A DNA stretch of 64,000 nucleotides from a virus (Duplodnaviria; Caudoviricetes). The stretch is from positions 32,001 to 96,000 of IMG/VR virus record IMGVR_UViG_2599185359_000001; one strand, written 5' to 3'. The notes under the pieces are model-generated. The model did not search any database, was not told the DNA's origin, and was given only the letters and a program-made list of their open reading frames with translations. This document shows, piece by piece, positions 1 through 64,000 of this stretch; the first letter of the stretch is position 1; every line of letters starts with the position of its first letter. The translations under genes were made by a program, and so were the position numbers.

Positions 1-28
1 CGTTCAAAATCGATCTGGAAACGGGCCA

Positions 29-319
29 TTATCTGGCACTCCCTTTCCGTTGCGGCTCTACGATGATGCTGGCGATGGCGTCGGCCGTGGCGAACAACCC
101 GTCTTCGGTGCGGGTAACCACGAGCCGAACCTGCCGACCCTTGAAGTGCGTCAGCGTTCGCGCGTCGTCCGCGTTCACAGATAGCTGGCTCCAGTCGGCG
201 CCGGTGATTACGAGCCCGGTCAGGCTGGCCAGCTCAAGCCGTCCACTGAGAACGGCTTGCTGGCCGTCGCGGAGATCGAGCCAGTCGATATGTCCGCCGA
301 TCTTCGGTAGGTCGCTCAC
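29..319 (-). CDS. hypothetical protein
   Basis: 96-aa ORF; GTG start overlaps the stop of the upstream gene. Confidence 0.6.
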   Translation of the reverse strand: MSDLPKIGGHIDWLDLRDGQQAVLSGRLELASLTGLVITGADWSQLSVNADDARTLTHFKGRQVRLVVTRTEDGLFATADAIASIIVEPQRKGSAR

Positions 320-477
320 GCGGCACCCGCCAAATTGTCGTTGCTCGCCACCGGCACTACGCCGGTCGGAGTGAGGCAGCGCAGACCGGACTCGCCGACG
401 AACGTTCTGACCTTAAAGCCGCGCCCATAGTCACGAACGATTTCGCCGAAGATCAAGCCCCAGAGGTAGTAGAGCAT
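316..477 (-). CDS. small hypothetical protein (53 aa, MLYYLWGLIF...LAGAA)
   Basis: Read manually; AAGGAGG RBS upstream and GTGA overlap with the next gene. Confidence 0.6.
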   Translation of the reverse strand: MLYYLWGLIFGEIVRDYGRGFKVRTFVGESGLRCLTPTGVVPVASNDNLAGAA

Positions 478-556
478 ATCGCCTCCTTGTTGTGCATGTT
501 GGTATACACCGACGCAGCACGCAAGTCGGGTGGCGATTGACCACCTCGACCGCAGT

Positions 557-871
557 TTACTGAGCTCCGAGCCGCTTCATCACCTCGTCCGCGCGGCACT
601 TGCTCTCGCCGCCGCTGAAGATCGAGGCGCACGGATCGCGCCGAGATTCCATATAGTTGAAGGCGAGGAAGGCGACGATTGCGATCGCCGCCAGCAGCCA
701 GGCCGTCTGTTGCCCGCGCGTCATTTCCTTCCGCTCGGGTGCGGGGCCGCCGCGGCCGAACATCAGCCGGTGCAGCAGTCCGCGGTCGTTGCGCCGATCC
801 ATCGTAAGCTCCTCAGTGAAGAGCCCCACATAGACGCGGCGCCGCGCGGAAGGAAAGGGCACGTCAGCCAT
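557..871 (-). CDS. single-TM membrane protein
   Basis: Hydrophobic stretch AWLLAAIAIVAFLAF; start coupled to the upstream small ORF. Confidence 0.6.
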   Translation of the reverse strand: MADVPFPSARRRVYVGLFTEELTMDRRNDRGLLHRLMFGRGGPAPERKEMTRGQQTAWLLAAIAIVAFLAFNYMESRRDPCASIFSGGESKCRADEVMKRLGAQ

Positions 872-1007
872 CGTCGAGCGCATCGAACTCGCGCAAACGG
901 CGGGCGACGCGGCGATCTCGGCGGCGATCGGGATTGGCGAGGGGCCGGAACGATGCGGCCATCGGGCGTCGGTTGGTCAGGGGAGCCTCCAGTTGCTGTT
1001 GCATCAT
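864..1007 (-). CDS. small hypothetical protein (47 aa)
   Basis: Read manually (MMQQQLEAPL...); fills the gap and overlaps the next start. Confidence 0.4.
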   Translation of the reverse strand: MMQQQLEAPLTNRRPMAASFRPLANPDRRRDRRVARRLREFDALDDG

Positions 1008-1040
1008 TCGTAGATCCTGTTCGTCAGATTGTCGGGTGGG

Positions 1041-1274
1041 TTAACTGTCGTCGCGGGTAGGGCGCGAGCGGACATGCACGGCGAGGATGTCGTCGGGGTC
1101 GACGATCAGGAAGCCGGCGTTCCGTTCAAGGGTGAGCTCGAGGGCGAAGCCCTTGTTGAGGATCGCGGATACGCGCTGCAGATCGGCGATGCCGCGGATC
1201 GCGATCGCCGGCTTCTCGCCGGCGGCGATTGCTGCTTGCGCGCGCTGGATCTTGTAGGTGCTGGCGGTCTTCAC
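1041..1274 (-). CDS. hypothetical protein
   Basis: 77-aa ORF, coupled by GTGA overlap. Confidence 0.6.
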   Translation of the reverse strand: MKTASTYKIQRAQAAIAAGEKPAIAIRGIADLQRVSAILNKGFALELTLERNAGFLIVDPDDILAVHVRSRPTRDDS

Positions 1275-1585
1275 GGTTCGTCCTCGATGATGTCTTGGGC
1301 ATTGAACTTGCTGGGCTCGTCACGCTCGCTGCCCTTGGCGAACACGACGGTGTCGGTCTCGTGAATCTCGAGACTCGCTCGGACGTCCCAGCGCGGGTGG
1401 TAGAAGTCGGGTGCGCCCCAGATGCGAACCGCCGTCGTGTGCTCGTCGCCTCGGAATCCTACGAAATGCAGGGCAGGACGGACTATGCCTGGCGGCGCTT
1501 GAAGCGCGGCTTGCTGCCGTCTGGGTTTGGCGGGCTGAATGGGCACTTGTTCTTTCTCTGGTGCTTCCACCAGCTCCAGCCACAA
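1271..1585 (-). CDS. conserved small phage protein (start uncertain)
   Basis: Motif ALHFVGFRGDE..AVRIWG.PDF.H..WD.RA..EI...DTVVFA. Confidence 0.6.
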   Translation of the reverse strand: MWLELVEAPEKEQVPIQPAKPRRQQAALQAPPGIVRPALHFVGFRGDEHTTAVRIWGAPDFYHPRWDVRASLEIHETDTVVFAKGSERDEPSKFNAQDIIEDEP

Positions 1586-1607
1586 CGGGCGCAGGTGTTG
1601 GTGGCCA

Positions 1608-1844
1608 TCAGTTGCCCTGCTCCAGAAGGCGAAACATTCGCTTCAGCTTGCGGCGGTCGTAGTTGCCGGTGCGCATCATGCGCACCCACATGCGGCTCGA
1701 CCGCAGCTCACCGCGCCACAGCTTGAGCAGTGTCGGATTGGTGATCACCAATGTGTCGCCCGGCTGAGGCAGGCTGTCGAGAATGGCGTTAATACGCTCG
1801 AACGTGAGGCCGCTGCCGTCACATGCCGTTGTAATCGTAGGCAT
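1608..1844 (-). CDS. hypothetical protein
   Basis: 78-aa ORF, coupled by TGATG overlap. Confidence 0.5.
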   Translation of the reverse strand: MPTITTACDGSGLTFERINAILDSLPQPGDTLVITNPTLLKLWRGELRSSRMWVRMMRTGNYDRRKLKRMFRLLEQGN

Positions 1845-2026
1845 CAGCTGCGGACCTCCAAGCCCATGACCCGCAAAAGGTGCGCTTTCGCGAGAAGGAA
1901 AATCCTATCTATCTCAGCCCAGTCGTCGGGGTGCGCAGCGCCCTTGAAGGCGTGATCGCGTGCCGCGCGCTCGAAGCGGGTCACCGCTCCCAGTCGACGA
2001 CGGCGCTCCTTCGCGTCCATCACCAC
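1844..2026 (-). CDS. hypothetical protein
   Basis: 60-aa ORF within the coupled gene chain. Confidence 0.55.
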   Translation of the reverse strand: MVMDAKERRRRLGAVTRFERAARDHAFKGAAHPDDWAEIDRIFLLAKAHLLRVMGLEVRS

Positions 2027-2343
2027 AAATCCTCGGAGAAAAGCCCGGGGAAACTGGATCCCGACTTCCGGTTGGCCGGATCCACCTGGCCGGCGGCAAC
2101 CGCGATCTCCAGCGCCTCCGCGCGTCCGACATAGCGGCCGATCGAAGTCGTGAAGCCTTGATCATCGCCGCCTGTGCCGTGCCCGAGAATGTCGAAGCTG
2201 GGGTGCAGCAAGGTGTGGTGCCGCGCCGGTGGCGGTGCGCTTATGGTCAGGAAGTCGGGATAGGGCTTCGCGCAATCATGTTCGCGCTTGGCCCAATGAT
2301 CGGGTACACGAACCCTAATTGCCGCCGCGACGATCGTTTCCAT
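2020..2343 (-). CDS. conserved phage protein (QGFxTS..RYV.R.EA...LFSEDLW type)
   Basis: Start METIVAAAIR coupled to the upstream stop; recognisable C-terminal LFSEDLW motif. Confidence 0.7.
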   Translation of the reverse strand: METIVAAAIRVRVPDHWAKREHDCAKPYPDFLTISAPPPARHHTLLHPSFDILGHGTGGDDQGFTTSIGRYVGRAEALEIAVAAGQVDPANRKSGSSFPGLFSEDLW

Positions 2344-2945
2344 CAGAACATCCCCCAAAGCGGGCTGCTCTCCAGCACGGCAGTCTGCTTCTCGGTCAGC
2401 GGCTCGTTCTTGCCGACAGCAGGCGGCGAGCCGGCGAAGGCTTTCGCGCACGCGTCGGCAGCATCCTTGCTCTCCCAGAGCTTGCCGGGCACGACGACGC
2501 GCCCGGTGGGCAGATGCAGCGTGGTGCTGCTCGTGCCGCGGTCGAAGAACACCTGGACGGTCTTGTCGCGCCAAACAGCGCGGCGCCGACCTGTGGTGAC
2601 GTCTTGCGGCAGCAGGCAAAGGGTCTCGAACTGCGCGCCACGGGTACCCTGCGGGCCGATGCCACACAGGGAGATGAGCTTCTCGGGATCAGGGCGGCGA
2701 AGGTTCGCGCCGGTCTCCCAATCGTTCTTCGGCAGCAGACCGTTCCAGGTCTTCGCGAACAGCCAGTCGCCCTTGCTCTGCTTGATCAGGCGGAAGTGGT
2801 GCCCGTTGCGATTGACGAACACGATCGGGCAATCCTGCCAGCGGTCATCGGCATCGAAGTGGAAGATGTGGATGTCGTTGGCCAGCGAGACCACCGCGGG
2901 CTCGCCGCGCTGTGCAACGAAGTCGGTTACGGACTGCAGGTCCAT
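2343..2945 (-). CDS. hypothetical protein
   Basis: 200-aa ORF with AAGGAG RBS; ends PLWGMF. Confidence 0.7.
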   Translation of the reverse strand: MDLQSVTDFVAQRGEPAVVSLANDIHIFHFDADDRWQDCPIVFVNRNGHHFRLIKQSKGDWLFAKTWNGLLPKNDWETGANLRRPDPEKLISLCGIGPQGTRGAQFETLCLLPQDVTTGRRRAVWRDKTVQVFFDRGTSSTTLHLPTGRVVVPGKLWESKDAADACAKAFAGSPPAVGKNEPLTEKQTAVLESSPLWGMF

Positions 2946-3187
2946 GAGAATCTCCTTGTGCGAGCACCGCTGCTCGCGTTGTGTGTGTCACCTAGCACAG
3001 TCTCAGCGTCGCGCAAGTGGGTTCTTTCGGTGCGTGTTCGCGCCGGTGAAGTTTCTTCGAGGTGTGCAAGGTGCGCTAGATTGCGCTGCGGTGCGATCTC
3101 AGCGCGATTTGAGCGCTTGAGGTAGTCTGACCAACCTTGCGCAAGCGATGCGCTCAGACGCGCTTAAAATCGCCCGGCCGATCGTCG

Positions 3188-3394
3188 TTATCGTAATCCC
3201 CAGGTTGTGTGACCTGGGCAGCCGACGTGAGAGAAGCGTACGGCAGTGGGGTTGGGGGTCGAACCAGACTCCACGAAGCCCTTGGACAACTCCTGAATAG
3301 CGAAATTCGGGCCGTTGTCGTTGTCGGTCCCGTGAGCGGTGCCGGTCGCGCCGCAGCTGCATGTCAAAACGTAGTGCCAGTGATCGGTAGCCAT
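3188..3394 (-). CDS. small Cys/His-containing hypothetical protein
   Basis: 68 aa with CSCG near the N-terminus and H..C near the C-terminus; lower GC than flanks. Confidence 0.5.
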   Translation of the reverse strand: MATDHWHYVLTCSCGATGTAHGTDNDNGPNFAIQELSKGFVESGSTPNPTAVRFSHVGCPGHTTWGLR

Positions 3395-3435
3395 AGCGGT
3401 CGTGTAGCCGTATCACCGCCGTTCCACCAGTGGAT

Positions 3436-4191
3436 CTAAGCGGCAAGATCCATTGGCTCGATGCCGGTGATCTCGGGCAGCCGCTTGCCGGTCATGCTGA
3501 CTGTAAAGCCCAGCTCGATCTCCTTGTGGCAGTATCGGGCGTAGACCTTCGGCTGGAGCTCGGCTGCGCGCGTCAGATCGTCCTTGGAGGACATGATGCA
3601 GATGATACAGCTCTTGCGGCTCATCCCGGCACCGTAGGTCCAGAACGGCTCTTCGCCCGCTGCCTTGATCAGCTGAAACACATGCTCGGTTGAGAAGCCG
3701 TGGATCGGCAGCCAGTCGTACCATTCGCGGCCGGCGACGGAGTTGCGCTCGTTCCGCTTGAAGTCGACCAGCTTGCCACGCTTCGGGCTTTCCGCCGCGC
3801 GCATGCCCATGCAGTTCACGACCAGCCCGCCGAACTCCGGGTGCGCGGCGAGGAAGCGACGGATCTCGCGTGTGATCGGGCCGGTCTTCAGGTCGGACGT
3901 GCACTGGCGGTTTGAGGGCGAGGGGAACATGCCGCGGTGATCGACCATCTGCCAGAACGTCTTGCAGGCGTGCGCCTCGATGATCGGGATACCCGCGCTG
4001 TACCGCTCGATGTGCTCGACCGATGCGTCCCACTCGACCTCGGGCAGAACCGCGTGAACGATCAGCAACTGGCGATGAGGGATCAGCCGCTTCAGCATCA
4101 CCTTCATCGCCTGGCTGTCCTTCCCGCCGCTGTCGTTGATGACGAACAGCCCGCCGCGCTCGACAAGATCCTTGATGTGCGCGGGCAGCAT
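3436..4191 (-). CDS. PAPS-reductase-family (PP-loop) protein
   Basis: SGGKDS PP-loop, RQCTSDLK, GMRAAESPKR and C-terminal SCIIC. Confidence 0.85.
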   Translation of the reverse strand: MLPAHIKDLVERGGLFVINDSGGKDSQAMKVMLKRLIPHRQLLIVHAVLPEVEWDASVEHIERYSAGIPIIEAHACKTFWQMVDHRGMFPSPSNRQCTSDLKTGPITREIRRFLAAHPEFGGLVVNCMGMRAAESPKRGKLVDFKRNERNSVAGREWYDWLPIHGFSTEHVFQLIKAAGEEPFWTYGAGMSRKSCIICIMSSKDDLTRAAELQPKVYARYCHKEIELGFTVSMTGKRLPEITGIEPMDLAA

Positions 4192-4667
4192 CAGAAAGCC
4201 ACCTCGTCCTCGATGACTGGATCGATGACGATGCCGGCAGCCGGCAAGCGGCGTTGCCACTCAATTGCACCAGCTTCGGGGAACGCCTCACGAAGTCGAT
4301 CCAGCGCCTCCATCTCGGTAGAGCCGCGGATCGCTCCCGCGCTACCGCCGTCGATCTCGCGCCAGAACCACGTCTGCGCGTCGGGGTGCGGCTCGCCATA
4401 AAGCTTGCTCTCACGGCCCAGGATCTGTGCAGCGATCCATGGTATGACGGCATTGTAGTCGCCGATGCCGGGAGGGACGCAGCCTTCCCAGACGATGGTG
4501 CCCGGCAGCCCCTTCGACGCTCCTTCGACGTATACCAGCCCGTCCTTGAATACGCCCGACCACGCGCCATTGAGGCAGTCGAAGTGCCGACCCCGTTCGT
4601 CCACTTTGGTCTCGGACGCCCACACCGTCACGGTGCTGCCATGACCTAGCGCGAAGTGCTTGCTCAT
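4191..4667 (-). CDS. hypothetical protein
   Basis: 158-aa ORF, coupled by TGATG overlap. Confidence 0.65.
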   Translation of the reverse strand: MSKHFALGHGSTVTVWASETKVDERGRHFDCLNGAWSGVFKDGLVYVEGASKGLPGTIVWEGCVPPGIGDYNAVIPWIAAQILGRESKLYGEPHPDAQTWFWREIDGGSAGAIRGSTEMEALDRLREAFPEAGAIEWQRRLPAAGIVIDPVIEDEVAF

Positions 4668-5074
4668 CAGAACGTCGCCCCCTCGCGCATGCGCCGCTCA
4701 TCAATGCCGCGGCCCTCGTGTTCGACGGCGGCGGTCACATCGATCTTGATCGTTAGGTGATCTTTGAGGAGCTTCTGAGCTTCCTCGCGAATGACCTTCT
4801 CGATCAGCTCGTTCAGCTTGGTCACGCCCGAGCCTTGCGGCACACGCCATTGCGTCAGCTTGCGGCCGACCTCGTCGCGGATGATGCTCTCGATGAAGGC
4901 ACCACCCACGAAGCCCTTGTTCACGCGGGTCTCGACAACCTCCTTGAACAGCCCCCGGATCATCTCCCTAGGATCGACACCCACCTCGTTGACGTAGGTG
5001 CGGATCGCCTGGAGCAGACGCTGGTTGCGCTTGCGATTGGCGGCATTCTTCTTGCGCACGGGCTTGTCCGTCAT
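4667..5074 (-). CDS. hypothetical protein
   Basis: 135-aa ORF, coupled. Confidence 0.65.
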   Translation of the reverse strand: MTDKPVRKKNAANRKRNQRLLQAIRTYVNEVGVDPREMIRGLFKEVVETRVNKGFVGGAFIESIIRDEVGRKLTQWRVPQGSGVTKLNELIEKVIREEAQKLLKDHLTIKIDVTAAVEHEGRGIDERRMREGATF

Positions 5075-5514
5075 GCCGCCACCGCCAGGTCGACGCGAGC
5101 ATTGGCATTCTGCGAGACGTGAATCAGGCCCGCGATGAAGTTCACCTCGCGCTGCGAGAAGCCGCCGACGCTGGTGCGCTCCTCACGATCCACGCCGTCG
5201 ACGGCCCAGCGCGCGGCGTTTTCGAGAAGGCTACGCGTCAGCTTATCGCCGGTCCGGCGGTTGTTGTAGACGAGCATGTAGAAGAGGCGTTCGGTCTTCC
5301 CGCGCTTGCCGGCAACCCACGCGAAGAAGCGATGAGCGAGGCCCGGCCACATGACGCGCCGTTCGATCAGCGTTGCCGCGACCGTCGCGGCCACGTTACC
5401 GCGGAGCGCGCGCAGATCGAGCGCAAGCTCCATCATATCGGTACGCTGGGCAGCGCTGTAGAACTTGGCGCCGGGGTGAAAGGGGACGATTTTGGGGAGG
5501 CGGGTGCCGCGCAT
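5071..5514 (-). CDS. hypothetical protein
   Basis: Start MRGTRLPK coupled to the upstream stop. Confidence 0.6.
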   Translation of the reverse strand: MRGTRLPKIVPFHPGAKFYSAAQRTDMMELALDLRALRGNVAATVAATLIERRVMWPGLAHRFFAWVAGKRGKTERLFYMLVYNNRRTGDKLTRSLLENAARWAVDGVDREERTSVGGFSQREVNFIAGLIHVSQNANARVDLAVAA

Positions 5515-5852
5515 CAGTTGTGCTCCGGGTGCTTGCCGTGGATCGGTGCGTGACGGCACGCATCAATCATGCCCAGCATGATGAAGGCGCGACGCTCGCC
5601 ACCGACACGGTAGGAGAGATAGAAGGGGCGGGGGCCGATCGGGAAATCGTCGGCCCAATATGCGTCCTGATTGAACATCTGGGAGTTGTGCCAGGATGCG
5701 ATGGACAGGCGTCGATCGCCCTTGCGGAAGAAGATGAGGTTGAAGCGACCGTGCAGCAGCACCGCATACAGCCAGATCAATGCCGCAAGTACGAGGAGCG
5801 TGGCGATCGCTGCGGTCGCCCCGACCCCGATCCAGTAGAACGCTTCGGTCAT
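5514..5852 (-). CDS. membrane-anchored hypothetical protein
   Basis: N-terminal TM helix; ATGA overlap. Confidence 0.6.
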   Translation of the reverse strand: MTEAFYWIGVGATAAIATLLVLAALIWLYAVLLHGRFNLIFFRKGDRRLSIASWHNSQMFNQDAYWADDFPIGPRPFYLSYRVGGERRAFIMLGMIDACRHAPIHGKHPEHN

Positions 5853-6472
5853 GCCGCTTCCTTCAGCGGCGGTAGGCCGAGCGACTGGTTGAGGTTCACG
5901 AGGGGCACTGCCGGCAGCTGCACCTTGGCGACCGCCTTGATGAACTGCTCTGCGATGGGCATCACCTCGGGCCATCGCTCGCGCAACTGACGATCGGAGC
6001 GGATCTCAGACAGGATGCCCGTCACCTCTGCGCGACGAGTGTTGATTTCGTCGGCGATCCCCTCTTGGTAGAGGACGAACTCCATGACCTCGGCGCCAAA
6101 CGCATCGTCAGCCTCGAAGCTCGCAAGAGGGTTGTCGCCGGTGTCGCTATAGGGCACGTAGAAGCCAGGCAGCTTCACCTCGGCCGGCTTTAGGCGATTA
6201 ATAGCGTTGCCGGAGGCGTTCGAGTTTCGCCCCAGCGTTACGCGCGCGCCGGCGATGTTCAGCGGCAGCGTGTTGCGGAAGTATGTCGAACCTTTGTGCG
6301 TCTCGCTCATGAGCTTCAGGGCCGCCCGAACCTCGGCGGAATAGATGCGCTCGAATACGCGCCGCATCAGCGGTGCCTCGAGTTGGAAGAAGGCCAGCAG
6401 CTTGTCACGGAAGCCGTGCTTGAGCACCGCGTTCGTGATGTCGGCGCGGATGTCGTTGTTGATCGCGACCAT
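5849..6472 (-). CDS. Nmad5-like (nucleotide modification associated domain 5) protein
   Basis: N-terminal N..IR..I..AVL and C-terminal L..IRS..QL.E.WPE...LPAV....LN..LGLP pattern. Confidence 0.7.
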   Translation of the reverse strand: MVAINNDIRADITNAVLKHGFRDKLLAFFQLEAPLMRRVFERIYSAEVRAALKLMSETHKGSTYFRNTLPLNIAGARVTLGRNSNASGNAINRLKPAEVKLPGFYVPYSDTGDNPLASFEADDAFGAEVMEFVLYQEGIADEINTRRAEVTGILSEIRSDRQLRERWPEVMPIAEQFIKAVAKVQLPAVPLVNLNQSLGLPPLKEAA

Positions 6473-6987
6473 CAGCCCCGCACCCCCTCGGGCCAGTAGG
6501 AGATCTCGGCCTCGCCCTCGCGCTGTTCCTGAGCGTCATCGGGGATCGCGCCGTGCGTCAGCAGCCAGTTGATGCGGTGGGCGGCGCCGTGCGCGGTGTT
6601 GTCGGTGTCAGACCAACCGCTGCCGAAGCACCACTCCCACACGGCACCTTCGTAGCGATATTCCTGACCGTCCTCGTCGACCGGGGACGGGACGAAAGCG
6701 CGATATGAATAGCTGATCCAGTTCTCGCCCGCGACGAAGTCGATGCCCGCGACGGGGCCGTGACCGACCGCGCATGCAGCGGTGCCACATTCGGCGCGGA
6801 AGGCCGGGTGGTGCCCCCTGCCGTGAAGTTCGTTGTCGACGAACAGCCGCATGCTGAAATCGGGATATGTGGCGGGCAGCTGCAGGAGATGGTCCGCCAG
6901 ACGACGCAGATTCGCCTGCTGCTCGACGCTGATCGTGGTGACGAAATCCGTTTCGCCGGGCTCCTGGATGATGATCGGTTCGCTCAT
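6472..6987 (-). CDS. conserved phage hypothetical protein
   Basis: CGTAACAVGHGP motif; GAGGAG RBS. Confidence 0.7.
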   Translation of the reverse strand: MSEPIIIQEPGETDFVTTISVEQQANLRRLADHLLQLPATYPDFSMRLFVDNELHGRGHHPAFRAECGTAACAVGHGPVAGIDFVAGENWISYSYRAFVPSPVDEDGQEYRYEGAVWEWCFGSGWSDTDNTAHGAAHRINWLLTHGAIPDDAQEQREGEAEISYWPEGVRG

Positions 6988-7078
6988 TTCGCTCCTCGCG
7001 AGTCGTTGTTCGTTTGCGATGTGTGTCACTTACCACAGGTCGCAGCGAGAGCAAGTGGCAAGCGACACACACAATGCA

Positions 7079-7945
7079 TTAGGCGGCGAGCTTCACCAGC
7101 TCGGCGGCGAGGGCTTGGTCGGCGATCACCAGATCGCGGGGCGCGGTGGGCGACGGCTGGACGAGTCCGGTGATCTTGAACAGCGCCGTCATCTGCTGCG
7201 CTTGGGCGCGGGCGGTGCCGGTGGAGAGGTTTTCGCCCTCGTAGGCGGCCACGAGCGACTTGCCGCTGATCATGCCATCGGCAACCAGGCGACGGACCGC
7301 GACCGAGGTGTACCGCGAGAGGCGCTTGCCGGCGGCGATCGACTGGATGAGGTTCTGCGCCTTCTCCTGCACCTTCTTCGCGGCACAGGCGTCGAGGTTA
7401 GCCTTGAGCGTGGCGGGGTCGATCGCGGCGATCGAGTGGAAGTCGCGGGCGGGGGCGGGGGCCGCTGCCGGCGTGGTATTCGCGGCGATCTTCGGCTTGC
7501 GTGCGCTCTTCTGCTTGGCGGGCTTGGTGACGCTCTCGGCCGCTTCGATCTCGGCGAGCAGGGCGTCAGCGTCGTTGGCGATGACCTCGCTCACATCACC
7601 GCTGGCAACCTGGGCGGTCGCGCTCTCACCATCTGCGGGAGCTTGGAAGCCGAACTCGTCCTCTTCGGCTTCTTCCGCCGCGGCGAGCATGTCCTCGATC
7701 TCTTCGTTACCGGTGGCGACGTCGATCACGACGCTGGAGGGGGTGACGTCGATCGTGACCTCCTCGACGTCCGCGAGGCTCATGATCTCGTTCGTTTCGT
7801 CCATCTCGGCCTGGATCGCGGCGAGCGCCGCATCGACAGGATCTTCGAGGTCGGTGGCGACCACGAGTGCCGTGGTCGCCTGGGTGTTGTCAGCCGCGTC
7901 GGCGGCGGGCTTGGGGCTGCTGTTGCGGTTGCGCTTGCGGCTCAT
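7079..7945 (-). CDS. hypothetical protein with acidic N-terminus and putative winged-helix C-terminus
   Basis: Acidic low-complexity N-half; C-terminal LSTGTARAQAQQMTALFK. Confidence 0.7.
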   Translation of the reverse strand: MSRKRNRNSSPKPAADAADNTQATTALVVATDLEDPVDAALAAIQAEMDETNEIMSLADVEEVTIDVTPSSVVIDVATGNEEIEDMLAAAEEAEEDEFGFQAPADGESATAQVASGDVSEVIANDADALLAEIEAAESVTKPAKQKSARKPKIAANTTPAAAPAPARDFHSIAAIDPATLKANLDACAAKKVQEKAQNLIQSIAAGKRLSRYTSVAVRRLVADGMISGKSLVAAYEGENLSTGTARAQAQQMTALFKITGLVQPSPTAPRDLVIADQALAAELVKLAA

Positions 7946-8312
7946 CGTCGATCTCCTCGTGCTCGACGCTCGATTGCGTCGTTGCAACCGAGATAACCGC
8001 ATCGTCGGTGCCGGTCGGCTGGCTTCCTGCGACCGGCTCGACGGCAGCCGAAGCCCGCGCGAGCTCGTAGCGGGCCGAAGCGATGTCGGTGCGGAGCATC
8101 TTGAGGCCCGCGAGCTCGTTGACATCCTCGCGGCCGACGATCTCCGCCACGACCTTGTCGTCGAGTTCGGCGAGGCGTTCGACCTTGTCCTCTTCCGACC
8201 CTTCGCCCAGGTCCCAGGCCAACAGCGCGCCTTCGCGCTTGACGATGTTCTGGTCGCCGAGGAGGGCGACCGCGGTGAGCGAGAGTTCGCCCGCGGAATG
8301 CTTGAACTTCAT
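7890..8312 (-). CDS. hypothetical protein
   Basis: Start MKFKHSAGE with GAAGGA RBS. Confidence 0.6.
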   Translation of the reverse strand: MKFKHSAGELSLTAVALLGDQNIVKREGALLAWDLGEGSEEDKVERLAELDDKVVAEIVGREDVNELAGLKMLRTDIASARYELARASAAVEPVAGSQPTGTDDAVISVATTQSSVEHEEIDDEPQAQPQQQPQARRRRG

Positions 8313-8326
8313 TGCGTGATCCTTCT

Positions 8327-8890
8327 CTATTTGGACTGGGGGCCGGTGGGCAGATTGAACCAGTTGAGGCGGCGGCCGACGAAGAGGCACTGAGCGAGCA
8401 CATCCACGTCGTATTCGGCTGCGTGGGCTTTCGCCCGGTCGTATGGGACGTCGCAGCACGTCGCGAGTTCTTGGAGCCGGGGCAGCTTGCCGTTGGCAGT
8501 TGCCCAGCGTCCCTTCATCATCGTGTCATAGGTCGCGGGCCAGGTCGTGCGCTGCCCAACGCGCTCCAGCTCCCGCTTTAGGAACGGGAAGTCGTACCCG
8601 TCGCCGTTGTGAGCGACCACCAACACCACCTCGGGGTGCTCGATGACGCCGCGGACCTGCGGCGCGATCACATCGAACGTCGGTTCGTTGGCGAGATCGT
8701 CGAGCCGAATGCCGTGAACCTTCTGGGCAGAGGCGTCGATCTTTCGCAGCGGGTTGCAGCGCCACACGAAGCCCTTCACGAGCTCTTCGGTGTCGAGGTC
8801 GTAGAGCCGGCAGCAGATTTCGATCAGGCGGTGCTCGGGCTCATTGAGGCCGGTGCCCTCGGTGTCGCAGACGTTGACCAGGCGGCGCAT
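8327..8890 (-). CDS. DEDDh 3'-5' exonuclease (DnaQ/epsilon-like)
   Basis: DTEGTG, VAHNGDGYDFPFL and AHAAEYDV motifs. Confidence 0.9.
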   Translation of the reverse strand: MRRLVNVCDTEGTGLNEPEHRLIEICCRLYDLDTEELVKGFVWRCNPLRKIDASAQKVHGIRLDDLANEPTFDVIAPQVRGVIEHPEVVLVVAHNGDGYDFPFLKRELERVGQRTTWPATYDTMMKGRWATANGKLPRLQELATCCDVPYDRAKAHAAEYDVDVLAQCLFVGRRLNWFNLPTGPQSK

Positions 8891-9150
8891 CAGACGCGCG
8901 CCCCGTCGACCGTAGCAAGCGAGATCTTGCCCACCTTGCGCACAGGAGTGCTGACCGGGCGAGCTAGTTCCACCTCGATGGTGTCGAGGGGGAACGTCTC
9001 GCGCTGGGCGCCCTTGCCGTGATCGACCAGGACGGCGTGGATCGCCACGCAGTCCAGATCAGCCAAGCCGACGGAGGTGTCCTTCACCACCTGCGCGATT
9101 GCCTTCATGAGGGCGTCGCGTGACAGGGTGAGCTTGTGGGTCTTCGCCAT
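8890..9150 (-). CDS. hypothetical protein
   Basis: Start MAKTHKLTL, coupled by TGATG overlap. Confidence 0.55.
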   Translation of the reverse strand: MAKTHKLTLSRDALMKAIAQVVKDTSVGLADLDCVAIHAVLVDHGKGAQRETFPLDTIEVELARPVSTPVRKVGKISLATVDGARV

Positions 9151-9275
9151 CACCGCAGCACCGCCGCCGCGGCGCAGTATCCCGCCGCGAACGCAAGGTA
9201 GCCGACGATCGCATAGCCGGTGAGGTTGACCGCCGTTCGCGCCTTGACGCGCATTTTGCGGAGGCGCGCGATCAT
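9150..9275 (-). CDS. small membrane peptide (41 aa)
   Basis: Read manually; coupled at both ends, hydrophobic C-half. Confidence 0.45.
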   Translation of the reverse strand: MIARLRKMRVKARTAVNLTGYAIVGYLAFAAGYCAAAAVLR

Positions 9276-9934
9276 GCCGCTGCCCGATTGGCGAGGCCGA
9301 AGGTGGCTGCCACGAAGTCCGCCGCGGTCGCGATACGGTCGGCGCGGTCGGTGTTCTCGCGCAAGATGGTGCCGATCCGCGGCGCCATGTCCGCCAAGCT
9401 CTCATCGAAGAGCATGCCGCGCACCAGGAAATGGATATGCTCCTGGTAGGCGGCATTCATCGGCGGTTTGCCATCCATCGGCTCGAAGGTGATGGCCGGC
9501 GGGACCAGGATCACGAGATCGAAATGCTGAGCGGTGAGGCTGATGGCGCTCTCGACATACTGAACGCAGTCGTCGCGAACGCGAGGCGAGCCGGCCGCCG
9601 CCGAGGCATCGGCGAGGTAATAGGCGGCTGCATCGATCGGCGTTCGGTCGCACACGTAGCTCACCGGGCCGCCGTGCGCCTTGCTGAGCGCCGCGGACGC
9701 CTCGATCTGGCCCACCATGGCGTCCATGATGCGCCCCTGCATCACAGTGCCCGTGTTCAGGCGATTGTGTCGCTCCATGTCGAAGCCGTGAATTTCGGCA
9801 ACAACGCCCGCCGAGCTGGACAAGAAGGGGACGTCGAAGAGCTTGGCGATGGCGCGGGCGAGGGTGGTCTTGCCCACGCGGTGAGCGCCAGCGAAGCCGA
9901 TGCGCGTTCCGTTGAGGTGTGTGTTGTTCACCAT
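9272..9934 (-). CDS. P-loop nucleotide kinase-like (AAA_28/NadR-type) protein
   Basis: Walker A GAHRVGKT and CDRTPID motif. Confidence 0.8.
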   Translation of the reverse strand: MVNNTHLNGTRIGFAGAHRVGKTTLARAIAKLFDVPFLSSSAGVVAEIHGFDMERHNRLNTGTVMQGRIMDAMVGQIEASAALSKAHGGPVSYVCDRTPIDAAAYYLADASAAAGSPRVRDDCVQYVESAISLTAQHFDLVILVPPAITFEPMDGKPPMNAAYQEHIHFLVRGMLFDESLADMAPRIGTILRENTDRADRIATAADFVAATFGLANRAAA

Positions 9935-9943
9935 ACGCTCCAG

Positions 9944-10591
9944 TTAAAATGGGTGCCGGAGGACGAGGTCCGTCCAGGTTTCCAGCGTGATGTCGCCGGC
10001 CGCCGCGCCGAGAACGAGGGCCTGCGGCGCCGCCCATCGCGCGTTCTCGATCACGTCCTCGAACTTGGCAGGATCAATGCCCGGCAAAGCCTGGACGTCG
10101 ATAACGGCCACAAGGCCGACGTGCACCTTGTCAACATCGGACGCCGCCGAGCTGATCACCGCCGCCCAGTTGCACAAGCCCGCGCGCTGTTCGTCGGAAA
10201 GGCGCAGCAAGCTGATGCCGAGCTCTTCCTCGAGCTCGCGGATGCAGGCGGTCTGCATCGTAGCGCGAAGATCGATGACGCCATCTGCGTCATAGACCGC
10301 GTCGCTTCCGTCGACATGGCCCCCGAACCCGATCGACGCTTTCGCATGCAGCCGAGCGTCGCCTCCGCTGGCGCCGCGCTGATAGACCAGCACGTTCTTG
10401 CCATCACGGATCACGATGTAGGGGATCGGCTGAACGAAGTCGAAATCCACTTCCAGCTTCGGCCGCGGCCCGATCCACACCTCGCCTTCTGCGAAGATAT
10501 GGCCCACGTCGTCCGGTTGGTGACTGATACCGAAGCCCAGATCACCAAGCGAAGCTGCACGGATCGCGATAATATGCGCGATCTTGGACAT
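9944..10591 (-). CDS. NUDIX-family phosphoesterase
   Basis: QPIPY, SIGFGGHV, RELEEELG Nudix-like box and VHVG. Confidence 0.8.
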   Translation of the reverse strand: MSKIAHIIAIRAASLGDLGFGISHQPDDVGHIFAEGEVWIGPRPKLEVDFDFVQPIPYIVIRDGKNVLVYQRGASGGDARLHAKASIGFGGHVDGSDAVYDADGVIDLRATMQTACIRELEEELGISLLRLSDEQRAGLCNWAAVISSAASDVDKVHVGLVAVIDVQALPGIDPAKFEDVIENARWAAPQALVLGAAAGDITLETWTDLVLRHPF

Positions 10592-11487
10592 CAGAAGTTC
10601 CCCTTCTCGGCCATGATGCTGCTGATGCCGTCTTCGCCGACCATCGCAACGAAGTCCGAGAAGAACTGCGGCGCATGGGAGCGGGCGGACTCGAGGATCA
10701 CCGGCGCCAGGCGACGGATTTCGAGGTCGGCAGGCTCAGCGCCGCGGATCGAAAGAATGTGGCGGAGCGAGCGAAGGTTGGCGGTGAAGATCAGTCGCGT
10801 CTCGGCGGCATTGGGAAGAAGCGACCGGGCTGCCTCGTTCGCGCGCTTCTTCAGCGACACGATGGCATTCTCCTTCGCGCCGGCGGCCTGCATTGCGCGC
10901 AGGCGGGCGACGAACTGCTCCTGCAGCGCGACATATTCACGCAGGGAGTTGTTGCACGAACGGCGGAAGATCGTGAGTTCGGGATCGGCCTCGAGTTCCT
11001 CGGGCGTCATGCCCTCCAGGTGGTAGGCGAGGAGCGGCGGCAAGACGAAGCGAATGTTCTTCGCATCGACATAGCGCTGGCTCTCTTGGCTGTAGGCGAC
11101 TCCGACGCGGTGACGCAAAAGTTCGTGGGTCAGGGATCGCGAGACGCCGGAGATCAGGAAGCAAAGGCTGACATGCTCGTAGATCGAGCCGTGCCGCTGC
11201 TCCTTGATATTCAAATGATAGGCGGTCGAGTCGCGACCCTTCTCGAATGAATTGTAGCACTGGCGGCCAGCAAACTCGGCGATGTCATCACCGTTGCCGC
11301 CAAACTCGGCGTCGGGCACTGCGAAGGTGCGGCCCATGATTCCGCCGATGGGCGACGCGGCATTTGCGGCGGCATCTTCGACGTCGAGCTGGCTGACGGC
11401 GTCTTCCAGGCCAGAAAGACTGAAAACGGTTCCGGCGAACTTGGAAACGGCCGGATTGAATACGATTTTATCCATCGAAATGGGCAT
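10591..11487 (-). CDS. thyX: flavin-dependent thymidylate synthase
   Basis: HGSIYEH, SRSLTHELLRHR...SQESQRY and ARSLLPNA motifs. Confidence 0.95.
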   Translation of the reverse strand: MPISMDKIVFNPAVSKFAGTVFSLSGLEDAVSQLDVEDAAANAASPIGGIMGRTFAVPDAEFGGNGDDIAEFAGRQCYNSFEKGRDSTAYHLNIKEQRHGSIYEHVSLCFLISGVSRSLTHELLRHRVGVAYSQESQRYVDAKNIRFVLPPLLAYHLEGMTPEELEADPELTIFRRSCNNSLREYVALQEQFVARLRAMQAAGAKENAIVSLKKRANEAARSLLPNAAETRLIFTANLRSLRHILSIRGAEPADLEIRRLAPVILESARSHAPQFFSDFVAMVGEDGISSIMAEKGNF

Positions 11488-11573
11488 GAGCTTGTTTGAC
11501 CCCTATGCTCTCTACTTGCGACTCGTGTGTGTCACTGCGCACAACCTCTGTAAGAAGCTTCGACAGGTAACGC

Positions 11574-11624
11574 AAACAAAAATGTGTCGGGCAACACGGT
11601 TTTCACCAGTGTTGCCCGACACAT
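11574..11624 (-). terminator. Rho-independent terminator after nrdB
   Basis: 16-bp inverted repeat at 11582-11597/11609-11624 followed by a T-rich tail on the minus strand. Confidence 0.75.
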
Positions 11625-11645
11625 GCAGGACGCAAATGATACGGT

Positions 11646-12599
11646 CTAGAACGCTTCGCCCCACTCGCCTTCGGTTGCTGCGCGGCTGTAAGCCGTGCCC
11701 TGCTGCTCGAAGAAATTGGCGTGCTCGACGCCCGAAGCCTGGGTGTCGAACCACGGCAGATACTTGGCGTCGTCGTAGATGGGGAGCTCGCCGAGCTGCC
11801 GGAGGCGGATGTTCGCGACGTTACGGATATGGGCCTTGAACTCGTCCTTGGCGACGCCCGGCATATCGCCGTGCTGGTGCACCAAGTCGATGAAGGCGTC
11901 CTCCATCCGCACCGATTCACGGCACGTCTCGATGTTCTTGCGGGACAGCCGCTCGCGGTCGATCTCACCAGCCTTCTCGCGCAGGTAGGTGTGATAGAGC
12001 CACATGATGCCTTCGCAATGCAGGCTCTCGTCCCGGACCGACCAGCTGACGATCTGACCCATGCCCTTCATCAGGTTGTGTCGCGGCAGGTTGAGCAGCA
12101 TCGCGAAGCTGGCGAAGAGCATCAGACCCTCGCCGAAGCCGGACACGCCTGCGAGCGACGCGGCCACCTCTTCGGGATTGTTCGGGTTGAAGCTGTGCAT
12201 CCAGTCATGCTTCGCCTTCATCTCGGTGTAGTCGAGGAAGGCATGATACTCGCTCTCGGGCAGGCCGAGCGTGGTCATGAGGTGGCTGTAAGCGTCGATG
12301 TGCACCGTCTCCATGTTGGAGAAGGCGCTCAGCATCATCTGCACCTCGGTGGGCAGGAAGATGGTCTGGTAGAGCTTGTGGTAGCACTTGTGGACGTCAA
12401 TGTCGGCCTGGACGAACATGCGGAAGATCCACGTCAGCGTGTCGCGCAGTTTCGGATCCAGCTTGGCCCAGTCACGGACGTCCTGACCCATCGGCACCTC
12501 GGCCGCGAGCCAATGCACCTGCTGCTGTCGCTTCCAGAACTCATAGGCCTGCGGGTACTGGAACGGTCGGTATGCCTTGCTCGGGAGGATTAGGGACAT
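11646..12599 (-). CDS. nrdB: ribonucleotide reductase class Ia beta subunit
   Basis: ETVHIDAY, EGLMLFASF, WSVRDESLH and EHANFFE motifs. Confidence 0.95.
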   Translation of the reverse strand: MSLILPSKAYRPFQYPQAYEFWKRQQQVHWLAAEVPMGQDVRDWAKLDPKLRDTLTWIFRMFVQADIDVHKCYHKLYQTIFLPTEVQMMLSAFSNMETVHIDAYSHLMTTLGLPESEYHAFLDYTEMKAKHDWMHSFNPNNPEEVAASLAGVSGFGEGLMLFASFAMLLNLPRHNLMKGMGQIVSWSVRDESLHCEGIMWLYHTYLREKAGEIDRERLSRKNIETCRESVRMEDAFIDLVHQHGDMPGVAKDEFKAHIRNVANIRLRQLGELPIYDDAKYLPWFDTQASGVEHANFFEQQGTAYSRAATEGEWGEAF

Positions 12600-12600
12600 G

Positions 12601-12726
12601 TCAGTGGCTCCCCAGGTACTGGGCGAGCGAAACGCCGACATAGACGAACGTGCCGAGCGTCAGGACGCCGGCAATCCCGCATGCGACGAACGCCGCGGCC
12701 ATGCCGAACTTGAAGGATTTGGGCAC
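12601..12726 (-). CDS. small membrane peptide
   Basis: GTG start with AGGAG RBS; hydrophobic 41 aa. Confidence 0.45.
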   Translation of the reverse strand: MPKSFKFGMAAAFVACGIAGVLTLGTFVYVGVSLAQYLGSH

Positions 12727-12737
12727 TGTTGCTCCTG

Positions 12738-13367
12738 TTAGTTGATGGCGGCCCTGATCGGCCGCGCATTGTTGGGGTGGATGTATCGGATGGGGGCGAG
12801 GGTGCCGGCGGGCTTCGCCCAGTCCCAGACGAACCAGGCGTAGCTGTGCCGCGGCGAGCCCTTCGAACCTTCTATGAAGCGCGGGCGCTTGGTGACGCAC
12901 ACCTTCATTGCGTATGCCGGGTGGCCTTCGAACAGATCGGGCCGGTCCTCGGAGCTCATATCCCACTCGTTGCGCAGGAACATGGCCACCGATCCGCCGC
13001 GGGGCCGCATCAGCTCCAGCGCCTTCCGCACGAACGCCTCCGCTAGATCAGCGAACGGCGGATTGGTGATGATCATATTGACCCCGCGGGGCGTCACGTC
13101 CGCACGCAGGAAGTCGATGCCGCCGCGCCCATAGCCGCGATCATGCAGATCGGTGCTGTAGACGCTGGCGGTGGTCACCTTGAGGAGCCGCTTGCTGATG
13201 TGGCCCTCGCCGCAAGCCGGCTCCCATATGACGCGCTTCGACAGGTCGACGAAGTGAGCGAGGCAGTCGACGTTCTCCGGCGGCGTGGGGTAAAAGTCCC
13301 CCTCGCGTCGCTCGTAGACCACCTGGCCCAGCATAGCGCCGTCCCGGTGCGCTGCCTCGCTCAGCAT
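12738..13367 (-). CDS. amino-type (N6A/N4C) DNA methyltransferase
   Basis: DFYPTP, WEPACGEG (motif I) and IITNPPF (motif IV). Confidence 0.85.
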   Translation of the reverse strand: MLSEAAHRDGAMLGQVVYERREGDFYPTPPENVDCLAHFVDLSKRVIWEPACGEGHISKRLLKVTTASVYSTDLHDRGYGRGGIDFLRADVTPRGVNMIITNPPFADLAEAFVRKALELMRPRGGSVAMFLRNEWDMSSEDRPDLFEGHPAYAMKVCVTKRPRFIEGSKGSPRHSYAWFVWDWAKPAGTLAPIRYIHPNNARPIRAAIN

Positions 13368-13630
13368 CAGCTCTGCGCCGCCAGATCGGCGTTGAAGCGG
13401 TCGACGATCTTGAGGGCGTCGGTGCGGTTCGAGAGCGCAACGTGCATGCTGCGTTTGACGCCGCGCGAGCGCGCAGTCGGTTGCGGCGTGATGTGGGGAT
13501 TGCTCACCGCGCCGGCCGCATCGACGATATCGAAGCTGTGATGATTGTGGTCACGGATCGACCAGGGGCCAGTGCCCGGCAGCTCGACGTGTCCCAACCC
13601 CTCGATGAGAGTTGCGGGCAGATCAGTCAT
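13367..13630 (-). CDS. hypothetical protein
   Basis: Start MTDLPATL, coupled to the MTase gene. Confidence 0.55.
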   Translation of the reverse strand: MTDLPATLIEGLGHVELPGTGPWSIRDHNHHSFDIVDAAGAVSNPHITPQPTARSRGVKRSMHVALSNRTDALKIVDRFNADLAAQS

Positions 13631-13691
13631 ATGATTCTCTCTCTGTTGGTGCGCGTGTGCGTTAAGACACACACGCGCACAGATCAAGCGT

Positions 13692-15725
13692 TTACTGGCA
13701 GGACTCGCAGACCGGCTCGTCGATGTAGACGGGGCCGGCTGGCGCTGCCTCGATGTGGGCCTGCGGCATCTCGCCGGCCTGATTGCCGATCGCCATCGCC
13801 TTCGAGGCGGACTTCGACCGGAGGTAGTAGAGGCTCTTCACGCCCTGCTCGTAGGCATAGCGATGGATCTCCACGAGGTCCTTCTTGTGCACCGTCGACG
13901 GCAGATAGATGTTCAGCGACTGCGACTGGCAGATGAACGGCGTCCGCATCGCGTGATGCTTCACCACCCAACGCTGGTCGATCTCGAAGGCGGTCTTGTA
14001 GTTCGCCTTCTCGAGACGGCAGAAGTAGGCGAGGTGCTGCACCGAGCCGTCATTGACGGTGATCGATGCCCACTGCGCCTCTACCCACTCTTGCTCGCTT
14101 TGCTCTTCGACGCCGCGGAACATGGGCTGCTCGCGCAGCAGCACCGCGACCGTCTTGTTGGCGGCTGCCAGGCTGTCACGCAGCTGGTGGTAGCGCCGAC
14201 GCAGCTGGGCATCGAGGTACTTGTTCCGCACATTGAACGAGCCGGAAAGCGTCTTCTGGGTGTAGCTGTTCGCCGGGATCGGCTCGCCGCAGGCGCTGGC
14301 GCCGCCGCAGATGATCGAGATCGAAGCCGTGGGGGCGATCGAGAAGCGGTTCGTCAGGCGCCGCGGCTTGACGGACGGGTCGAGCTGGCGGGCGTCCGCG
14401 GAGTCAGGGTTCTCGCCGCGCTCGCGGACGAGCTGCTCATCGGCTTCGTCGGCCTCGGCCTTCATGAACTCCCAGAAGCTCATGTTCTCCTTCTCGGCCG
14501 CGACGCTCTCGAAGGGGATCTCCTTCGACTGGAGGTAGCTGTGGAAGCCCATCATGCCCAGGCCGACCGAGCGCTCGCGCATCGCCGAGTAGCGGGCTCG
14601 CTCGAAGCCCACCATGCCGGCGGTCTGCGCGATGAACTCGGTGAGCACGTTGTCGAGGAAGCGCAGGACGTTCAGCACGAGCTTCTTCTCGCCGCGCCAC
14701 TGATCCCAGGTTTCCATGTTCATGGACGAGAGGCAGCACACCGCGGTGCGCCAGTTGCCGAGGTGATCCTCGCCGGTGGGCAGCGTGATCTCGGAGCACA
14801 GGTTGGACTGCACGACCTTCAGGCCGAGCACCTTTTGGATCTCGGGGAGCATGCTGTTCACACGGTCCGAGAAGACGATGTACGGCTCGCCCAGCTCAAG
14901 GCGCGCGGTCACCAGCTTGATGAACAGCGCACGGGCATCGACCGTCTTGATGACGGCGCCGGTCTTGGGGCTCTTCAGCTCCCAGACACGCTCTTCCTGC
15001 GTTTCGAGCCATACCTTGTCCATGAAGGCGTCGGGCACCATCACGCCGTGGTGGATGTTGTGCGCCTTGCGCCGCTGATCGCCGCCCTGGTGCCGGCGGA
15101 TGTCGATGAACTCTTCGATCTCCGGGTGGGCGAGGTCGAGGTAGACGGCCGCCGAGCCGCGGCGCAGCGAGCCCTGGCTGATCGCCTCGGTCTGAGCGTC
15201 CTGCCAGCGGACGAACGGAACGATGCCGCTGGTGGTGCCGGTGATCGAGCCGCCAATGGGCTCGTCGATCGAGCGCACGTCGCCCCAGAACGTGCCGATG
15301 CCGCCGCCCATCGCCGCGAGCCAGATGTTCTCGTGCACGCCCTGGGCGATCGACGTCATGCTGTCGCCGATGCGGTTGAGGAAGCAGCTGATCGTCAGGC
15401 CGCGCTTGGTGCCGCTGTTCGAAAGGATCGGCGTTGCCGGCATGAAGTAGAGGCGCGAGATGGCGTCATACATGACCTGGGCGTGGCCGGTCTTCTCGCC
15501 GCGCACGACTTCATCGGAGTTGGCGCAGGCGACGCGGGCGAACAGATCCTGGTAGCTCTCGCCCGGCAGGAGGTAGCGGTCGCGCAGGGTCGCCTTGCCG
15601 AACTCGGTCAGCAGTGCGTCGCGGCTGTCGTCGATGGTGATCGACACGAGGGCGCTGGCCTCGGTCGGGTAATGGTAGACGCGAGTGGTCGCGCCCGGCG
15701 CTTGCGTGTCCGCAGCATCCGTCAT
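13692..15725 (-). CDS. nrdA: ribonucleotide reductase class Ia alpha subunit
   Basis: PATPILSN, ISCF, SNLCSEI, IAPTASISII and C-terminal CESCQ; AGGAG RBS. Confidence 0.95.
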   Translation of the reverse strand: MTDAADTQAPGATTRVYHYPTEASALVSITIDDSRDALLTEFGKATLRDRYLLPGESYQDLFARVACANSDEVVRGEKTGHAQVMYDAISRLYFMPATPILSNSGTKRGLTISCFLNRIGDSMTSIAQGVHENIWLAAMGGGIGTFWGDVRSIDEPIGGSITGTTSGIVPFVRWQDAQTEAISQGSLRRGSAAVYLDLAHPEIEEFIDIRRHQGGDQRRKAHNIHHGVMVPDAFMDKVWLETQEERVWELKSPKTGAVIKTVDARALFIKLVTARLELGEPYIVFSDRVNSMLPEIQKVLGLKVVQSNLCSEITLPTGEDHLGNWRTAVCCLSSMNMETWDQWRGEKKLVLNVLRFLDNVLTEFIAQTAGMVGFERARYSAMRERSVGLGMMGFHSYLQSKEIPFESVAAEKENMSFWEFMKAEADEADEQLVRERGENPDSADARQLDPSVKPRRLTNRFSIAPTASISIICGGASACGEPIPANSYTQKTLSGSFNVRNKYLDAQLRRRYHQLRDSLAAANKTVAVLLREQPMFRGVEEQSEQEWVEAQWASITVNDGSVQHLAYFCRLEKANYKTAFEIDQRWVVKHHAMRTPFICQSQSLNIYLPSTVHKKDLVEIHRYAYEQGVKSLYYLRSKSASKAMAIGNQAGEMPQAHIEAAPAGPVYIDEPVCESCQ

Positions 15726-15797
15726 GAAGGGGTTACTCCTAGGGTTGAACGTCGAGGGGATTGTATCAGACGTGTGTGTGTCGGTCGACACATTGCA

Positions 15798-16406
15798 TTA
15801 AGAAATAAGAGCCGCCATCATCCCCGCGAGCTGACGGAATTGTTCGCTGGCGATCGCCGCCTGCACGCCGGAGATGGCGTCGGCCTGGTGCTCCATGTCC
15901 TTGAGGATGTAGCCGCCGCGGTGCTCGATCTCGAACTCGTTCTTCCGGGGACCGACTCCCCACTCGACCGGACTGTCCGTGCGTTCGGTGAGGGCCAGCG
16001 CCCAGCGCATGATGTCCTCCTTGTCGGCAGTCTTCGAGCCTACCGAAGCCATCTTCACCTCAGCCGGGCTGACCTCGATCAGCGGAATGGTGAGCGATGC
16101 GAGAATGCCGATCGCGATACCGAACGCGCTCGCTGCGTTCGCGCTCTGACCGCCAGACGGTACCTCAGCAGCACCAACCCTGATCTGGTGCTGTGCGATC
16201 ACCTCGCGCAGCTTGACCGCGTGAGCGCGTGCGCGGTGCATCTTGTCGCTCGAACTGCGAACCTGCTTGTTCTTGGTCTTCTCGGTCTTGATGGTGCTCA
16301 TCTCGAGGACGCGGATGATCTTCCGGGTCTCCGTGCACACCTCGCACACCGCATAGCCGGTGTGCGTGAGGCTGGGATCGATGCCCAGCATTCGAATGAT
16401 TGTCAC
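15798..16406 (-). CDS. ruvC: RuvC-like Holliday junction resolvase
   Basis: LGIDPSL..TG, AEVP and EHQADAI acidic motifs. Confidence 0.8.
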   Translation of the reverse strand: MTIIRMLGIDPSLTHTGYAVCEVCTETRKIIRVLEMSTIKTEKTKNKQVRSSSDKMHRARAHAVKLREVIAQHQIRVGAAEVPSGGQSANAASAFGIAIGILASLTIPLIEVSPAEVKMASVGSKTADKEDIMRWALALTERTDSPVEWGVGPRKNEFEIEHRGGYILKDMEHQADAISGVQAAIASEQFRQLAGMMAALIS

Positions 16407-16545
16407 TGCTTCCTCTTGAGCGCGAGGTGAGGGCAGCCGCCGGAATACAGGCGGCAGTTAAGCGGCGTCTTCGTCCCGCCGGCTGCGTGGTGCGTCTTGG
16501 CGGCCTCGACGATGCGTGCGGGTGCGCCGCAAGGGGCGCAGCTCA

Positions 16546-17091
16546 TCAGAACTGGCCCCATAGGGGGTTGGATTGATCGATGCTGTTCGTCACCTGCTCT
16601 TTCTTATCCTGCTGGGCGACCACAAAGCCCTCTGAGAGGATCTTGTGCATCGCCGCGTTCTTCTTGATCGCATCGACCACGGCTGCCTGGATGTCGGCGA
16701 CCTTGGCGCCGTCCAGGTAACTCTCGACCCGCTCAGCCAGGTCGCCGAAGCAGTTGATGATGTCATCCCAGGCCAGCTCGATCCATTCGACCGGACCCTT
16801 GTCGCAGACCCATTCGCCGTCGACCGGCATGACGAAGATGAGCCCGTCGCGTTTGCCGAGCCGGATCTCCTTCGCGTTGACGCGCGTACCGGTCGGCACG
16901 CTATGCCGGCGGTACCCCTTCTCCTTCACAGCGCACGCGCAGAGGATCGGGAGCTCGACAGGGTAGGGGCCGTGGACACTCGCCCGGGCGAAGGCCGCGG
17001 CCAGCTTGACCAAATCCTTCACCGTCGAGGTATTTGCGGCCTTGGAGATCATGTCGGCGGTCACCTGGACCGCCGGTGCTTTCTTGCTCAT
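16546..17091 (-). CDS. hypothetical protein
   Basis: Start MSKKAPAV with GAGG RBS; ends NPLWGQF. Confidence 0.7.
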   Translation of the reverse strand: MSKKAPAVQVTADMISKAANTSTVKDLVKLAAAFARASVHGPYPVELPILCACAVKEKGYRRHSVPTGTRVNAKEIRLGKRDGLIFVMPVDGEWVCDKGPVEWIELAWDDIINCFGDLAERVESYLDGAKVADIQAAVVDAIKKNAAMHKILSEGFVVAQQDKKEQVTNSIDQSNPLWGQF

Positions 17092-17101
17092 TGTGCCTCG
17101 T

Positions 17102-19078
17102 TCAGATGATGCTGACGCTTGCCCGGCCGCCCGACTTCTCCACCTGGATCGTCTTGCGCGCGTAGGCCGCGATGTCGTTGTGGCTGATGACCAGGACAGT
17201 GCCGCGGTCGCGGGCCTTCTCTTCGAGCACGCCCATGAGGCGTTCGAGGCCGGCTGCGTCGAGTGCGTCGTCGATCTCGTCGCCCAACCAAAGCTCAAGG
17301 CTCTTGGTCGCCCGGGTTGCGACGAGATCCTGGAGCGCGAGCGCGCATGCGAGCCGCGCCTTGCGCTTCTCGCCGCCCGACAGGTTGTTGAAGCTCGGCG
17401 CGCTGCCCGGCTTCTCCACCGTCACCGAGAACTTCTCGACCAGCTGGCCCTTCTTCGTCTCGGAAAGCGTGGTCCAGAATGCATCGATCGCGCCGTCCGA
17501 CAGGCTGCCGAGATAGTGTGCGGTCCGCTCGTTGAGGAAGGGCGTTGCCTCGTCCAAGCGATGGGCACGGACGCCGGCAGGCGCGAAGACGCCAGCAACA
17601 GCCTCGGCGTAACCAAGCTCTTCGGCCGCCTTCAGCAAAGACCCCTTGGACTTTTCGAGCTCGGCGGCGCGCGCGACGACCGTGTCGTCGGCATCCTTCA
17701 GCATCTTGTTGAATGGGTTCTCGGCCGCAGCCTCATCCTTCCAACGCTTGCCGATGGTTTGGGCAGCGACGCGCAGGCGCTCGACTTCGGTTCGCGCCGC
17801 CTGGGCGATCTGAAGCTCGCGCTGCAGATTCTTCAGGCGAGCGCCCTCGGCTGACACGTCGGTCATGCTGGCGCGATGATCGTCCAGATCCTTCTGGGCG
17901 GCGGTGACCGCACGCTCGAATGCAGCGACCTTCGACTTGGCGGCGTCACGGTGAGCGATGCACTTGTCTCGGTCGGCCCTCTGCGCCTTGAGCTTGGTCT
18001 CGGCGTTGGCGATCGCGTCGGCGAGATGCTCCTCCTCCAGCGGACGACCGCAATCATCGCACGGCTGCCCCACGCCGTTCTTGGTCCGCTCCAGCGCCGC
18101 TTCCGCCGCGGAAACGGATCGATCAGCTGCCGCGGCAGTCGTTTCTTCGGACGCCAACCGGCGCTGGATTTGCGCAAGCGCCGACTGCGCCTGCGTAAGG
18201 TCGGCCGCGAGGTCACGCTCGCGCGCGACTTCGGACTGCACGGCTTCGATCTTCTCCTGCGCATCGACGATGTCTTCGCGGACCTTCTTCAGGCCATCAT
18301 CGTCGAGCTCGGCCTTCGCCGTCTGGAACGCCTTCACAGCGGCGCCGGTCTGCGTCTTGAGCCCAGCGATCTTCGTGACCTGATCGGTGTCCCATTGTGT
18401 CTTCTGGTCGTTCAGACGCTCTACAGACGCGAGCGCGTCGCGGTGACGCTCGGTTGCTCGGTCGAATGCGATTTGCGCTTGTGCGCGCGTCTCAGCGACC
18501 TTGCGCATGCGTTCGCGCGCGATCTCATACGCCCCGGCGAGCACGTCAACGCCGGCGGCCTGCTCCACGAGGAGCTTCAGCTGACGGTCCGTCATGCGGG
18601 GGATGTCGGGCATCATTTCCTGCCCCGAGTAGACAGCGGCGTTGAACACTTCCTCGGAGCAGCCGAGCAAGCGCTCGATCGCCTTCTGGGTGAGGGCAGT
18701 GGTCCCCTTCGTCGCGTCAATCCATTCGCCGGTCGCGGCGTCATGGTGCGCGAGGTTGAGGCTATTCTTGCCCTTCGGGTGCTTCCGGTAGCGGGTGACC
18801 CGCCAGAAATCGCCGTCGTCATCGATGGTGATCGACACGAGGGCGCCCTTGCCGACGATGGTATTGACGATGTCGTCGCCCGAGACGCCGCGCGCCGTCG
18901 AGCCCCACAGGCACCAGCTGATCGCATCGCCGATGGAGCTCTTGCCAGATCCGTTGCTGTCGGCGCTGGTCTCGTCGTTGTTGATGCCCGAGATGTGCGC
19001 CAGGCCGAGCGTGTCGAGGCTCAGCTTAGCCTCGCCGATCGCGAGCACGTTCTCGATCTGAACGTCGGTGAATTTCAT
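17102..19078 (-). CDS. SbcC/Rad50-like recombination ATPase
   Basis: Walker A NGSGKS, CDDC zinc hook, LSGGE signature, DEIDDALD and ISH. Confidence 0.92.
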   Translation of the reverse strand: MKFTDVQIENVLAIGEAKLSLDTLGLAHISGINNDETSADSNGSGKSSIGDAISWCLWGSTARGVSGDDIVNTIVGKGALVSITIDDDGDFWRVTRYRKHPKGKNSLNLAHHDAATGEWIDATKGTTALTQKAIERLLGCSEEVFNAAVYSGQEMMPDIPRMTDRQLKLLVEQAAGVDVLAGAYEIARERMRKVAETRAQAQIAFDRATERHRDALASVERLNDQKTQWDTDQVTKIAGLKTQTGAAVKAFQTAKAELDDDGLKKVREDIVDAQEKIEAVQSEVARERDLAADLTQAQSALAQIQRRLASEETTAAAADRSVSAAEAALERTKNGVGQPCDDCGRPLEEEHLADAIANAETKLKAQRADRDKCIAHRDAAKSKVAAFERAVTAAQKDLDDHRASMTDVSAEGARLKNLQRELQIAQAARTEVERLRVAAQTIGKRWKDEAAAENPFNKMLKDADDTVVARAAELEKSKGSLLKAAEELGYAEAVAGVFAPAGVRAHRLDEATPFLNERTAHYLGSLSDGAIDAFWTTLSETKKGQLVEKFSVTVEKPGSAPSFNNLSGGEKRKARLACALALQDLVATRATKSLELWLGDEIDDALDAAGLERLMGVLEEKARDRGTVLVISHNDIAAYARKTIQVEKSGGRASVSII

Positions 19079-19257
19079 CGCGTTTCCTTCTCGATAAGGG
19101 AGGCTACCCGCTTCGTGATGCCTGGTTTGCCCTTCAGGCTTTGGAGGAGCGCCCTGCGGTTCCTGCGTGGGCTGGGATTGATGACCGGGCAGAACTCCGG
19201 CTCCCAGGTGTGATGGTGGCTGCCGCCGCAGCACGGGCAGGGCGGAACCTCCATCAC
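19075..19257 (-). CDS. small Cys/His-rich protein
   Basis: 60-aa ORF coupled between the sbcD-like and sbcC-like genes. Confidence 0.5.
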   Translation of the reverse strand: MMEVPPCPCCGGSHHHTWEPEFCPVINPSPRRNRRALLQSLKGKPGITKRVASLIEKETR

Positions 19258-20309
19258 TCAGCTCCGACCATGCGGGCTTCGCGCAGCACATCCAGCGCAT
19301 CGACGGCGATCCGCTTCTTGGACAGCTTGCCGGCGTCCAGGTGCTTTGCGACGTAGGAGGCGACGGACACCTCGAGTGTGACATTCTTCGTGCCAGTCGA
19401 CTGTCCACGCGTGACTTCGCGCTTCTTGGAGCTGTGATCCACCCAGGCGAGCGCTCCAGCCTGCTTCAGCGCTTCGCGAGCGCTGGTGAGGGTGTCAGCG
19501 TCAGCATCCTTGAGACGAAGGCGCACATAGTTGCCGTTGACCGCGTCGACATCGATCTCGGCGACATCGTCGATATTGACGAACTTCGGCGCCAGGCTTT
19601 CGTGAAACTCGACGCTGGTCGGGTCGACGATGAGGAAGCCGGCGAGGGTGCCGGGATCGCTCCAGGTCTGATGCGTCGTTGCACCGATCGAATAGACGCC
19701 GGGAGCCGGCTGCTGGTGGTGGTGGTAGTGCCCGATGAATACGCGGCGATAGCCCCACGCCTTCACCTCGGCCGGGTCGAGCCCGTGGTCGGGCAGGCCT
19801 TTGATGACGCCGTTCAGCGGCGCGTGAATGATGAGATCGCGCTCCGGGTCGGCACTGGCCTTGCAGACCTCCCGGAGCTCGTTCAGGTCCTCGATCCAGG
19901 GGACCATCATCACCTGCTCATCGTCGGCGGTGTCGATCAGGGTGGAGTTGGTGACCGCGGTGAAGCCGTCGAGCTCGTCGAGCGCCTGCATGGCGTTGCC
20001 GAGCGCCGAGGCGTGCTTCCCCTTGAGATCGTGGTTGCCCGCGAGCGCCCAAACGGACACGCCCTTAGCGATGATCCGCTTGAAGCAGGCGATGACGGGG
20101 TTCTGGACCTCGGGGTCGATCTTGCCGCGGACGTGGTAAAGATCGCCGCCGAGGAACAGATCCTTGCCTCCGGCCGCCAGCACCGCGTCAGCGCTACGCT
20201 CGAGTTCGCCCAGGATGATTGCCAGGCGGGTGTTCACGCCGTCCGCGTTGGTGGTAGCGAAAGCGGACCATTCGTGCGCGTGCTGGTCGCTGCTGAGGCC
20301 GTAGGGCAT
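19254..20309 (-). CDS. SbcD/Mre11-like metallophosphoesterase nuclease
   Basis: SDQH, GGDLYH, GNHD and GHYH motifs. Confidence 0.92.
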   Translation of the reverse strand: MPYGLSSDQHAHEWSAFATTNADGVNTRLAIILGELERSADAVLAAGGKDLFLGGDLYHVRGKIDPEVQNPVIACFKRIIAKGVSVWALAGNHDLKGKHASALGNAMQALDELDGFTAVTNSTLIDTADDEQVMMVPWIEDLNELREVCKASADPERDLIIHAPLNGVIKGLPDHGLDPAEVKAWGYRRVFIGHYHHHQQPAPGVYSIGATTHQTWSDPGTLAGFLIVDPTSVEFHESLAPKFVNIDDVAEIDVDAVNGNYVRLRLKDADADTLTSAREALKQAGALAWVDHSSKKREVTRGQSTGTKNVTLEVSVASYVAKHLDAGKLSKKRIAVDALDVLREARMVGAE

Positions 20310-20321
20310 AGGATCCGATCC

Positions 20322-20825
20322 TTAATTCGCGAGAGTGTCGAGTGCGGCTTCGGCGCCTTCCACAGCGGCCAGCGCATCGGTGGCGTCGTTACGCGCGATG
20401 TAGGAGGCGTGCTTCAGCTGCTCCGCTGCCGCGCGGAGGCAGTCGGTGACCGAGGTATTGCCGCGCATGGCAAAGCCATCTGCCTCTCCGTTCAGGGCCG
20501 CAGCGCGGGCGTCCATTTCCTGCGCGAAATCGAACATGGCCTCGACGCTTTCCTCGGTTTCGTCGATCAAGCCCTCGAGCTCGGCGGCGGCTGCCTCATT
20601 CTGCTCGGCGGCCCAGGCGGCTTCCTTTGCCACAGCCTCTTCACGTTCCTGCTGAGCCTGCCGTTCCTTGATCGCAACGGCGAGAGCGGCGGCCATCGGA
20701 TGGCCGCTAGTCCGAACGAACTCGTTCGCCTGGTCGGCCGGCGTCGCGGCGGTCTTCGCTTCATCGTGGATGGCGCGGCACGCGCGTTCGGCGCGGGCGA
20801 AGCTCGAATGGTAGTTCATGGGCAA
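20322..20825 (-). CDS. hypothetical coiled-coil protein
   Basis: 167-aa Ala/Glu-rich ORF. Confidence 0.6.
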   Translation of the reverse strand: MPMNYHSSFARAERACRAIHDEAKTAATPADQANEFVRTSGHPMAAALAVAIKERQAQQEREEAVAKEAAWAAEQNEAAAAELEGLIDETEESVEAMFDFAQEMDARAAALNGEADGFAMRGNTSVTDCLRAAAEQLKHASYIARNDATDALAAVEGAEAALDTLAN

Positions 20826-20828
20826 TCC

Positions 20829-21068
20829 TTACTGCTGGGCGGCCGACTGGCGTTCGCGACGGGCGATCTCCCGCGCGTCGCTATGCGGGTCGAGTGTGTG
20901 TCGGTTGGCACGCGACATGCGACCGAAGGCACCGGCGGGGACGCGTGCGAGCGACTTTTGCAGGCGCGTGGGTGCCGCGAACTGCTCGTTGAGCTTCTTG
21001 CCGGCGAGCTTCGCCTTGTGCGCCTCGAGGCGCTCGGCTTTGGTGGCGTTGTGCGGGAGGCGAGCCAT
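20829..21068 (-). CDS. hypothetical protein
   Basis: Start MARLPHNA, coupled by TGATG overlap. Confidence 0.5.
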   Translation of the reverse strand: MARLPHNATKAERLEAHKAKLAGKKLNEQFAAPTRLQKSLARVPAGAFGRMSRANRHTLDPHSDAREIARRERQSAAQQ

Positions 21069-21184
21069 CAGCGGCAGGCCTCCACGGTCTTGGCGATCGT
21101 GAGCGCGATCAGCCCCCAGATCCCCAGATTGAAGAGCGCCGCGACCGTAATCCACTGGCGCACACTCAGAACGTCGATATTCAT
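21068..21184 (-). CDS. small membrane peptide (38 aa)
   Basis: Read manually (MNIDVLSVRQW...); AAAGG RBS. Confidence 0.45.
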   Translation of the reverse strand: MNIDVLSVRQWITVAALFNLGIWGLIALTIAKTVEACR

Positions 21185-21211
21185 TGCTGACCTTTCGTCG
21201 GTGTGTGTTGT

Positions 21212-21625
21212 TTAACACTCGACCTTGTTAGCGGTGCGTTTGCGCTTGCGCAAGCTGGGACCAAGAAATTTATTCGTGTAGCGCGTATACGGAAGCACCC
21301 GGTGCGCGCGGCCGCGATAGTCGGCCTTCGTGCGGTAAAGCTCGGCGTCATCGAAGTCATCGATCGGCGTCAGAAAGATCCGGCGCTGCTCCTCGACGAC
21401 GACCATCACAACGGAGACGTTGTGCTGTGGCGCGCGGCGGAGCAGCTCTCGATCAACGCCGATGCCTGCTTCGCCTCTCTCGATCGCTTCGGCGATTGAC
21501 TTCGACCGGCCGCGCCAGATGTCACGCCCCTTCTGCTCCACGATCAGGAAGCGCGTCCCGCTGGGCGTCTCCATGATCTTGCCCTGCACCCTGGGCGCCA
21601 CTTTCAGCAGCCCGATCCGCTTCAT
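21212..21625 (-). CDS. hypothetical protein
   Basis: Globular-looking ORF; start uncertain. Confidence 0.6.
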   Translation of the reverse strand: MKRIGLLKVAPRVQGKIMETPSGTRFLIVEQKGRDIWRGRSKSIAEAIERGEAGIGVDRELLRRAPQHNVSVVMVVVEEQRRIFLTPIDDFDDAELYRTKADYRGRAHRVLPYTRYTNKFLGPSLRKRKRTANKVEC

Positions 21626-22133
21626 GCCCTGCGAGATAGGTCTCAGCATCTTCGACAGAGAGGCGTTGAAGGTAAATGGCGGTAATGCGGGTTTTTTCGT
21701 TGATGATGCGGGGGCCATAGTTCTGTCTCTGCCATTGCAGGAGCGCGCGCGCCGCTTCGTAGCTGGGCTTCTCCTGCATGAGGTGGTTCATGGATGCGTG
21801 CACGGCGAGGATCTCGGCGATCGGGCCGGCGAAGAGAGCCTTGACGCGGCTGTAGCCGAACACCGTTTGCTTTTTGGCGTCGTAGAGGGCGATGACCTGG
21901 TCAATGCGCAGGCGCTGGGTCCACGCGACGCCCACGCGCACGGTGTTGGCGAACCGATTGAGGCCGGTCTCGTCCTGGAAGGGGATGGCGGGCACGAATA
22001 TCGCGCAAGCCGTGCGGCGCTGCAGTTGGCACACGTCGTTGACCGCGCAGTGGTCGCACGGGAGCTTGCCGGCGCCGGACGTATAGGTATCGTCGGGGCG
22101 ACGCTTCAGCTGTCGTGTGTCCGTGTCGATCAA
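21522..22133 (-). CDS. hypothetical protein with N-terminal Cys cluster and ASCH-like domain
   Basis: C..C....C......C motif followed by ANTVRVGVAW. Confidence 0.6.
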   Translation of the reverse strand: MIDTDTRQLKRRPDDTYTSGAGKLPCDHCAVNDVCQLQRRTACAIFVPAIPFQDETGLNRFANTVRVGVAWTQRLRIDQVIALYDAKKQTVFGYSRVKALFAGPIAEILAVHASMNHLMQEKPSYEAARALLQWQRQNYGPRIINEKTRITAIYLQRLSVEDAETYLAGHEADRAAESGAQGAGQDHGDAQRDALPDRGAEGA

Positions 22134-22146
22134 GTATCATCTCCAT

Positions 22147-22186
22147 AAAAGAGCGCTCGCAAAGTGGTTAGACCTTGCGAGCGCTC
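22147..22186 (-). terminator. putative terminator hairpin
   Basis: GAGCGCTCGCAA/TTGCGAGCGCTC inverted repeat with TTTT on the minus strand. Confidence 0.55.
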
Positions 22187-22209
22187 GCTTCTACTTGGCT
22201 TGTGGTGGC

Positions 22210-22410
22210 TTACGCTGCTGCGTTCCAGCCGTTCACTACGTTGCGCTCCTCCGGGGCCAGCGACGCTCCCCACCCGGAGAAAATGAACTGCGGGTCGTCG
22301 CCGGTGATTTCACGAAATGCCTTCGCGACCGCGGCACGCATAGGAGCGTCCGAGCCCGGCGGAAGCTTCGACGCATCAACTTCCCCGATCTTGCAGCCCC
22401 AGACCTTCAT
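22210..22410 (-). CDS. small conserved phage protein
   Basis: 66 aa, coupled to recA by ATGA overlap. Confidence 0.65.
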   Translation of the reverse strand: MKVWGCKIGEVDASKLPPGSDAPMRAAVAKAFREITGDDPQFIFSGWGASLAPEERNVVNGWNAAA

Positions 22411-23447
22411 GCTGCCGCGTCCTGCGCTTCGGCGATGTCGATCAGGATATCAAGGTTGGCCGGGTCCTCGTTCAGATGCTCGATGAAGGCCGCCTTGCCC
22501 TGGATCCGCTTGCTCTGCCAGGTGAACCAGGCGCCGCCCTGAATACCGAGCTCCGTCAGGTGTTCGGCGCCGATGTGGTCGATCATGGAGTCCATGACGT
22601 CGATGTAGCCGGTGCCATCCTTGCGCCACTTGAACTCCCAGCTGGTCTTCTGGAACGGCTGGTAAGTCTTGTTCTTGATGGACTCGGCCTTGATCTTTTG
22701 CGCGATGACCTCCTTGGTCTTCTTGTCGCGCTCCATCTCCCGGCCGAGGAACAGACGCAGCGATGCGTAGTAGGGCAGGGCCTCGCCGCCCACCGTGTAC
22801 CGCGGATCGCCATAAGCGACGCCCGGCTTCATGCGCAGCTGATTGAGGAAGATCGCGAGGACGTTGTTCTCGGTCACGAACTGGTTGAACGCCGGGAGCT
22901 CCTGACTGGCCGCCATCGCGAGCGCCAGATTGTCCTTCATGTTCTGCCCATCGCCCTCCTTCTTGTCGCGTGCGAGCTTGGCGGCCGGCACCATGCTTGC
23001 GAAAGAGTCGAACACCATCACGAGCGGCGCTTCGAACGGGATGATGTCGGCCTTGCGGATCGTCTCCATCCAATCGATCGACTGGTCGAGCGAAGCCTCG
23101 AAGGAGCGGGGGCGCTTGTAGTTCCAGATCCCCGGCGTGTCGTCGAGCCCAAGCCCCTTGGCGAGGTTGAGCATGAACGAACCTTCGTGATCTTTGAACC
23201 CTGCGGCGCCACCAGCCTTTTGAGCCTGCGCCATCACCGCGGTCGCCAGCTGCGTCTTACCGGCGCTCGGCGGCCCTGCGATCTCGACGATGCGACCGGT
23301 CTTGATGCCGCCGCCGCGATACTTGCCAGATAATGCGCGATCGAGGTTGGGGACGCCGGTGGAGAGGAACAGGTCGTGGTCGGAAACTTCATCCGACGTC
23401 ACGCCGCCCTTGTCGAGAGCTCCAGCCAACTTTGCTGCGATACTCAT
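22407..23447 (-). CDS. recA: RecA/UvsX-like recombinase
   Basis: LSTG...LD.AL, GRIVEIAGPPSAGKT, FLNQLRMKPGV.YGDP and GGEAL.YYAS motifs. Confidence 0.95.
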   Translation of the reverse strand: MSIAAKLAGALDKGGVTSDEVSDHDLFLSTGVPNLDRALSGKYRGGGIKTGRIVEIAGPPSAGKTQLATAVMAQAQKAGGAAGFKDHEGSFMLNLAKGLGLDDTPGIWNYKRPRSFEASLDQSIDWMETIRKADIIPFEAPLVMVFDSFASMVPAAKLARDKKEGDGQNMKDNLALAMAASQELPAFNQFVTENNVLAIFLNQLRMKPGVAYGDPRYTVGGEALPYYASLRLFLGREMERDKKTKEVIAQKIKAESIKNKTYQPFQKTSWEFKWRKDGTGYIDVMDSMIDHIGAEHLTELGIQGGAWFTWQSKRIQGKAAFIEHLNEDPANLDILIDIAEAQDAAA

Positions 23448-24430
23448 TACTTTCCGAACTCCTGTTCAAGCTGAATAAACGGGGAAATGAACTCGTCCAT
23501 CTTCGAGAGCATGGACGTGAAGCCGAACTCGGCGCAGAACTTCTCGAAGGCTGCGCGGTCGACCTTGGCTTTGGTGCCGCGAATGTTGGTCGGGGCGGGG
23601 ATATCCGGGTGACCCAGATCCATCATCTTCAGCGCGAACTCGAACCGGGCCTGAAGCTCGGTGTCATCGCGCAGCTTCTGGAACTTGGCCGGGAGCAGCT
23701 GCGGGTCGCCTTTCTTTGCCTTCGGCACAGTCTTGCCTGCTGCCAGCCACTTAGCGACGGCATCTTCTTGGCTGAGCCGCATAAAGCTGTGCACGCAGTC
23801 GAACACCGAGAGGAGCTCCACCGCGCCCGCGTGACCGATGCCGGTGCGAGGCTTGACGTTGTCGCCGGTGTCGCCCTGCAGCGCCTTGGCGTGAATGAAC
23901 GCTTTTTGTGAGGCGAACTCGGTGAACTCGTGGAAGTTGGTCACCGTGACCTTGCGGTCGATCTTGTGATCGATCCAGGCGACGCCGCGCTCGACGAGCT
24001 GGATCCAGTCCTGGTCGCCGGTGATTAGCGTCACCTGATCGCCGCGGGCCAACGCCTTGCGCGTCAGGATCGCCGCCATGTCGTCGGCTTCCATGTTGCC
24101 GGCGACGAGCTGTGAAATGCCGAGGAGGTGAAGGCCGCGAAACATGTCGCGACGCTGGGCCTTGTAGCGCTCGCGCTCGGCCATCTTCTCGGCGGTGTCG
24201 GTACGAGTGCCCTTGTAGTCGGGGAACTCGCTGTAGCGCCATGAGCGGCCATCCCAGAGGATGATCGGCGTAGCGGCCAGGCGGGTGCGGAGGATCTTCT
24301 GGATCGAGCGCAACATCCCGAAGATGGCGGTCGTCTCGCGTTCGCCTGCGTAGAGCTTGCCCTGCTTGCCGTTGCCGTGCTGCGCGGCGTGACCGACCGA
24401 GTTTCCGTCAATGTAGGTCCGGCGGATCAT
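23447..24430 (-). CDS. 5'-3' exonuclease / RNase H (T4 rnh / PolI N-terminal type)
   Basis: IDGN, YKGTR, EADD, TGDQD and GDTGDN motifs. Confidence 0.9.
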   Translation of the reverse strand: MIRRTYIDGNSVGHAAQHGNGKQGKLYAGERETTAIFGMLRSIQKILRTRLAATPIILWDGRSWRYSEFPDYKGTRTDTAEKMAERERYKAQRRDMFRGLHLLGISQLVAGNMEADDMAAILTRKALARGDQVTLITGDQDWIQLVERGVAWIDHKIDRKVTVTNFHEFTEFASQKAFIHAKALQGDTGDNVKPRTGIGHAGAVELLSVFDCVHSFMRLSQEDAVAKWLAAGKTVPKAKKGDPQLLPAKFQKLRDDTELQARFEFALKMMDLGHPDIPAPTNIRGTKAKVDRAAFEKFCAEFGFTSMLSKMDEFISPFIQLEQEFGK

Positions 24431-24537
24431 GGTATTCCTGTCGGGTAGAGGGTGCGGGGGAGGGCAACGCGCGCTCCCCCGCCTTCAATCGGCGGCCTGG
24501 GCCGCCCGCCTGGAGCCGAAGCCCCAGGCACCTTCCG

Positions 24538-25572
24538 TCATTCGAGGCCGGCGAGGATGTCGTCGATGTCGTCCGAGTCCGCGGCGGCCGGTGCCGGCTT
24601 GGCGGCGGGCTTCGAGGCCGGCTTGGCGGCGGGCTTCGCCGGTTCCGGCTCGGCTTCGGGCTCTTCGTCGACGACCGACGCGATCGCGGCGTCGAGATCG
24701 GCATCTTCGAAGTCGGCGTCCTCGACTGCCGGCGCTTCTTCCTCGTCCTCGTCGAGCACTTCGGTCACCGCCGCGGCGTTGGTCTTGCTCGCGGCAGCGG
24801 TGCCGCCCGCGTTGGTCAGGCGAGCCTGCGACGTCGACGACGCGCTCGTGATCGCTGCGGCAACGGTGATGCCCGCCGCGCCATTGATCTTGCCGAGGAA
24901 CTCGAGCGCCTTGCCTTCGAGATTTTCGAACTGCGAGGCGATCCAGGCGTCGAGGTCGATCGCCTTCTCGAGGATCTTCGGCGTGAGCTTCGCCTTCTTC
25001 GGGGTCACCGTGAACTGGTACTTGGTGTCCATGCCCGAGCCCGATTTCTCGCACTTGAAGACGTGGCCGTTGTCGAGGCTGGCGATGTCGTAGTCAGGGT
25101 CTTCGTCGGTCCACGCCTCGAACTGCGACAGAATGCCGTCGAACGCACCTTCGCTGACCTCGATCAGCACCGGCTCGTTCGGCGCCTGATCCTTGTCGTC
25201 GAGGATGAGGGCGCAGAAGATCTCGCGCGGGCTGGCGAGCATCTTGCGGTAGTGCTCCTTCGTTTCCGCGTCCGGCGCCTGGCGCATGGCGTCGAAGAGC
25301 ATCTCCTTGATCGGGTCACGCTCGCCATAGGTGATGTCGCGGTCACCGATGCCGAAGAAGCTCTGGCCGTCGAACGACTTGAGGTAGGTCTTGCCATACT
25401 TGCGCGAGAAGTCGCCCGAGACGGTCGGCGTGCCCGAGGTGTCCGGCGCCGGCAGAATGCGGAACTTGGTCTCGCCGTTCTTGAACTTGTAGGGGCGGAG
25501 ACCCTTGCTGCGGTTGGCTGCGATCGCCTGCCGCTTCTGCTGGATCCGCTCGCGTGCGGTGAGTGCGCCCAT
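24538..25572 (-). CDS. single-stranded DNA-binding protein (gp32-like)
   Basis: FRILP motif, acidic tail DDIDDILAGLE, adjacent to recA and dnaE. Confidence 0.65.
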   Translation of the reverse strand: MGALTARERIQQKRQAIAANRSKGLRPYKFKNGETKFRILPAPDTSGTPTVSGDFSRKYGKTYLKSFDGQSFFGIGDRDITYGERDPIKEMLFDAMRQAPDAETKEHYRKMLASPREIFCALILDDKDQAPNEPVLIEVSEGAFDGILSQFEAWTDEDPDYDIASLDNGHVFKCEKSGSGMDTKYQFTVTPKKAKLTPKILEKAIDLDAWIASQFENLEGKALEFLGKINGAAGITVAAAITSASSTSQARLTNAGGTAAASKTNAAAVTEVLDEDEEEAPAVEDADFEDADLDAAIASVVDEEPEAEPEPAKPAAKPASKPAAKPAPAAADSDDIDDILAGLE

Positions 25573-25662
25573 AATTCCTAATGCTCCTGTGTTCACTTCG
25601 AATAGAGTGTGTGTCGTTCATAACTCGCGCGAGACACACCTGTCGCGCGGCTTCGTGGTGGG

Positions 25663-26214
25663 TTATTCGGTTGCGTCAGCCTCCTGTCGCATGGGCCGCG
25701 CCCGGTTGTTGCGTTGAGAACGGCGCTGGTCGTAGCTGGAGGCTGCTTCGCGTGCGTTCTGGATTACGAGATTGGATTTCAGCTGCGCCTGGGTCAGGAT
25801 GCCCAGGGACTTCAGCATCTCCTCGCGCGTCTTGAACGCGTAATAGGCGACCTTGCAGATGGCTTCGATCTCGTCGGCGTCCATCTTCTTGATCTGCCAC
25901 TCGCGTGAGGACTTATCGAGCGCGACGGCGGCGGCCACCATGTCTGCGGTCACCCGCTCGGGCTTGGTGTTGGTCTGGGAGGCCTCCTCCTCGGCGGCCT
26001 CGCGCAGCTTGGCGCGGTGGGTCGTCGTGAGCTTGGCCTCGATCGCCTTCAGGGTGAGCGCTACCTTAGCCGCCTGCTTCTTGGCTCGGGAGTGCTGGAT
26101 ACCGTACCAGGCGGCGCGAGCGGTCTGGGTTCGCATCGCCTCGGAGATGTCGCCGATCTCGGCGTCGATCTCCTTGACGAACTCATCCACGTCGATGAAA
26201 TCTTCAAGCGTCAT
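25663..26214 (-). CDS. UvsY-like helical recombination mediator (putative)
   Basis: All-helical; AFKTREEML pattern; gene context. Confidence 0.5.
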   Translation of the reverse strand: MTLEDFIDVDEFVKEIDAEIGDISEAMRTQTARAAWYGIQHSRAKKQAAKVALTLKAIEAKLTTTHRAKLREAAEEEASQTNTKPERVTADMVAAAVALDKSSREWQIKKMDADEIEAICKVAYYAFKTREEMLKSLGILTQAQLKSNLVIQNAREAASSYDQRRSQRNNRARPMRQEADATE

Positions 26215-26265
26215 GCTGTTCTTTCGCTGGGTGTGATGTGTGTTGTAACGCACGCGCTCAGAAGG

Positions 26266-29200
26266 TCAACAAGAATTGTCGACCAGAGCGCGCACTTCGG
26301 AGAAAACTTTCGTCAGCGCTTCCCGCTTGCTCGCATCGTGATAGATCTGCGTTGGCTTGAACCCAACGATAACCGTGGCATCGAGCTCGGCCGAGTAGGT
26401 CTTGCGGCCGACATGATCGGCAAGGCCCTTCAGGTCGGGGTAGAATGTCTTGATTGCCTGCGGCCCGAGGAGCACGATGACTGGCGGCTTCATCGCCGCG
26501 ATTTCGCGGTAGAGGTAGGGCAGGGAGTCCGCCACTTCCTTGGCCGGCAGATCCCGCTCGCCCTTCTTCAGCGGCCGGCGAAGCACCCAGGTCCACACGG
26601 CGTCGTCAAGCCGCATACCGGCATCGTGGAGGCTCGGCGCCACATAGTTCACATAGGAGAACTGGTGCTTGAGCTCCTCGTAGTCGTTGAACGGCGCGTC
26701 CAGGATGACCATGAATTTCGGCGCGCGGCCGAGCTCGCATGGCACCGCAGCCTCGCCCAGGTTCGCCATCATATCTTCGACCACCTGCACCACCGTGTCG
26801 GCGACGAGATCGTCGACCGGGATGTCGCGGGTCGCGACGACGCCCTGGTCGCTAATTGCCGGCATCAGCTCGATCTGGTCACGCTGACGGGACGGGTCAG
26901 TCGACTTGGCTTGACCGGGCACGATGCGCGCGAACGCGCCGACGCGATCGAGATGGTCGATGGCCTTGCTGTTCACCGCGCGGCTCGGCACGCGAGCCTT
27001 GAAGTCCTCCATGCTCACAAACCGGCCAGGGCCGAAGGTCTCGGTTGTGGTCACCTTGTTCTTGCGGCGCCCGGTGCTGCTCTCGACGACGACGGGGTTC
27101 GGGTCCGAGCGCGCGGCCATGATTGCACTGGCGCCCTTCTCGGACACGTTCTTCACCGCGGACAGGGGCGCGATGATGATGCAGTCGTTCAGCGGCTCGA
27201 ACTGGCCCGTGGAAATGTTGACGTCGGGCGGGATGACCCGGATTTCGTCCTTGGCCGCCTGCTTCACGATGCTGGCGAGCTTGTCACTGTCCGCGATGCC
27301 CATGCTGGCGGTATAGAACTCGACCAGGTAGTGAGCCTTCAGGTAGGCGGCCTGATACGCGATCAGCGTGTATTCCACGGCGTGGCTGCGATTGAACGCG
27401 TAGCCGGCGAAACCTTCGATGTCCGTGAAAAGGCGATCGGCGTCCGTGTCCGGCATGCCCGAGGTGTCGACGGCGCCCTGCACGAACTTGTCGCGCTGCT
27501 GGGCCATCATCACCGGGTCCTTTTTGCCCATCGCCTTGCGGAGCACGTCGGCTTCGCCAGGCGTGAAGCCGCAGAGGACACGGGCGATCTGCATCACCTG
27601 CTCCTGGTAGGCGATCACACCATAGGTGTCCTCGAGGATGGGCTTGAGGCTCGGCCACGGGTAGCTCACGGCCTCGGTCCCGGCGCGGCGCCGGATGTAT
27701 GCCTCGGTGATGCCCGCATCGAGCGGGCCGGGACGGTTCAGGGCGTTAAGCGCGACGAGATCCTCGAAGCTGAGCGAAGCAGTTTTCGCCATCTCCTTCA
27801 GCAGGCGCCGCACGGACCCGCCCTCGAACTGGAACACGCCGGCGGTCTTCGCGCCCGAGAAAATCGCGAGCGTTGCCTCGTCGTCCAGCGGCAGCTTGTT
27901 GATGTCGACGCGGACGTTCCGGCGCTGGAAGATGAGCTTGAGCGCCTGGTCGAACATGTCGAGCGTGGACAGGCCGAGCACGTCGAGCTTGATGAGCCCC
28001 TGCTCTTCGCTGACGCGCTTGTCCCAGTTGATCACGCGCGCGTCGCCGCGCTTCTCTACCACCGCGCGCTTGGTGAGCGGCTCGCCCGCGACAACGACGC
28101 CGCCGGCGTGCGTGCCATAGGCTCGCATCTTGCCCTCGAGCTTCAGCGCCCGATCCCAGATGTGCGGGAACTGCTCCGCAAACACCTGGATCTCATGCGT
28201 GGTTTCGAACGCGTCCTTCAGCCCGGCCGAAACGCCGTGGGTGTCGCCGATGAACTTCGTGGCGCCCAGCTGGTCCTGCGGGAGGCCATAGATGCGCGCG
28301 ACGTCACGGATCGCACCGCGGGCGCCCATGGTGTTGTAGTTCACGATGCCCGCGACGTTCTCCGCACCATACCGGTCTGCCAGGTAGGCGATCACCTCTT
28401 CGCGGCGCGTGGACATGAAGTCGAGGTCGGCGTCGGGGAGATCGAGACGATCGGGGTTGATGAAGCGCTCGAACAGCAGCTTGAACCGGATCGGGTCCAC
28501 GTCGGTGATGCCGACGAGATAGGCGACCAGGCTGCCGCCCACGGAGCCGCGGCCCGGGCCGACATAAATGCCCTTGCTCTTCGACCAGCGAACGAGATCG
28601 GACACCAGCAGGAAGTACGGCGCAAAGCCGAGGCGCCGAAGCGTGTCGAGCTCGAACTGGAGGCGCGGCAGGTATTCCGCCTTGAGCTCCGCCGGGCTCG
28701 GCTGGTGCGCGAAGATGGGCGCGGTGAAGCGATCGCTCCAGCCTTCCTTGCATAGGCGCTTGAGCTCTTCGTCAGGATCGTTGGCGAGTGACGGCAGCGA
28801 TGGGTCGAGCTTCGCCCATTTGTACTCGGCCAGCTCCACCAGACGCTCGGTGTTCATCAGCCCGCGCTTGAACTCGGCGCCCCAGTTGCGGCCATAGCGG
28901 TCGGCGACCGCGTTGCTGGCGCGCACTGTGGCGGCGGCCAGCTCCTTTACCGTGTGCGGCTGGTACCGCGGGACCGGCTGGAGGTAGTCGCTGTAGGGGC
29001 GACGATCGGCGATGCCCGCGTTGCAGCTATAAGCGTCGTCGTCGTGATCGAGCCAGAACGCCGGCTGCACCACCAGCGGCTCCCACTCGGGCATGGCGCT
29101 GAAACAGCCGTTCAACTTCGCCCAGTCGATCACGCGGTGGTTCTGTCGCGAGAAGTAGGGCGTGTCGCTCGGCACAAGCTCGTAGAAGCGCGCTACGAAG

Positions 29201-29685
29201 CGAACGCGCTGCGCGAGGTCAGACATCGCTTTGAGCATGTCGTCGCGCTGTGCGACGCTCTCAAGGTCACCGGTGCTTATGACGAGACAGTCATCGTCTA
29301 GCGTCGACGCGAGATCGTCCCAGGTGACCCGCGGGACGAAGTAGAAGCGGTCAGCGTCGAACCCGCGGGTAAGCAGGCGGTAGAGCGACCGCATGCCCTC
29401 GTCGTTGGTGGGGTAGAGCTTGAGGAAGCATGCTGTCTCGCGCTCGCTTTTGTCGCGGCCAGCGTCCTCCTCCATGATCACGCGGACGCGCACGCCGGCG
29501 AGGAGCCGCTTGTCGAGCTTGCCCAGCTTCTTCGTCGCCTCCACCACGGAGGAGATCGTCATAGTGTCGCAGATGCCAACGACGTCAGCGCCCGCCTTCT
29601 CGGCCACGGCCGGCAGATCGTCGATGCCCAGGATGGACTCGCCAAGGGAGAAGTCGGTGCGCACACCGAGCAGGGGGTGGATCAT
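26266..29685 (-). CDS. dnaE: DNA polymerase III alpha subunit with C-terminal UDG-like domain
   Basis: PHP N-terminus RTDFSLGES, GPGRGSVGGSLVAY, PDADLDF, KLDVLGL and YAFNRSHA. Confidence 0.95.
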   Translation of the reverse strand: MIHPLLGVRTDFSLGESILGIDDLPAVAEKAGADVVGICDTMTISSVVEATKKLGKLDKRLLAGVRVRVIMEEDAGRDKSERETACFLKLYPTNDEGMRSLYRLLTRGFDADRFYFVPRVTWDDLASTLDDDCLVISTGDLESVAQRDDMLKAMSDLAQRVRFVARFYELVPSDTPYFSRQNHRVIDWAKLNGCFSAMPEWEPLVVQPAFWLDHDDDAYSCNAGIADRRPYSDYLQPVPRYQPHTVKELAAATVRASNAVADRYGRNWGAEFKRGLMNTERLVELAEYKWAKLDPSLPSLANDPDEELKRLCKEGWSDRFTAPIFAHQPSPAELKAEYLPRLQFELDTLRRLGFAPYFLLVSDLVRWSKSKGIYVGPGRGSVGGSLVAYLVGITDVDPIRFKLLFERFINPDRLDLPDADLDFMSTRREEVIAYLADRYGAENVAGIVNYNTMGARGAIRDVARIYGLPQDQLGATKFIGDTHGVSAGLKDAFETTHEIQVFAEQFPHIWDRALKLEGKMRAYGTHAGGVVVAGEPLTKRAVVEKRGDARVINWDKRVSEEQGLIKLDVLGLSTLDMFDQALKLIFQRRNVRVDINKLPLDDEATLAIFSGAKTAGVFQFEGGSVRRLLKEMAKTASLSFEDLVALNALNRPGPLDAGITEAYIRRRAGTEAVSYPWPSLKPILEDTYGVIAYQEQVMQIARVLCGFTPGEADVLRKAMGKKDPVMMAQQRDKFVQGAVDTSGMPDTDADRLFTDIEGFAGYAFNRSHAVEYTLIAYQAAYLKAHYLVEFYTASMGIADSDKLASIVKQAAKDEIRVIPPDVNISTGQFEPLNDCIIIAPLSAVKNVSEKGASAIMAARSDPNPVVVESSTGRRKNKVTTTETFGPGRFVSMEDFKARVPSRAVNSKAIDHLDRVGAFARIVPGQAKSTDPSRQRDQIELMPAISDQGVVATRDIPVDDLVADTVVQVVEDMMANLGEAAVPCELGRAPKFMVILDAPFNDYEELKHQFSYVNYVAPSLHDAGMRLDDAVWTWVLRRPLKKGERDLPAKEVADSLPYLYREIAAMKPPVIVLLGPQAIKTFYPDLKGLADHVGRKTYSAELDATVIVGFKPTQIYHDASKREALTKVFSEVRALVDNSC

Positions 29686-30239
29686 TTCAGCTCCAAGGTT
29701 GCACCGTTGCGCTGCACGCGCTTGCACACGGTGAGAATAGAAACGGTCGCGTAGGTGCTGCGCTGCGCGTTCTGAGCGCTGAGCGAGAAGCTTTGCGCGA
29801 TGCACGCGGTCAATTCGCGCATCGTGTGCGGTCGCTCTCGCAGCGCGCTGATGACGGCCGCCATGATGCGGTTCACGCCGGCCACGACTTCGATATGCGC
29901 GTGCCGCGGGTCGATGCGATTACGAACCATTTTGTCGATTGTGGAATGCGCTCGCAGATCCAGGTGCGTCTTGAGCGCCATCACGCCTTCTTCGTCCGGC
30001 ATCGGGGCGGGCGGGGTTGGCTCGGGCTTCTTGCGAGCAGCTGCCTTCTCGGCGCGCGTCTTCCAAGCCTCACTCATTTTCTTACCCGTGCCGTCGCTGA
30101 AGCGATCAAGCAGGCGCATCATCTGCGGCCGACGCTTGTCTACCATAGTGGCACAGTCGGCGTGCGCCGCGCACGCGGTGCAGTTCGGCGAGCCCGCGTC
30201 GAACGCGAGCGAGGAGCCGAAGCAACCAGGGGCGGGCAT
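29682..30239 (-). CDS. hypothetical protein with N-terminal Cys cluster and putative winged helix
   Basis: GCFG........C..C.....C motif. Confidence 0.7.
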   Translation of the reverse strand: MPAPGCFGSSLAFDAGSPNCTACAAHADCATMVDKRRPQMMRLLDRFSDGTGKKMSEAWKTRAEKAAARKKPEPTPPAPMPDEEGVMALKTHLDLRAHSTIDKMVRNRIDPRHAHIEVVAGVNRIMAAVISALRERPHTMRELTACIAQSFSLSAQNAQRSTYATVSILTVCKRVQRNGATLELK

Positions 30240-30266
30240 GTGTGTCACCTTGCACGGATCCAGATC

Positions 30267-30294
30267 AAAAAGGTGGGCGACATTCCTGTCGCCC
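30267..30294 (-). terminator. terminator after the AAA+ gene
   Basis: GGGCGACA/TGTCGCCC hairpin with a T5 tract on the minus strand. Confidence 0.55.
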
Positions 30295-30335
30295 GAGGTG
30301 AGGAGCCGAAGGTGAGCGCCTTCGACGGGAGTTGC

Positions 30336-31577
30336 TTATCCGAAGATGCGTTGCGCGGTCTGACGCACGGCCTCGGCCTGCGTGGAGTCCAGGCGATTTG
30401 CGTAGGCGAGCTCGATGCCCTTGCGGAACGCGCCGCCCTTGATCATGCCGATCATGGTCGCGCGGATCGATTCACGCGGTGAGATCGGGAGCGACAGTTC
30501 GCCATTGCCGTACATCTGGCGGATGCGGCTGGCGAAATCGACCATCTTCTCCGCGACGTCCTGGCTGACGCCGACGCGCTGCTTCAGGATTTCGATTTCC
30601 GTCTTCGTCTCGGGATAGTGGACCTGGATGGTCACGCCAAAGCGTGAGTAGGCGGCGGCGTTGCCGATCTTGGTGCCGCTGTAGAGACCGGTATCGTCGC
30701 CCGAGCCGTTGGTGTTGCCCGTCGCGATGAAGCGGAAATTCGGGTGCGGCTTGACCAGACGCTGATGGGGAGGGGCCTCCTTGATGTAGAGCGGCTTGCC
30801 CTCGAGGATCGGCTGATAGACCGCGATCACGGCGGGGTGCGCGAAGTCGTATTCGTCGGCGACATATACCCAGCCGCGCATCATGGCCTCGGCGAGGGGG
30901 CCGTAATCGAACTCGGTGCCCCCGTTGCGGACGACCATCTGCCCGATGATGTGCGCCTCTTCGGTGGTGTCGGTGTGCTGGACACGGACCCAGGGACGAT
31001 GGAGGCGGGCGCAAATCTGCTCGACCAGCGACGTCTTGCCGGTGCCGTGCATCCCCCAGGCGAGCAGCGGGAAGTTGAGCTGCACGGCCATCACGGCATC
31101 CTTGAGCTCTTCGGCGCGGAAGACGTAGCTGTCGTCGATCGCCGGCACCGCCTCGGCATCGGAGACGTCCAGGTTTTGCATCACGTCGATCTGGATGGGG
31201 TCACCCTGCGACGCGCCGCGCTTGGGCGGCGAGCGAAGCTCGTCGGTCAGCGGCATGTCGAACACCTCGAACATGGGCTTCTTGACGGTCGTGCCCGGCT
31301 GGGTGAACGGGAGAACCTTGGCCGCCATCTTCTGGCTGGCCTCGTCCTGGGCGCGACGCTCAGCGGCCCGCCGGGCGGCGGCCTCTTCGAACGTTTTGCT
31401 TTTGGTCGGCGCTTCGGGGTAGTCCGCCTTGTACTTCTGCTCCGTGACGCCAGGATGGGCGTTCGCGAGATGCTTGGGGATGAAGTGCTCGGCCGATCCG
31501 CAGATCTGGCAGAGGACCTTATCGCCGGCTGCGTCGTAATAGCCTTCAGGCTGCTTGAGTGCGGTCGCGGTGCTCAT
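30336..31577 (-). CDS. CobS/MoxR-like AAA+ ATPase with N-terminal C2H2 zinc finger
   Basis: CQIC...H....H, Walker A GMHGTGKT, Walker B YVADEYD and HPNFRFIATGNT. Confidence 0.9.
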   Translation of the reverse strand: MSTATALKQPEGYYDAAGDKVLCQICGSAEHFIPKHLANAHPGVTEQKYKADYPEAPTKSKTFEEAAARRAAERRAQDEASQKMAAKVLPFTQPGTTVKKPMFEVFDMPLTDELRSPPKRGASQGDPIQIDVMQNLDVSDAEAVPAIDDSYVFRAEELKDAVMAVQLNFPLLAWGMHGTGKTSLVEQICARLHRPWVRVQHTDTTEEAHIIGQMVVRNGGTEFDYGPLAEAMMRGWVYVADEYDFAHPAVIAVYQPILEGKPLYIKEAPPHQRLVKPHPNFRFIATGNTNGSGDDTGLYSGTKIGNAAAYSRFGVTIQVHYPETKTEIEILKQRVGVSQDVAEKMVDFASRIRQMYGNGELSLPISPRESIRATMIGMIKGGAFRKGIELAYANRLDSTQAEAVRQTAQRIFG

Positions 31578-31675
31578 TTCTCACTCCTCAGTGCGCTTTT
31601 GCGCTTTCGATGTGTGTCAGTTACCACACGCACAAACCAATTCAAGCGGGAATGTGTGTGGCAGTTCGCATTGGA

Positions 31676-33115
31676 TCAGCCGACAATGAAGCGCTTTAGC
31701 AGCGCCAGCAGCTGCCGGGGCATCTCGTTGACATCGTTGATGACGATGGCGTTGCTGTAATAGGCGGTGGGGCCTGCATGCTGAATGCCCACGCCTACCA
31801 GGTCGATGCCCGAGGCCTCGATCGCCTTCACCACCTGGCGGGACTGCCGGGCATAGGCGCCATAGTCTTCCGCGCTGCGGGCTTCAAAGACCAGGCTGCC
31901 CGGCTCGCCGTCGGTCATGCAGATGAGGATCTTGCGGCGCTCCTTACGCTGCAGAAGGCGACGGGCTGCGAACTCAAGGCCACAACCTTCCGGCGTGTAA
32001 CCCATGTTGTACCCGCATGCGCCGGTTTGGCCGCGTGAGTTGTGAACATGCCCGAAACGCCGCATCACCGGGATCGTCCAACGCTCCTCGAACGCCTTGA
32101 ACTTCGGCATCACGATCGGGAACATGCGGTGAATCTTCGCAACCTCGTCCGCGGCGCGCACCTCCTGCAGGTAGCCATGTTCGCGGACGCGCGGATCCTC
32201 CGTTTTGTCGGTAAAGCCCAGGCACTCGAACGCGATGCCGAGTTTCGCGAGGACCGAACCAAGCGCGTATGAGGCCTCCGTGGCAAGCACGGTGCGGGCG
32301 CCGTTCATTGACCCGGAGCAGTCGATCAACAGCGACAAGGCGGTGTCGAGGCTCTCCGCCTCCTGCCGGCGCGTGAATACACGGTCGTCATTCGCCATGA
32401 TGCGGTGCAGGTTCGGCCCATGCAGCCGGCCGGAACGCATGCCCGGCACGCGCTTGACCTGGCTACGGGCGGCGATCAGCCGGCGGAGATCCTTCTGCAG
32501 CGGCCCCGTCGCCGATGCGACCTTCTGATCGATACCTTCGAGGCTCACCTGATCGGGAATGGCGATGTCGACCATGGCGTCAAAGTCTCGCGTGAAGACG
32601 CGGAACTCTTCGCCAGCGGCATCCTCGATCTGCTTGCGGATGAACTCCTGCATCAAGGCGTCCATGTCCTTGATCTGAGAGGCGTCAACCTCGATGATCT
32701 TGTCGTCTTCCTCCTCGCGCTCGCTTTCAAAGTCGCCGCCGTGGTTCGTGTTGCTGACGTCCGGCCTGCGCGAGCCTGCGTCGACCGGGATGCTGCCGAA
32801 CGGGAAATCCTCGAGGTCTTCGTCCTGCTCGTCCTCGGCGTCTTCCTCGTCGGTGTCGCTGGGGCGGCGGCGCGGGCCGTCCTCGTCGTTATCGAGGTCG
32901 GTGTCGAAGTCGATTTCGGCGCCATCGTCCTGGTAGTCCCAGTTCTCGAGCATGCTCTCGAGCCACTTGGCGTCTTCAACATAGCTGCGGAACTCAGGAT
33001 CGCCGGCGACGTAGCGGTTCATCGCCGCGACGTGTTCGGGCGGCCAGAAGGTTTCGTCGGGACCACACTCGTCGATGAGGTCCATCGCTTCGTTGACGGA
33101 GAGCTTCATAATCAA
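31676..33115 (-). CDS. CobT C-terminal-like VWA protein with N-terminal anti-sigma-like domain
   Basis: MIDAS DCSGS and MTDGEP; N-terminal LIDECGPD..FWP motif; acidic linker. Confidence 0.85.
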   Translation of the reverse strand: MIMKLSVNEAMDLIDECGPDETFWPPEHVAAMNRYVAGDPEFRSYVEDAKWLESMLENWDYQDDGAEIDFDTDLDNDEDGPRRRPSDTDEEDAEDEQDEDLEDFPFGSIPVDAGSRRPDVSNTNHGGDFESEREEEDDKIIEVDASQIKDMDALMQEFIRKQIEDAAGEEFRVFTRDFDAMVDIAIPDQVSLEGIDQKVASATGPLQKDLRRLIAARSQVKRVPGMRSGRLHGPNLHRIMANDDRVFTRRQEAESLDTALSLLIDCSGSMNGARTVLATEASYALGSVLAKLGIAFECLGFTDKTEDPRVREHGYLQEVRAADEVAKIHRMFPIVMPKFKAFEERWTIPVMRRFGHVHNSRGQTGACGYNMGYTPEGCGLEFAARRLLQRKERRKILICMTDGEPGSLVFEARSAEDYGAYARQSRQVVKAIEASGIDLVGVGIQHAGPTAYYSNAIVINDVNEMPRQLLALLKRFIVG

Positions 33116-34404
33116 TTCCGCGATCCCTTCATCAGCTGCCCCAGGCGGCGGCGTGCATTGCGCAGCATGCCCGAAACTTCACTTTCCGACTTGCTCATCT
33201 CCTTCGAGATTTCACTCACCGACATCTTGCGTTGCTTATACAGAAATAGAGCTTTGCGTTCAGTGGGATCTAGTTGCTTCAGCGCGTCCGTGATCGAGAG
33301 ACCGCTTTTCCCGCTGCCCGGGCGATCGCCTTCATCTTGGTCATCGGCGTCCCCATCATCTGCTTCTCCGGCGCTAACTTCCGAGTCGTCATCGGCGGCA
33401 TCGCGGTCGTCTTCCCCGCTTTCGCCCTCGCCATGGTCGTCCGACGAACCGTCGCCTTCATCGTCCCCGCCGGTGCCCGCGCAGCTATCGGCGTCATCGC
33501 CATCTTCACCGTCGCTCTGACCTTCGCCGTCTCCGTGACCCTCTGCGTCGCCTTCGTCCTCGGCGCTTTCGTTCTGCCCCTGGTCGTCGGAGGCATCTTC
33601 TGCATCCGGGGTGTCGTCGGCGTCTTCATCCGAGGTGTCGTCCGAGGTGTCGTCGGCGTCTTCGTCTGCGGGATCGGGCGACGACGGTGCCGGCGGAGGC
33701 GGCGCCTTCTCTTCGCCCTTCTCGGGCTCGGGCTCGGGCTTGGGCTCGCGCTTGGGCGGCTTCATCGCCTCCAGCATCGCCTCGACGATCTCTTCGACGT
33801 CGTCGAAGGTCTCCATCGCCTTGAGGCGCCGGGAGAGATCGGGCAGGCGGCTTAGCAGCGGCATGAAGTGCGGCCAAAGCTTGTGAGCGTCCATATGCTC
33901 CTGAAAAGCCTTCTGACCGGCCAGCGCGCGCATTGCGGCCACCATGACCCCGCCGAGCGCCTGGCCGGCATCGCCAGAGGCAAGCGCCTTCTCGATCGCG
34001 GGATGGATCATGGTCGGGATGAACTGCTCGTACATCCGCTCGAGATTCTCTTTGGTGCCCGGCAGATCGCGCGGGAGAAGCTTCTCAAGCCGGATGTCCT
34101 CCACGATATTGATGAGCGCTGCGGCCTTTGCCGTCCGGCCGGCCTTCGTCGCGCGAGCGAACGGGGTATAGAAGATGTGGCCGACCTCATGGTCGAGGTA
34201 ACCGTGGATCGCCGCGAGCAGCTCGTCCGACGCGTTGTCGTTCAACTCGGGCAGCACCAGCTTGAGCGCCTTGTTGCCCTTGGTAGCGACATAGGGCTGG
34301 TGGCCGCGGAATTGTACCGCGATGCCGTCCCGCGTGAGGAGCCGAACGGTCTTCGCCAGCGAGTCGCGATGCGACACTGCCTTCAACGCTCCCGGTGCGC
34401 TCAT
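33112..34404 (-). CDS. CobT N-terminal-like HExxH protein with C-terminal sigma70 region-4 HTH
   Basis: YLDHEVGH, NIVEDIRLE, acidic linker and C-terminal ALKQLDPTERKAL...SVSEIS..M..S...V...L..ARRRL; GGAGG RBS. Confidence 0.85.
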   Translation of the reverse strand: MSAPGALKAVSHRDSLAKTVRLLTRDGIAVQFRGHQPYVATKGNKALKLVLPELNDNASDELLAAIHGYLDHEVGHIFYTPFARATKAGRTAKAAALINIVEDIRLEKLLPRDLPGTKENLERMYEQFIPTMIHPAIEKALASGDAGQALGGVMVAAMRALAGQKAFQEHMDAHKLWPHFMPLLSRLPDLSRRLKAMETFDDVEEIVEAMLEAMKPPKREPKPEPEPEKGEEKAPPPPAPSSPDPADEDADDTSDDTSDEDADDTPDAEDASDDQGQNESAEDEGDAEGHGDGEGQSDGEDGDDADSCAGTGGDDEGDGSSDDHGEGESGEDDRDAADDDSEVSAGEADDGDADDQDEGDRPGSGKSGLSITDALKQLDPTERKALFLYKQRKMSVSEISKEMSKSESEVSGMLRNARRRLGQLMKGSRN

Positions 34405-34446
34405 CGTTGCTCCTCCATGTGTGTGTTGCTCTGCATACGATCGCGA

Positions 34447-34492
34447 TAAAGAAAGAGCGCGAAGCAGTCTAGTGGCTTCGCGCTCTTCTTTT
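34447..34492. terminator. bidirectional terminator-like hairpin
   Basis: AAGAGCGCGAAGC/GCTTCGCGCTCTT inverted repeat flanked by A- and T-rich tracts. Confidence 0.65.
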
Positions 34493-34542
34493 GTGTCATG
34501 CTTTGGCAGCGAGCTCTTCAGCGACACCGCTTGCGATCGGTG

Positions 34543-35118
34543 TCAGAGCTTCGCCAGGAACTCGTCGAGCGCCTTCCGCTGTACCGGCGTAAGACCCGCC
34601 GGGTGGTGGTTGCGGATCGCCTCGACGATCGGCACTTCGCCCAGGCTCATCCAGCGACGCGACGGATTACGATCGGTCACAACGTCACGCAGCACATTCA
34701 CGACATTCTGCGGCAGGCTGTCGAGCTCGGCGCCGGCCAGCGCCTCCAGGTCGGTCGCTACGAAGCTGTCGCTACCCTTCGCCTTGGGGGCGGCCCGGGC
34801 GCCAGAGAGCATGCGCGCCCAGTCGATTTCGGGGTGCCGCTGCTCGAGCACAGCCATGATGAAATCGCCAGCGTTGAGCTTGAGAACGCGAGCAATGTCC
34901 GGGGCACGATCGATGGGAATGGGCACGCGGCCGGCGGCCATGTGCGACAGCACCACGGCCGTCTTGTAGTTCAACAGCTTTGCGACGGCGCGCTGGTTCC
35001 ACTGCTTCTCACGCTCGACCTGATTAAGGCCGTCCGCGAGCATTTTGGTAGCACGGGTGTGCTGAAAGGGGTAATCACCCTCCGCTGCGTTCAGATTGAT
35101 TGCCGTCGTTACTGCCAT
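34543..35118 (-). CDS. putative phage repressor (HTH)
   Basis: NQRAVAKLLNYK..VLSHM..GRVPIPIDRAPDIARVL HTH-like segment; preceded by a large regulatory region. Confidence 0.7.
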   Translation of the reverse strand: MAVTTAINLNAAEGDYPFQHTRATKMLADGLNQVEREKQWNQRAVAKLLNYKTAVVLSHMAAGRVPIPIDRAPDIARVLKLNAGDFIMAVLEQRHPEIDWARMLSGARAAPKAKGSDSFVATDLEALAGAELDSLPQNVVNVLRDVVTDRNPSRRWMSLGEVPIVEAIRNHHPAGLTPVQRKALDEFLAKL

Positions 35119-35199
35119 CTTATTTGCCTCCTCGTTGCTGCGTCGCTCGCTGCCTGACGCTGGTGTTAACACACACTTGGTTAGCGACACTGCACACGT

Positions 35200-35205
35200 T
35201 GTCAA
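35200..35205 (-). promoter_or_regulatory. -35 box (TTGACA) of the putative repressor promoter
   Basis: Consensus TTGACA followed by an alpha-type GCTAACCA -10 region. Confidence 0.55.
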
Positions 35206-35238
35206 CAGTGTTACTCTCGCTAACAGGGCATTTCGTCA

Positions 35239-35253
35239 GAACGAAAACAGAAC
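35239..35253. promoter_or_regulatory. alphaproteobacterial LexA (SOS) box
   Basis: GAAC-GAAAACA-GAAC, an exact GAAC-N7-GAAC match. Confidence 0.65.
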
Positions 35254-35374
35254 ATACTGGCTCAGTCACCTCCATTCGCTTGGAAAGCTTCGAAGCCACG
35301 AAATATGTGTCGACATGCACACCAACATGAACGGCATGTTAACGCCTACCATTTCGGGTATGTTTCGGACGGCA

Positions 35375-36463
35375 CTACGCGTAAGGGTTCCGCAATTTGA
35401 TCTTGATCCCCAGTGCCTTCGAATACGGCAATGCTCGATCAATAGCTTTCCTTACGATCTCACCCGCAACCTCGGCCGGATCCTTCCCCCGCGGCAAGAA
35501 GCCGATGCGGACTGCGAAGCCGTAGCGCACCAGTTTTTCAGCGGCTTTGACGGCGCCAGTCAGCGCCGCGCGCTCGCCGTCCCAAAGGATGGTGATGATC
35601 TTGAGCCCTGCCGCCTTTAGCTCCATCAGCGCCTGCAGCTGCGTCGGCATGCCAGGCTCAGCGTCCAAGGTGAGATTCTTGCCGAATGAGCCGATGGCCC
35701 CGATCCCGCGCCAGTTGCGATCGCCGTCTATTGCAGCCTGGATTGCCCAAACGTCGGGCGCGCCTTCCCCCATCACGGCGTGCGCCCAGCCCTCCACCTT
35801 CGCGCGATGGCCGTTATAGAGGTACCTTGCCGTGGAGCTCAGGCGAGCGGGGAAGAGATACTTTGGATCCGCTTTTCCCGTGACATCGCGGCCCTGGAAT
35901 GTGACCAGTTGCCCGCCGAGATCCCGGATGGGGATGATCACACGGCCGGAAAACACCTTGCGCCGGTCATTGCCGTCCTCGTCCTTATAGAAGAACGCTC
36001 CATCGTGACACATCCTTAGCTCGAACGCCGTCTGGATGGCGGCCGAGAAGCCGCGGTCGTTCAGGTAGGGAATGCCCGCGGCGCCGGCGGCCACACTCAT
36101 CGGGAGCTTGAGTGCGCCCGACAATGCGGGGGTTACCTGCTTCCGCACGCGCTGCTTGGGCCGCCAGCCGCCGCCCTTTGCGATCTCGTCAAACTTCGCG
36201 CCAATCGCCTTGTTGTCCTCTGTCGCCAGGTGAGCGGCGGCGAAAGTCCACAGGTTGAATTTCGTGTCGCAAGAGCCGTGGAAGCAGTTGCCGTAGCCCG
36301 AGTCTACTCCCAGGTAGACCTTCCAGCTGGACCCGCCGCACTTGGGGCACTCGCGAATGTTGAACTGGCGCCCGCGGCTGCCAGATGTCTGGCGATATTC
36401 GATCCCCTCATATTCAAGGAAGTCTTCCGGCGTGACGTTCTGGTAGCCGCTATCGCCGTTCAT
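35375..36463 (-). CDS. DNA primase (zinc ribbon plus TOPRIM)
   Basis: CPKC...CFHGSC, RVIIPI, FQGR, GEG..D and LWDGE motifs. Confidence 0.9.
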   Translation of the reverse strand: MNGDSGYQNVTPEDFLEYEGIEYRQTSGSRGRQFNIRECPKCGGSSWKVYLGVDSGYGNCFHGSCDTKFNLWTFAAAHLATEDNKAIGAKFDEIAKGGGWRPKQRVRKQVTPALSGALKLPMSVAAGAAGIPYLNDRGFSAAIQTAFELRMCHDGAFFYKDEDGNDRRKVFSGRVIIPIRDLGGQLVTFQGRDVTGKADPKYLFPARLSSTARYLYNGHRAKVEGWAHAVMGEGAPDVWAIQAAIDGDRNWRGIGAIGSFGKNLTLDAEPGMPTQLQALMELKAAGLKIITILWDGERAALTGAVKAAEKLVRYGFAVRIGFLPRGKDPAEVAGEIVRKAIDRALPYSKALGIKIKLRNPYA

Positions 36464-37791
36464 CAGTCGAAGCCCATGAACTCGGTGAGGAACCGCATGC
36501 ACTTCAGGTCCTGCTTGAACCGCATCCGCACACCGCTCTCGGCGTTTCGCATTTCGGAGAAGTAGAGAACCACCTCACCGTTCGCGCGCTCGTCGACCGA
36601 CTGGTTGATGGTGATCAGCACGTCGGCCGTGCGGACCACTTCGTAATCGTCGGCCGCGTCAGTGCCGTCCGAGACGTTTCGCTGCGCCTTCTGAGTGCCG
36701 GTGCGGTTGGTCTGGTAGCCGGTGATGACCGCGGCGTTGAAGGTGGTCCCCATCGCGCGCAAGTCCTGACCGACTTCGGCCAAGCCGAACCGCTTGTCCT
36801 GGTACTGCTGCTCCGGCCTCATGATGCCCAGGTAGTCGACGACGATCAGGTCATAGTCCTGGCCGTTCGCCTGCTTCTTCTTCAGGATGCGGACGAGCTC
36901 AGAGACCTTGAGCGTGCGGATCGGGAACGCCTGGACGTCGAAGACGCCGAGGCCGGGCTTCTTCTCCCATGCCTCGAGCGCGGCATCGACTTCGGCCTGG
37001 CGCTGGACCAGCTCCTTGAAGGCCACACCAGAGACGTTCGCGTCGCTGCGATCCTCGATGATGTCCTCAGAGACTTCGCAGCTGGCATAGAAGACGCGGA
37101 AGCCCGCCTCGGCCGCCTTGAGCGCGAAGGTGATCATCGAGGCGGTCTTGCCCGACTTCGGCGGCCCCATGAGGATATTCAGCTCCTTGCGACCCCAGCC
37201 GCGGTGCGGCGTCAGCTGGTTGTCGAGCTCGGGGAAGCCGGTGGTGATGCCGCCGTTCGTGTAGCCGCCTGCTGCTGCCTGCGCGCGCCGCTGCTGACGG
37301 TTCGCGCGCCCCGACGTGAAGGTGCGCGCCACCTGCGCGTCCGTCGCGCCGACCTGCTTCGCCTCCTCAATTGCGGCGAGCCCCTTGAAGATCTTGGTCT
37401 GATCTTGGCTATCCAGCGCGTCAGCGAGGCCCATTGTGGCGTTCTCGAGCGCGGCGTGGCGGGCGAAATCGGCGATGGTGTCGATCACGAACTGTCGGTC
37501 GGCCAGCGGATCGCGGTGCAGCACGCCGAGAAGCCGCTTCACCTCATCGAAGTCGGCGATCTTCACCTTCTTCGCAGCGACGAGGCGCTTCATCACCTGC
37601 ACATAGGTCTGCAGGGTGGGGCAGTGGCCGTATTTCTCCAGGTAGATCTTCTGGATCGCGACGATCGCGGCGAGGGACTCGTTCTCGAAATACTCGGGCA
37701 GCACCAGGCCGCCGACCGATTGCACGAACACGTTGTCGCGCAGATAGTGGGCAGCAAGCTGCTCCTGAAAGGCTTGATCGAACTGAGACAT
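36463..37791 (-). CDS. dnaB: DnaB-like replicative helicase
   Basis: ITTGF.ELD, GPPKSGKT, IVVDYL and QTNR motifs. Confidence 0.9.
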   Translation of the reverse strand: MSQFDQAFQEQLAAHYLRDNVFVQSVGGLVLPEYFENESLAAIVAIQKIYLEKYGHCPTLQTYVQVMKRLVAAKKVKIADFDEVKRLLGVLHRDPLADRQFVIDTIADFARHAALENATMGLADALDSQDQTKIFKGLAAIEEAKQVGATDAQVARTFTSGRANRQQRRAQAAAGGYTNGGITTGFPELDNQLTPHRGWGRKELNILMGPPKSGKTASMITFALKAAEAGFRVFYASCEVSEDIIEDRSDANVSGVAFKELVQRQAEVDAALEAWEKKPGLGVFDVQAFPIRTLKVSELVRILKKKQANGQDYDLIVVDYLGIMRPEQQYQDKRFGLAEVGQDLRAMGTTFNAAVITGYQTNRTGTQKAQRNVSDGTDAADDYEVVRTADVLITINQSVDERANGEVVLYFSEMRNAESGVRMRFKQDLKCMRFLTEFMGFD

Positions 37792-37814
37792 GAACCCTCT
37801 GGTGTGTGTCACTT

Positions 37815-37843
37815 CGCATACGCTGCAGGGTGCGATGCGTCAA
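37815..37843 (-). promoter_or_regulatory. putative promoter of the helicase-primase operon
   Basis: TTGACG-N17-TATGCG, overlapped by the repeated motif. Confidence 0.55.
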
Positions 37844-37862
37844 TGCGGTTTGCAGCCGCGGA

Positions 37863-38657
37863 TCAATTAGCGATGAGGCGGGCGCGCTCGACTTGATGCT
37901 TGCCGAAAAAGGCGAGGGCGTCATCCACGGGCAGCTGGGGCGTGCGGTAGACGACGTTGGCGAGACCGGTCGCCTTATCTGCGCGCTGCTGGATCTGTTC
38001 TATCAGCCAGGCGCGATAGGCGTCCTGGGCGGGCAGCCCGGCGTAGTTTTCCACCTTGAACATAGGGTGCTGCGCGGTGAAAAGCCGGCTCTCGCTCAGC
38101 TTCTCCCATTCTTCGACCACCAGGGCGCCGAGCTTGGGGGAATAGAGCTGCGCGGGCTGGGGCAAGCGGGTCCACATCGTGTCGATCGCCACTTGGTTCG
38201 CCAGCCGGACGAACTGGTCATAGGGCATGCCGAGCGCGTCACAGGTGAGCATCGCGTTCCACATGCCGGTGATGTGCTTGGCATCGCGGTCCCAGATCTC
38301 CTCCACCGTGTACTGGACCGGAGCCACGCCGATCAGCGCGGACCCCAGGCGCTTCCCCTGTGAGGCGGACTGCCGGGCGCGCTCGCGAGTGAAGCGACGC
38401 GCTGCGATCTTGAAGGACCGATAATAGTGGTGCGCGAAGAGCAGGAAGCTGTGGCCCGGCGATAGCCGGCGATAGTCCCACCACTTCGTCCCGTAGACCG
38501 CCGCGACGTCCTTGATGTGCCGCTTGGGCACATGCGCCGCGATCAGGCCCTCGATCCTGGCGGCCGGCAGGTTCGTTCCGAAGAACGCGCCCTGCACGGC
38601 CGCCATAAGGACGGCGTCGTCAGCGTGATCCTGTGCTGAGAAGACGCCGAGGGTCAT
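37863..38657 (-). CDS. conserved phage hypothetical protein (possible replication factor)
   Basis: TKWWDYRRL.P motif; lies upstream of dnaB. Confidence 0.75.
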   Translation of the reverse strand: MTLGVFSAQDHADDAVLMAAVQGAFFGTNLPAARIEGLIAAHVPKRHIKDVAAVYGTKWWDYRRLSPGHSFLLFAHHYYRSFKIAARRFTRERARQSASQGKRLGSALIGVAPVQYTVEEIWDRDAKHITGMWNAMLTCDALGMPYDQFVRLANQVAIDTMWTRLPQPAQLYSPKLGALVVEEWEKLSESRLFTAQHPMFKVENYAGLPAQDAYRAWLIEQIQQRADKATGLANVVYRTPQLPVDDALAFFGKHQVERARLIAN

Positions 38658-39472
38658 GCGTTGCCGAGCGGCTGGGCGGAGTAGTTGAAGAAGTCAGGCA
38701 CGGGGTTGGTGACCGGAGCGTCGCGCTCGCGCGGCTCATCGGCGTAGCCGAGGCACACTTCCTTCGCGATGCCCGAGCGCACGATGTCATCGATCCCGAA
38801 GCGCACATAGCCGAACTGCGGGTGGCTCTTGAAGCGCTTGACCGCGTCAGCGAGGCCGGAAGGGCCGGTGATGTCCGTCTGCTTCAGGTCGCCGTCGACG
38901 ATCATCGACGTGCCTTCACCGATGCGGGACAGGAACATCTTCATCTGCTTGGGCGTGGTGTTCTGCGCCTCGTCCAGCAGCACCGTGCAGTTCGAGAAGG
39001 TTCGACCGCGCAGCATGCCCAGCGGGGCGATCTCGATCCGGCCCGTCTTGAGGAGGTACTCGACGAAGCTGGTTCCCAGGCGCTCGTTCAGAATGTCGAT
39101 GACTGGCTGCGCCCAGGGGAGGACCTTGTCTTCGAGCTCGCCCGGGAAGAAGCCGAGCTCTTCGCCGGCGCCGACTGCGGGGCGGGTCAGGACGAAACGA
39201 TGCTCGTTGTCCTCGATCAGACGGTCGGCCGCGGTCGCAGTGGGAACGAACGTCTTGCCGGTGCCGAACTCGCCCTCAACGAAGGTGATCGGGTAGACGT
39301 TGACGGCGTTGGCAAGCGAGGCTTGAGCGTCGGTCAGTGGTGCCCAGGCCTTGCGCTTGAAGGGGGCACGGGGAACTTGGAGGCTGTCACCGGGAAGCTC
39401 GTTGCGCGGCGCACGCTGCTGTTTGCTGTTGCGGCGCGCTTGCTTCCCGGTGTTACGGGCCTGCTTGGTCAT
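38654..39472 (-). CDS. phoH: PhoH-family ATPase
   Basis: GEFGTGKT, LGFFPG, RGRTF, LDEAQN and GDLKQTD motifs. Confidence 0.93.
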   Translation of the reverse strand: MTKQARNTGKQARRNSKQQRAPRNELPGDSLQVPRAPFKRKAWAPLTDAQASLANAVNVYPITFVEGEFGTGKTFVPTATAADRLIEDNEHRFVLTRPAVGAGEELGFFPGELEDKVLPWAQPVIDILNERLGTSFVEYLLKTGRIEIAPLGMLRGRTFSNCTVLLDEAQNTTPKQMKMFLSRIGEGTSMIVDGDLKQTDITGPSGLADAVKRFKSHPQFGYVRFGIDDIVRSGIAKEVCLGYADEPRERDAPVTNPVPDFFNYSAQPLGNA

Positions 39473-39565
39473 TAGTCACTCCTAACGCTGTGCGTTGACG
39501 TGTGCGTTCTTGCACACACATTCTACACGACGCAAGAAGTTTCGTCGCGGCTTAATCGCCGCGCG

Positions 39566-40048
39566 TTATGCCAGCTCGAAATGCGGGCTGTCGGTCTCGC
39601 CCTTTTCCCGCGGCCGGCCGTTCTGGTTCCAGTCGGCGCCCCAGCGGAGCGAGACCCTCTCGAGCTTGGCTGCCTCAAGCACCAGCTTGGCCAGGGCGTC
39701 GAACCGCTTCAGGTTGTTCCAGTCGACGGGGTAGGGGATCAGATCCACCGCGTGCCCGAAGCCGTCCTTCTGTTTGCGGTGCTTGCTGTTCAGCGGATCG
39801 CTGAGCCAGGTGACCTTCGGCAGTCCCGGCGCCGCATGCACCGCCGGGACGCCCTTGGCGGCGCACTGGGCCGCAGTACGACCCTTGCCGTAGTTGATAT
39901 AGCACTGCTGATCGGTGCGCACGCCCTCGATTACCTTGAAGTCCAGGTCGGCGGTTGCCATCAGAGCAGCGCGCGTCACCACGCGCACGATATCGGGATG
40001 AACACCCTTCAGATGGGCAAGGGATTCACTGCCCAGACGGATTGCCAT
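39566..40048 (-). CDS. endolysin, M15-family peptidase
   Basis: GVHPD, IEGVRT, SKH, GHAVD, WGADW and DSPHFEL motifs. Confidence 0.9.
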   Translation of the reverse strand: MAIRLGSESLAHLKGVHPDIVRVVTRAALMATADLDFKVIEGVRTDQQCYINYGKGRTAAQCAAKGVPAVHAAPGLPKVTWLSDPLNSKHRKQKDGFGHAVDLIPYPVDWNNLKRFDALAKLVLEAAKLERVSLRWGADWNQNGRPREKGETDSPHFELA

Positions 40049-40155
40049 TGCTCTCTCCTACTGTGTGTTTCGTACCGCATAGGCCGCGGTCGCGGGTTTG
40101 GTTGGGACGGTTTGCGAGGGGCGGCTCAGCCAGAGCGCGAGCGCGGCAAACCCCC

Positions 40156-40539
40156 TCACTTCAAGCCGTCCTTGTCGGCGTCGGCGTCGCCCACGCTCTT
40201 GCCGAAGGTGGGCAGGAACATGCGCGCGAAGTAGCTGGCGACCTTGATCGGGCTATCCGCGAACTGCCGGCTGGTCTTGAGCACGCCGGCAAGGACGTTC
40301 TCGCAAACGACCGCAGCCACGCCAGCCAGGAACAGGGTCGCGTAGAAGTTCCAGTGCAGATCCTGCAGAAACCCCCAGCCTACAACGGCGCCTGCGCCAC
40401 CATAGACGCAGCCGGCCAGCAGCGAGGTCCAGCGGCGCTTCACGTCGCTGACCATGGACTGCAGCAGGATCAGGATCGCTCCGCCCGTGAACAGCCAGAT
40501 GTGCTGGATGAGCGTTGCCTTCTCGTTCTCAATCGGCAC
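40156..40539 (-). CDS. putative holin
   Basis: About 3 TM helices; immediately upstream of the endolysin. Confidence 0.6.
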   Translation of the reverse strand: MPIENEKATLIQHIWLFTGGAILILLQSMVSDVKRRWTSLLAGCVYGGAGAVVGWGFLQDLHWNFYATLFLAGVAAVVCENVLAGVLKTSRQFADSPIKVASYFARMFLPTFGKSVGDADADKDGLK

Positions 40540-40897
40540 TTCGGTTCCCTTCGCCCCACAGATACTTGTCGACGGGACCGACCTCCTTGCTCAGCGTGAC
40601 CGCGACGAAGATGTGCGCGAGTGTGAACAGGATGCCGGCGACTGCGTGAATGAAGAAGAAGCGCTGCCCGTAGGGGGTAGCGATGCTCCAGTCGTTGCGA
40701 ATGCCGAACTCGACCAGGACGCCGGTCAGGTACAGCGATAGGCAGGTACTGGCGGTGACCCAGGCGTAGAGCACCGCATTGCGCTTGCCTCGGAAGTAGT
40801 CGGGCACTTTGAAGCGCCAGTGCTTCCCGGAGCCGACCGCCACGATACCCGAGATGATCGCGAGGATCGACATGACGAGCGTGAAGCCCACAATCAT
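40529..40897 (-). CDS. multi-TM membrane protein (holin/antiholin-like)
   Basis: 3 hydrophobic segments; within the lysis cassette. Confidence 0.55.
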   Translation of the reverse strand: MIVGFTLVMSILAIISGIVAVGSGKHWRFKVPDYFRGKRNAVLYAWVTASTCLSLYLTGVLVEFGIRNDWSIATPYGQRFFFIHAVAGILFTLAHIFVAVTLSKEVGPVDKYLWGEGNRSAD

Positions 40898-41076
40898 GCG
40901 GCGCGCTCGCTGGGGCTGTGAAAGCCTACCGGGCTTGTCGGTTTGTGTTCAGCCTGCACATCGACGGGCTGATCGCTCTCATATTCGATGGCGATTGCCA
41001 TCTTCCGGCGGCGGGCGCGAAGGAAAAGCCAGACGGCAACCCCCAGCGCGAGCAAGCCAATGCTCATCCAATTCAT
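40894..41076 (-). CDS. small membrane-anchored protein
   Basis: N-terminal TM helix; GAGG RBS. Confidence 0.55.
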   Translation of the reverse strand: MNWMSIGLLALGVAVWLFLRARRRKMAIAIEYESDQPVDVQAEHKPTSPVGFHSPSERAA

Positions 41077-41108
41077 GCGCTTCCTCGCGTGTGCGTGTCA
41101 GTTGGCAC

Positions 41109-41137
41109 ATACTAACATGAACGCGAAGAAGCGGCAA
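41109..41137 (-). promoter_or_regulatory. promoter of the lysis cassette
   Basis: TTGCCG-N17-TAGTAT with TGn extension; repeated motif over the +1 region. Confidence 0.6.
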
Positions 41138-41144
41138 TGAAGGC

Positions 41145-41468
41145 TTAGGTGGCGGGCTGCTCCACCAGCGTCTTGGACAGCTCCTCGATCTGCTGTGCGA
41201 TCGGGAGCGCGTCGTAGCGCAGGATGGTGCTGACCCGCTCCAGCCGGGTGTAGGTGTCCCGGTCGATCGTAGGCATCGAGGCGCTGATCGACTGTACGAC
41301 AGAGTTGATCATCGCGGGCGTGAGGATGTCGGCGAGCGTGCCGAAAGACTTGAGCTTGGCAATCCGCGCAGCTTCCTTCTCCTGCTGGGCAGCGCGGGCT
41401 TGCTTCTCCTGCAGCGCCTGAAGTGTAGCGAGCTCCTCCGCCGTCAGCGTGTCTTGTTCCATAACCAT
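41145..41468 (-). CDS. hypothetical protein (tail fibre-associated)
   Basis: 107 aa with AGGAG RBS. Confidence 0.65.
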   Translation of the reverse strand: MVMEQDTLTAEELATLQALQEKQARAAQQEKEAARIAKLKSFGTLADILTPAMINSVVQSISASMPTIDRDTYTRLERVSTILRYDALPIAQQIEELSKTLVEQPAT

Positions 41469-41477
41469 GTCTTCTCC

Positions 41478-41633
41478 TTAGCTTTGATCGTTCGTTTCTT
41501 CCGACGAAGGGAACGGTGAGGGCACCATCTCGAAGGAGTGCCCCTCCTGCGCGTTCATGAGCAAGTCCTCCGGGGACTCCGCGTAGACCCGCTTCACTTC
41601 CACGCCGTTCTCTTTTACTGCATACCAGGGCAT
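41478..41633 (-). CDS. small tail fibre-associated protein (51 aa)
   Basis: Read manually (MPWYAVKENG...). Confidence 0.55.
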   Translation of the reverse strand: MPWYAVKENGVEVKRVYAESPEDLLMNAQEGHSFEMVPSPFPSSEETNDQS

Positions 41634-41635
41634 TC

Positions 41636-44600
41636 CTACCTCTTCACTTCTTCTGCCATGAGCTGGACATAGCTGACGTCGAAAAACGCCGCGGCCGAGG
41701 TCGAGTTTGTTTTCGTCACCTCAAACTCGAGCCACATCGTCGTTGTGCCCGGCAGCGGTGCGGTGAGTGCCCAGAACGTGTATGGGGTGCGCTTGTAGGG
41801 ATCGACAGGGATGGTCCTGCTGATGGGGAACACCTCGCCATTGGACTGCCTGAGCATGAGCCTGGCGTTGCAGCCGCCGGTCCCCTGCGTATCCTGGGAA
41901 AGGATTGCCTCGAACTGGGCATCGACCCGCATGCGGCCGCCAGTGTACCCGAAGGTGATGGCTTCCGAGTTAGTTCTCGTCACCGTGAACTGGGGGCCGC
42001 TCGCCGTGGCGCGGAACCCGAGTTGCACTGTGCTCACAGCGTTCGAGATCGAGCTATTGGCCATCGCTCGCGTATTGACGGACCCGGTGACGAACAAGTC
42101 CCCGCTGATCAACACGTCACCGACGATGTCGACGCCAGCGCGACCGTTCGCATCCGCGCGGATCATCAGCTGAGCGCGGTTATTCCCCGCAACCGCAACG
42201 ACTTCCCAGAAGGCAGCGGTGCGACCGTTCAGGTTCGAAACCGCGCTCTCCGTAGTGGTGACGCGCGCGGTCAGGTTGCCGGTGCTGTCGAGCGCCTTCT
42301 TACCCTTTATTTCGCCGTCCGTAGCCGGTCGAACGACGCACCGGTGCCAGTAGGTGTCGCTCGAAGACCCATCAAACCCGAAGGCCTCCCAGCCGCCCAT
42401 TGCATGAAGCGACAAATTGGTCTGCGCGGAATTGTAGACCAGAACACTCCAGGTTCGACGATTATACCCAGGACCTGAATACGTAAAATCGTTGATGTCG
42501 GGTGTATTACCAAAGCCAATTTTATAATTCTCGCGGTACCAGAAGTCGATGTAAATTCCCGACCCCTGCCAATTGCCCTCGAACTGCTCAACCTCTGCCT
42601 CGATGACATACCAGCCCGCGGGGATATTTTCGAGATCCTGCTTCAGGCCGATGTTACTGTTACCGACGCGGTGCATGTAGACTGGCACCGTACCATTGCG
42701 CCCGGGGTTTGTGGTCGACGGAGTAACGGTCGACCCGTTACCTCCTCCCCACGGGTTCCAGCCTGTTGGAGCAGAGCCGGTGAAAGGTGCAGTGAACCGC
42801 GCGTTTTTGTTCATTGCGATATCAGACGACGCTTCAATGACGGCGGTTCGCGACGCCAAGGCGCCGGTGTCGCTGACGCGCGCCGTTTCTTCGGACTGGA
42901 TCCTCGCCAGCAGCTGGCTGCCCTGCGAGCCGTCGAGCTGCGCCTCCGTTTTGGTGATCCGGTCGCCCAACGCGCTGTCCTGCGCGGCCCTGGTCGTCTC
43001 TTCGGTCACGATGCGAGCAATCGCCTGGCTGGAGACCTCCAACGCGCGCCCTGCCTTCACTTCCGCATCGCTCGCGACACGGATGGAGCAGCGGTGCCAG
43101 GTTAGGTCCTTATCGTCAGACCCGAACCCAGTATAGTTGGTCATCAGGTGGAAGTTGCCGTCAGCGTCGGCATCCTTGTGAACCAGCAGGCTCCAACGGC
43201 GGTTGCCGAGTTGAGTGGCGCTGGCGACATCCGCGTTGTCGGGTGCCGTGTCGAAGGTCAGGTTCCAACGGCCGGAGATAGACACGCCGGCGCCCCGCCA
43301 GCTGCCGCTGTTCAGATCAACATCCGCTTCGATGACATACCAGCCCGCACCCTTGAGGGTCGCGAGGGACTGATACACGCCGGAATTGATGTTGCCGGAG
43401 GACGTCTGTCGCAAAGCCCAGGTCTGCGATACGCGATCTTCGGTTACCCGGGAGATCGTATGCACGTCGCCCCAGAACTGCCACCCTGTCGGAATTTCCT
43501 GGCCATCAGGCCAGATCTCGAAGAATGCGTTGGCGTTCAGCGCGCCAGTAGCCGCGCCATTAGACGACTCCACCACGCTTACCCGATTTGCCAAGGCATC
43601 GTCGGCCGTCGCGCGCGCGGTCTCTTCAATGATGATGCGTGCCTTCAGCGCGCTGTCCTGATCGCCCTTGAGCTGAGCTTCAGTGGTCGAAAGCCGATCG
43701 CTCAGCGCCACGTTGTCGCGCGCGCGGACAAGCGCCTCGTCGGTCACCGCAGCTTCGGCCCGGTCTGCGATGGTCTTGGCGCTGACGATGGAGGTCGTGA
43801 GCGTACCCTCGGCACCCTTGGCCCGTTCGACCTCCGCGGTCAGGTCGCTCCGCACCTTCTCCGCCTCGGCGCGCGCGGCGTCGACAGCCTGGTCGATCTC
43901 TGCCTTCACCTTCAGGAACTGATCGCGCGCGGCAACGACGTTACCCGTCGCGTCCTTGACGGCGTCGGCGATGTCTTCTGCCGGCACGCCGCCGACGCTC
44001 GTTCCCGGCGGGGCGCCGACCGTCGCATTGTTGGCGGGCTTGCCTGGTCCGTTCACACCGTCCCAGTCAGCGAGCTTGGAGGCTCGATCGATGATTGCGG
44101 CGTCGAGATCCGCCTGCGCCGCATTCATGGTGGCGAACGCGGCCTGAAATTCCGCGGGCTCCACGGGGGTGTCTTGCGTGAAGTCGTTCCACTTGGGCTC
44201 GAGCCCAGCGAGGTACGCGCGCAGCGCGACGTTCGCGCCGTTGGCCGCGTCGATGTAGGTGTCCACGCCGCCGAGCTGGAGCGCCTTTGCGCGCGAGGCG
44301 TTTAATGAAGCGGTCAGCTGGTTGTAGAGCAGCAGCACCTGCGGCTTCTCTGCGCGCGACAGTACCCGGTCGCTCGTGACGCCCAGTAGGTCGAGAATGA
44401 CCTGGCTGGCGTCTACGCCGTGGATGGTGCCTGTGATGTCGCCATTGAACGAGATCTTGTCGACCGGGCGGTAGCGCAGCGTTTGCGCAGCCATCCAGTC
44501 AGAGAAGATGAAGCCGCCCGGCGCGACATCGTCATCTACCTTGCGGTAGCCGCGGACCTTGAAGCTGTAGAACTTGTCGGCGGCCACCCCAGGCAGGATG

Positions 44601-44653
44601 ATCGAGCGCTTGCTCGAGGGTACGAAAACAGAAGTCTCGGGGAGCGTCGTCAT
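41636..44653 (-). CDS. tail fibre / receptor-binding protein with two carbohydrate-binding-like repeats
   Basis: Coiled-coil repeats (EETARA..D.ALA), two AGWYVIEA...WHRC repeats and GKPANNATVGAP. Confidence 0.8.
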   Translation of the reverse strand: MTTLPETSVFVPSSKRSIILPGVAADKFYSFKVRGYRKVDDDVAPGGFIFSDWMAAQTLRYRPVDKISFNGDITGTIHGVDASQVILDLLGVTSDRVLSRAEKPQVLLLYNQLTASLNASRAKALQLGGVDTYIDAANGANVALRAYLAGLEPKWNDFTQDTPVEPAEFQAAFATMNAAQADLDAAIIDRASKLADWDGVNGPGKPANNATVGAPPGTSVGGVPAEDIADAVKDATGNVVAARDQFLKVKAEIDQAVDAARAEAEKVRSDLTAEVERAKGAEGTLTTSIVSAKTIADRAEAAVTDEALVRARDNVALSDRLSTTEAQLKGDQDSALKARIIIEETARATADDALANRVSVVESSNGAATGALNANAFFEIWPDGQEIPTGWQFWGDVHTISRVTEDRVSQTWALRQTSSGNINSGVYQSLATLKGAGWYVIEADVDLNSGSWRGAGVSISGRWNLTFDTAPDNADVASATQLGNRRWSLLVHKDADADGNFHLMTNYTGFGSDDKDLTWHRCSIRVASDAEVKAGRALEVSSQAIARIVTEETTRAAQDSALGDRITKTEAQLDGSQGSQLLARIQSEETARVSDTGALASRTAVIEASSDIAMNKNARFTAPFTGSAPTGWNPWGGGNGSTVTPSTTNPGRNGTVPVYMHRVGNSNIGLKQDLENIPAGWYVIEAEVEQFEGNWQGSGIYIDFWYRENYKIGFGNTPDINDFTYSGPGYNRRTWSVLVYNSAQTNLSLHAMGGWEAFGFDGSSSDTYWHRCVVRPATDGEIKGKKALDSTGNLTARVTTTESAVSNLNGRTAAFWEVVAVAGNNRAQLMIRADANGRAGVDIVGDVLISGDLFVTGSVNTRAMANSSISNAVSTVQLGFRATASGPQFTVTRTNSEAITFGYTGGRMRVDAQFEAILSQDTQGTGGCNARLMLRQSNGEVFPISRTIPVDPYKRTPYTFWALTAPLPGTTTMWLEFEVTKTNSTSAAAFFDVSYVQLMAEEVKR

Positions 44654-44659
44654 GCGGGG

Positions 44660-44688
44660 AGTATATACGTGTGTCGTCACACACGCAA
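44660..44688 (-). promoter_or_regulatory. sigma70 promoter with operator-like motif in the spacer, leaderless start
   Basis: TTGCGT-N17-TATACT, then 6 nt, then ATG at 44653. Confidence 0.65.
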
Positions 44689-44713
44689 TAAAGGCGTGCG
44701 CGACAACACACTG

Positions 44714-47700
44714 TTAGGCGGTTTCTGCGCTCCAAGCCACCTCGAAGCCATCGATCGAAGCGTCCTTGCCCTTCCACTCCCACTCGAAGCTGATGTCGGC
44801 GGAGCCATCGCTGTTGATGACATGCTCGACATCGCCGGCGGACGTAATCGGCGCCATGATTGCGCTCCCGTCCCGGTTGTTGCCTTTGGTCGGATCGGTC
44901 GGCGCGTACGGACTCACGGCGATAGAGAACTTCTTCTCCACCCACTCGGAAAGGCTCGAATCACTGGTGGAACGGACCTGAGCCACATAATTCCCCGTGT
45001 CGAGGCCCGAGATCGTGAGCGACCGCTCGACGTGCTCGCCAAGACTGGTCCAGGTCTGCGCGGTCGCGCGCCGATAACGCGCCTCGTAGGCTTGGACCCC
45101 GGTCATATCGGCTGGCTCATCCCACGCCATCTCAGCGACGCCAACGACAGCAAAGTTCGTCGGCGTCACCGCGACGTTTCGAGGACCGTCCAGCGCGGCA
45201 TAGAGAACTGCCACCGTCCCCTTCACAGAGGGCGCGGACGCGAATGGAGCGCGATCGCCGCGGGTGTTATAGGCCACCACCTTGAACTCGGGCACATCGC
45301 CCTCATTCACCGCGACCATCAACTCGTTCGAGTTCACCGCAGAACCGGCCGAGCGGAAGGCTGAGCCGTTAATGCTGACGTAGACGTCGGCGCCCGCATA
45401 ATTGCGAATGTTGATCGGGTTCCAGTGCACGCGCGCCGTGATGGTTTTGCGATTGGCTGCGACCAGGCGCTCGTAGTCGAACAGGAGCATTGAGACATGC
45501 GGGACCTGACGGTCGGTGACCACCGTCACCGGGATCGGGATCTCGACTTCAGCCGGCCCATAGACGCCTTCGTGATATTCGACGAAGGTCAGTCGGCGCT
45601 TCTCGATGCCCGACCCGCTGATCCCGGTGAGGGTGTATGGCTTCCGAACCTGCTCGATCTTGCCAAAGATGAAGTTCGCCCCCTCGGCGGGCGCTTGTGG
45701 GAGATCGGCGACGAGCTCGACCACATTGGTCTCAGCCGGGCCGCTCGTGGTGACGTCATACTGCAGGACGACGTCCGTCGCCCACAGGTTCACCTGCGTG
45801 CCTGGGAACATCAGCGGCGGCTTCACGGCCAACGTGATCGTGTGATAGGGATTTCCGTCCCGAAGCTGCACGATCTCGTAGTCCTGGCCGTCCATGATGA
45901 GACGCTTGGCCTTGGTCGCCTCGACACTATCGCCGGTCACCAGAAGCTTCTGCCCTACGATGCTGTAGATCGCGTTCTGGCCGGTGTGGATGGCGTCGAA
46001 GTGGACGATGGTCGAGTAGCGGGCACCTGCCTCGATCTGCACGTTCTGGTCGAGCACGAGCTTCCGCGTTGTGCTGCCCGCGAACAGACGGCCGCTGTTC
46101 GCCCAGGCCATCATGTCGTGCTGGATCAGCGCGACGTCGCCCAGCAGCACGTTGATGGAGTCCATGGCCGTGTCGAACGTCAGCGTGCGGATCAGCAGCC
46201 GGTTCTGGTAGATGGCGCGCCACAGCTCCTTCGTGGCCTGGGTCACGTTGTCGATGCCGGGGAACGACACCTGCGCCACGCGCGAGATCTCGTTGAAGGT
46301 CACCGCCTTGGGGTCGACGTACCGGATCGTCTTCTGCTTGTTGCGGTCGTTGCGGTCGTAATAGGTGATCTCGTATTCGTTCGACCGGTCGGCCATGGAC
46401 ATGTAGCTCAGCTCGAGCGAACCCTTGAGGATGTTCGCCTGAGTAAAGCTGGCGACCGGCTCGCGTGGCTTATCGACTGCGACGCTGATCTTGGTGCCGA
46501 ATGGGATGGGTGCTGCGTGGCCGATCCGCCAGACCGCGCGCAGCGCATCGCTGAGATTTGAGTTGGTGTCGAACACGCCGTTGAAGGTGATATTGTTCGC
46601 CGCGCAGTATTCAGCGAACTCAATGATCCGCGGCCAGTCGATGCGCCTGGTCGGAACGCCGGCGCCTCGCTCGATGCCGGCCAGGATGTCGACACCGCAC
46701 CACGCGGGGTTGTTCGTCCACGCCTTCTCGGTCGGATTGCCCTCGATGTCATAGAGCTGAACGCGACTGCCCTTCACGCGCGCGGTGACGGTCGGGATGG
46801 CGCTCAGCTGCTCGTTGAGCTTGATCTTCAAGGCCAGGTATGCGGTGCCGCGCATCGCCACTGGATCCACCGTGATCTCCGCGACGTCGGTCAGATAAAC
46901 CTCGTCCAGCTTGTACTGATCGGTGGAGGTGGCGTTCGTTCGCCGGATGCGGGTCTGATAGAAGCCATGCGCCAGCTGCGCGGACTCGAAGGAGCGGCGG
47001 ATCTGGCGAGTGCGGCTGTCGGTGACCGTTTGTGAGAACGTGGCTACGCTGGGGTATGCCACAAGCCGCGTGATCTGTGCGCCCGGCGCCGCTCGCACCT
47101 CGTAGTCGCCACGCGGCAGCGCGACGTCATACTGGCCGGAGACGTAGGGCGTGATGTCGGTGTCGCCGGCAATGCTGCCGTCCCCACTGGCGTCGAAGAT
47201 GTACCCGGGCGAAGCGACGGCGTTCAAGGGCACGGTGACCCACTCGTCGGTCCCGGCCTTGCGATACTGGACGGCGCCGGTGCTCTGCGAAACCTCCGAG
47301 GTCTTGGTTTGCGAGTGGGCGATGAAGCGCAGGATGTCCTTCAGCTGCACGCCATCGCGGTCGATGTCGATATAGTCGTAGGAGCCGTTCTGCCACTCGA
47401 CCGGCTGGTAGTTGCCCAGCGGCTCGCGAGTAACCGGATCGACCTGCCGCGCCTCCATCTGGAAGGTGACAGAGCGATTGCTATAATCGCCCTTCTTGCT
47501 GTCGATGTTCACCAGGCCCTGCGAGAAGGCCACATCCCATCGGATCTTGTCGACCGCGGAGGTGGTATAGTGCTCGACCCAACCCGTATCGATCTTCTGG
47601 GACTTGTTGCTCTGGACCGTCGAGCCGTCAAACCAGGGGTGCGCCGCCTCATTCAGCGTGCCCTTGCTCACATAGTATTCGACGTCCGTGAACGAGCTGA

Positions 47701-48331
47701 TCGGCTGCTCATTGAGCTCGATGCCTTCCACGCTCTCCACTTCCCCGTCGTTGAGCACGACGCGCATGTAGAGGTACTGATCGTCCCCCACATTCTTAGT
47801 GAAGCAGTCGGCCAGGTTGCCCGCCGTGCGGAACTCGCCGTAGATGACAGGGTAGGGGATGTTCTCCGTTGCGGAGTTCTTCGCGCCGTCGATGCCGTAG
47901 GATCGGCTGTCGTCGTTATCCGCCTTTTTCGGAGCCTTGGGCGCCAGTAGGAACGCGCTGGCCAGGCCGAGGCCGATCGCGATGCCGATCGATGCGATCT
48001 GGCCGATACCGGGGATGAACTGGACGGCGATCATCGCGACCTGCATCAGCACGCGCAGCACCGACTTGAACCCGTCGCCGCCCTGGGGGACGAGCACGAG
48101 ACCCAACTGGTCGCCGCGTGAGAGCTTGTGGCCGAGTTTGTCGGCCGGCTGGATCTCCTCCCCATTGAGGAAGACCATCCACTCGCACTCTTCGGGCAGG
48201 CCTTCGAGATAGTCGGAAAGCGTCGCAGACTTGCGCCAGGCAAGCTCGTGCTTCTCGACGGTCTCGGGCTCGAAGGCGTTGTAGAGCACGCTGAGGTGCA
48301 CGACGTTCTTCTGGCGCGGCGGCTTAACCAT
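44714..48331 (-). CDS. central tail tip / host specificity protein (lambda I+J-like)
   Basis: N-terminal ubiquitin-like/GGDG segment, PYPVIYGE, NNPAW and FN3-like repeats. Confidence 0.88.
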   Translation of the reverse strand: MVKPPRQKNVVHLSVLYNAFEPETVEKHELAWRKSATLSDYLEGLPEECEWMVFLNGEEIQPADKLGHKLSRGDQLGLVLVPQGGDGFKSVLRVLMQVAMIAVQFIPGIGQIASIGIAIGLGLASAFLLAPKAPKKADNDDSRSYGIDGAKNSATENIPYPVIYGEFRTAGNLADCFTKNVGDDQYLYMRVVLNDGEVESVEGIELNEQPISSFTDVEYYVSKGTLNEAAHPWFDGSTVQSNKSQKIDTGWVEHYTTSAVDKIRWDVAFSQGLVNIDSKKGDYSNRSVTFQMEARQVDPVTREPLGNYQPVEWQNGSYDYIDIDRDGVQLKDILRFIAHSQTKTSEVSQSTGAVQYRKAGTDEWVTVPLNAVASPGYIFDASGDGSIAGDTDITPYVSGQYDVALPRGDYEVRAAPGAQITRLVAYPSVATFSQTVTDSRTRQIRRSFESAQLAHGFYQTRIRRTNATSTDQYKLDEVYLTDVAEITVDPVAMRGTAYLALKIKLNEQLSAIPTVTARVKGSRVQLYDIEGNPTEKAWTNNPAWCGVDILAGIERGAGVPTRRIDWPRIIEFAEYCAANNITFNGVFDTNSNLSDALRAVWRIGHAAPIPFGTKISVAVDKPREPVASFTQANILKGSLELSYMSMADRSNEYEITYYDRNDRNKQKTIRYVDPKAVTFNEISRVAQVSFPGIDNVTQATKELWRAIYQNRLLIRTLTFDTAMDSINVLLGDVALIQHDMMAWANSGRLFAGSTTRKLVLDQNVQIEAGARYSTIVHFDAIHTGQNAIYSIVGQKLLVTGDSVEATKAKRLIMDGQDYEIVQLRDGNPYHTITLAVKPPLMFPGTQVNLWATDVVLQYDVTTSGPAETNVVELVADLPQAPAEGANFIFGKIEQVRKPYTLTGISGSGIEKRRLTFVEYHEGVYGPAEVEIPIPVTVVTDRQVPHVSMLLFDYERLVAANRKTITARVHWNPINIRNYAGADVYVSINGSAFRSAGSAVNSNELMVAVNEGDVPEFKVVAYNTRGDRAPFASAPSVKGTVAVLYAALDGPRNVAVTPTNFAVVGVAEMAWDEPADMTGVQAYEARYRRATAQTWTSLGEHVERSLTISGLDTGNYVAQVRSTSDSSLSEWVEKKFSIAVSPYAPTDPTKGNNRDGSAIMAPITSAGDVEHVINSDGSADISFEWEWKGKDASIDGFEVAWSAETA

Positions 48332-48707
48332 AGACATAGGCTCCCAGCGGCTTGATGAGGGGGTCGCTGAGCCGGTCGGTAGTCACGCCAGTCGCGCCGG
48401 TGGTGTGGAGGTAGCGATCGCGCGCGATCGTGTAGCCGACATGGGCACCGAGCCCCTCGACGCGTAGCGTGACGAGCGAGTTGACGGTACCGAGCGGCAC
48501 GCGCCTCCAGCGTCCCTTTTCGCGATCGATCAGGCTCTCGACCTCCTCGAGACTGCCGGGCGACACGAAGTCGGGGAGCTCGACGCCGTTACGACGGAAC
48601 ATCTCCTTGGCCAGGCCGTAGCAATCGAAAGTGCCCGGCCCGCGTGCGCCGCGCTCGAAGGGGAGCCCGAGGAGGTCGAAATAGTGGGGAACGACTTCAG
48701 CGATCAT
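48324..48707 (-). CDS. NlpC/P60 tail tip protein (lambda K-like)
   Basis: GLPF..G.RG...FDCYGL, HVG and YLH motifs. Confidence 0.85.
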   Translation of the reverse strand: MIAEVVPHYFDLLGLPFERGARGPGTFDCYGLAKEMFRRNGVELPDFVSPGSLEEVESLIDREKGRWRRVPLGTVNSLVTLRVEGLGAHVGYTIARDRYLHTTGATGVTTDRLSDPLIKPLGAYVYG

Positions 48708-48744
48708 TCCCAGATTGTAGCATATGTGTGTTCCAGTCACCACA

Positions 48745-49386
48745 TTACAAGTTCATGCGAACCAGGCCTGTGAGCGCCCGAAAGTTGAGCAGGTTGCCCT
48801 TGACCGCGCACCCCCTAGGCCCGTCGCGGGTATAGTCGCAAACTGTCTCGGCGCCGGTGTATCCGCAGCCGTAGCCCCGGAAGCGCCATGCGCAGCTCGT
48901 CTTCGACTGCCGATGCTTGGGAAAGGCGATGTTGAGAAGGTTCTCGGCGCCGAGGGTGAAGCTGACCGCGTAATCCTTCACGCTGGAGGTGACGATCTGG
49001 AACCTCTCCTCGAACTCGACAGGGCGATCCAGCCGCGCTGTGTTGAGCACGATCATGACCGCCTCGGAGAAGATGCCGCCGGCCATCTCTTCCATGCGAC
49101 GCTGAATGAAGCCGGTCTGATCCTGCGCCTCGATGGAGACCGAGGGAGCCTCATTCTGTTTCTGGTCGACATTGAGGCTGAAATTGCCCGCCAGGAACAC
49201 GCGCGGCTTTCCGTCGCCATCCACCCCGAACACGATGTTCTCAGGGTTGCGGGCGATGCGGATGGTGTCGACCGTCTGCCGCGTGTTCGGATTGACGATG
49301 TTGACCTCGAGGAGAATGACCCAGGCCGTGTCAGACGAAACCTTGTTCTTGTCGATCACGCTCGCGACGGAAAGCTGGCGGCCCAA
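48745..49386 (-). CDS. minor tail protein L-like
   Basis: C-terminal C.W.FRG..CGY.G....CD......C Fe-S motif. Confidence 0.8.
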   Translation of the reverse strand: MGRQLSVASVIDKNKVSSDTAWVILLEVNIVNPNTRQTVDTIRIARNPENIVFGVDGDGKPRVFLAGNFSLNVDQKQNEAPSVSIEAQDQTGFIQRRMEEMAGGIFSEAVMIVLNTARLDRPVEFEERFQIVTSSVKDYAVSFTLGAENLLNIAFPKHRQSKTSCAWRFRGYGCGYTGAETVCDYTRDGPRGCAVKGNLLNFRALTGLVRMNL

Positions 49387-49388
49387 AA

Positions 49389-49748
49389 CTATACCTCAGT
49401 CATCTTGATGGTGATGTCCCACATGCGATTGCGGCCGACACCCACATACTTCGTCTTCACCTCGTCGAACCGAACCTGGTGAAAGGTTCCATGCAGATAG
49501 TCGAAGTAGGTGAACGGAAGGCTTCGTGTGTGTGCGGCTTCGAACGCCATTATGGTCTGATAATCGGCGTGAGGCAATGCGATAAATCCGGTCGTGAACG
49601 TGATCCGCCGCGCGCGGGTGAACCGCGGACGACGGAACTCGTAACCGCCTTCGGTGTCGCTCTTGACGGTGTTATCCTCCAGGACACGATCGAAGAGCGA
49701 CGGGCTCTCGCCGCGCGAAAGGACCGGTTGGGTAGGGAACTGCGCCAT
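49389..49748 (-). CDS. distal tail protein
   Basis: Follows the tape measure gene; EGGYE.RRPRFTR motif. Confidence 0.75.
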   Translation of the reverse strand: MAQFPTQPVLSRGESPSLFDRVLEDNTVKSDTEGGYEFRRPRFTRARRITFTTGFIALPHADYQTIMAFEAAHTRSLPFTYFDYLHGTFHQVRFDEVKTKYVGVGRNRMWDITIKMTEV

Positions 49749-52700
49749 TACTGCCTCACTGCCGCGACCGCGTTGCGCAGCCGCCCATCTTTGCCCATGG
49801 CCTCCAGGACCACATCGACGATCATGTCCCGGCCGTTGAACCGGGTGTCACCCTGTTCAGCGTCGACTTCATGGCCGCTGTTGTTGATGACGTTGACCTC
49901 GACCTTCGCCGGGTGGCCGCCGCCGTAGCCCGTCTTGCCGAGGAGCCGCTGCTGCTCGCGGGTCAGCACCACCTCGTCGTCCAGGCCGATCATCGGAACC
50001 TCACCCGACTTCAGCTGACGGCCGCCGATCCAGCCGCCGCCGTGATACTTCTTGGCGTTGGCGAACACGTCAGCAGGGACGTGTGCGCTTGCCGACGCGG
50101 CGCCGATGACGCCGCCAGTGTGTGCGGTGCCCACCAGAACGCTGCCGATGCCACCCAGAACGCCCTTCAGGGGGCCGCCGAGCGGGATGCCGTTGCCGAT
50201 GCCCGGACCCATATCGAACGTGGGCTGGTCGCCAGGCATGATGTTGCTCCCGCCCGAACCGTAGCCGATCTGTGCGCCCGAGTTGACCTTGCCGGTCGTA
50301 GAGAAGCCGCCGCCGAGCTGCCCCTTCAGGAACGTGCCCATCGACACCTTCTCGCCGGCAGCATTGTTCGCCATGCCGATTGCCGACAGGATCGAGTATG
50401 CGATCATCGCCTGGAGGATCACCTGCAGGATCTTCTTCAGGATGTCGCCAACCAGGTCGCCGAAGTTGGTGTTCGCCTCCGTCATGCCCTGGACGATTGA
50501 ACCGAGCGCCTGGGCCATGGACTGCTGGATGCCCTGGCCGAGGCTCGCCCACTGGCGCGCCTGCTGGATGAGCGCACCTTCGGCCGCGCGCTCGTTGCGC
50601 GCTTCAGCTGCGGCCTTCCACGACAGAAAAGCCTGCTCGGCGCGCTGCTTCTCCGCCGCGCTCATTTGGGCGTTGTTGCGCACCGCCTCAAGCAGGACCT
50701 GCTGACGCGTCATCTCACGGCTGAAGTTCGCCTCGCGCTGCTGGTCCTCGTTCATGAGGCTGATGCGAATCTCTTCGGCGGTATCCTCCCAGCCCTTGAC
50801 GGTGTGCGCGGCATCAGCGCGCTCGATTGCCGCCACGATCTCGTCGATCTTCTGCTTGGCGTTCTCGAGTTCTTGGCCCGAGAGCCCGATCAGCTTGTCA
50901 GCGAAACGCGAGCGGATCTGCGCCAGCCGTTGGTCGGCCTCCATCGTCCCGCGGTTGAACGAGGTCCAGAACTCGTTGCCCTCGGTGGTAGCCTGCGCGA
51001 GATCGCCAGCGAGGCCGTCCATGACCTTCTTCACGTCCTGTTGCTTGGCCGTATCGTCGATCGCCGAGGCCATGTCGCGCAGCTGCTGGATCTGCTGCGG
51101 GGTGAGGCCGAGATGGTCTGGGCTCGCTGCCAGCTGCGCATTGAACTTTGCAAGCTCGCCCTTGCCGTCCGTGAGACGGTCGTTGAGCTGCGCCAGGCGG
51201 CCGGCCATGGAAACGATGCGGCTTTCGAAGGCGTCCTCCTGGGCATTCGCCTTGCGCGCATGAGCGAGCGCGTCCGTCGCCGTGGCAGCGCGGCGGATGC
51301 GGCTGATCTGCTCTTCGGTGGCACCGGCGTACTTGCCGCCGGCCAGCTCTGCGTTGAACTTGGCCAGGGCCGGACCGCTGCCGTTCATGCGCGCGGCCGC
51401 GGCCGCAGCTGCACCGTCAGCGGAAACAGCGGCGCGCTCCCACTTCGAAAGACCCTTGGCGCCGTTGCCGGCCAACTGACCCAAGGCCTGGGCGCCCTGA
51501 GCGACCTTCGCCTGGCCCTCTTGGACCAGCTCACGAGCCTTGTTGACGGTCGCGATCAGCGGGTCCAGCTCCCACTGCGCCTTACCCGACGAGCGCGCTC
51601 GCGCCAGGTCGGTTCGGGCCTTGGCCAGCGTCTGCTGGTCCATCGCGAGCTTCGCTCGGTCAAACGCGGCGGTTCGCGCCTGCATCTTGGCGAGGGCGCC
51701 CTTGTCGCCCTTTTCCAGATCGGCCTGCAGCTTGTCCATGTCTTGGCCGTACTGCTCGCCCATGCGATTCAGGACGTTGGTGCGGTTCGAGATCAGGCCG
51801 TCCCACCGCTTGTTGGACTCGTCCATCGCCAGCTGCGGCTGCGACTGCTTGATCTGACCCGCAAGCTTCGCGTCTTCAGCCTGAAGCTCAGCGCGGCGCT
51901 TGGCGCGCGCGTCGTTCCCGCGCACGTTGAGGCCCGTATCCCACCAGTGCTCGCCCTTCTCGACGGAGATCCCGAGGAGGGGGTTCTGGGCCTCGTTCTC
52001 CTTCATCTCGCGCGCGATGCGCTCACGCCGGGCAACCAGGGTCTGCATGTCGGATAGATTGCCCAAACCCTGGCGCAGTCGCTCAGCGGCGGCAGCGGCA
52101 CGATCTGCCTGCGTCTCAAAGACGCCGGCCGCCTGGGCGGCCTGATAGAGGGCGACGCCAATCATCACCGCCGGGTGGAGGGCGAGAGTCATGGCGCCCT
52201 GCAGCGCGCGGGTAGCACCGCTGGCGAGCGTGGCTGCCGTGGCCATGGCACGCTTGCCGAGGGTGTTTGCGGTCTCGGCAAGCGTCAGGCGCTCGGTTGC
52301 AGCCGTCTCGGCAGCCATGGCTGCGGCCAGCTGAAGCTCCAGCTGGATCTGCTTTTCCTTCTGCACGAGAATGGCGAAGCCGCTGCGCTGGGCAGTCTGC
52401 GATGCAGCATTGGTGCCCGCGGTAGCGAAGCCCTCGCGCTCGATAGCCGCGGCCAGCTCGGCTTCGACCGCGACCAGGCGCTGCTTGAGCGAGATCTCCT
52501 GCGCCGTCTGGGCGCGACGCTGGGACGCTTGGGTCGCCACCTCAGCCTCAACCTGCATCAGCGCCTGCTCAGCGAGCGTGCGCGCCCTCACCGCCTGGGT
52601 AAGCTCCGCCTCGACGACTGCCTGCTGGCGAACGAGCGTGCCCAGTTGGCGCGAGCGGTCAGCTCGAGTGAGGGAGCTGTTGTTCGCAACCGCGTCCGCC

Positions 52701-54328
52701 TGTGCGCGCGCAACATTGACGCGCTCGATCGCCGCGATCTCTTCCGCGGCGGCGAGCTGCGCTTGCGCGCGGGCCTGCTGGATCGCCGGGTTATTGCCGA
52801 TGTTCTTCAAGGCTGCGGCGTTGGCCTTCTCCGTAGCAGCGTCCAGCTGCACCTGAAGCGCGGTAACGCGGTTCCGTGCATCGCTGACGGCCTTGGCTGC
52901 CGAAGAAGCGGCGGCACGGTCTGCAGCCGTAGCCACCGCCTGATTTGCGGCCTTCAGCTCGGACAGTGCGGCGATCTCGGCGCGGATCTTCCCGATCTGA
53001 CGTTCACGCTCCGCGGTGGTGGTGCGGATCGCGTTGATCATCGTTCGTTCTTGCTCGGCGACCGCGCGGTTGCGAGCCACCTCCATCCCCATGCGGTTGC
53101 GCTCCAGGACCCACAGGTTCTGGGTGGTGACGTTGCCGCGGAGCACCTGACCATAGGCGGCGGCCTCGGTGCGGGCTGCGGCAATGGAAACACTGAGGGC
53201 GCGGAGGGACGCGACGGCTTCCTGTGCGCCGGTCAAGATCCAGGCACCAAAGCGCTTCGCGGTCAGCGCGGCGATACCGATCGCGATGGCCTTGATGCCG
53301 GCGCCGATCTCATTGCGGAACTCTACGGCGACCCGGATCGCGCCCGCGATCGAGGAGGCGATCGAATTGACGGCGCCGCCGAGACCTGCAGCGAGCTGAC
53401 GCCCCTCGGACCCTTTGAGCAGGTCGTTCAGATCCTTCAGGCCCTTGACGCTGGTCGCAAACAGGCCGCCCTTTTCGTCCAGCCCGGTGAAAGCCGTCGA
53501 AAGGGACATGATGTTGGTGCGGAGCTCGGCCAGCTGGCCGGTCATCGTCGCCGCGAGCTTGCCGCCAGCGCCCGTATAGACGCGCTGCATTTCCGCGAAC
53601 ATCAGCGCCAGAGCGGGGCCGGCGCGCACGGTGCCGGTCGCAACCTCCTTGGACAGCTGTGCGACCGTCTTGCCCATCGAGCGAGCCATCAGGCTCATAG
53701 CGTTCGGGACGGCCTCACCCAGCTGCTGCCGGAGCTCTTCCATCGACACGACACCCTTGCCCGCCATCTGTTGGATGGCGATCGAGGCGCGGTGCATGGT
53801 ATCGGAGGTGCCGCCGAACGAAGCCACCGCGTCAGCGAGAGCCTGGAGCGAGCCGTCCCGCGGATCGAGCTTCGCTGAGCGGAACTTCACGAACGCGTCG
53901 GTCAGATCGTCGACCGCGAAGCCGGTCTTTCGGGCCATGTCGAACAGCTCGGAGAGGTTCTCCTTGGCCTCGGTGGCCTTCCCCAGCGCCGTCGTCTGGT
54001 TCGACAGGCCCTTCATCAGCACGGTCAGGCGTTCGACTTTGGCCGACTGCTGCAGCAATGCGCCGACCCAGCCCACGGCGAGGTCGCGCACATTGAGGAG
54101 CGCGAGGCGCATGTTGCCGAGGATCAGAACGTAGTCGCGCAGCTTCTGCAGCGGCGTCGACATCGCGCTGCCCGCGCGGTCAAAGGTGTCGGTGAATTTG
54201 CGGACGGAGGATGACGACTTGTCGACGTTGCCGCCGAAGGTGCGCATCTGCGCGCCGGCCTGAGCCAGGCGACCTGAATACCGACCGGTATCAAGATCCA
54301 GAACTAGACTAAGCCGGCGCGTTGCCAC
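49748..54328 (-). CDS. tail tape measure protein
   Basis: 1526 aa, Ala-rich; QM.GKG.VSMEELRQQLGE tape-measure motif and C-terminal YHGGG. Confidence 0.93.
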   Translation of the reverse strand: MATRRLSLVLDLDTGRYSGRLAQAGAQMRTFGGNVDKSSSSVRKFTDTFDRAGSAMSTPLQKLRDYVLILGNMRLALLNVRDLAVGWVGALLQQSAKVERLTVLMKGLSNQTTALGKATEAKENLSELFDMARKTGFAVDDLTDAFVKFRSAKLDPRDGSLQALADAVASFGGTSDTMHRASIAIQQMAGKGVVSMEELRQQLGEAVPNAMSLMARSMGKTVAQLSKEVATGTVRAGPALALMFAEMQRVYTGAGGKLAATMTGQLAELRTNIMSLSTAFTGLDEKGGLFATSVKGLKDLNDLLKGSEGRQLAAGLGGAVNSIASSIAGAIRVAVEFRNEIGAGIKAIAIGIAALTAKRFGAWILTGAQEAVASLRALSVSIAAARTEAAAYGQVLRGNVTTQNLWVLERNRMGMEVARNRAVAEQERTMINAIRTTTAERERQIGKIRAEIAALSELKAANQAVATAADRAAASSAAKAVSDARNRVTALQVQLDAATEKANAAALKNIGNNPAIQQARAQAQLAAAEEIAAIERVNVARAQADAVANNSSLTRADRSRQLGTLVRQQAVVEAELTQAVRARTLAEQALMQVEAEVATQASQRRAQTAQEISLKQRLVAVEAELAAAIEREGFATAGTNAASQTAQRSGFAILVQKEKQIQLELQLAAAMAAETAATERLTLAETANTLGKRAMATAATLASGATRALQGAMTLALHPAVMIGVALYQAAQAAGVFETQADRAAAAAERLRQGLGNLSDMQTLVARRERIAREMKENEAQNPLLGISVEKGEHWWDTGLNVRGNDARAKRRAELQAEDAKLAGQIKQSQPQLAMDESNKRWDGLISNRTNVLNRMGEQYGQDMDKLQADLEKGDKGALAKMQARTAAFDRAKLAMDQQTLAKARTDLARARSSGKAQWELDPLIATVNKARELVQEGQAKVAQGAQALGQLAGNGAKGLSKWERAAVSADGAAAAAAARMNGSGPALAKFNAELAGGKYAGATEEQISRIRRAATATDALAHARKANAQEDAFESRIVSMAGRLAQLNDRLTDGKGELAKFNAQLAASPDHLGLTPQQIQQLRDMASAIDDTAKQQDVKKVMDGLAGDLAQATTEGNEFWTSFNRGTMEADQRLAQIRSRFADKLIGLSGQELENAKQKIDEIVAAIERADAAHTVKGWEDTAEEIRISLMNEDQQREANFSREMTRQQVLLEAVRNNAQMSAAEKQRAEQAFLSWKAAAEARNERAAEGALIQQARQWASLGQGIQQSMAQALGSIVQGMTEANTNFGDLVGDILKKILQVILQAMIAYSILSAIGMANNAAGEKVSMGTFLKGQLGGGFSTTGKVNSGAQIGYGSGGSNIMPGDQPTFDMGPGIGNGIPLGGPLKGVLGGIGSVLVGTAHTGGVIGAASASAHVPADVFANAKKYHGGGWIGGRQLKSGEVPMIGLDDEVVLTREQQRLLGKTGYGGGHPAKVEVNVINNSGHEVDAEQGDTRFNGRDMIVDVVLEAMGKDGRLRNAVAAVRQ

Positions 54329-54355
54329 TTCCTCATCCTCTCGTGTGTGTGTTGG

Positions 54356-54691
54356 TTAGGACTTGCCGGAGGCAAAGCGATCCCGCAGCTCGTCGAACTT
54401 GGCCTCATCGAACTTCTTCTCGACCACCACCGGGCTATCGAGCTCCAGTCGGAGCGACTCCACCAGTGCCGTGACGGGCTCTTTGCTCTGCGCCGCGGCG
54501 GTGATCAGGAGTCGAAAGGTTCGCTGGTCGCGCTCGGCACGGATGCGATCGATCTGGCGATTGTACGACCAGAAGGTGCGAAGCGGGAGCTTCAAGACTT
54601 CCCGGTAGCTCATGCCGTATTCAGCGGAGACACGAGCTACGAAGAACGGGAAGTCGATCTGCTTTAGCTCTGCTCCGCCACCTCGTTTCCC
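54356..54691 (-). CDS. tail assembly chaperone GT extension (-1 frameshift product)
   Basis: The -1 frame is open from the GGGAAAC slippery site into ORF 54356..54613. Confidence 0.75.
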   Translation of the reverse strand, partial: GKRGGGAELKQIDFPFFVARVSAEYGMSYREVLKLPLRTFWSYNRQIDRIRAERDQRTFRLLITAAAQSKEPVTALVESLRLELDSPVVVEKKFDEAKFDELRDRFASGKS

Positions 54692-55050
54692 ACCGTGACG
54701 CCTTCACCGGCGTCGGGCGAGGACACTTCGTTGATCTTGGAGCTCATATCGTTGAGCCAGCCGAAGATCGTGAAGAGCGAGGGGGTGGGGAGCTCGCCGA
54801 CCGGCAGCGTCGGAAAGAACTCCTGGATGCTGTCTCGGATCATCGAGACGACTTCGACCATGTCCTGGTCGCCGATCGCTTCGGCGTCGGCCACCATCTG
54901 CTGCTGCTTCATCGCTCGCTTCTGCTGCTCGATGAAGCCGTCGACGTCGAGCACCTTCATGTAATGAGACGTGCCCTTGTGCTTCACTGCGATGTCGGAG
55001 ACGTCGTGCTCGAGGTCGTCCAGGTTCAGGATTTTCGGTTCGTTGCCCAT
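54664..55050 (-). CDS. tail assembly chaperone G
   Basis: Lies between the major tail and tape measure genes; slippery site near the 3' end. Confidence 0.8.
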   Translation of the reverse strand: MGNEPKILNLDDLEHDVSDIAVKHKGTSHYMKVLDVDGFIEQQKRAMKQQQMVADAEAIGDQDMVEVVSMIRDSIQEFFPTLPVGELPTPSLFTIFGWLNDMSSKINEVSSPDAGEGVTVGNEVAEQS

Positions 55051-55079
55051 GGTAACTCTTGCTGCTGTGTGGAGGGTGA

Positions 55080-55102
55080 GGGGAGGGGCACTGCCCCTCC
55101 CC
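55080..55102 (-). terminator. hairpin after the major tail gene
   Basis: GGGGAGGGGCA/TGCCCCTCCCC; no clear U tract. Confidence 0.4.
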
Positions 55103-55109
55103 AGGCTGG

Positions 55110-55625
55110 TCAGGCGGCCGCCGGGTCGCCCATGGTGAAGAGCTCACCGGTGGTCAGATCGACGAAGCCCTCGAACTCGACGGCGAAGACCTTCTGGTCG
55201 TCGTGCTTGAAGGCGAACGAGAAATCGCCCTTCACCGAGGCCAGGCTGATCGTGACGTCCTTGCTCTTGTCGTTGGCCGCGCGGGCGAACGGGTGCAGGA
55301 CGAGCTCGCCGGCCTGGGCGCGCAGCGAGGTGCCGACCGCCGACTTGATCACGAGCTTCTTGGAGGCGCCGGTGCCGATCAGGGTCGATCCGGGAACGCA
55401 GGCGGCGAGCTTGGTGAGGTCGCTCTCGGCCATCGGGAACTTCACCTTGACGGAGCGGCCCTTGATGACGTTGTCCACGACCGTGTCGCCGTACTGATCG
55501 ACGGTGATCGGCGTCACCTCGGTGCCGAACTCCACTTCGACGCCGCCCTTGGTCAGGCCGAGGTCGGTGCCCTTATAGGTGCCCGTGCAGGGACCCATTT
55601 CCAGATTGTCGAAATCGCTTGCCAT
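55110..55625 (-). CDS. major tail tube protein
   Basis: GPC...YKG.DLGLTKGGVEV motif. Confidence 0.85.
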   Translation of the reverse strand: MASDFDNLEMGPCTGTYKGTDLGLTKGGVEVEFGTEVTPITVDQYGDTVVDNVIKGRSVKVKFPMAESDLTKLAACVPGSTLIGTGASKKLVIKSAVGTSLRAQAGELVLHPFARAANDKSKDVTISLASVKGDFSFAFKHDDQKVFAVEFEGFVDLTTGELFTMGDPAAA

Positions 55626-55693
55626 TGCATGCTCCAAAATGAATATCGTGAAGCATCATACCATAAGTGTGTGTCACTTGCCACACGCTTGGA

Positions 55694-56077
55694 TTATACG
55701 AGAGCGAAGCCCAATCGAAAGCGGACGCTCGTCTCGATGTCGTCGGCTTCGCCGCGCGGGTAGCTGATCGGCCTGGTCATCGGTCGACACCAGACCACTT
55801 TGACACCGTCGCCCTCAACGCGTTCGAGCGTCAGCGCCTTGGCGACCCTCTCCGCAACGGCAAATCCCTCAAGCGGATCGGGGTTACGAACGACCGCCTG
55901 AATCTGCGACGAGAAGAAGCCACCAAGCCCCTCATCGATTTCGTGGCCGGATAGCGGATCAATCAGCATGACGCCGCGCGGGACGTCTGCGGGCAGCGTG
56001 CCGACGAACAGGTCCACGCCAGACTGCGCGATGCCAGCTGCCTCGATGAACGTTGCGAGATAGATCAGGTGCTTCAC
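55694..56077 (-). CDS. tail terminator / minor capsid-like protein
   Basis: Position and size; DLFVGTLP motif. Confidence 0.65.
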   Translation of the reverse strand: MKHLIYLATFIEAAGIAQSGVDLFVGTLPADVPRGVMLIDPLSGHEIDEGLGGFFSSQIQAVVRNPDPLEGFAVAERVAKALTLERVEGDGVKVVWCRPMTRPISYPRGEADDIETSVRFRLGFALV

Positions 56078-56541
56078 AGATTCATCAATCCTTCTACCAG
56101 TTCGTCGAGGATCTCGTCGAACTCATGATCATGCTCGGCCAGCGCTCGCTCCAGGAAGAGCGGCCCGACCTTGTTCTTGGGGCTCATCATCATCTTGGCG
56201 CGCGATGCCGGCCCCAGTTTCCAGTCGAAGCTCTCGTGCAGCCACACAGCGTAGAGGTCGACATTCACCCCGCCTACCATCCCGCCGATCTCGATCGTCG
56301 TCTCGATGCGGCCGCCGGCGCCGTACTGCTCGCGAATGCGGTGCGACTTCTCCAACTCGTGACCAGGCGCCTCGCCGCGGCGCGAGCCCTTCCAGTCCAC
56401 GGGTGAGTTGGCGATCGACTGCTCCATCACAACCTTGGTCACCTGGCGCATATGCCGCAGCCCGCGTTTGCTGGTGGTTGCTCCCTCCCGCGCGAAGTGT
56501 GCGCCGAGCTCCGTTGCGCCGGTGCCCTTGAAGTAGAGCAT
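56074..56541 (-). CDS. neck / tail completion protein (HK97 gp10-like)
   Basis: SPVD..., YAVWLHE and VGPLFLERAL motifs. Confidence 0.7.
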   Translation of the reverse strand: MLYFKGTGATELGAHFAREGATTSKRGLRHMRQVTKVVMEQSIANSPVDWKGSRRGEAPGHELEKSHRIREQYGAGGRIETTIEIGGMVGGVNVDLYAVWLHESFDWKLGPASRAKMMMSPKNKVGPLFLERALAEHDHEFDEILDELVEGLMNL

Positions 56542-56891
56542 CAGAGGTCTGCCCTGATGTGGCAATCGAGCTCGAGGTGATCCAGGCGCCCCATGACGTC
56601 CGCACGCGGTTGGACGATCGACACCTCCAGCGTATAGCCGTAGACCCGCAGCAGATCCCCGCACTTCACATCGAACTGCTTGCCCGCAAGGATTTTGGCG
56701 GTCGCCTCGTGCTGCTCAGCTGCGCCGCGGGACGCGGAGCTGTCCGCGCGGACGCTAGTGTGTGCGCTGGTGTCCTTCAGGTCCACGACCGATATGGCGA
56801 TCGGCTGCGGCGCGAAGAAGCTTTCCTTGCCGGTGATGGAGCGCTTGGCGGCTTTCTTCAGCCATTCCGCCCGTGCGTTGGGAACGAACAT
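56541..56891 (-). CDS. head closure protein (putative)
   Basis: Position; TSVRADSSASRG motif. Confidence 0.65.
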   Translation of the reverse strand: MFVPNARAEWLKKAAKRSITGKESFFAPQPIAISVVDLKDTSAHTSVRADSSASRGAAEQHEATAKILAGKQFDVKCGDLLRVYGYTLEVSIVQPRADVMGRLDHLELDCHIRADL

Positions 56892-56900
56892 TGTCGGGTC

Positions 56901-57653
56901 CTATGGCTTGATGGTGAGGGTTGCCTGGCTCGAGGGGTGAAAAACCTCGGCCTTGATGTCGTAGTAGAGCGGGCGGTCATCGTCGGCGGAGACAATCCGC
57001 ACCTGCTCGCCGAACCATCGGTAGCTTGCGTCCGGGTGCGTGATCGTGACCGCATCCCATCCGAACTCGGCAACGCTGTCCATGTAGACCTCGTTGTAGA
57101 TATTCAGGAGATGCTGCCGATAAACGTCGCGCATGTGCTTGGTCGACTTGAAGCTGCGGCCAGCGCGATCGACGAAGCGGAACGCTGGCGCCTGACTGTC
57201 TTCGATCATCACAGCTGCCGTGGCGGATGACGGCGTATGGCGGCCCGAGCGCACGTACAGATCCACTCGCAGGGCATTCGTCTGGTTGTGCTGAGCCATC
57301 GCCATCACGTCGCGGTCGACCTGCGCGGCGATGATGCGCGCGGTGTAGAGCGCCGCGCTGAAGATGAAGTCTGCGAAGCGATCGGGGATCGTGCGCTGCT
57401 TCGCTTCGAGATCGGTCATAGCGCGCTCGTGCGCAGCGATAGCGATCGTTTGCGTGTCATCGTTCAGCTGCGCTTGCTCTGCGCTCACAAACGCTCGCGC
57501 AGCGTCTAGCGCGGTATGAAACGCATCGCTGCGCAAGCTCTCGTCGGTTGCCCCGCGCCGGAACACCACTTCGGCCTGGCCGACGAGCTGGGCGGTGAAG
57601 CCTTGGTACCGCTGCACCGCGCGCTCTGCCATTTCGCTGATCGCGTAGATCAC
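56901..57653 (-). CDS. minor capsid / MuF-like head protein (putative)
   Basis: FVDRAGR and C-terminal VFHPSS; GTG start coupled to the upstream stop. Confidence 0.6.
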   Translation of the reverse strand: MIYAISEMAERAVQRYQGFTAQLVGQAEVVFRRGATDESLRSDAFHTALDAARAFVSAEQAQLNDDTQTIAIAAHERAMTDLEAKQRTIPDRFADFIFSAALYTARIIAAQVDRDVMAMAQHNQTNALRVDLYVRSGRHTPSSATAAVMIEDSQAPAFRFVDRAGRSFKSTKHMRDVYRQHLLNIYNEVYMDSVAEFGWDAVTITHPDASYRWFGEQVRIVSADDDRPLYYDIKAEVFHPSSQATLTIKP

Positions 57654-58480
57654 GCCCGCAGCACCCCGAACTGCAGAACGACATAGCGCTTCAGTTCCTC
57701 GAACGCCTGCCGGCTGACCGGCAGGTTCAAGTAGGGCTTCGAGCTGAAGAAGATCGAACTCTCGCCGATCGTTTCCGAGATGACGCCGTCCTGGCGCTTT
57801 TTGCCGACCGCATCGCCGCCAAGCAGGACGTTGGCCTCCATCAGCTGCGCGCGCTTCACCGCCCGGCGGAACTGGTCGGGCAGCGCGTCGAACTGCTCGA
57901 CCGTGAGCGATCGCAAACGGAGCCGCCGGGTGGTGTCGAATGGTTCGTCGGCCCCGGTGCCATAGGCGGCATAGCTCGACGCGTGGGTCATCGGGTCGAT
58001 GTGGCTGATCTTGAAGATCATGCGCGCGATCCTCTCGAATGCCTCCGCAAGCGCCCCCTGGCGCATCGTGAGGCTGGAGGTTACGTCCCATCCGTCCAGC
58101 GTGGGGCCGAAGCTGCTGCGGACCGACAGCGCCTCTGCGTAGCTCATGAAGCTGTTGACCATGACGACGAGCGGGCGGGAGGCGACCAGCACGAAGAAGT
58201 CGCGCGCCTCGACGGGGCCATCGGCCGTCTTGAAGGACACGACAATCTCCCGCCCGGCGCTGGGGATGTCCGCGGCGAGCGTCAGGTGTTCAGCTTCGAT
58301 GCGGAACGCAGCTGCATCAGCGCCGGCCACGAACGACGAAACTGGACCCGCCGCGATGGGCAGGCCTCGATCGTCATAGAGTGCCCACTCGGCAGCGGTT
58401 GCCGCGATCGCCTGCCCGGCATCGTCGAGCGCAGGGATGGCGAAGGTCGCGGCACGGCCGCTGGTGCAGCTGCTCTGCAT
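57650..58480 (-). CDS. head-tail adaptor protein
   Basis: NSFMSY.EA, VKRAQL.EA and GVISETIGESS motifs. Confidence 0.7.
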   Translation of the reverse strand: MQSSCTSGRAATFAIPALDDAGQAIAATAAEWALYDDRGLPIAAGPVSSFVAGADAAAFRIEAEHLTLAADIPSAGREIVVSFKTADGPVEARDFFVLVASRPLVVMVNSFMSYAEALSVRSSFGPTLDGWDVTSSLTMRQGALAEAFERIARMIFKISHIDPMTHASSYAAYGTGADEPFDTTRRLRLRSLTVEQFDALPDQFRRAVKRAQLMEANVLLGGDAVGKKRQDGVISETIGESSIFFSSKPYLNLPVSRQAFEELKRYVVLQFGVLRA

Positions 58481-58998
58481 CAGAGGACCGCCTGCGCGGC
58501 CTGAGCCTTGAGGATCTCCTCGACCAACTCGCGGATGCCGCGGCCATTGACGCCGAGCGGCTTGCCGATCTCCCGCAGCCCCTTGATGCCGTCATTGCCG
58601 CCGATCGCCTCCAGCTCGGCGCGAGTGTAGATCACGAAATCAGCGTCCAGCTCGGTCGCCTTGGCCTGAGCGGCTTCCAGGGCCACCTTCTCCTCGGCCT
58701 TGCGCGCGGCCTCGGCCTCGATCAGCGCCGCGCGGTCGATCTCGTCGGTGCGCTTCACGATGTCCAGGGTCTTCGCCTGCTCGACGACGGTGATGGGGGA
58801 ATGATGCATACGCAGCGCGAGCATGGCAGGGCCGATCTGTTCGCCGGTCTCGGCGTCGACCACCTTCACGCTGGAGGCGATACGGTTGATCTGACGAGCG
58901 TCGAGATCCTCGACCGACACGCCGTTCTGGAACTGCGCCTTGAAACCGAAGTTGCCGGTGAAATTTTCCCAGCCGGCGCTGGTGATACGTACCTTCAT
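58480..58998 (-). CDS. hypothetical virion-associated protein
   Basis: C-terminal YTRAELE.I....GI.GLREI (HeH/Rho-N-like). Confidence 0.7.
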   Translation of the reverse strand: MKVRITSAGWENFTGNFGFKAQFQNGVSVEDLDARQINRIASSVKVVDAETGEQIGPAMLALRMHHSPITVVEQAKTLDIVKRTDEIDRAALIEAEAARKAEEKVALEAAQAKATELDADFVIYTRAELEAIGGNDGIKGLREIGKPLGVNGRGIRELVEEILKAQAAQAVL

Positions 58999-59010
58999 GG
59001 AACTCTCCAA

Positions 59011-59043
59011 ACAAAAGAGGGCCGGGACATGCCCGACCCTCTC
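59011..59043 (-). terminator. terminator after the major capsid gene
   Basis: GAGGGTCGGG/CCCGGCCCTC hairpin followed by TTTTGTTT on the minus strand. Confidence 0.7.
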
Positions 59044-59087
59044 CCAGGGCAACAGAATATGTGTGTGCCACATCGCACACACAAGAA

Positions 59088-59990
59088 TCAAATGTTGGTG
59101 ATGCCCTTCAGACGGGCCAGCGAGCGGGTCGACTTGAGTGCGGTGCCGCAATACCACTTCATGCGGTACCGCTCGACGTCCTTGTTCTGCACCGTGCCGA
59201 TCGACTGGACCCGGAAGCCCGCGGTCGGCCCGCCGAAGATGCCGTGCATGCCATCCGCCTCGTTGAAGCGCACCGCATAGATCGAGCAGCTCTTGCTCTT
59301 GGTGCCGTGCAGCTCGTCGCCGGGGAGGAAGTCGTTGATGATGATCGGCGTCCGGCGATAGGCGGGAACGCTGATGCCCGTGCCGGGGAGCGTGACGTCG
59401 TTCGGCGTGGTGCCGCCCAGGTTGCGCAGCATGGCGAGGATCGCGTCGTGCGTACCGCCGCGCATCACCAGCGCGTCGGCGCCCAGCGGAACCATGCGGA
59501 GCAGCTGGTCGAGACGCTCGAACGTCAGTGCTTCGCCGTCGCCCGAGGTCGGCAGCACCTGGTTGTCGGCGCAGAGCTCGGAGATGCCGTCGAACGACTT
59601 GGGGTCGGTGCCCGAATTGCCGGTCGCCAGGGTGCGCTGGAACTTGCGCGCCATGCCCTTCGCCTTCGCCGCGATCTGGGTCGCGGTCTGGTCGTTGGTG
59701 TCCGACATGGTCTCGTCGAGGAAGTTGTCGATGTCGACGTCGCCGATCAGGATGCGCAGCTTCGCCACGACCTCGTCGAACTCGGCGCCGCCCTCGGGGA
59801 CGGTGTCGTACGGGTCGAGGAACTCGCCCTCGCTCAGCGTCTTCTCGCGATTATACATGTAGGCCTTGCCCACGACGCGCTTGAACGGCAGCATCGCGAA
59901 CATGGCGTCATTGTCGATGATCTCTTCGATCACGCCCTGCTCCAGGACGTTGTTCGAGAGCTTCTCAGCTTCGACACGAAGCAACGGCAT
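59088..59990 (-). CDS. major capsid protein
   Basis: 300 aa HK97-like; GDVDIDNF, FDGI and YRMKWYCG motifs. Confidence 0.92.
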   Translation of the reverse strand: MPLLRVEAEKLSNNVLEQGVIEEIIDNDAMFAMLPFKRVVGKAYMYNREKTLSEGEFLDPYDTVPEGGAEFDEVVAKLRILIGDVDIDNFLDETMSDTNDQTATQIAAKAKGMARKFQRTLATGNSGTDPKSFDGISELCADNQVLPTSGDGEALTFERLDQLLRMVPLGADALVMRGGTHDAILAMLRNLGGTTPNDVTLPGTGISVPAYRRTPIIINDFLPGDELHGTKSKSCSIYAVRFNEADGMHGIFGGPTAGFRVQSIGTVQNKDVERYRMKWYCGTALKSTRSLARLKGITNI

Positions 59991-60028
59991 TGATCTCTCC
60001 TAAAACTTCGAAATTCTTTTCGGTGCCC

Positions 60029-60073
60029 ATCATACCAAATGCCGACTGTGTGTGCAAGCACACACAGTCGGCA
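60029..60073 (-). promoter_or_regulatory. capsid promoter embedded in a 16-bp perfect inverted repeat
   Basis: TTGCAC-N17-TATGAT (TGn); inverted repeat at 60040-60055/60058-60073. Confidence 0.65.
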
Positions 60074-60080
60074 GGCGTGG

Positions 60081-60845
60081 TTATCGAGCTTCGCGGAGCG
60101 CCTTCAGGCCCATCGAAAGCTTCGTGTGGCGATCGACCGGCTTGTCGCCGCTCTTGCCTTCCATCGTGCGCGATCCCGCACCGGGCGTGATCTTGCTCTT
60201 CAGGAACGTGTCCTTGTCCGGCTCGCCGTCGACCACCTTCTTCATCGCATCATCGAACGAAAGCGGCTTGCCCTTGGCGTCCATCACCATCGCGCGACCG
60301 GCGGCACCCTTGGGCTTGTCGTAGACCACCGGCACGCGGTTCTCGATCTCGACATAGTCACCGTACAGGCGCTCCGCCTTGGCGGGCGTGAGGATGGTCT
60401 CGGCGGCGAAGAACTTGCTGGTCGCAAACGCAACCTGGCGCCGCGCGAGAGCGGCGTCTGCGATCGCCTGAGCATGCTCCGTACGGAGGTTGTCGCGCTC
60501 GGCCTGCGCCGCAGTCAGTTGAGCCTGATGCTCTTCGTTCTGCAGTTCACGCAGGCGCTCGAAGTTGCCTTCCGCGCGGGCGCGCTCTGCCTCGGCGTCT
60601 CGTGCCGCACGGTCGAGCTCGGCGACCCGGGTCGCGTTGGCCCGGGCAGCCTCGGGATCGATGCCCTCGAAGCGAGCGGCGGCGGTGCGCGCCTCTGCGA
60701 GCTCGGCGCGAACACGCTCCAGCTCGGCGGCGGCTTCATCGCCTGCATTCCCACCGGCGGGGCGGCGGGCTGCTTCGGCAGCAGCAGCTTCGGCGGCCTC
60801 CCGAGCAGCCGCTTCTGCGGCCAGGCGCTGTTCTTCTTCGTCCAT
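60081..60845 (-). CDS. capsid scaffolding protein
   Basis: Coiled-coil protein directly upstream of the capsid gene. Confidence 0.8.
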   Translation of the reverse strand: MDEEEQRLAAEAAAREAAEAAAAEAARRPAGGNAGDEAAAELERVRAELAEARTAAARFEGIDPEAARANATRVAELDRAARDAEAERARAEGNFERLRELQNEEHQAQLTAAQAERDNLRTEHAQAIADAALARRQVAFATSKFFAAETILTPAKAERLYGDYVEIENRVPVVYDKPKGAAGRAMVMDAKGKPLSFDDAMKKVVDGEPDKDTFLKSKITPGAGSRTMEGKSGDKPVDRHTKLSMGLKALREAR

Positions 60846-60941
60846 GAATACTCTCTATTTGCTCTGTGAAGTGTGTACCATAACACACATGCCGTTTTGT
60901 TGGAAGGCTGTGCGCTGACATGGCTCGTCCGCGCGCGCTCC

Positions 60942-60988
60942 AAAAAGAAGGCTCGCGATGCCTGGAGCTACCCAAACATCGCGAGCCT
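60942..60988 (-). terminator. terminator after the beta-helix gene
   Basis: AGGCTCGCGATG/CATCGCGAGCCT inverted repeat with a T tract. Confidence 0.7.
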
Positions 60989-61013
60989 CAGTCGAAACGG
61001 ATGTGTTACGCTA

Positions 61014-63998
61014 TCAGACGAGCGGCAGGCGGGATTCCACCCGCGCCCACCAGTCCCGAAGGCTCAGGATGTCGAAGAGGCCGGCCGCGCACCCCGCGGC
61101 GAGCCGCTGCACGAGCTGGTTGAAGTTGTCGTCGTTCTGGGCGGGTCCGTAATGCATATAGCACACCAGGTCTTTACCACCGTCGATTGCGTCCAGGACC
61201 TCGGCGTAGGCCTTGTCGACAAGATTGGTGCTACCGCCTGCTGCCGTGGTGTCGTCGAACGATGCGGCCGGGCAGCGAATGGCGAAGTAGGGGTCAAGGC
61301 CGTAGCCAGTGTAAACGCCATTGCCGCTGCCGGCCGAGCCCATGCGCCCGAACTTATAGCCCGCGCCAAGAAGCGCGTCCTCCATCTTGCCGATTTGGAA
61401 GGCAGCGTCCTTGAGGTGGAAGTTGGCAAGGCCGCCGGTGATCGCCGGCACATTGCCCGACATGGTAACGGTTCCGGTGGCGCCTTCGACGTCGACCGAC
61501 AGAATGGTAAGTCCATCCGGCACGCCCAAAGCGAACATCGTCATGCCAGGCACGAGGTAGGTCGTGTCCACGTTCGTGAGCTGCGCCGTGCCACTGGCGG
61601 TGTAGGTCACCCCCCTGCGCGAGGCTGAGAAGTAGCACGTTCGCGAAGCCCCGGCCGGGATTGCCCGGTCGAAAACCAGGTCGACCTGCGACCGCCCGTT
61701 GCGCTTCATCTGAAGCAGAACAGGGTTGCCCGAGGCGCCCGTGTTCTTCACAACCATGCCGGCGGCGATACCTTGGTTTACAATGGTGTTCGCCAACGTG
61801 ATCGTGCTCGTCCCGTTCGGCGTCAACGCGATCGCGTGATTGGGCGCGCCGCCGCCGCCCCAATACGTCCCCGCGCCGAACGACCAACAGAACAGCTTTG
61901 CGTCGTCAGCGTTCGAGAAACCACCCGCGATTGCGCGGTCGCGCAGGGCGTTCAGTTGCTCGACGGCCGCAGCTGGCGAGGTGAACATCGTGAAGGACTC
62001 GTCAGCGGGGCCGCTGTCGAGACTCCACGTCCACCCATAGTCGTTCCTGAGCGACAGAGCCTGGGCGGCGGTTAGATTCGTGGCGCCGTTGGTGCTCAAC
62101 ACGTCCTGGCAGAGGAAGCCGGTGCCCACGAACGGGTAGGGCATTCCAGCTGCGATGCCCGCGGCCTTCATAGCCGGCGCCGCCTTAGTGATCTGGCCGA
62201 CGTTGCCGTCATCGAAAGTCAGGACGATCGCAGGCTTGATCCGCTGCGGGCGGATCAGCGCATCCACCTTCACCGAAGCGTTTTTGTTGCCAAGGTTCTG
62301 CAGCTGAAGCGCAAGCTGCTTCGTGCCAGCCCCTGCGTCCGTCAGCTTTGCGCCAGTCCATGAGCCGCCAGCGCGCAAGCGCGAAGCTTTGAAGGTCAGC
62401 CATCGCTTGCCACGATTGTACGGGTAAAAGTCGGTATTGGGCGCGAGGCCAGAGGCGGGGTCGAACGACGGGATGTAGGTCTGCCCGTTGGTCGTGAGGC
62501 GCAAGACGGCAGCATACAGGGAGGTGTTGTACACATCCATGCCGACATCGATGCAAACGCCGATCAGGTCCCAGCTGGCGGGATCATCGTTCGCGCCGAT
62601 GCTCGGGGTCGTGAGCGACGGAAGGTTGACGCCCAGCATGTTGACCTGCACCGCGCCGGTGCCCTGCACGACAGGCCCAACGACCTGCATCGATGCGCCG
62701 CTGCTCACGGTGCGGGAGCCGAGCGTATCGAAGCCGTCGAGCAGCGTGTACGGCGTCATGGTCGCGACCGGCGTGGTGGGAACGAACGCACCAATGCTGG
62801 CAGCCGCGCCCTTGGTGGCATACCGCGCGATATAGTCTGCCTTCCGTGCCGCGATGTCTGTCAGGCCGCTATTGCCCGACCCAGTGGGATACGGGTTCGC
62901 GAAGATCGCCTGGTGATCGGTGAAGGCTTTCATGTTGGCCAGGTTGCCCTGGTTGGTGAGCTTCGCGGCCCCTGTGATGGTGGCCGTGATCGGCCCCGCG
63001 CAGACGTTCCCCGTCACGACGAGATCGCCATACACCCCAGTGACATTGATCGCCGGGATCGAGCCCGCAAGAGTCGGGTCGATCAGGTCGAGCGCGCTCG
63101 GATCGTTGATGGCCGTGTTGTTGCGAACGTAGATGTTCACGCCGACCGCGCCTGCGACATTGCCGCTCGAGTCCTTCACCACCATCGCGATGCTGTTGGC
63201 GTTCGACGTCTGGAAGCAGTTATTCTCGATGTAGATGTTCTGGTAGGTCGGTCCGGTAGCGTTCCACGGCCCAGCGAACACGCCGTGCAGGCCGGCATAG
63301 CCGCCGTCTCCACCATTGCCGCGGATGATCATGTTGCCACGCACGATCAGATCGCCGAGCACCGGCCCCGTCGTCGTGGTGGTCGAGAGGGTGTTGATCT
63401 GCACGAAATCGGGGTGCGCCTGGCTGCCGGCCGGCGTCAGCTTGTCGATCACAAGGTTGTTCGTGACGGTGACGCTGCCCGCGTTCGTGAACTGCATCCC
63501 ATCCTCACCCATGTTGATGAAGGTGTTCGCGTCGACGAGAATGTTGTTCGACTGCGTGCCGTTCACGCCCATGGCAATGTTCGTCGCGAGGTTCTTGAAC
63601 GTGTTATTGCGGATCGTCACATTCTGAACGGCACCGTTCTTGAGGATACCGTAGCTGTAGGTGGACGAGTCATCCACCTCGAAGCGGTTATTCTCGACGA
63701 TGTAGTTGTCGCCGGTGAAACGGACGCACTCGACGCCGGGTCCTGAGAGCAGGCTCGTCCAGCGCAGGCCGCGGAGCGCGAAGCCTCCCGCGATGAAGAA
63801 GTTGCTGATCGTCGCCTTGTAGACGTTGTCAGCCGTGAGCACGGCATGGTTGCTCCCGGAGAACGTGCCGGTGGGCGCAGCGATCCTGGGTCCGGTCGTC
63901 CCCTGCGAAGCGTAGTTGCCATTGCGAAGGATGACCGTCTCGCCATAGGCCGCACCATGCGCCGCAAGCTCTGCCGCAGTTGCTACGTGGCGAGCGTT
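61014..63998 (-). CDS. right-handed beta-helix plus polysaccharide deacetylase (CE4-like) protein, 5'-truncated by the window edge
   Basis: Asn-ladder repeats (VENNRF, IRNNTF, VTNNLV), HPDFVQ and PAIVLTFDDG; frame open to the window end. Confidence 0.8.
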   Translation of the reverse strand, partial: NARHVATAAELAAHGAAYGETVILRNGNYASQGTTGPRIAAPTGTFSGSNHAVLTADNVYKATISNFFIAGGFALRGLRWTSLLSGPGVECVRFTGDNYIVENNRFEVDDSSTYSYGILKNGAVQNVTIRNNTFKNLATNIAMGVNGTQSNNILVDANTFINMGEDGMQFTNAGSVTVTNNLVIDKLTPAGSQAHPDFVQINTLSTTTTTGPVLGDLIVRGNMIIRGNGGDGGYAGLHGVFAGPWNATGPTYQNIYIENNCFQTSNANSIAMVVKDSSGNVAGAVGVNIYVRNNTAINDPSALDLIDPTLAGSIPAINVTGVYGDLVVTGNVCAGPITATITGAAKLTNQGNLANMKAFTDHQAIFANPYPTGSGNSGLTDIAARKADYIARYATKGAAASIGAFVPTTPVATMTPYTLLDGFDTLGSRTVSSGASMQVVGPVVQGTGAVQVNMLGVNLPSLTTPSIGANDDPASWDLIGVCIDVGMDVYNTSLYAAVLRLTTNGQTYIPSFDPASGLAPNTDFYPYNRGKRWLTFKASRLRAGGSWTGAKLTDAGAGTKQLALQLQNLGNKNASVKVDALIRPQRIKPAIVLTFDDGNVGQITKAAPAMKAAGIAAGMPYPFVGTGFLCQDVLSTNGATNLTAAQALSLRNDYGWTWSLDSGPADESFTMFTSPAAAVEQLNALRDRAIAGGFSNADDAKLFCWSFGAGTYWGGGGAPNHAIALTPNGTSTITLANTIVNQGIAAGMVVKNTGASGNPVLLQMKRNGRSQVDLVFDRAIPAGASRTCYFSASRRGVTYTASGTAQLTNVDTTYLVPGMTMFALGVPDGLTILSVDVEGATGTVTMSGNVPAITGGLANFHLKDAAFQIGKMEDALLGAGYKFGRMGSAGSGNGVYTGYGLDPYFAIRCPAASFDDTTAAGGSTNLVDKAYAEVLDAIDGGKDLVCYMHYGPAQNDDNFNQLVQRLAAGCAAGLFDILSLRDWWARVESRLPLV

Positions 63999-64000
63999 GC

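Follow-up and report, generated by a model that had tools for sequence, protein, structure and literature searches.

A CobT-like phage adaptor split in two, with a sigma factor region 4 and an anti-sigma-like domain at the break

Introduction

Why is the adaptor of a phage AAA+ motor encoded by two genes, and why do parts of the bacterial transcription machinery lie on either side of the break? These questions are raised by a locus in the 64,000-nucleotide stretch of viral DNA that we analyzed as a whole (positions 32,001 to 96,000 of IMG/VR record IMGVR_UViG_2599185359_000001), which we refer to as the window. An earlier note, made from the sequence alone, had proposed that the acidic linker of a CobT-like gene had taken up the junction between a sigma and an anti-sigma gene and that the resulting modules may form a reversible clasp between the two halves. 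Literature searches found no published description of a split CobT with sigma region 4 (sigma4) and anti-sigma modules. The best overall explanation, which we consider probable although far from certain, is that a captured sigma4/anti-sigma junction split the adaptor gene and now clasps its halves together. Here, we set out the evidence for each part of this explanation and weigh it against the alternatives.

Results

A CobT-like adaptor is encoded by two coupled genes

All features of the locus described here lie on the minus strand. The gene for the N-terminal half of the adaptor (N-half; 33112 to 34404) encodes 430 aa that comprise an HExxH-containing N-terminal domain, an acidic linker, and a sigma4 tail. 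Its open reading frame spans 33112 to 34527, and we chose the ATG at 34404, which matches the start of the relatives. The second gene (VWA-half; 31676 to 33115) encodes an anti-sigma-like module, an acidic linker, a middle domain, and a VWA domain. The two genes are joined by a TTGA stop/start overlap (33112 to 33115), an arrangement of translationally coupled genes. The junction reads ...aat TGA with the TTG overlapping, and an alternative ATG (33109) lies 2 nt past the N-half stop; a start at the TTG gives a VWA-half of 479 aa, and the ATG gives one of 477 aa. The TTG is favored by relatives in which the protein begins MI..LS and the overlap is ATGA or GTGA. The split at this overlap and both reading frames are as the earlier note had described them.

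CobT profiles were matched on two separate proteins: the N-half matches CobT (PF06213; E = 5e-11; 43.1 bits against a cut-off of 26.1), and the VWA-half matches CobT_C (PF11775; E = 1.3e-23; 84.2 bits against a cut-off of 21). Both halves also align to a single family of 729 positions, phrog_1576, of which the N-half covers 10 to 416 (E = 4.6e-55) and the VWA-half 338 to 728 (E = 1.3e-73). The HExxH motif (34177 to 34191), the EDIRLE motif (34084 to 34101), and the acidic linker that had been claimed for the N-half are all present, and the two motifs lie within a folded N-terminal domain (aa 12 to 213; 33766 to 34371) that AF2 models with a pLDDT above 90-95. Both motifs are kept in 58 of the 59 split N-halves. 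The HExxH motif is conserved in 47/50 fused phage-type proteins versus only 5/24 cellular CobT-like proteins. A search of PDB sequences with the family profile returned no solved CobT at E <= 0.01. In structural searches with the N-half model, the match lists were taken up by the sigma4 domain.

Each half contains an acidic linker. Linker 1 (aa ~225 to 365; 33310 to 33732) is predicted to be disordered (AF2 pLDDT <50), ranges from 50 to 177 residues among relatives, and carries a short conserved motif, GHGDGEG...C.G (33475 to 33543), that is found in 38/59 split proteins and only 2/54 fused ones. Linker 2 (32675 to 32926), assigned from the sequence, is 27 to 108 residues long among relatives, with a pairwise identity of 29%. 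It is followed by the middle domain and the VWA/MIDAS domain (31679 to 32674, with the CobT_C match at 31685 to 32380), which relatives share at a mean pairwise identity of 59.6%.

Downstream of the VWA-half gene is a gene for a CobS/MoxR-type AAA+ ATPase (30336 to 31577). Its product shows the MoxR/CobS pattern of an AAA_5 core (E = 2.8e-21; 76.4 bits) with a CbbQ/NirQ/NorQ C-terminal lid (CbbQ_C, 25.2 bits) and matches phrog_249 (E = 1.5e-90). An AAA+ gene lies directly 3' of the VWA gene in 27 of 29 related loci, split and fused alike, and by analogy with CobS-CobT we take this ATPase to be the probable motor partner of the split adaptor. The three-gene unit ends at a terminator-like hairpin (30275 to 30294; consensus match only). 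Neighboring genes encode DnaE, a primase, DnaB, and an HTH protein, which together represent a prophage replication module. No cobalamin genes were found near the operon, and the locus does not have the form of a single-chain CobT in a cobN context.

The N-half ends in an ECF-type sigma region 4

The tail of the N-half had been read as region 4 of an ECF sigma70 factor, and profile and fold agree on this. The module (aa 371 to 426; 33127 to 33294) consists of four helices, and it exceeds the Pfam cut-offs for both Sigma70_r4_2 (PF08281; 29.4 bits against 25.7) and Sigma70_r4 (PF04545; 28.0 against 24.1). AF2 models these residues with a pLDDT of 96-98, and in Foldseek the model superposes on ECF sigma4 domains with an rmsd of 0.5-1.2 Å over 53 to 57 residues, with 3hug ranked first. 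The VIA structural search gave Z scores of 9.3-11.2, and the best match of the family profile among PDB sequences was the SigL sigma4 domain (3hug_A; E = 7e-5). Weak matches to other HTH families, such as ArsR and LuxR-type proteins, were also observed. The DNA encoding the module is AT-richer than its surroundings, as had been noted, with a GC content of 0.53 versus 0.636 in the window.

The N-half is not a complete ECF sigma factor. Sigma region 2 (Sigma70_r2, PF04542) is absent from it, and none of the 20 matches to this profile in the genome falls inside the window. The tail also does not have the makeup of a PhyR-type mimic, in that its match to the PhyR_sigma-like profile reaches 13.6 bits where the cut-off is 27 and the protein has no receiver domain. 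The last sigma4 helix contains an invariant arginine (R418), and the family consensus is acidic where the recognition helix starts (E-D-E-V..D-L-L).

The VWA-half begins with an anti-sigma-like module

The first residues of the VWA-half are predicted to form a three-helix, class I-like anti-sigma domain (32945 to 33097; helices at residues 7-17, 26-38, and 40-57), modeled by AF2 with a pLDDT of 81 over 68 aa. In an exhaustive VIA search of 48,161 PDB chains, the top two matches of this model were RsiW (Z = 5.5) and MucA (Z = 5.3), with RslA, RskA, and PupR also among the matches; the scores are low in absolute terms, and we count the apparent structural likeness as weak. Foldseek found nothing in the PDB with the same model. 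The fourth, sigma2-binding helix of anti-sigma domains is missing, as the model has no helix past residue 57 and the acidic linker follows. Invariant aspartates sit in helix 1, and RseA D11 and RpoE R178 may be the counterparts of the invariant aspartate and of R418, respectively, a putative equivalence of position.

Sequence searches trace the module to a family of bacterial membrane proteins. Pfam, NCBIfam, and PDB sequence searches gave no match to the phage module, so that the anti-sigma profile expected by the earlier note was not obtained directly; what stood was homology to proteins encoded next to ECF sigma genes. A profile search of 1.8 billion proteins yielded 213 matches, and those beyond the VWA-halves are proteins of 140-180 aa in which the module is N-terminal and is followed by a transmembrane (TM) helix. 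These small single-pass membrane proteins align to the phage module with an hhalign probability of 99.3% (E = 4e-20), belong to the same 'ID.YG.D..WP' family, as had been suspected from the start of the VWA-half, and are present in 53 of 200 alphaproteobacterial genomes sampled. An open reading frame with a sigma4-like tail lies immediately upstream in 20/20 alphaproteobacterial loci, mostly overlapping the start by a few bases, and all 10 of the upstream frames that were tested carry Sigma70_r2 and r4_2. Because they are encoded directly downstream of an ECF sigma gene in all 20 loci, the small membrane proteins are probable anti-sigma factors. Some of the stand-alone relatives match curated models (NCBIfam NF052375 'antisigma', 6/24; DUF3379, 4/24).

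The phage sigma4 tail is related to the ECF sigma factors of the same loci. It aligns to the sigma4 domains of these cognate ECFs with an hhalign probability of 97.7% (E = 1.6e-12). When the phage sigma4 profile was used to rank sigma factors, the ECF beside the anti-sigma gene came first in 7/15 genomes and second in 5/15, a moderate result, since in the other 3 the cognate ECF came far down the list or was not detected and the genomes are not independent.

The modules and the split occur together

Approximately 55-60 metagenomic relatives carry both modules in the same two-gene layout. By direct reading, the sigma4 tail ends 59/59 split N-halves in the database (precomputed Pfam annotation names PF04545 and/or PF08281 for ~25 of ~60), and every full-length VWA-half (~55) starts with the same module. 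Fused relatives, which the earlier note had suggested looking for, were found, and they lack both modules, that is, the ~130 residues flanking the break. The modules and the split co-occur strictly. In 10 further loci the junction is always tight (ATGA, GTGA, TAATG, or a stop, 3 nt, and a start), and its offset varies among -1, +2, and +6. The split is not an assembly artifact. A conserved programmed frameshift or read-through was considered and rejected because the junction offsets differ among relatives; stop and restart are in-frame in only 4 of 11 loci.

The modules are constant where the neighboring linkers are not. The sigma4 module is 56 residues long (in 55 relatives) and the anti-sigma-like module 53-54, versus linker lengths that vary up to 4-fold, and pairwise identity is 49% (sigma4) and 44% (anti-sigma-like) versus 29-37% in the linkers. 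This pattern is consistent with purifying selection on both modules. In a tree, the split clade is nested among fused phage proteins. Two fused proteins, P0058 and P0060, fall inside the split clade (SH-aLRT 99) and are the only fused proteins with the linker motif of that clade; they look like re-fusions that dropped the cassette.

The capture of a sigma/anti-sigma gene junction inside the acidic linker is well supported by the Pfam and fold assignment of sigma4, the homology of the second module, and the fused relatives without either. We also considered a recent capture from the present host and rejected it: no further copy of the anti-sigma module turned up in the host genome, and the host's own sigma factors gave only weak matches to the phage sigma4 tail (E = 0.004 or worse). 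Fourteen genomes of the host family gave only weak partial matches to the cognate anti-sigma, without the N-terminal module.

Discussion

We propose that the captured piece contributed only region 4 from an ECF sigma gene (its 3' end) and only helices 1 to 3 from the coupled class I anti-sigma gene (its 5' end). Its insertion into the acidic, disordered linker segment of a CobT-like phage adaptor gene would have turned one gene into two coupled genes, giving an N-half of N-domain, linker, and sigma4 and a VWA-half of anti-sigma domain, linker, and VWA. The sigma4 domain and the three-helix bundle most likely still bind one another, which would create a constitutive noncovalent clasp and restore the flexible tether. 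Cellular CobT suggests an arrangement on the CobS-like AAA+ ring in which the N-domain would sit docked at the rim and the pore would be engaged by the VWA domain. We infer both the binding of the modules and this geometry from published structures and from conservation. The putative clasp role is plausible because it fits the published rule that helices 1 to 3 of anti-sigma domains bind sigma4 (PMC7406223) and because both modules are conserved at a fixed length. Cellular CobT docks on CobS through its N-domain, and a long flexible linker is all that tethers its VWA domain (bioRxiv 10.64898/2026.10.09.757910). We also count in favor of the clasp that the fused form would be functionally equivalent to the split form, judging from the placement of P0058 and P0060 and their linker motif. 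That the joint is controllable, with the AAA+ ATPase pulling sigma4 and anti-sigma apart or a cellular sigma or anti-sigma competing so that the halves are joined only conditionally, seems to us unlikely.

Among the alternatives, the modules could instead be a host-directed regulatory device that binds a host ECF sigma, anti-sigma, or RNA polymerase, resulting in stress coupling or redirected transcription. Both modules do derive from a transcription-control pair, the RNA polymerase flap and -35 DNA are the usual targets of sigma4 domains (as the titles of the top structural hits indicate), and the long flexible linkers leave the modules within reach of third parties. We nonetheless regard such a device as improbable. 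Apart from the phage copy, the module is absent from the host genome, whose sigma factors match the tail only weakly, the 14 host-family genomes offer no anti-sigma with the N-terminal module, and ECF/anti-sigma pairs are usually mutually specific (PMC7406223). With the sigma2-binding helix 4 missing (PMC7406223), the module is unlikely to inhibit a sigma factor fully, and one or two lineages appear to have re-fused without the cassette. For the same reasons (no cognate anti-sigma in the host and host-family genomes searched, no helix 4, and apparent re-fusions), we found no support for the earlier note's proposals of a joint opened by the AAA+, a stress switch, sigma appropriation, or competing ECF or anti-sigma proteins of the host.

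Alternatively, the cassette may have split the gene and left modules that no longer interact or matter, each half then assembling on the CobS-like ring without the other. Separate contacts to CobS are made by the N-domain and by the VWA domain of cellular CobT (bioRxiv 10.64898/2026.10.09.757910); because each reaches CobS on its own, the tether might not be strictly needed, and the loss of the cassette in one or two lineages points the same way. A relic would not be expected to keep modules of fixed length, with invariant residues in both and an identity near that of folded domains, in a clade that has diverged to ~40-45% identity and next to linkers that vary freely. We consider this quite unlikely.

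A further reading, to which we give little credence, is that the tail is an ordinary DNA-binding helix-turn-helix, used for autoregulation or to anchor the motor on DNA and modulated by the module of the VWA-half. The tail is modeled with very high confidence as an intact HTH fold, it weakly matches ArsR, LuxR-type, and other HTH families, and the operon sits among replication genes. DNA binding alone, however, leaves the strict co-occurrence of the tail with the anti-sigma module and the split unexplained. The acidic start of the recognition helix also speaks against DNA binding, but this argument is weak because the cognate ECF sigma4 domains are equally acidic there. Finally, an assembly error or recent frameshift pseudogene, an outcome that would have undone the earlier note and for which we found nothing in favor, is refuted by the ~55-60 independent assemblies with the same layout, by junctions that differ in sequence and offset yet are always coupled, and by the fused relatives without the residues around the break.

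With the captured junction and clasp as the preferred explanation, textbook transcription parts, a sigma region 4 and an anti-sigma domain, are found outside any sigma factor and at the point where an AAA+ adaptor is split in two, in a cassette trimmed to exactly the sub-pair known for mutual binding. If the modules bind, this would be a natural split gene rescued by a ready-made heterodimerization pair from an operon junction, which bears on how split genes survive. Synthetic biology already employs ECF/anti-sigma pairs as orthogonal parts, and binding would make the locus relevant to that field; if the joint were also controllable, nature would have in sigma/anti-sigma pairs a supply of orthogonal 'snap' domains with which selection could divide proteins. 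This work also highlights an anti-sigma family that is poorly annotated and occurs in about one in four of the sampled alphaproteobacterial genomes, and an under-studied but widespread phage CobS/CobT-like motor with a conserved HExxH motif.

The closest known systems are the single-chain CobT-like/CobS-like pairs (phrog_1576 and phrog_249) of SSU5-like phage-plasmids and Rhizobium phages such as RHEph10. These share the HExxH N-domain, acidic linker, VWA domain, and adjoining AAA+ gene; the adaptor described here differs in being two genes, with ~130 residues (sigma4 and the three-helix module) at the break. The cellular CobS-CobT cobaltochelatase motor (10.64898/2026.10.09.757910, 10.64898/2026.07.21.739949) likewise has CobT and CobT_C domains and a MoxR-type AAA+ partner, and an N-domain, a long flexible linker, and a VWA domain are common to both. 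Unlike the cellular system, the phage locus sits in a prophage replication context with no cobalamin genes nearby, its chain is split, and it conserves the HExxH motif that is rare in cellular CobT (5/24).

The modules themselves resemble the alphaproteobacterial ECF operons with a single-pass anti-sigma ('..IDAYGAD..RWP'), with which they share a homologous sigma4 and three-helix bundle, the gene order, and the tight stop/start coupling. Solved examples of ECF/class I anti-sigma pairs in general are SigL sigma4-RslA (3HUG), SigW-RsiW (5WUQ), and AlgU-MucA (8Z6G). In contrast to such pairs, the phage modules lack sigma2, the fourth anti-sigma helix, and the TM segment and are fused to the halves of an unrelated AAA+ adaptor. 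A sigma-like domain that serves outside a sigma factor as partner for an anti-sigma is also seen in the PhyR-NepR sigma factor mimicry of Alphaproteobacteria (3T0Y), and a PhyR structure is among the fold matches of the sigma4 tail (Z = 8.3). PhyR keeps sigma2- and sigma4-like parts and a receiver domain and regulates transcription, whereas the phage tail has neither a sigma2 partner nor a receiver. Where PhyR-NepR is a partner switch, the phage pair would be a structural joint.

A CobT-like adaptor gene is divided in the phage replication region

The adaptor is encoded in a three-gene unit that lies entirely on the minus strand within the prophage replication region, flanked by a DnaE-like polymerase gene (26266-29805) and by an HTH gene, a primase-like gene and dnaB (34543-37812). 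The first gene, for the N-terminal half of the adaptor (N-half; 33112-34404, 430 aa), begins at the ATG at 34404 that is also the start in relatives; its ORF stays open to 34527. At its end (...aat TGA), the N-half stop is overlapped by the TTG start of the second gene, the VWA-half (31676-33115), forming a TTGA junction at 33112-33115 with AAGGGA 8 nt upstream of the TTG. A CobS/MoxR-type AAA+ gene (30336-31577) follows after a 98-nt gap, and then a terminator-like hairpin (30275-30294). Pfam identified CobT (PF06213), Sigma70_r4_2 and Sigma70_r4 in the N-half, both sigma profiles scoring above curated cut-offs, CobT_C (PF11775) in the VWA-half, and AAA_5 and CbbQ_C in the ATPase. Since the N-half covers positions 10-416 and the VWA-half positions 338-728 of one phage family, phrog_1576 (729 positions), the two genes together amount to a regular phage CobT-like protein with an insert added.

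Ahead of its AAA+ core, the ATPase carries an additional N-terminal stretch (aa 19-62) with a weak ROS/MucR zinc-finger-like match (E 0.06). Just past the hairpin, and within the range first remarked on, a 188-aa ORF (29682-30248, minus strand) weakly matches phrog_3616 in its Cys-rich N-terminus and a winged helix at its C-terminus; it does not appear to belong to the CobST-like unit.

The division is genuine and ancient

When 5.8 billion proteins were searched, independent assemblies contributed about 60 N-halves (335-470 aa) and, for the VWA-half, about 55 full-length proteins (430-510 aa). A sigma4-like tail ends 59 of 59 N-halves, and the same N-terminal module (consensus LS..EAMD.ID.YGPD..WP...L..W) opens every full-length VWA-half. 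We compared the junction in 10 loci from IMG/VR contigs, a Sphingomonas MAG and a Novosphingobium genome. It was tight in all 10 and variously built (ATGA or GTGA overlap, TAATG, or a stop, 3 nt and a start), with frame offsets of -1, +2 or +6. These differing offsets rule out an assembly frameshift, which the earlier note had named as a possible refutation, as well as a conserved recoding signal. The division into two coupled genes, proposed there from the TTGA overlap, is matched in some 55 to 60 relatives from independent assemblies.

At four loci (L002, L004, L008 and L013), the N-half stop and VWA-half start share a frame (stop, one codon, start), so stop-codon read-through would give a fused protein; the remaining relatives' junctions are out of frame. 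Fused relatives lacking the insert, which the earlier note had proposed looking for, do exist: in these single-chain proteins (700-750 aa), the acidic linker runs straight into the middle domain and neither module is present. A CobS-like gene directly follows the adaptor in 27 of 29 loci, split and fused alike.

The N-half ends in an ECF sigma4 domain

The last 56 residues of the N-half (the sigma4 module) are predicted to form four helices (pLDDT 96-98). The model superimposes on ECF sigma4 domains with an rmsd of 0.5-1.2 Å, the top match being SigL sigma4 as solved together with the anti-sigma RslA (3hug), and an exhaustive structural search gave Z of 9.3-11.2 to sigma4 domains. A family profile searched against PDB sequences placed 3hug_A first (E 7e-5). 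This fold and the Sigma70_r4_2 match agree with the initial reading of the tail as an ECF sigma70 region 4. R418, the Arg of the last sigma4 helix, is invariant in 55/55 aligned N-halves. With no sigma2 domain in the protein or anywhere else in the window, the N-half does not qualify as a sigma factor.

The VWA-half opens with an anti-sigma-like module

The N-terminal ~60 residues of the VWA-half matched nothing in Pfam, NCBIfam or PDB sequences. We built a profile from 11 of these modules and searched 1.84 billion representative proteins with it (E ≤ 1e-3). The 213 matches were, besides VWA-halves, proteins of 140-180 aa with the module N-terminal (..IDAYGAD..RWP..ER......LD..L), followed by a fourth-helix-shaped segment, a single TM helix and a short tail. 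Profile-profile comparison aligned the phage module with these small proteins over 60 columns (99.3% probability, E 4e-20). The anti-sigma hit expected earlier was missing from curated models; the resemblance to anti-sigma N-termini following alphaproteobacterial ECF genes held at the level of profile homology to ECF-adjacent proteins.

An AF2 model of the module is a three-helix unit (pLDDT 81), whose best two matches among 48,161 PDB representatives are the anti-sigma domains RsiW (5wuq_C; Z 5.5, rmsd 2.6 Å over 61 residues) and MucA (8z6g_A; Z 5.3), with RslA, RskA and PupR within the top 30; these Z values are low and mean little alone, and the modelled likeness is consistent with the sequence and synteny evidence. 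Two Asp of helix 1 are invariant. Lacking helix 4, the VWA-half falls short of a complete class I anti-sigma factor. Two longer profile matches, P0236 (559 aa) and P0256 (814 aa), each match the first ~25 module positions six times, which points to a repeat whose unit is similarly D..D.YG.D..WP-like.

Both modules match one kind of cellular operon junction

The small ..IDAYGAD..RWP membrane proteins (~140-180 aa) are poorly annotated, and Pfam barely recognises the family: NCBIfam 'antisigma' matched 6 of 24 and DUF3379, weakly, 4 of 24, and one was named 'anti-sigma factor RsiW' by JGI. Of 200 alphaproteobacterial genomes sampled, 53 encode them, mostly in one copy. In all 20 loci inspected (L039-L058, from 20 alphaproteobacterial genomes), the ORF directly upstream finishes with a sigma4-like tail, and in most it overlaps the start of the small protein slightly, by a few bases (4 nt in several); all 10 upstream ORFs scanned carry Sigma70_r2 and Sigma70_r4_2.

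When the phage sigma4 profile was run on 15 genomes holding the small anti-sigma, the adjoining ECF was the genome-wide best match in 7 and second in 5; in the other 3 it ranked low or went undetected. We roughly estimate the binomial chance of 7 first places at ~3e-4, assuming at least 10 sigma factors per test genome (the window's host has about 20), a figure that overstates the case since the test genomes are related. Phage tails and cognate ECF sigma4 domains align by hhalign at 97.7% (E 1.6e-12) and share the pattern L.P..R.A......S..E.A.......E.LL..ARR.L. Phage and cellular operons also agree in gene order, with the sigma4 end followed by a coupled stop/start and then the start of the anti-sigma. 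Collectively, these ranks, alignments and gene order support the capture of a single sigma/anti-sigma junction, as first suspected, as the source of both modules.

Evolution of the split form

In a VWA-domain tree with 56 split and 31 fused members, the split ones cluster in a single group that sits among the fused; mapping the split/fused label takes 3 changes, compared with ~26 for shuffled labels. The fused P0058 and P0060 fall inside the split group (SH-aLRT 99), and a linker motif, GHGDGEG...C.G, is found in 38/59 split N-halves and 2/54 fused proteins, namely these two. They look like secondary re-fusions with the cassette (both modules) deleted, which suggests that the split and the fused form have the same function. 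Given at greater length, this short conserved motif is GEGHGDGEG(T/Q)(D/S)DG...C.G; in the window it lies at 33475-33543 (N-half aa 288-310), within an otherwise freely varying acidic linker, and a metal site or a docking peptide is conceivable.

Among relatives, the sigma4 module is fixed at 56 residues (mean pairwise identity 49%) and the anti-sigma module spans 53-54 (44%). The N-domain spans 201-215 residues (55.5%), the middle plus VWA domain 320-343 (59.6%), and acidic linkers 1 and 2 span 50-177 (37%) and 27-108 (29%).

A non-covalent tether as the proposed role

In the cellular CobST motor, the N-domain of CobT docks at the CobS oligomer periphery, the VWA domain goes to the pore when ATP binds, and a long flexible linker is the sole join between them (bioRxiv 10.64898/2026.10.09.757910). 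In class I anti-sigma domains, sigma4 is bound by helices 1-3 and sigma2 by the fourth helix, and the sigma4 contact reported as conserved in many groups pairs a helix-1 Asp with an Arg of the last sigma4 helix (PMC7406223). The phage retained exactly sigma4 and helices 1-3; sigma2, helix 4 and the TM segment were lost. The most economical reading is that the modules act as a non-covalent tether: sigma4 and the anti-sigma bundle would bind each other, re-creating the link between N-domain and VWA domain.

The further ideas of the earlier note, that the modules serve a stress-coupled switch or sigma appropriation, gained no support and seem improbable to us: the host genome has no second module copy and only weak sigma4 matches; 14 genomes of the host's family give only weak partial matches, none covering the N-terminal module, in contrast to strong ones in other families of the order; helix 4 is missing; and one lineage dispenses with the cassette.

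Relation to known CobT-like systems

We came across no account of this architecture in the literature searched. We classify the system as a phage CobS/CobT-like one in which the adaptor is split and a sigma4/anti-sigma pair has been exapted. It is unlikely to be a cobalamin enzyme, given its phage replication context and motif distribution: HExxH plus EDxRxE occurs in 58/59 split and 47/50 fused phage-type proteins, in contrast to 5 of 24 cellular CobT-like proteins.
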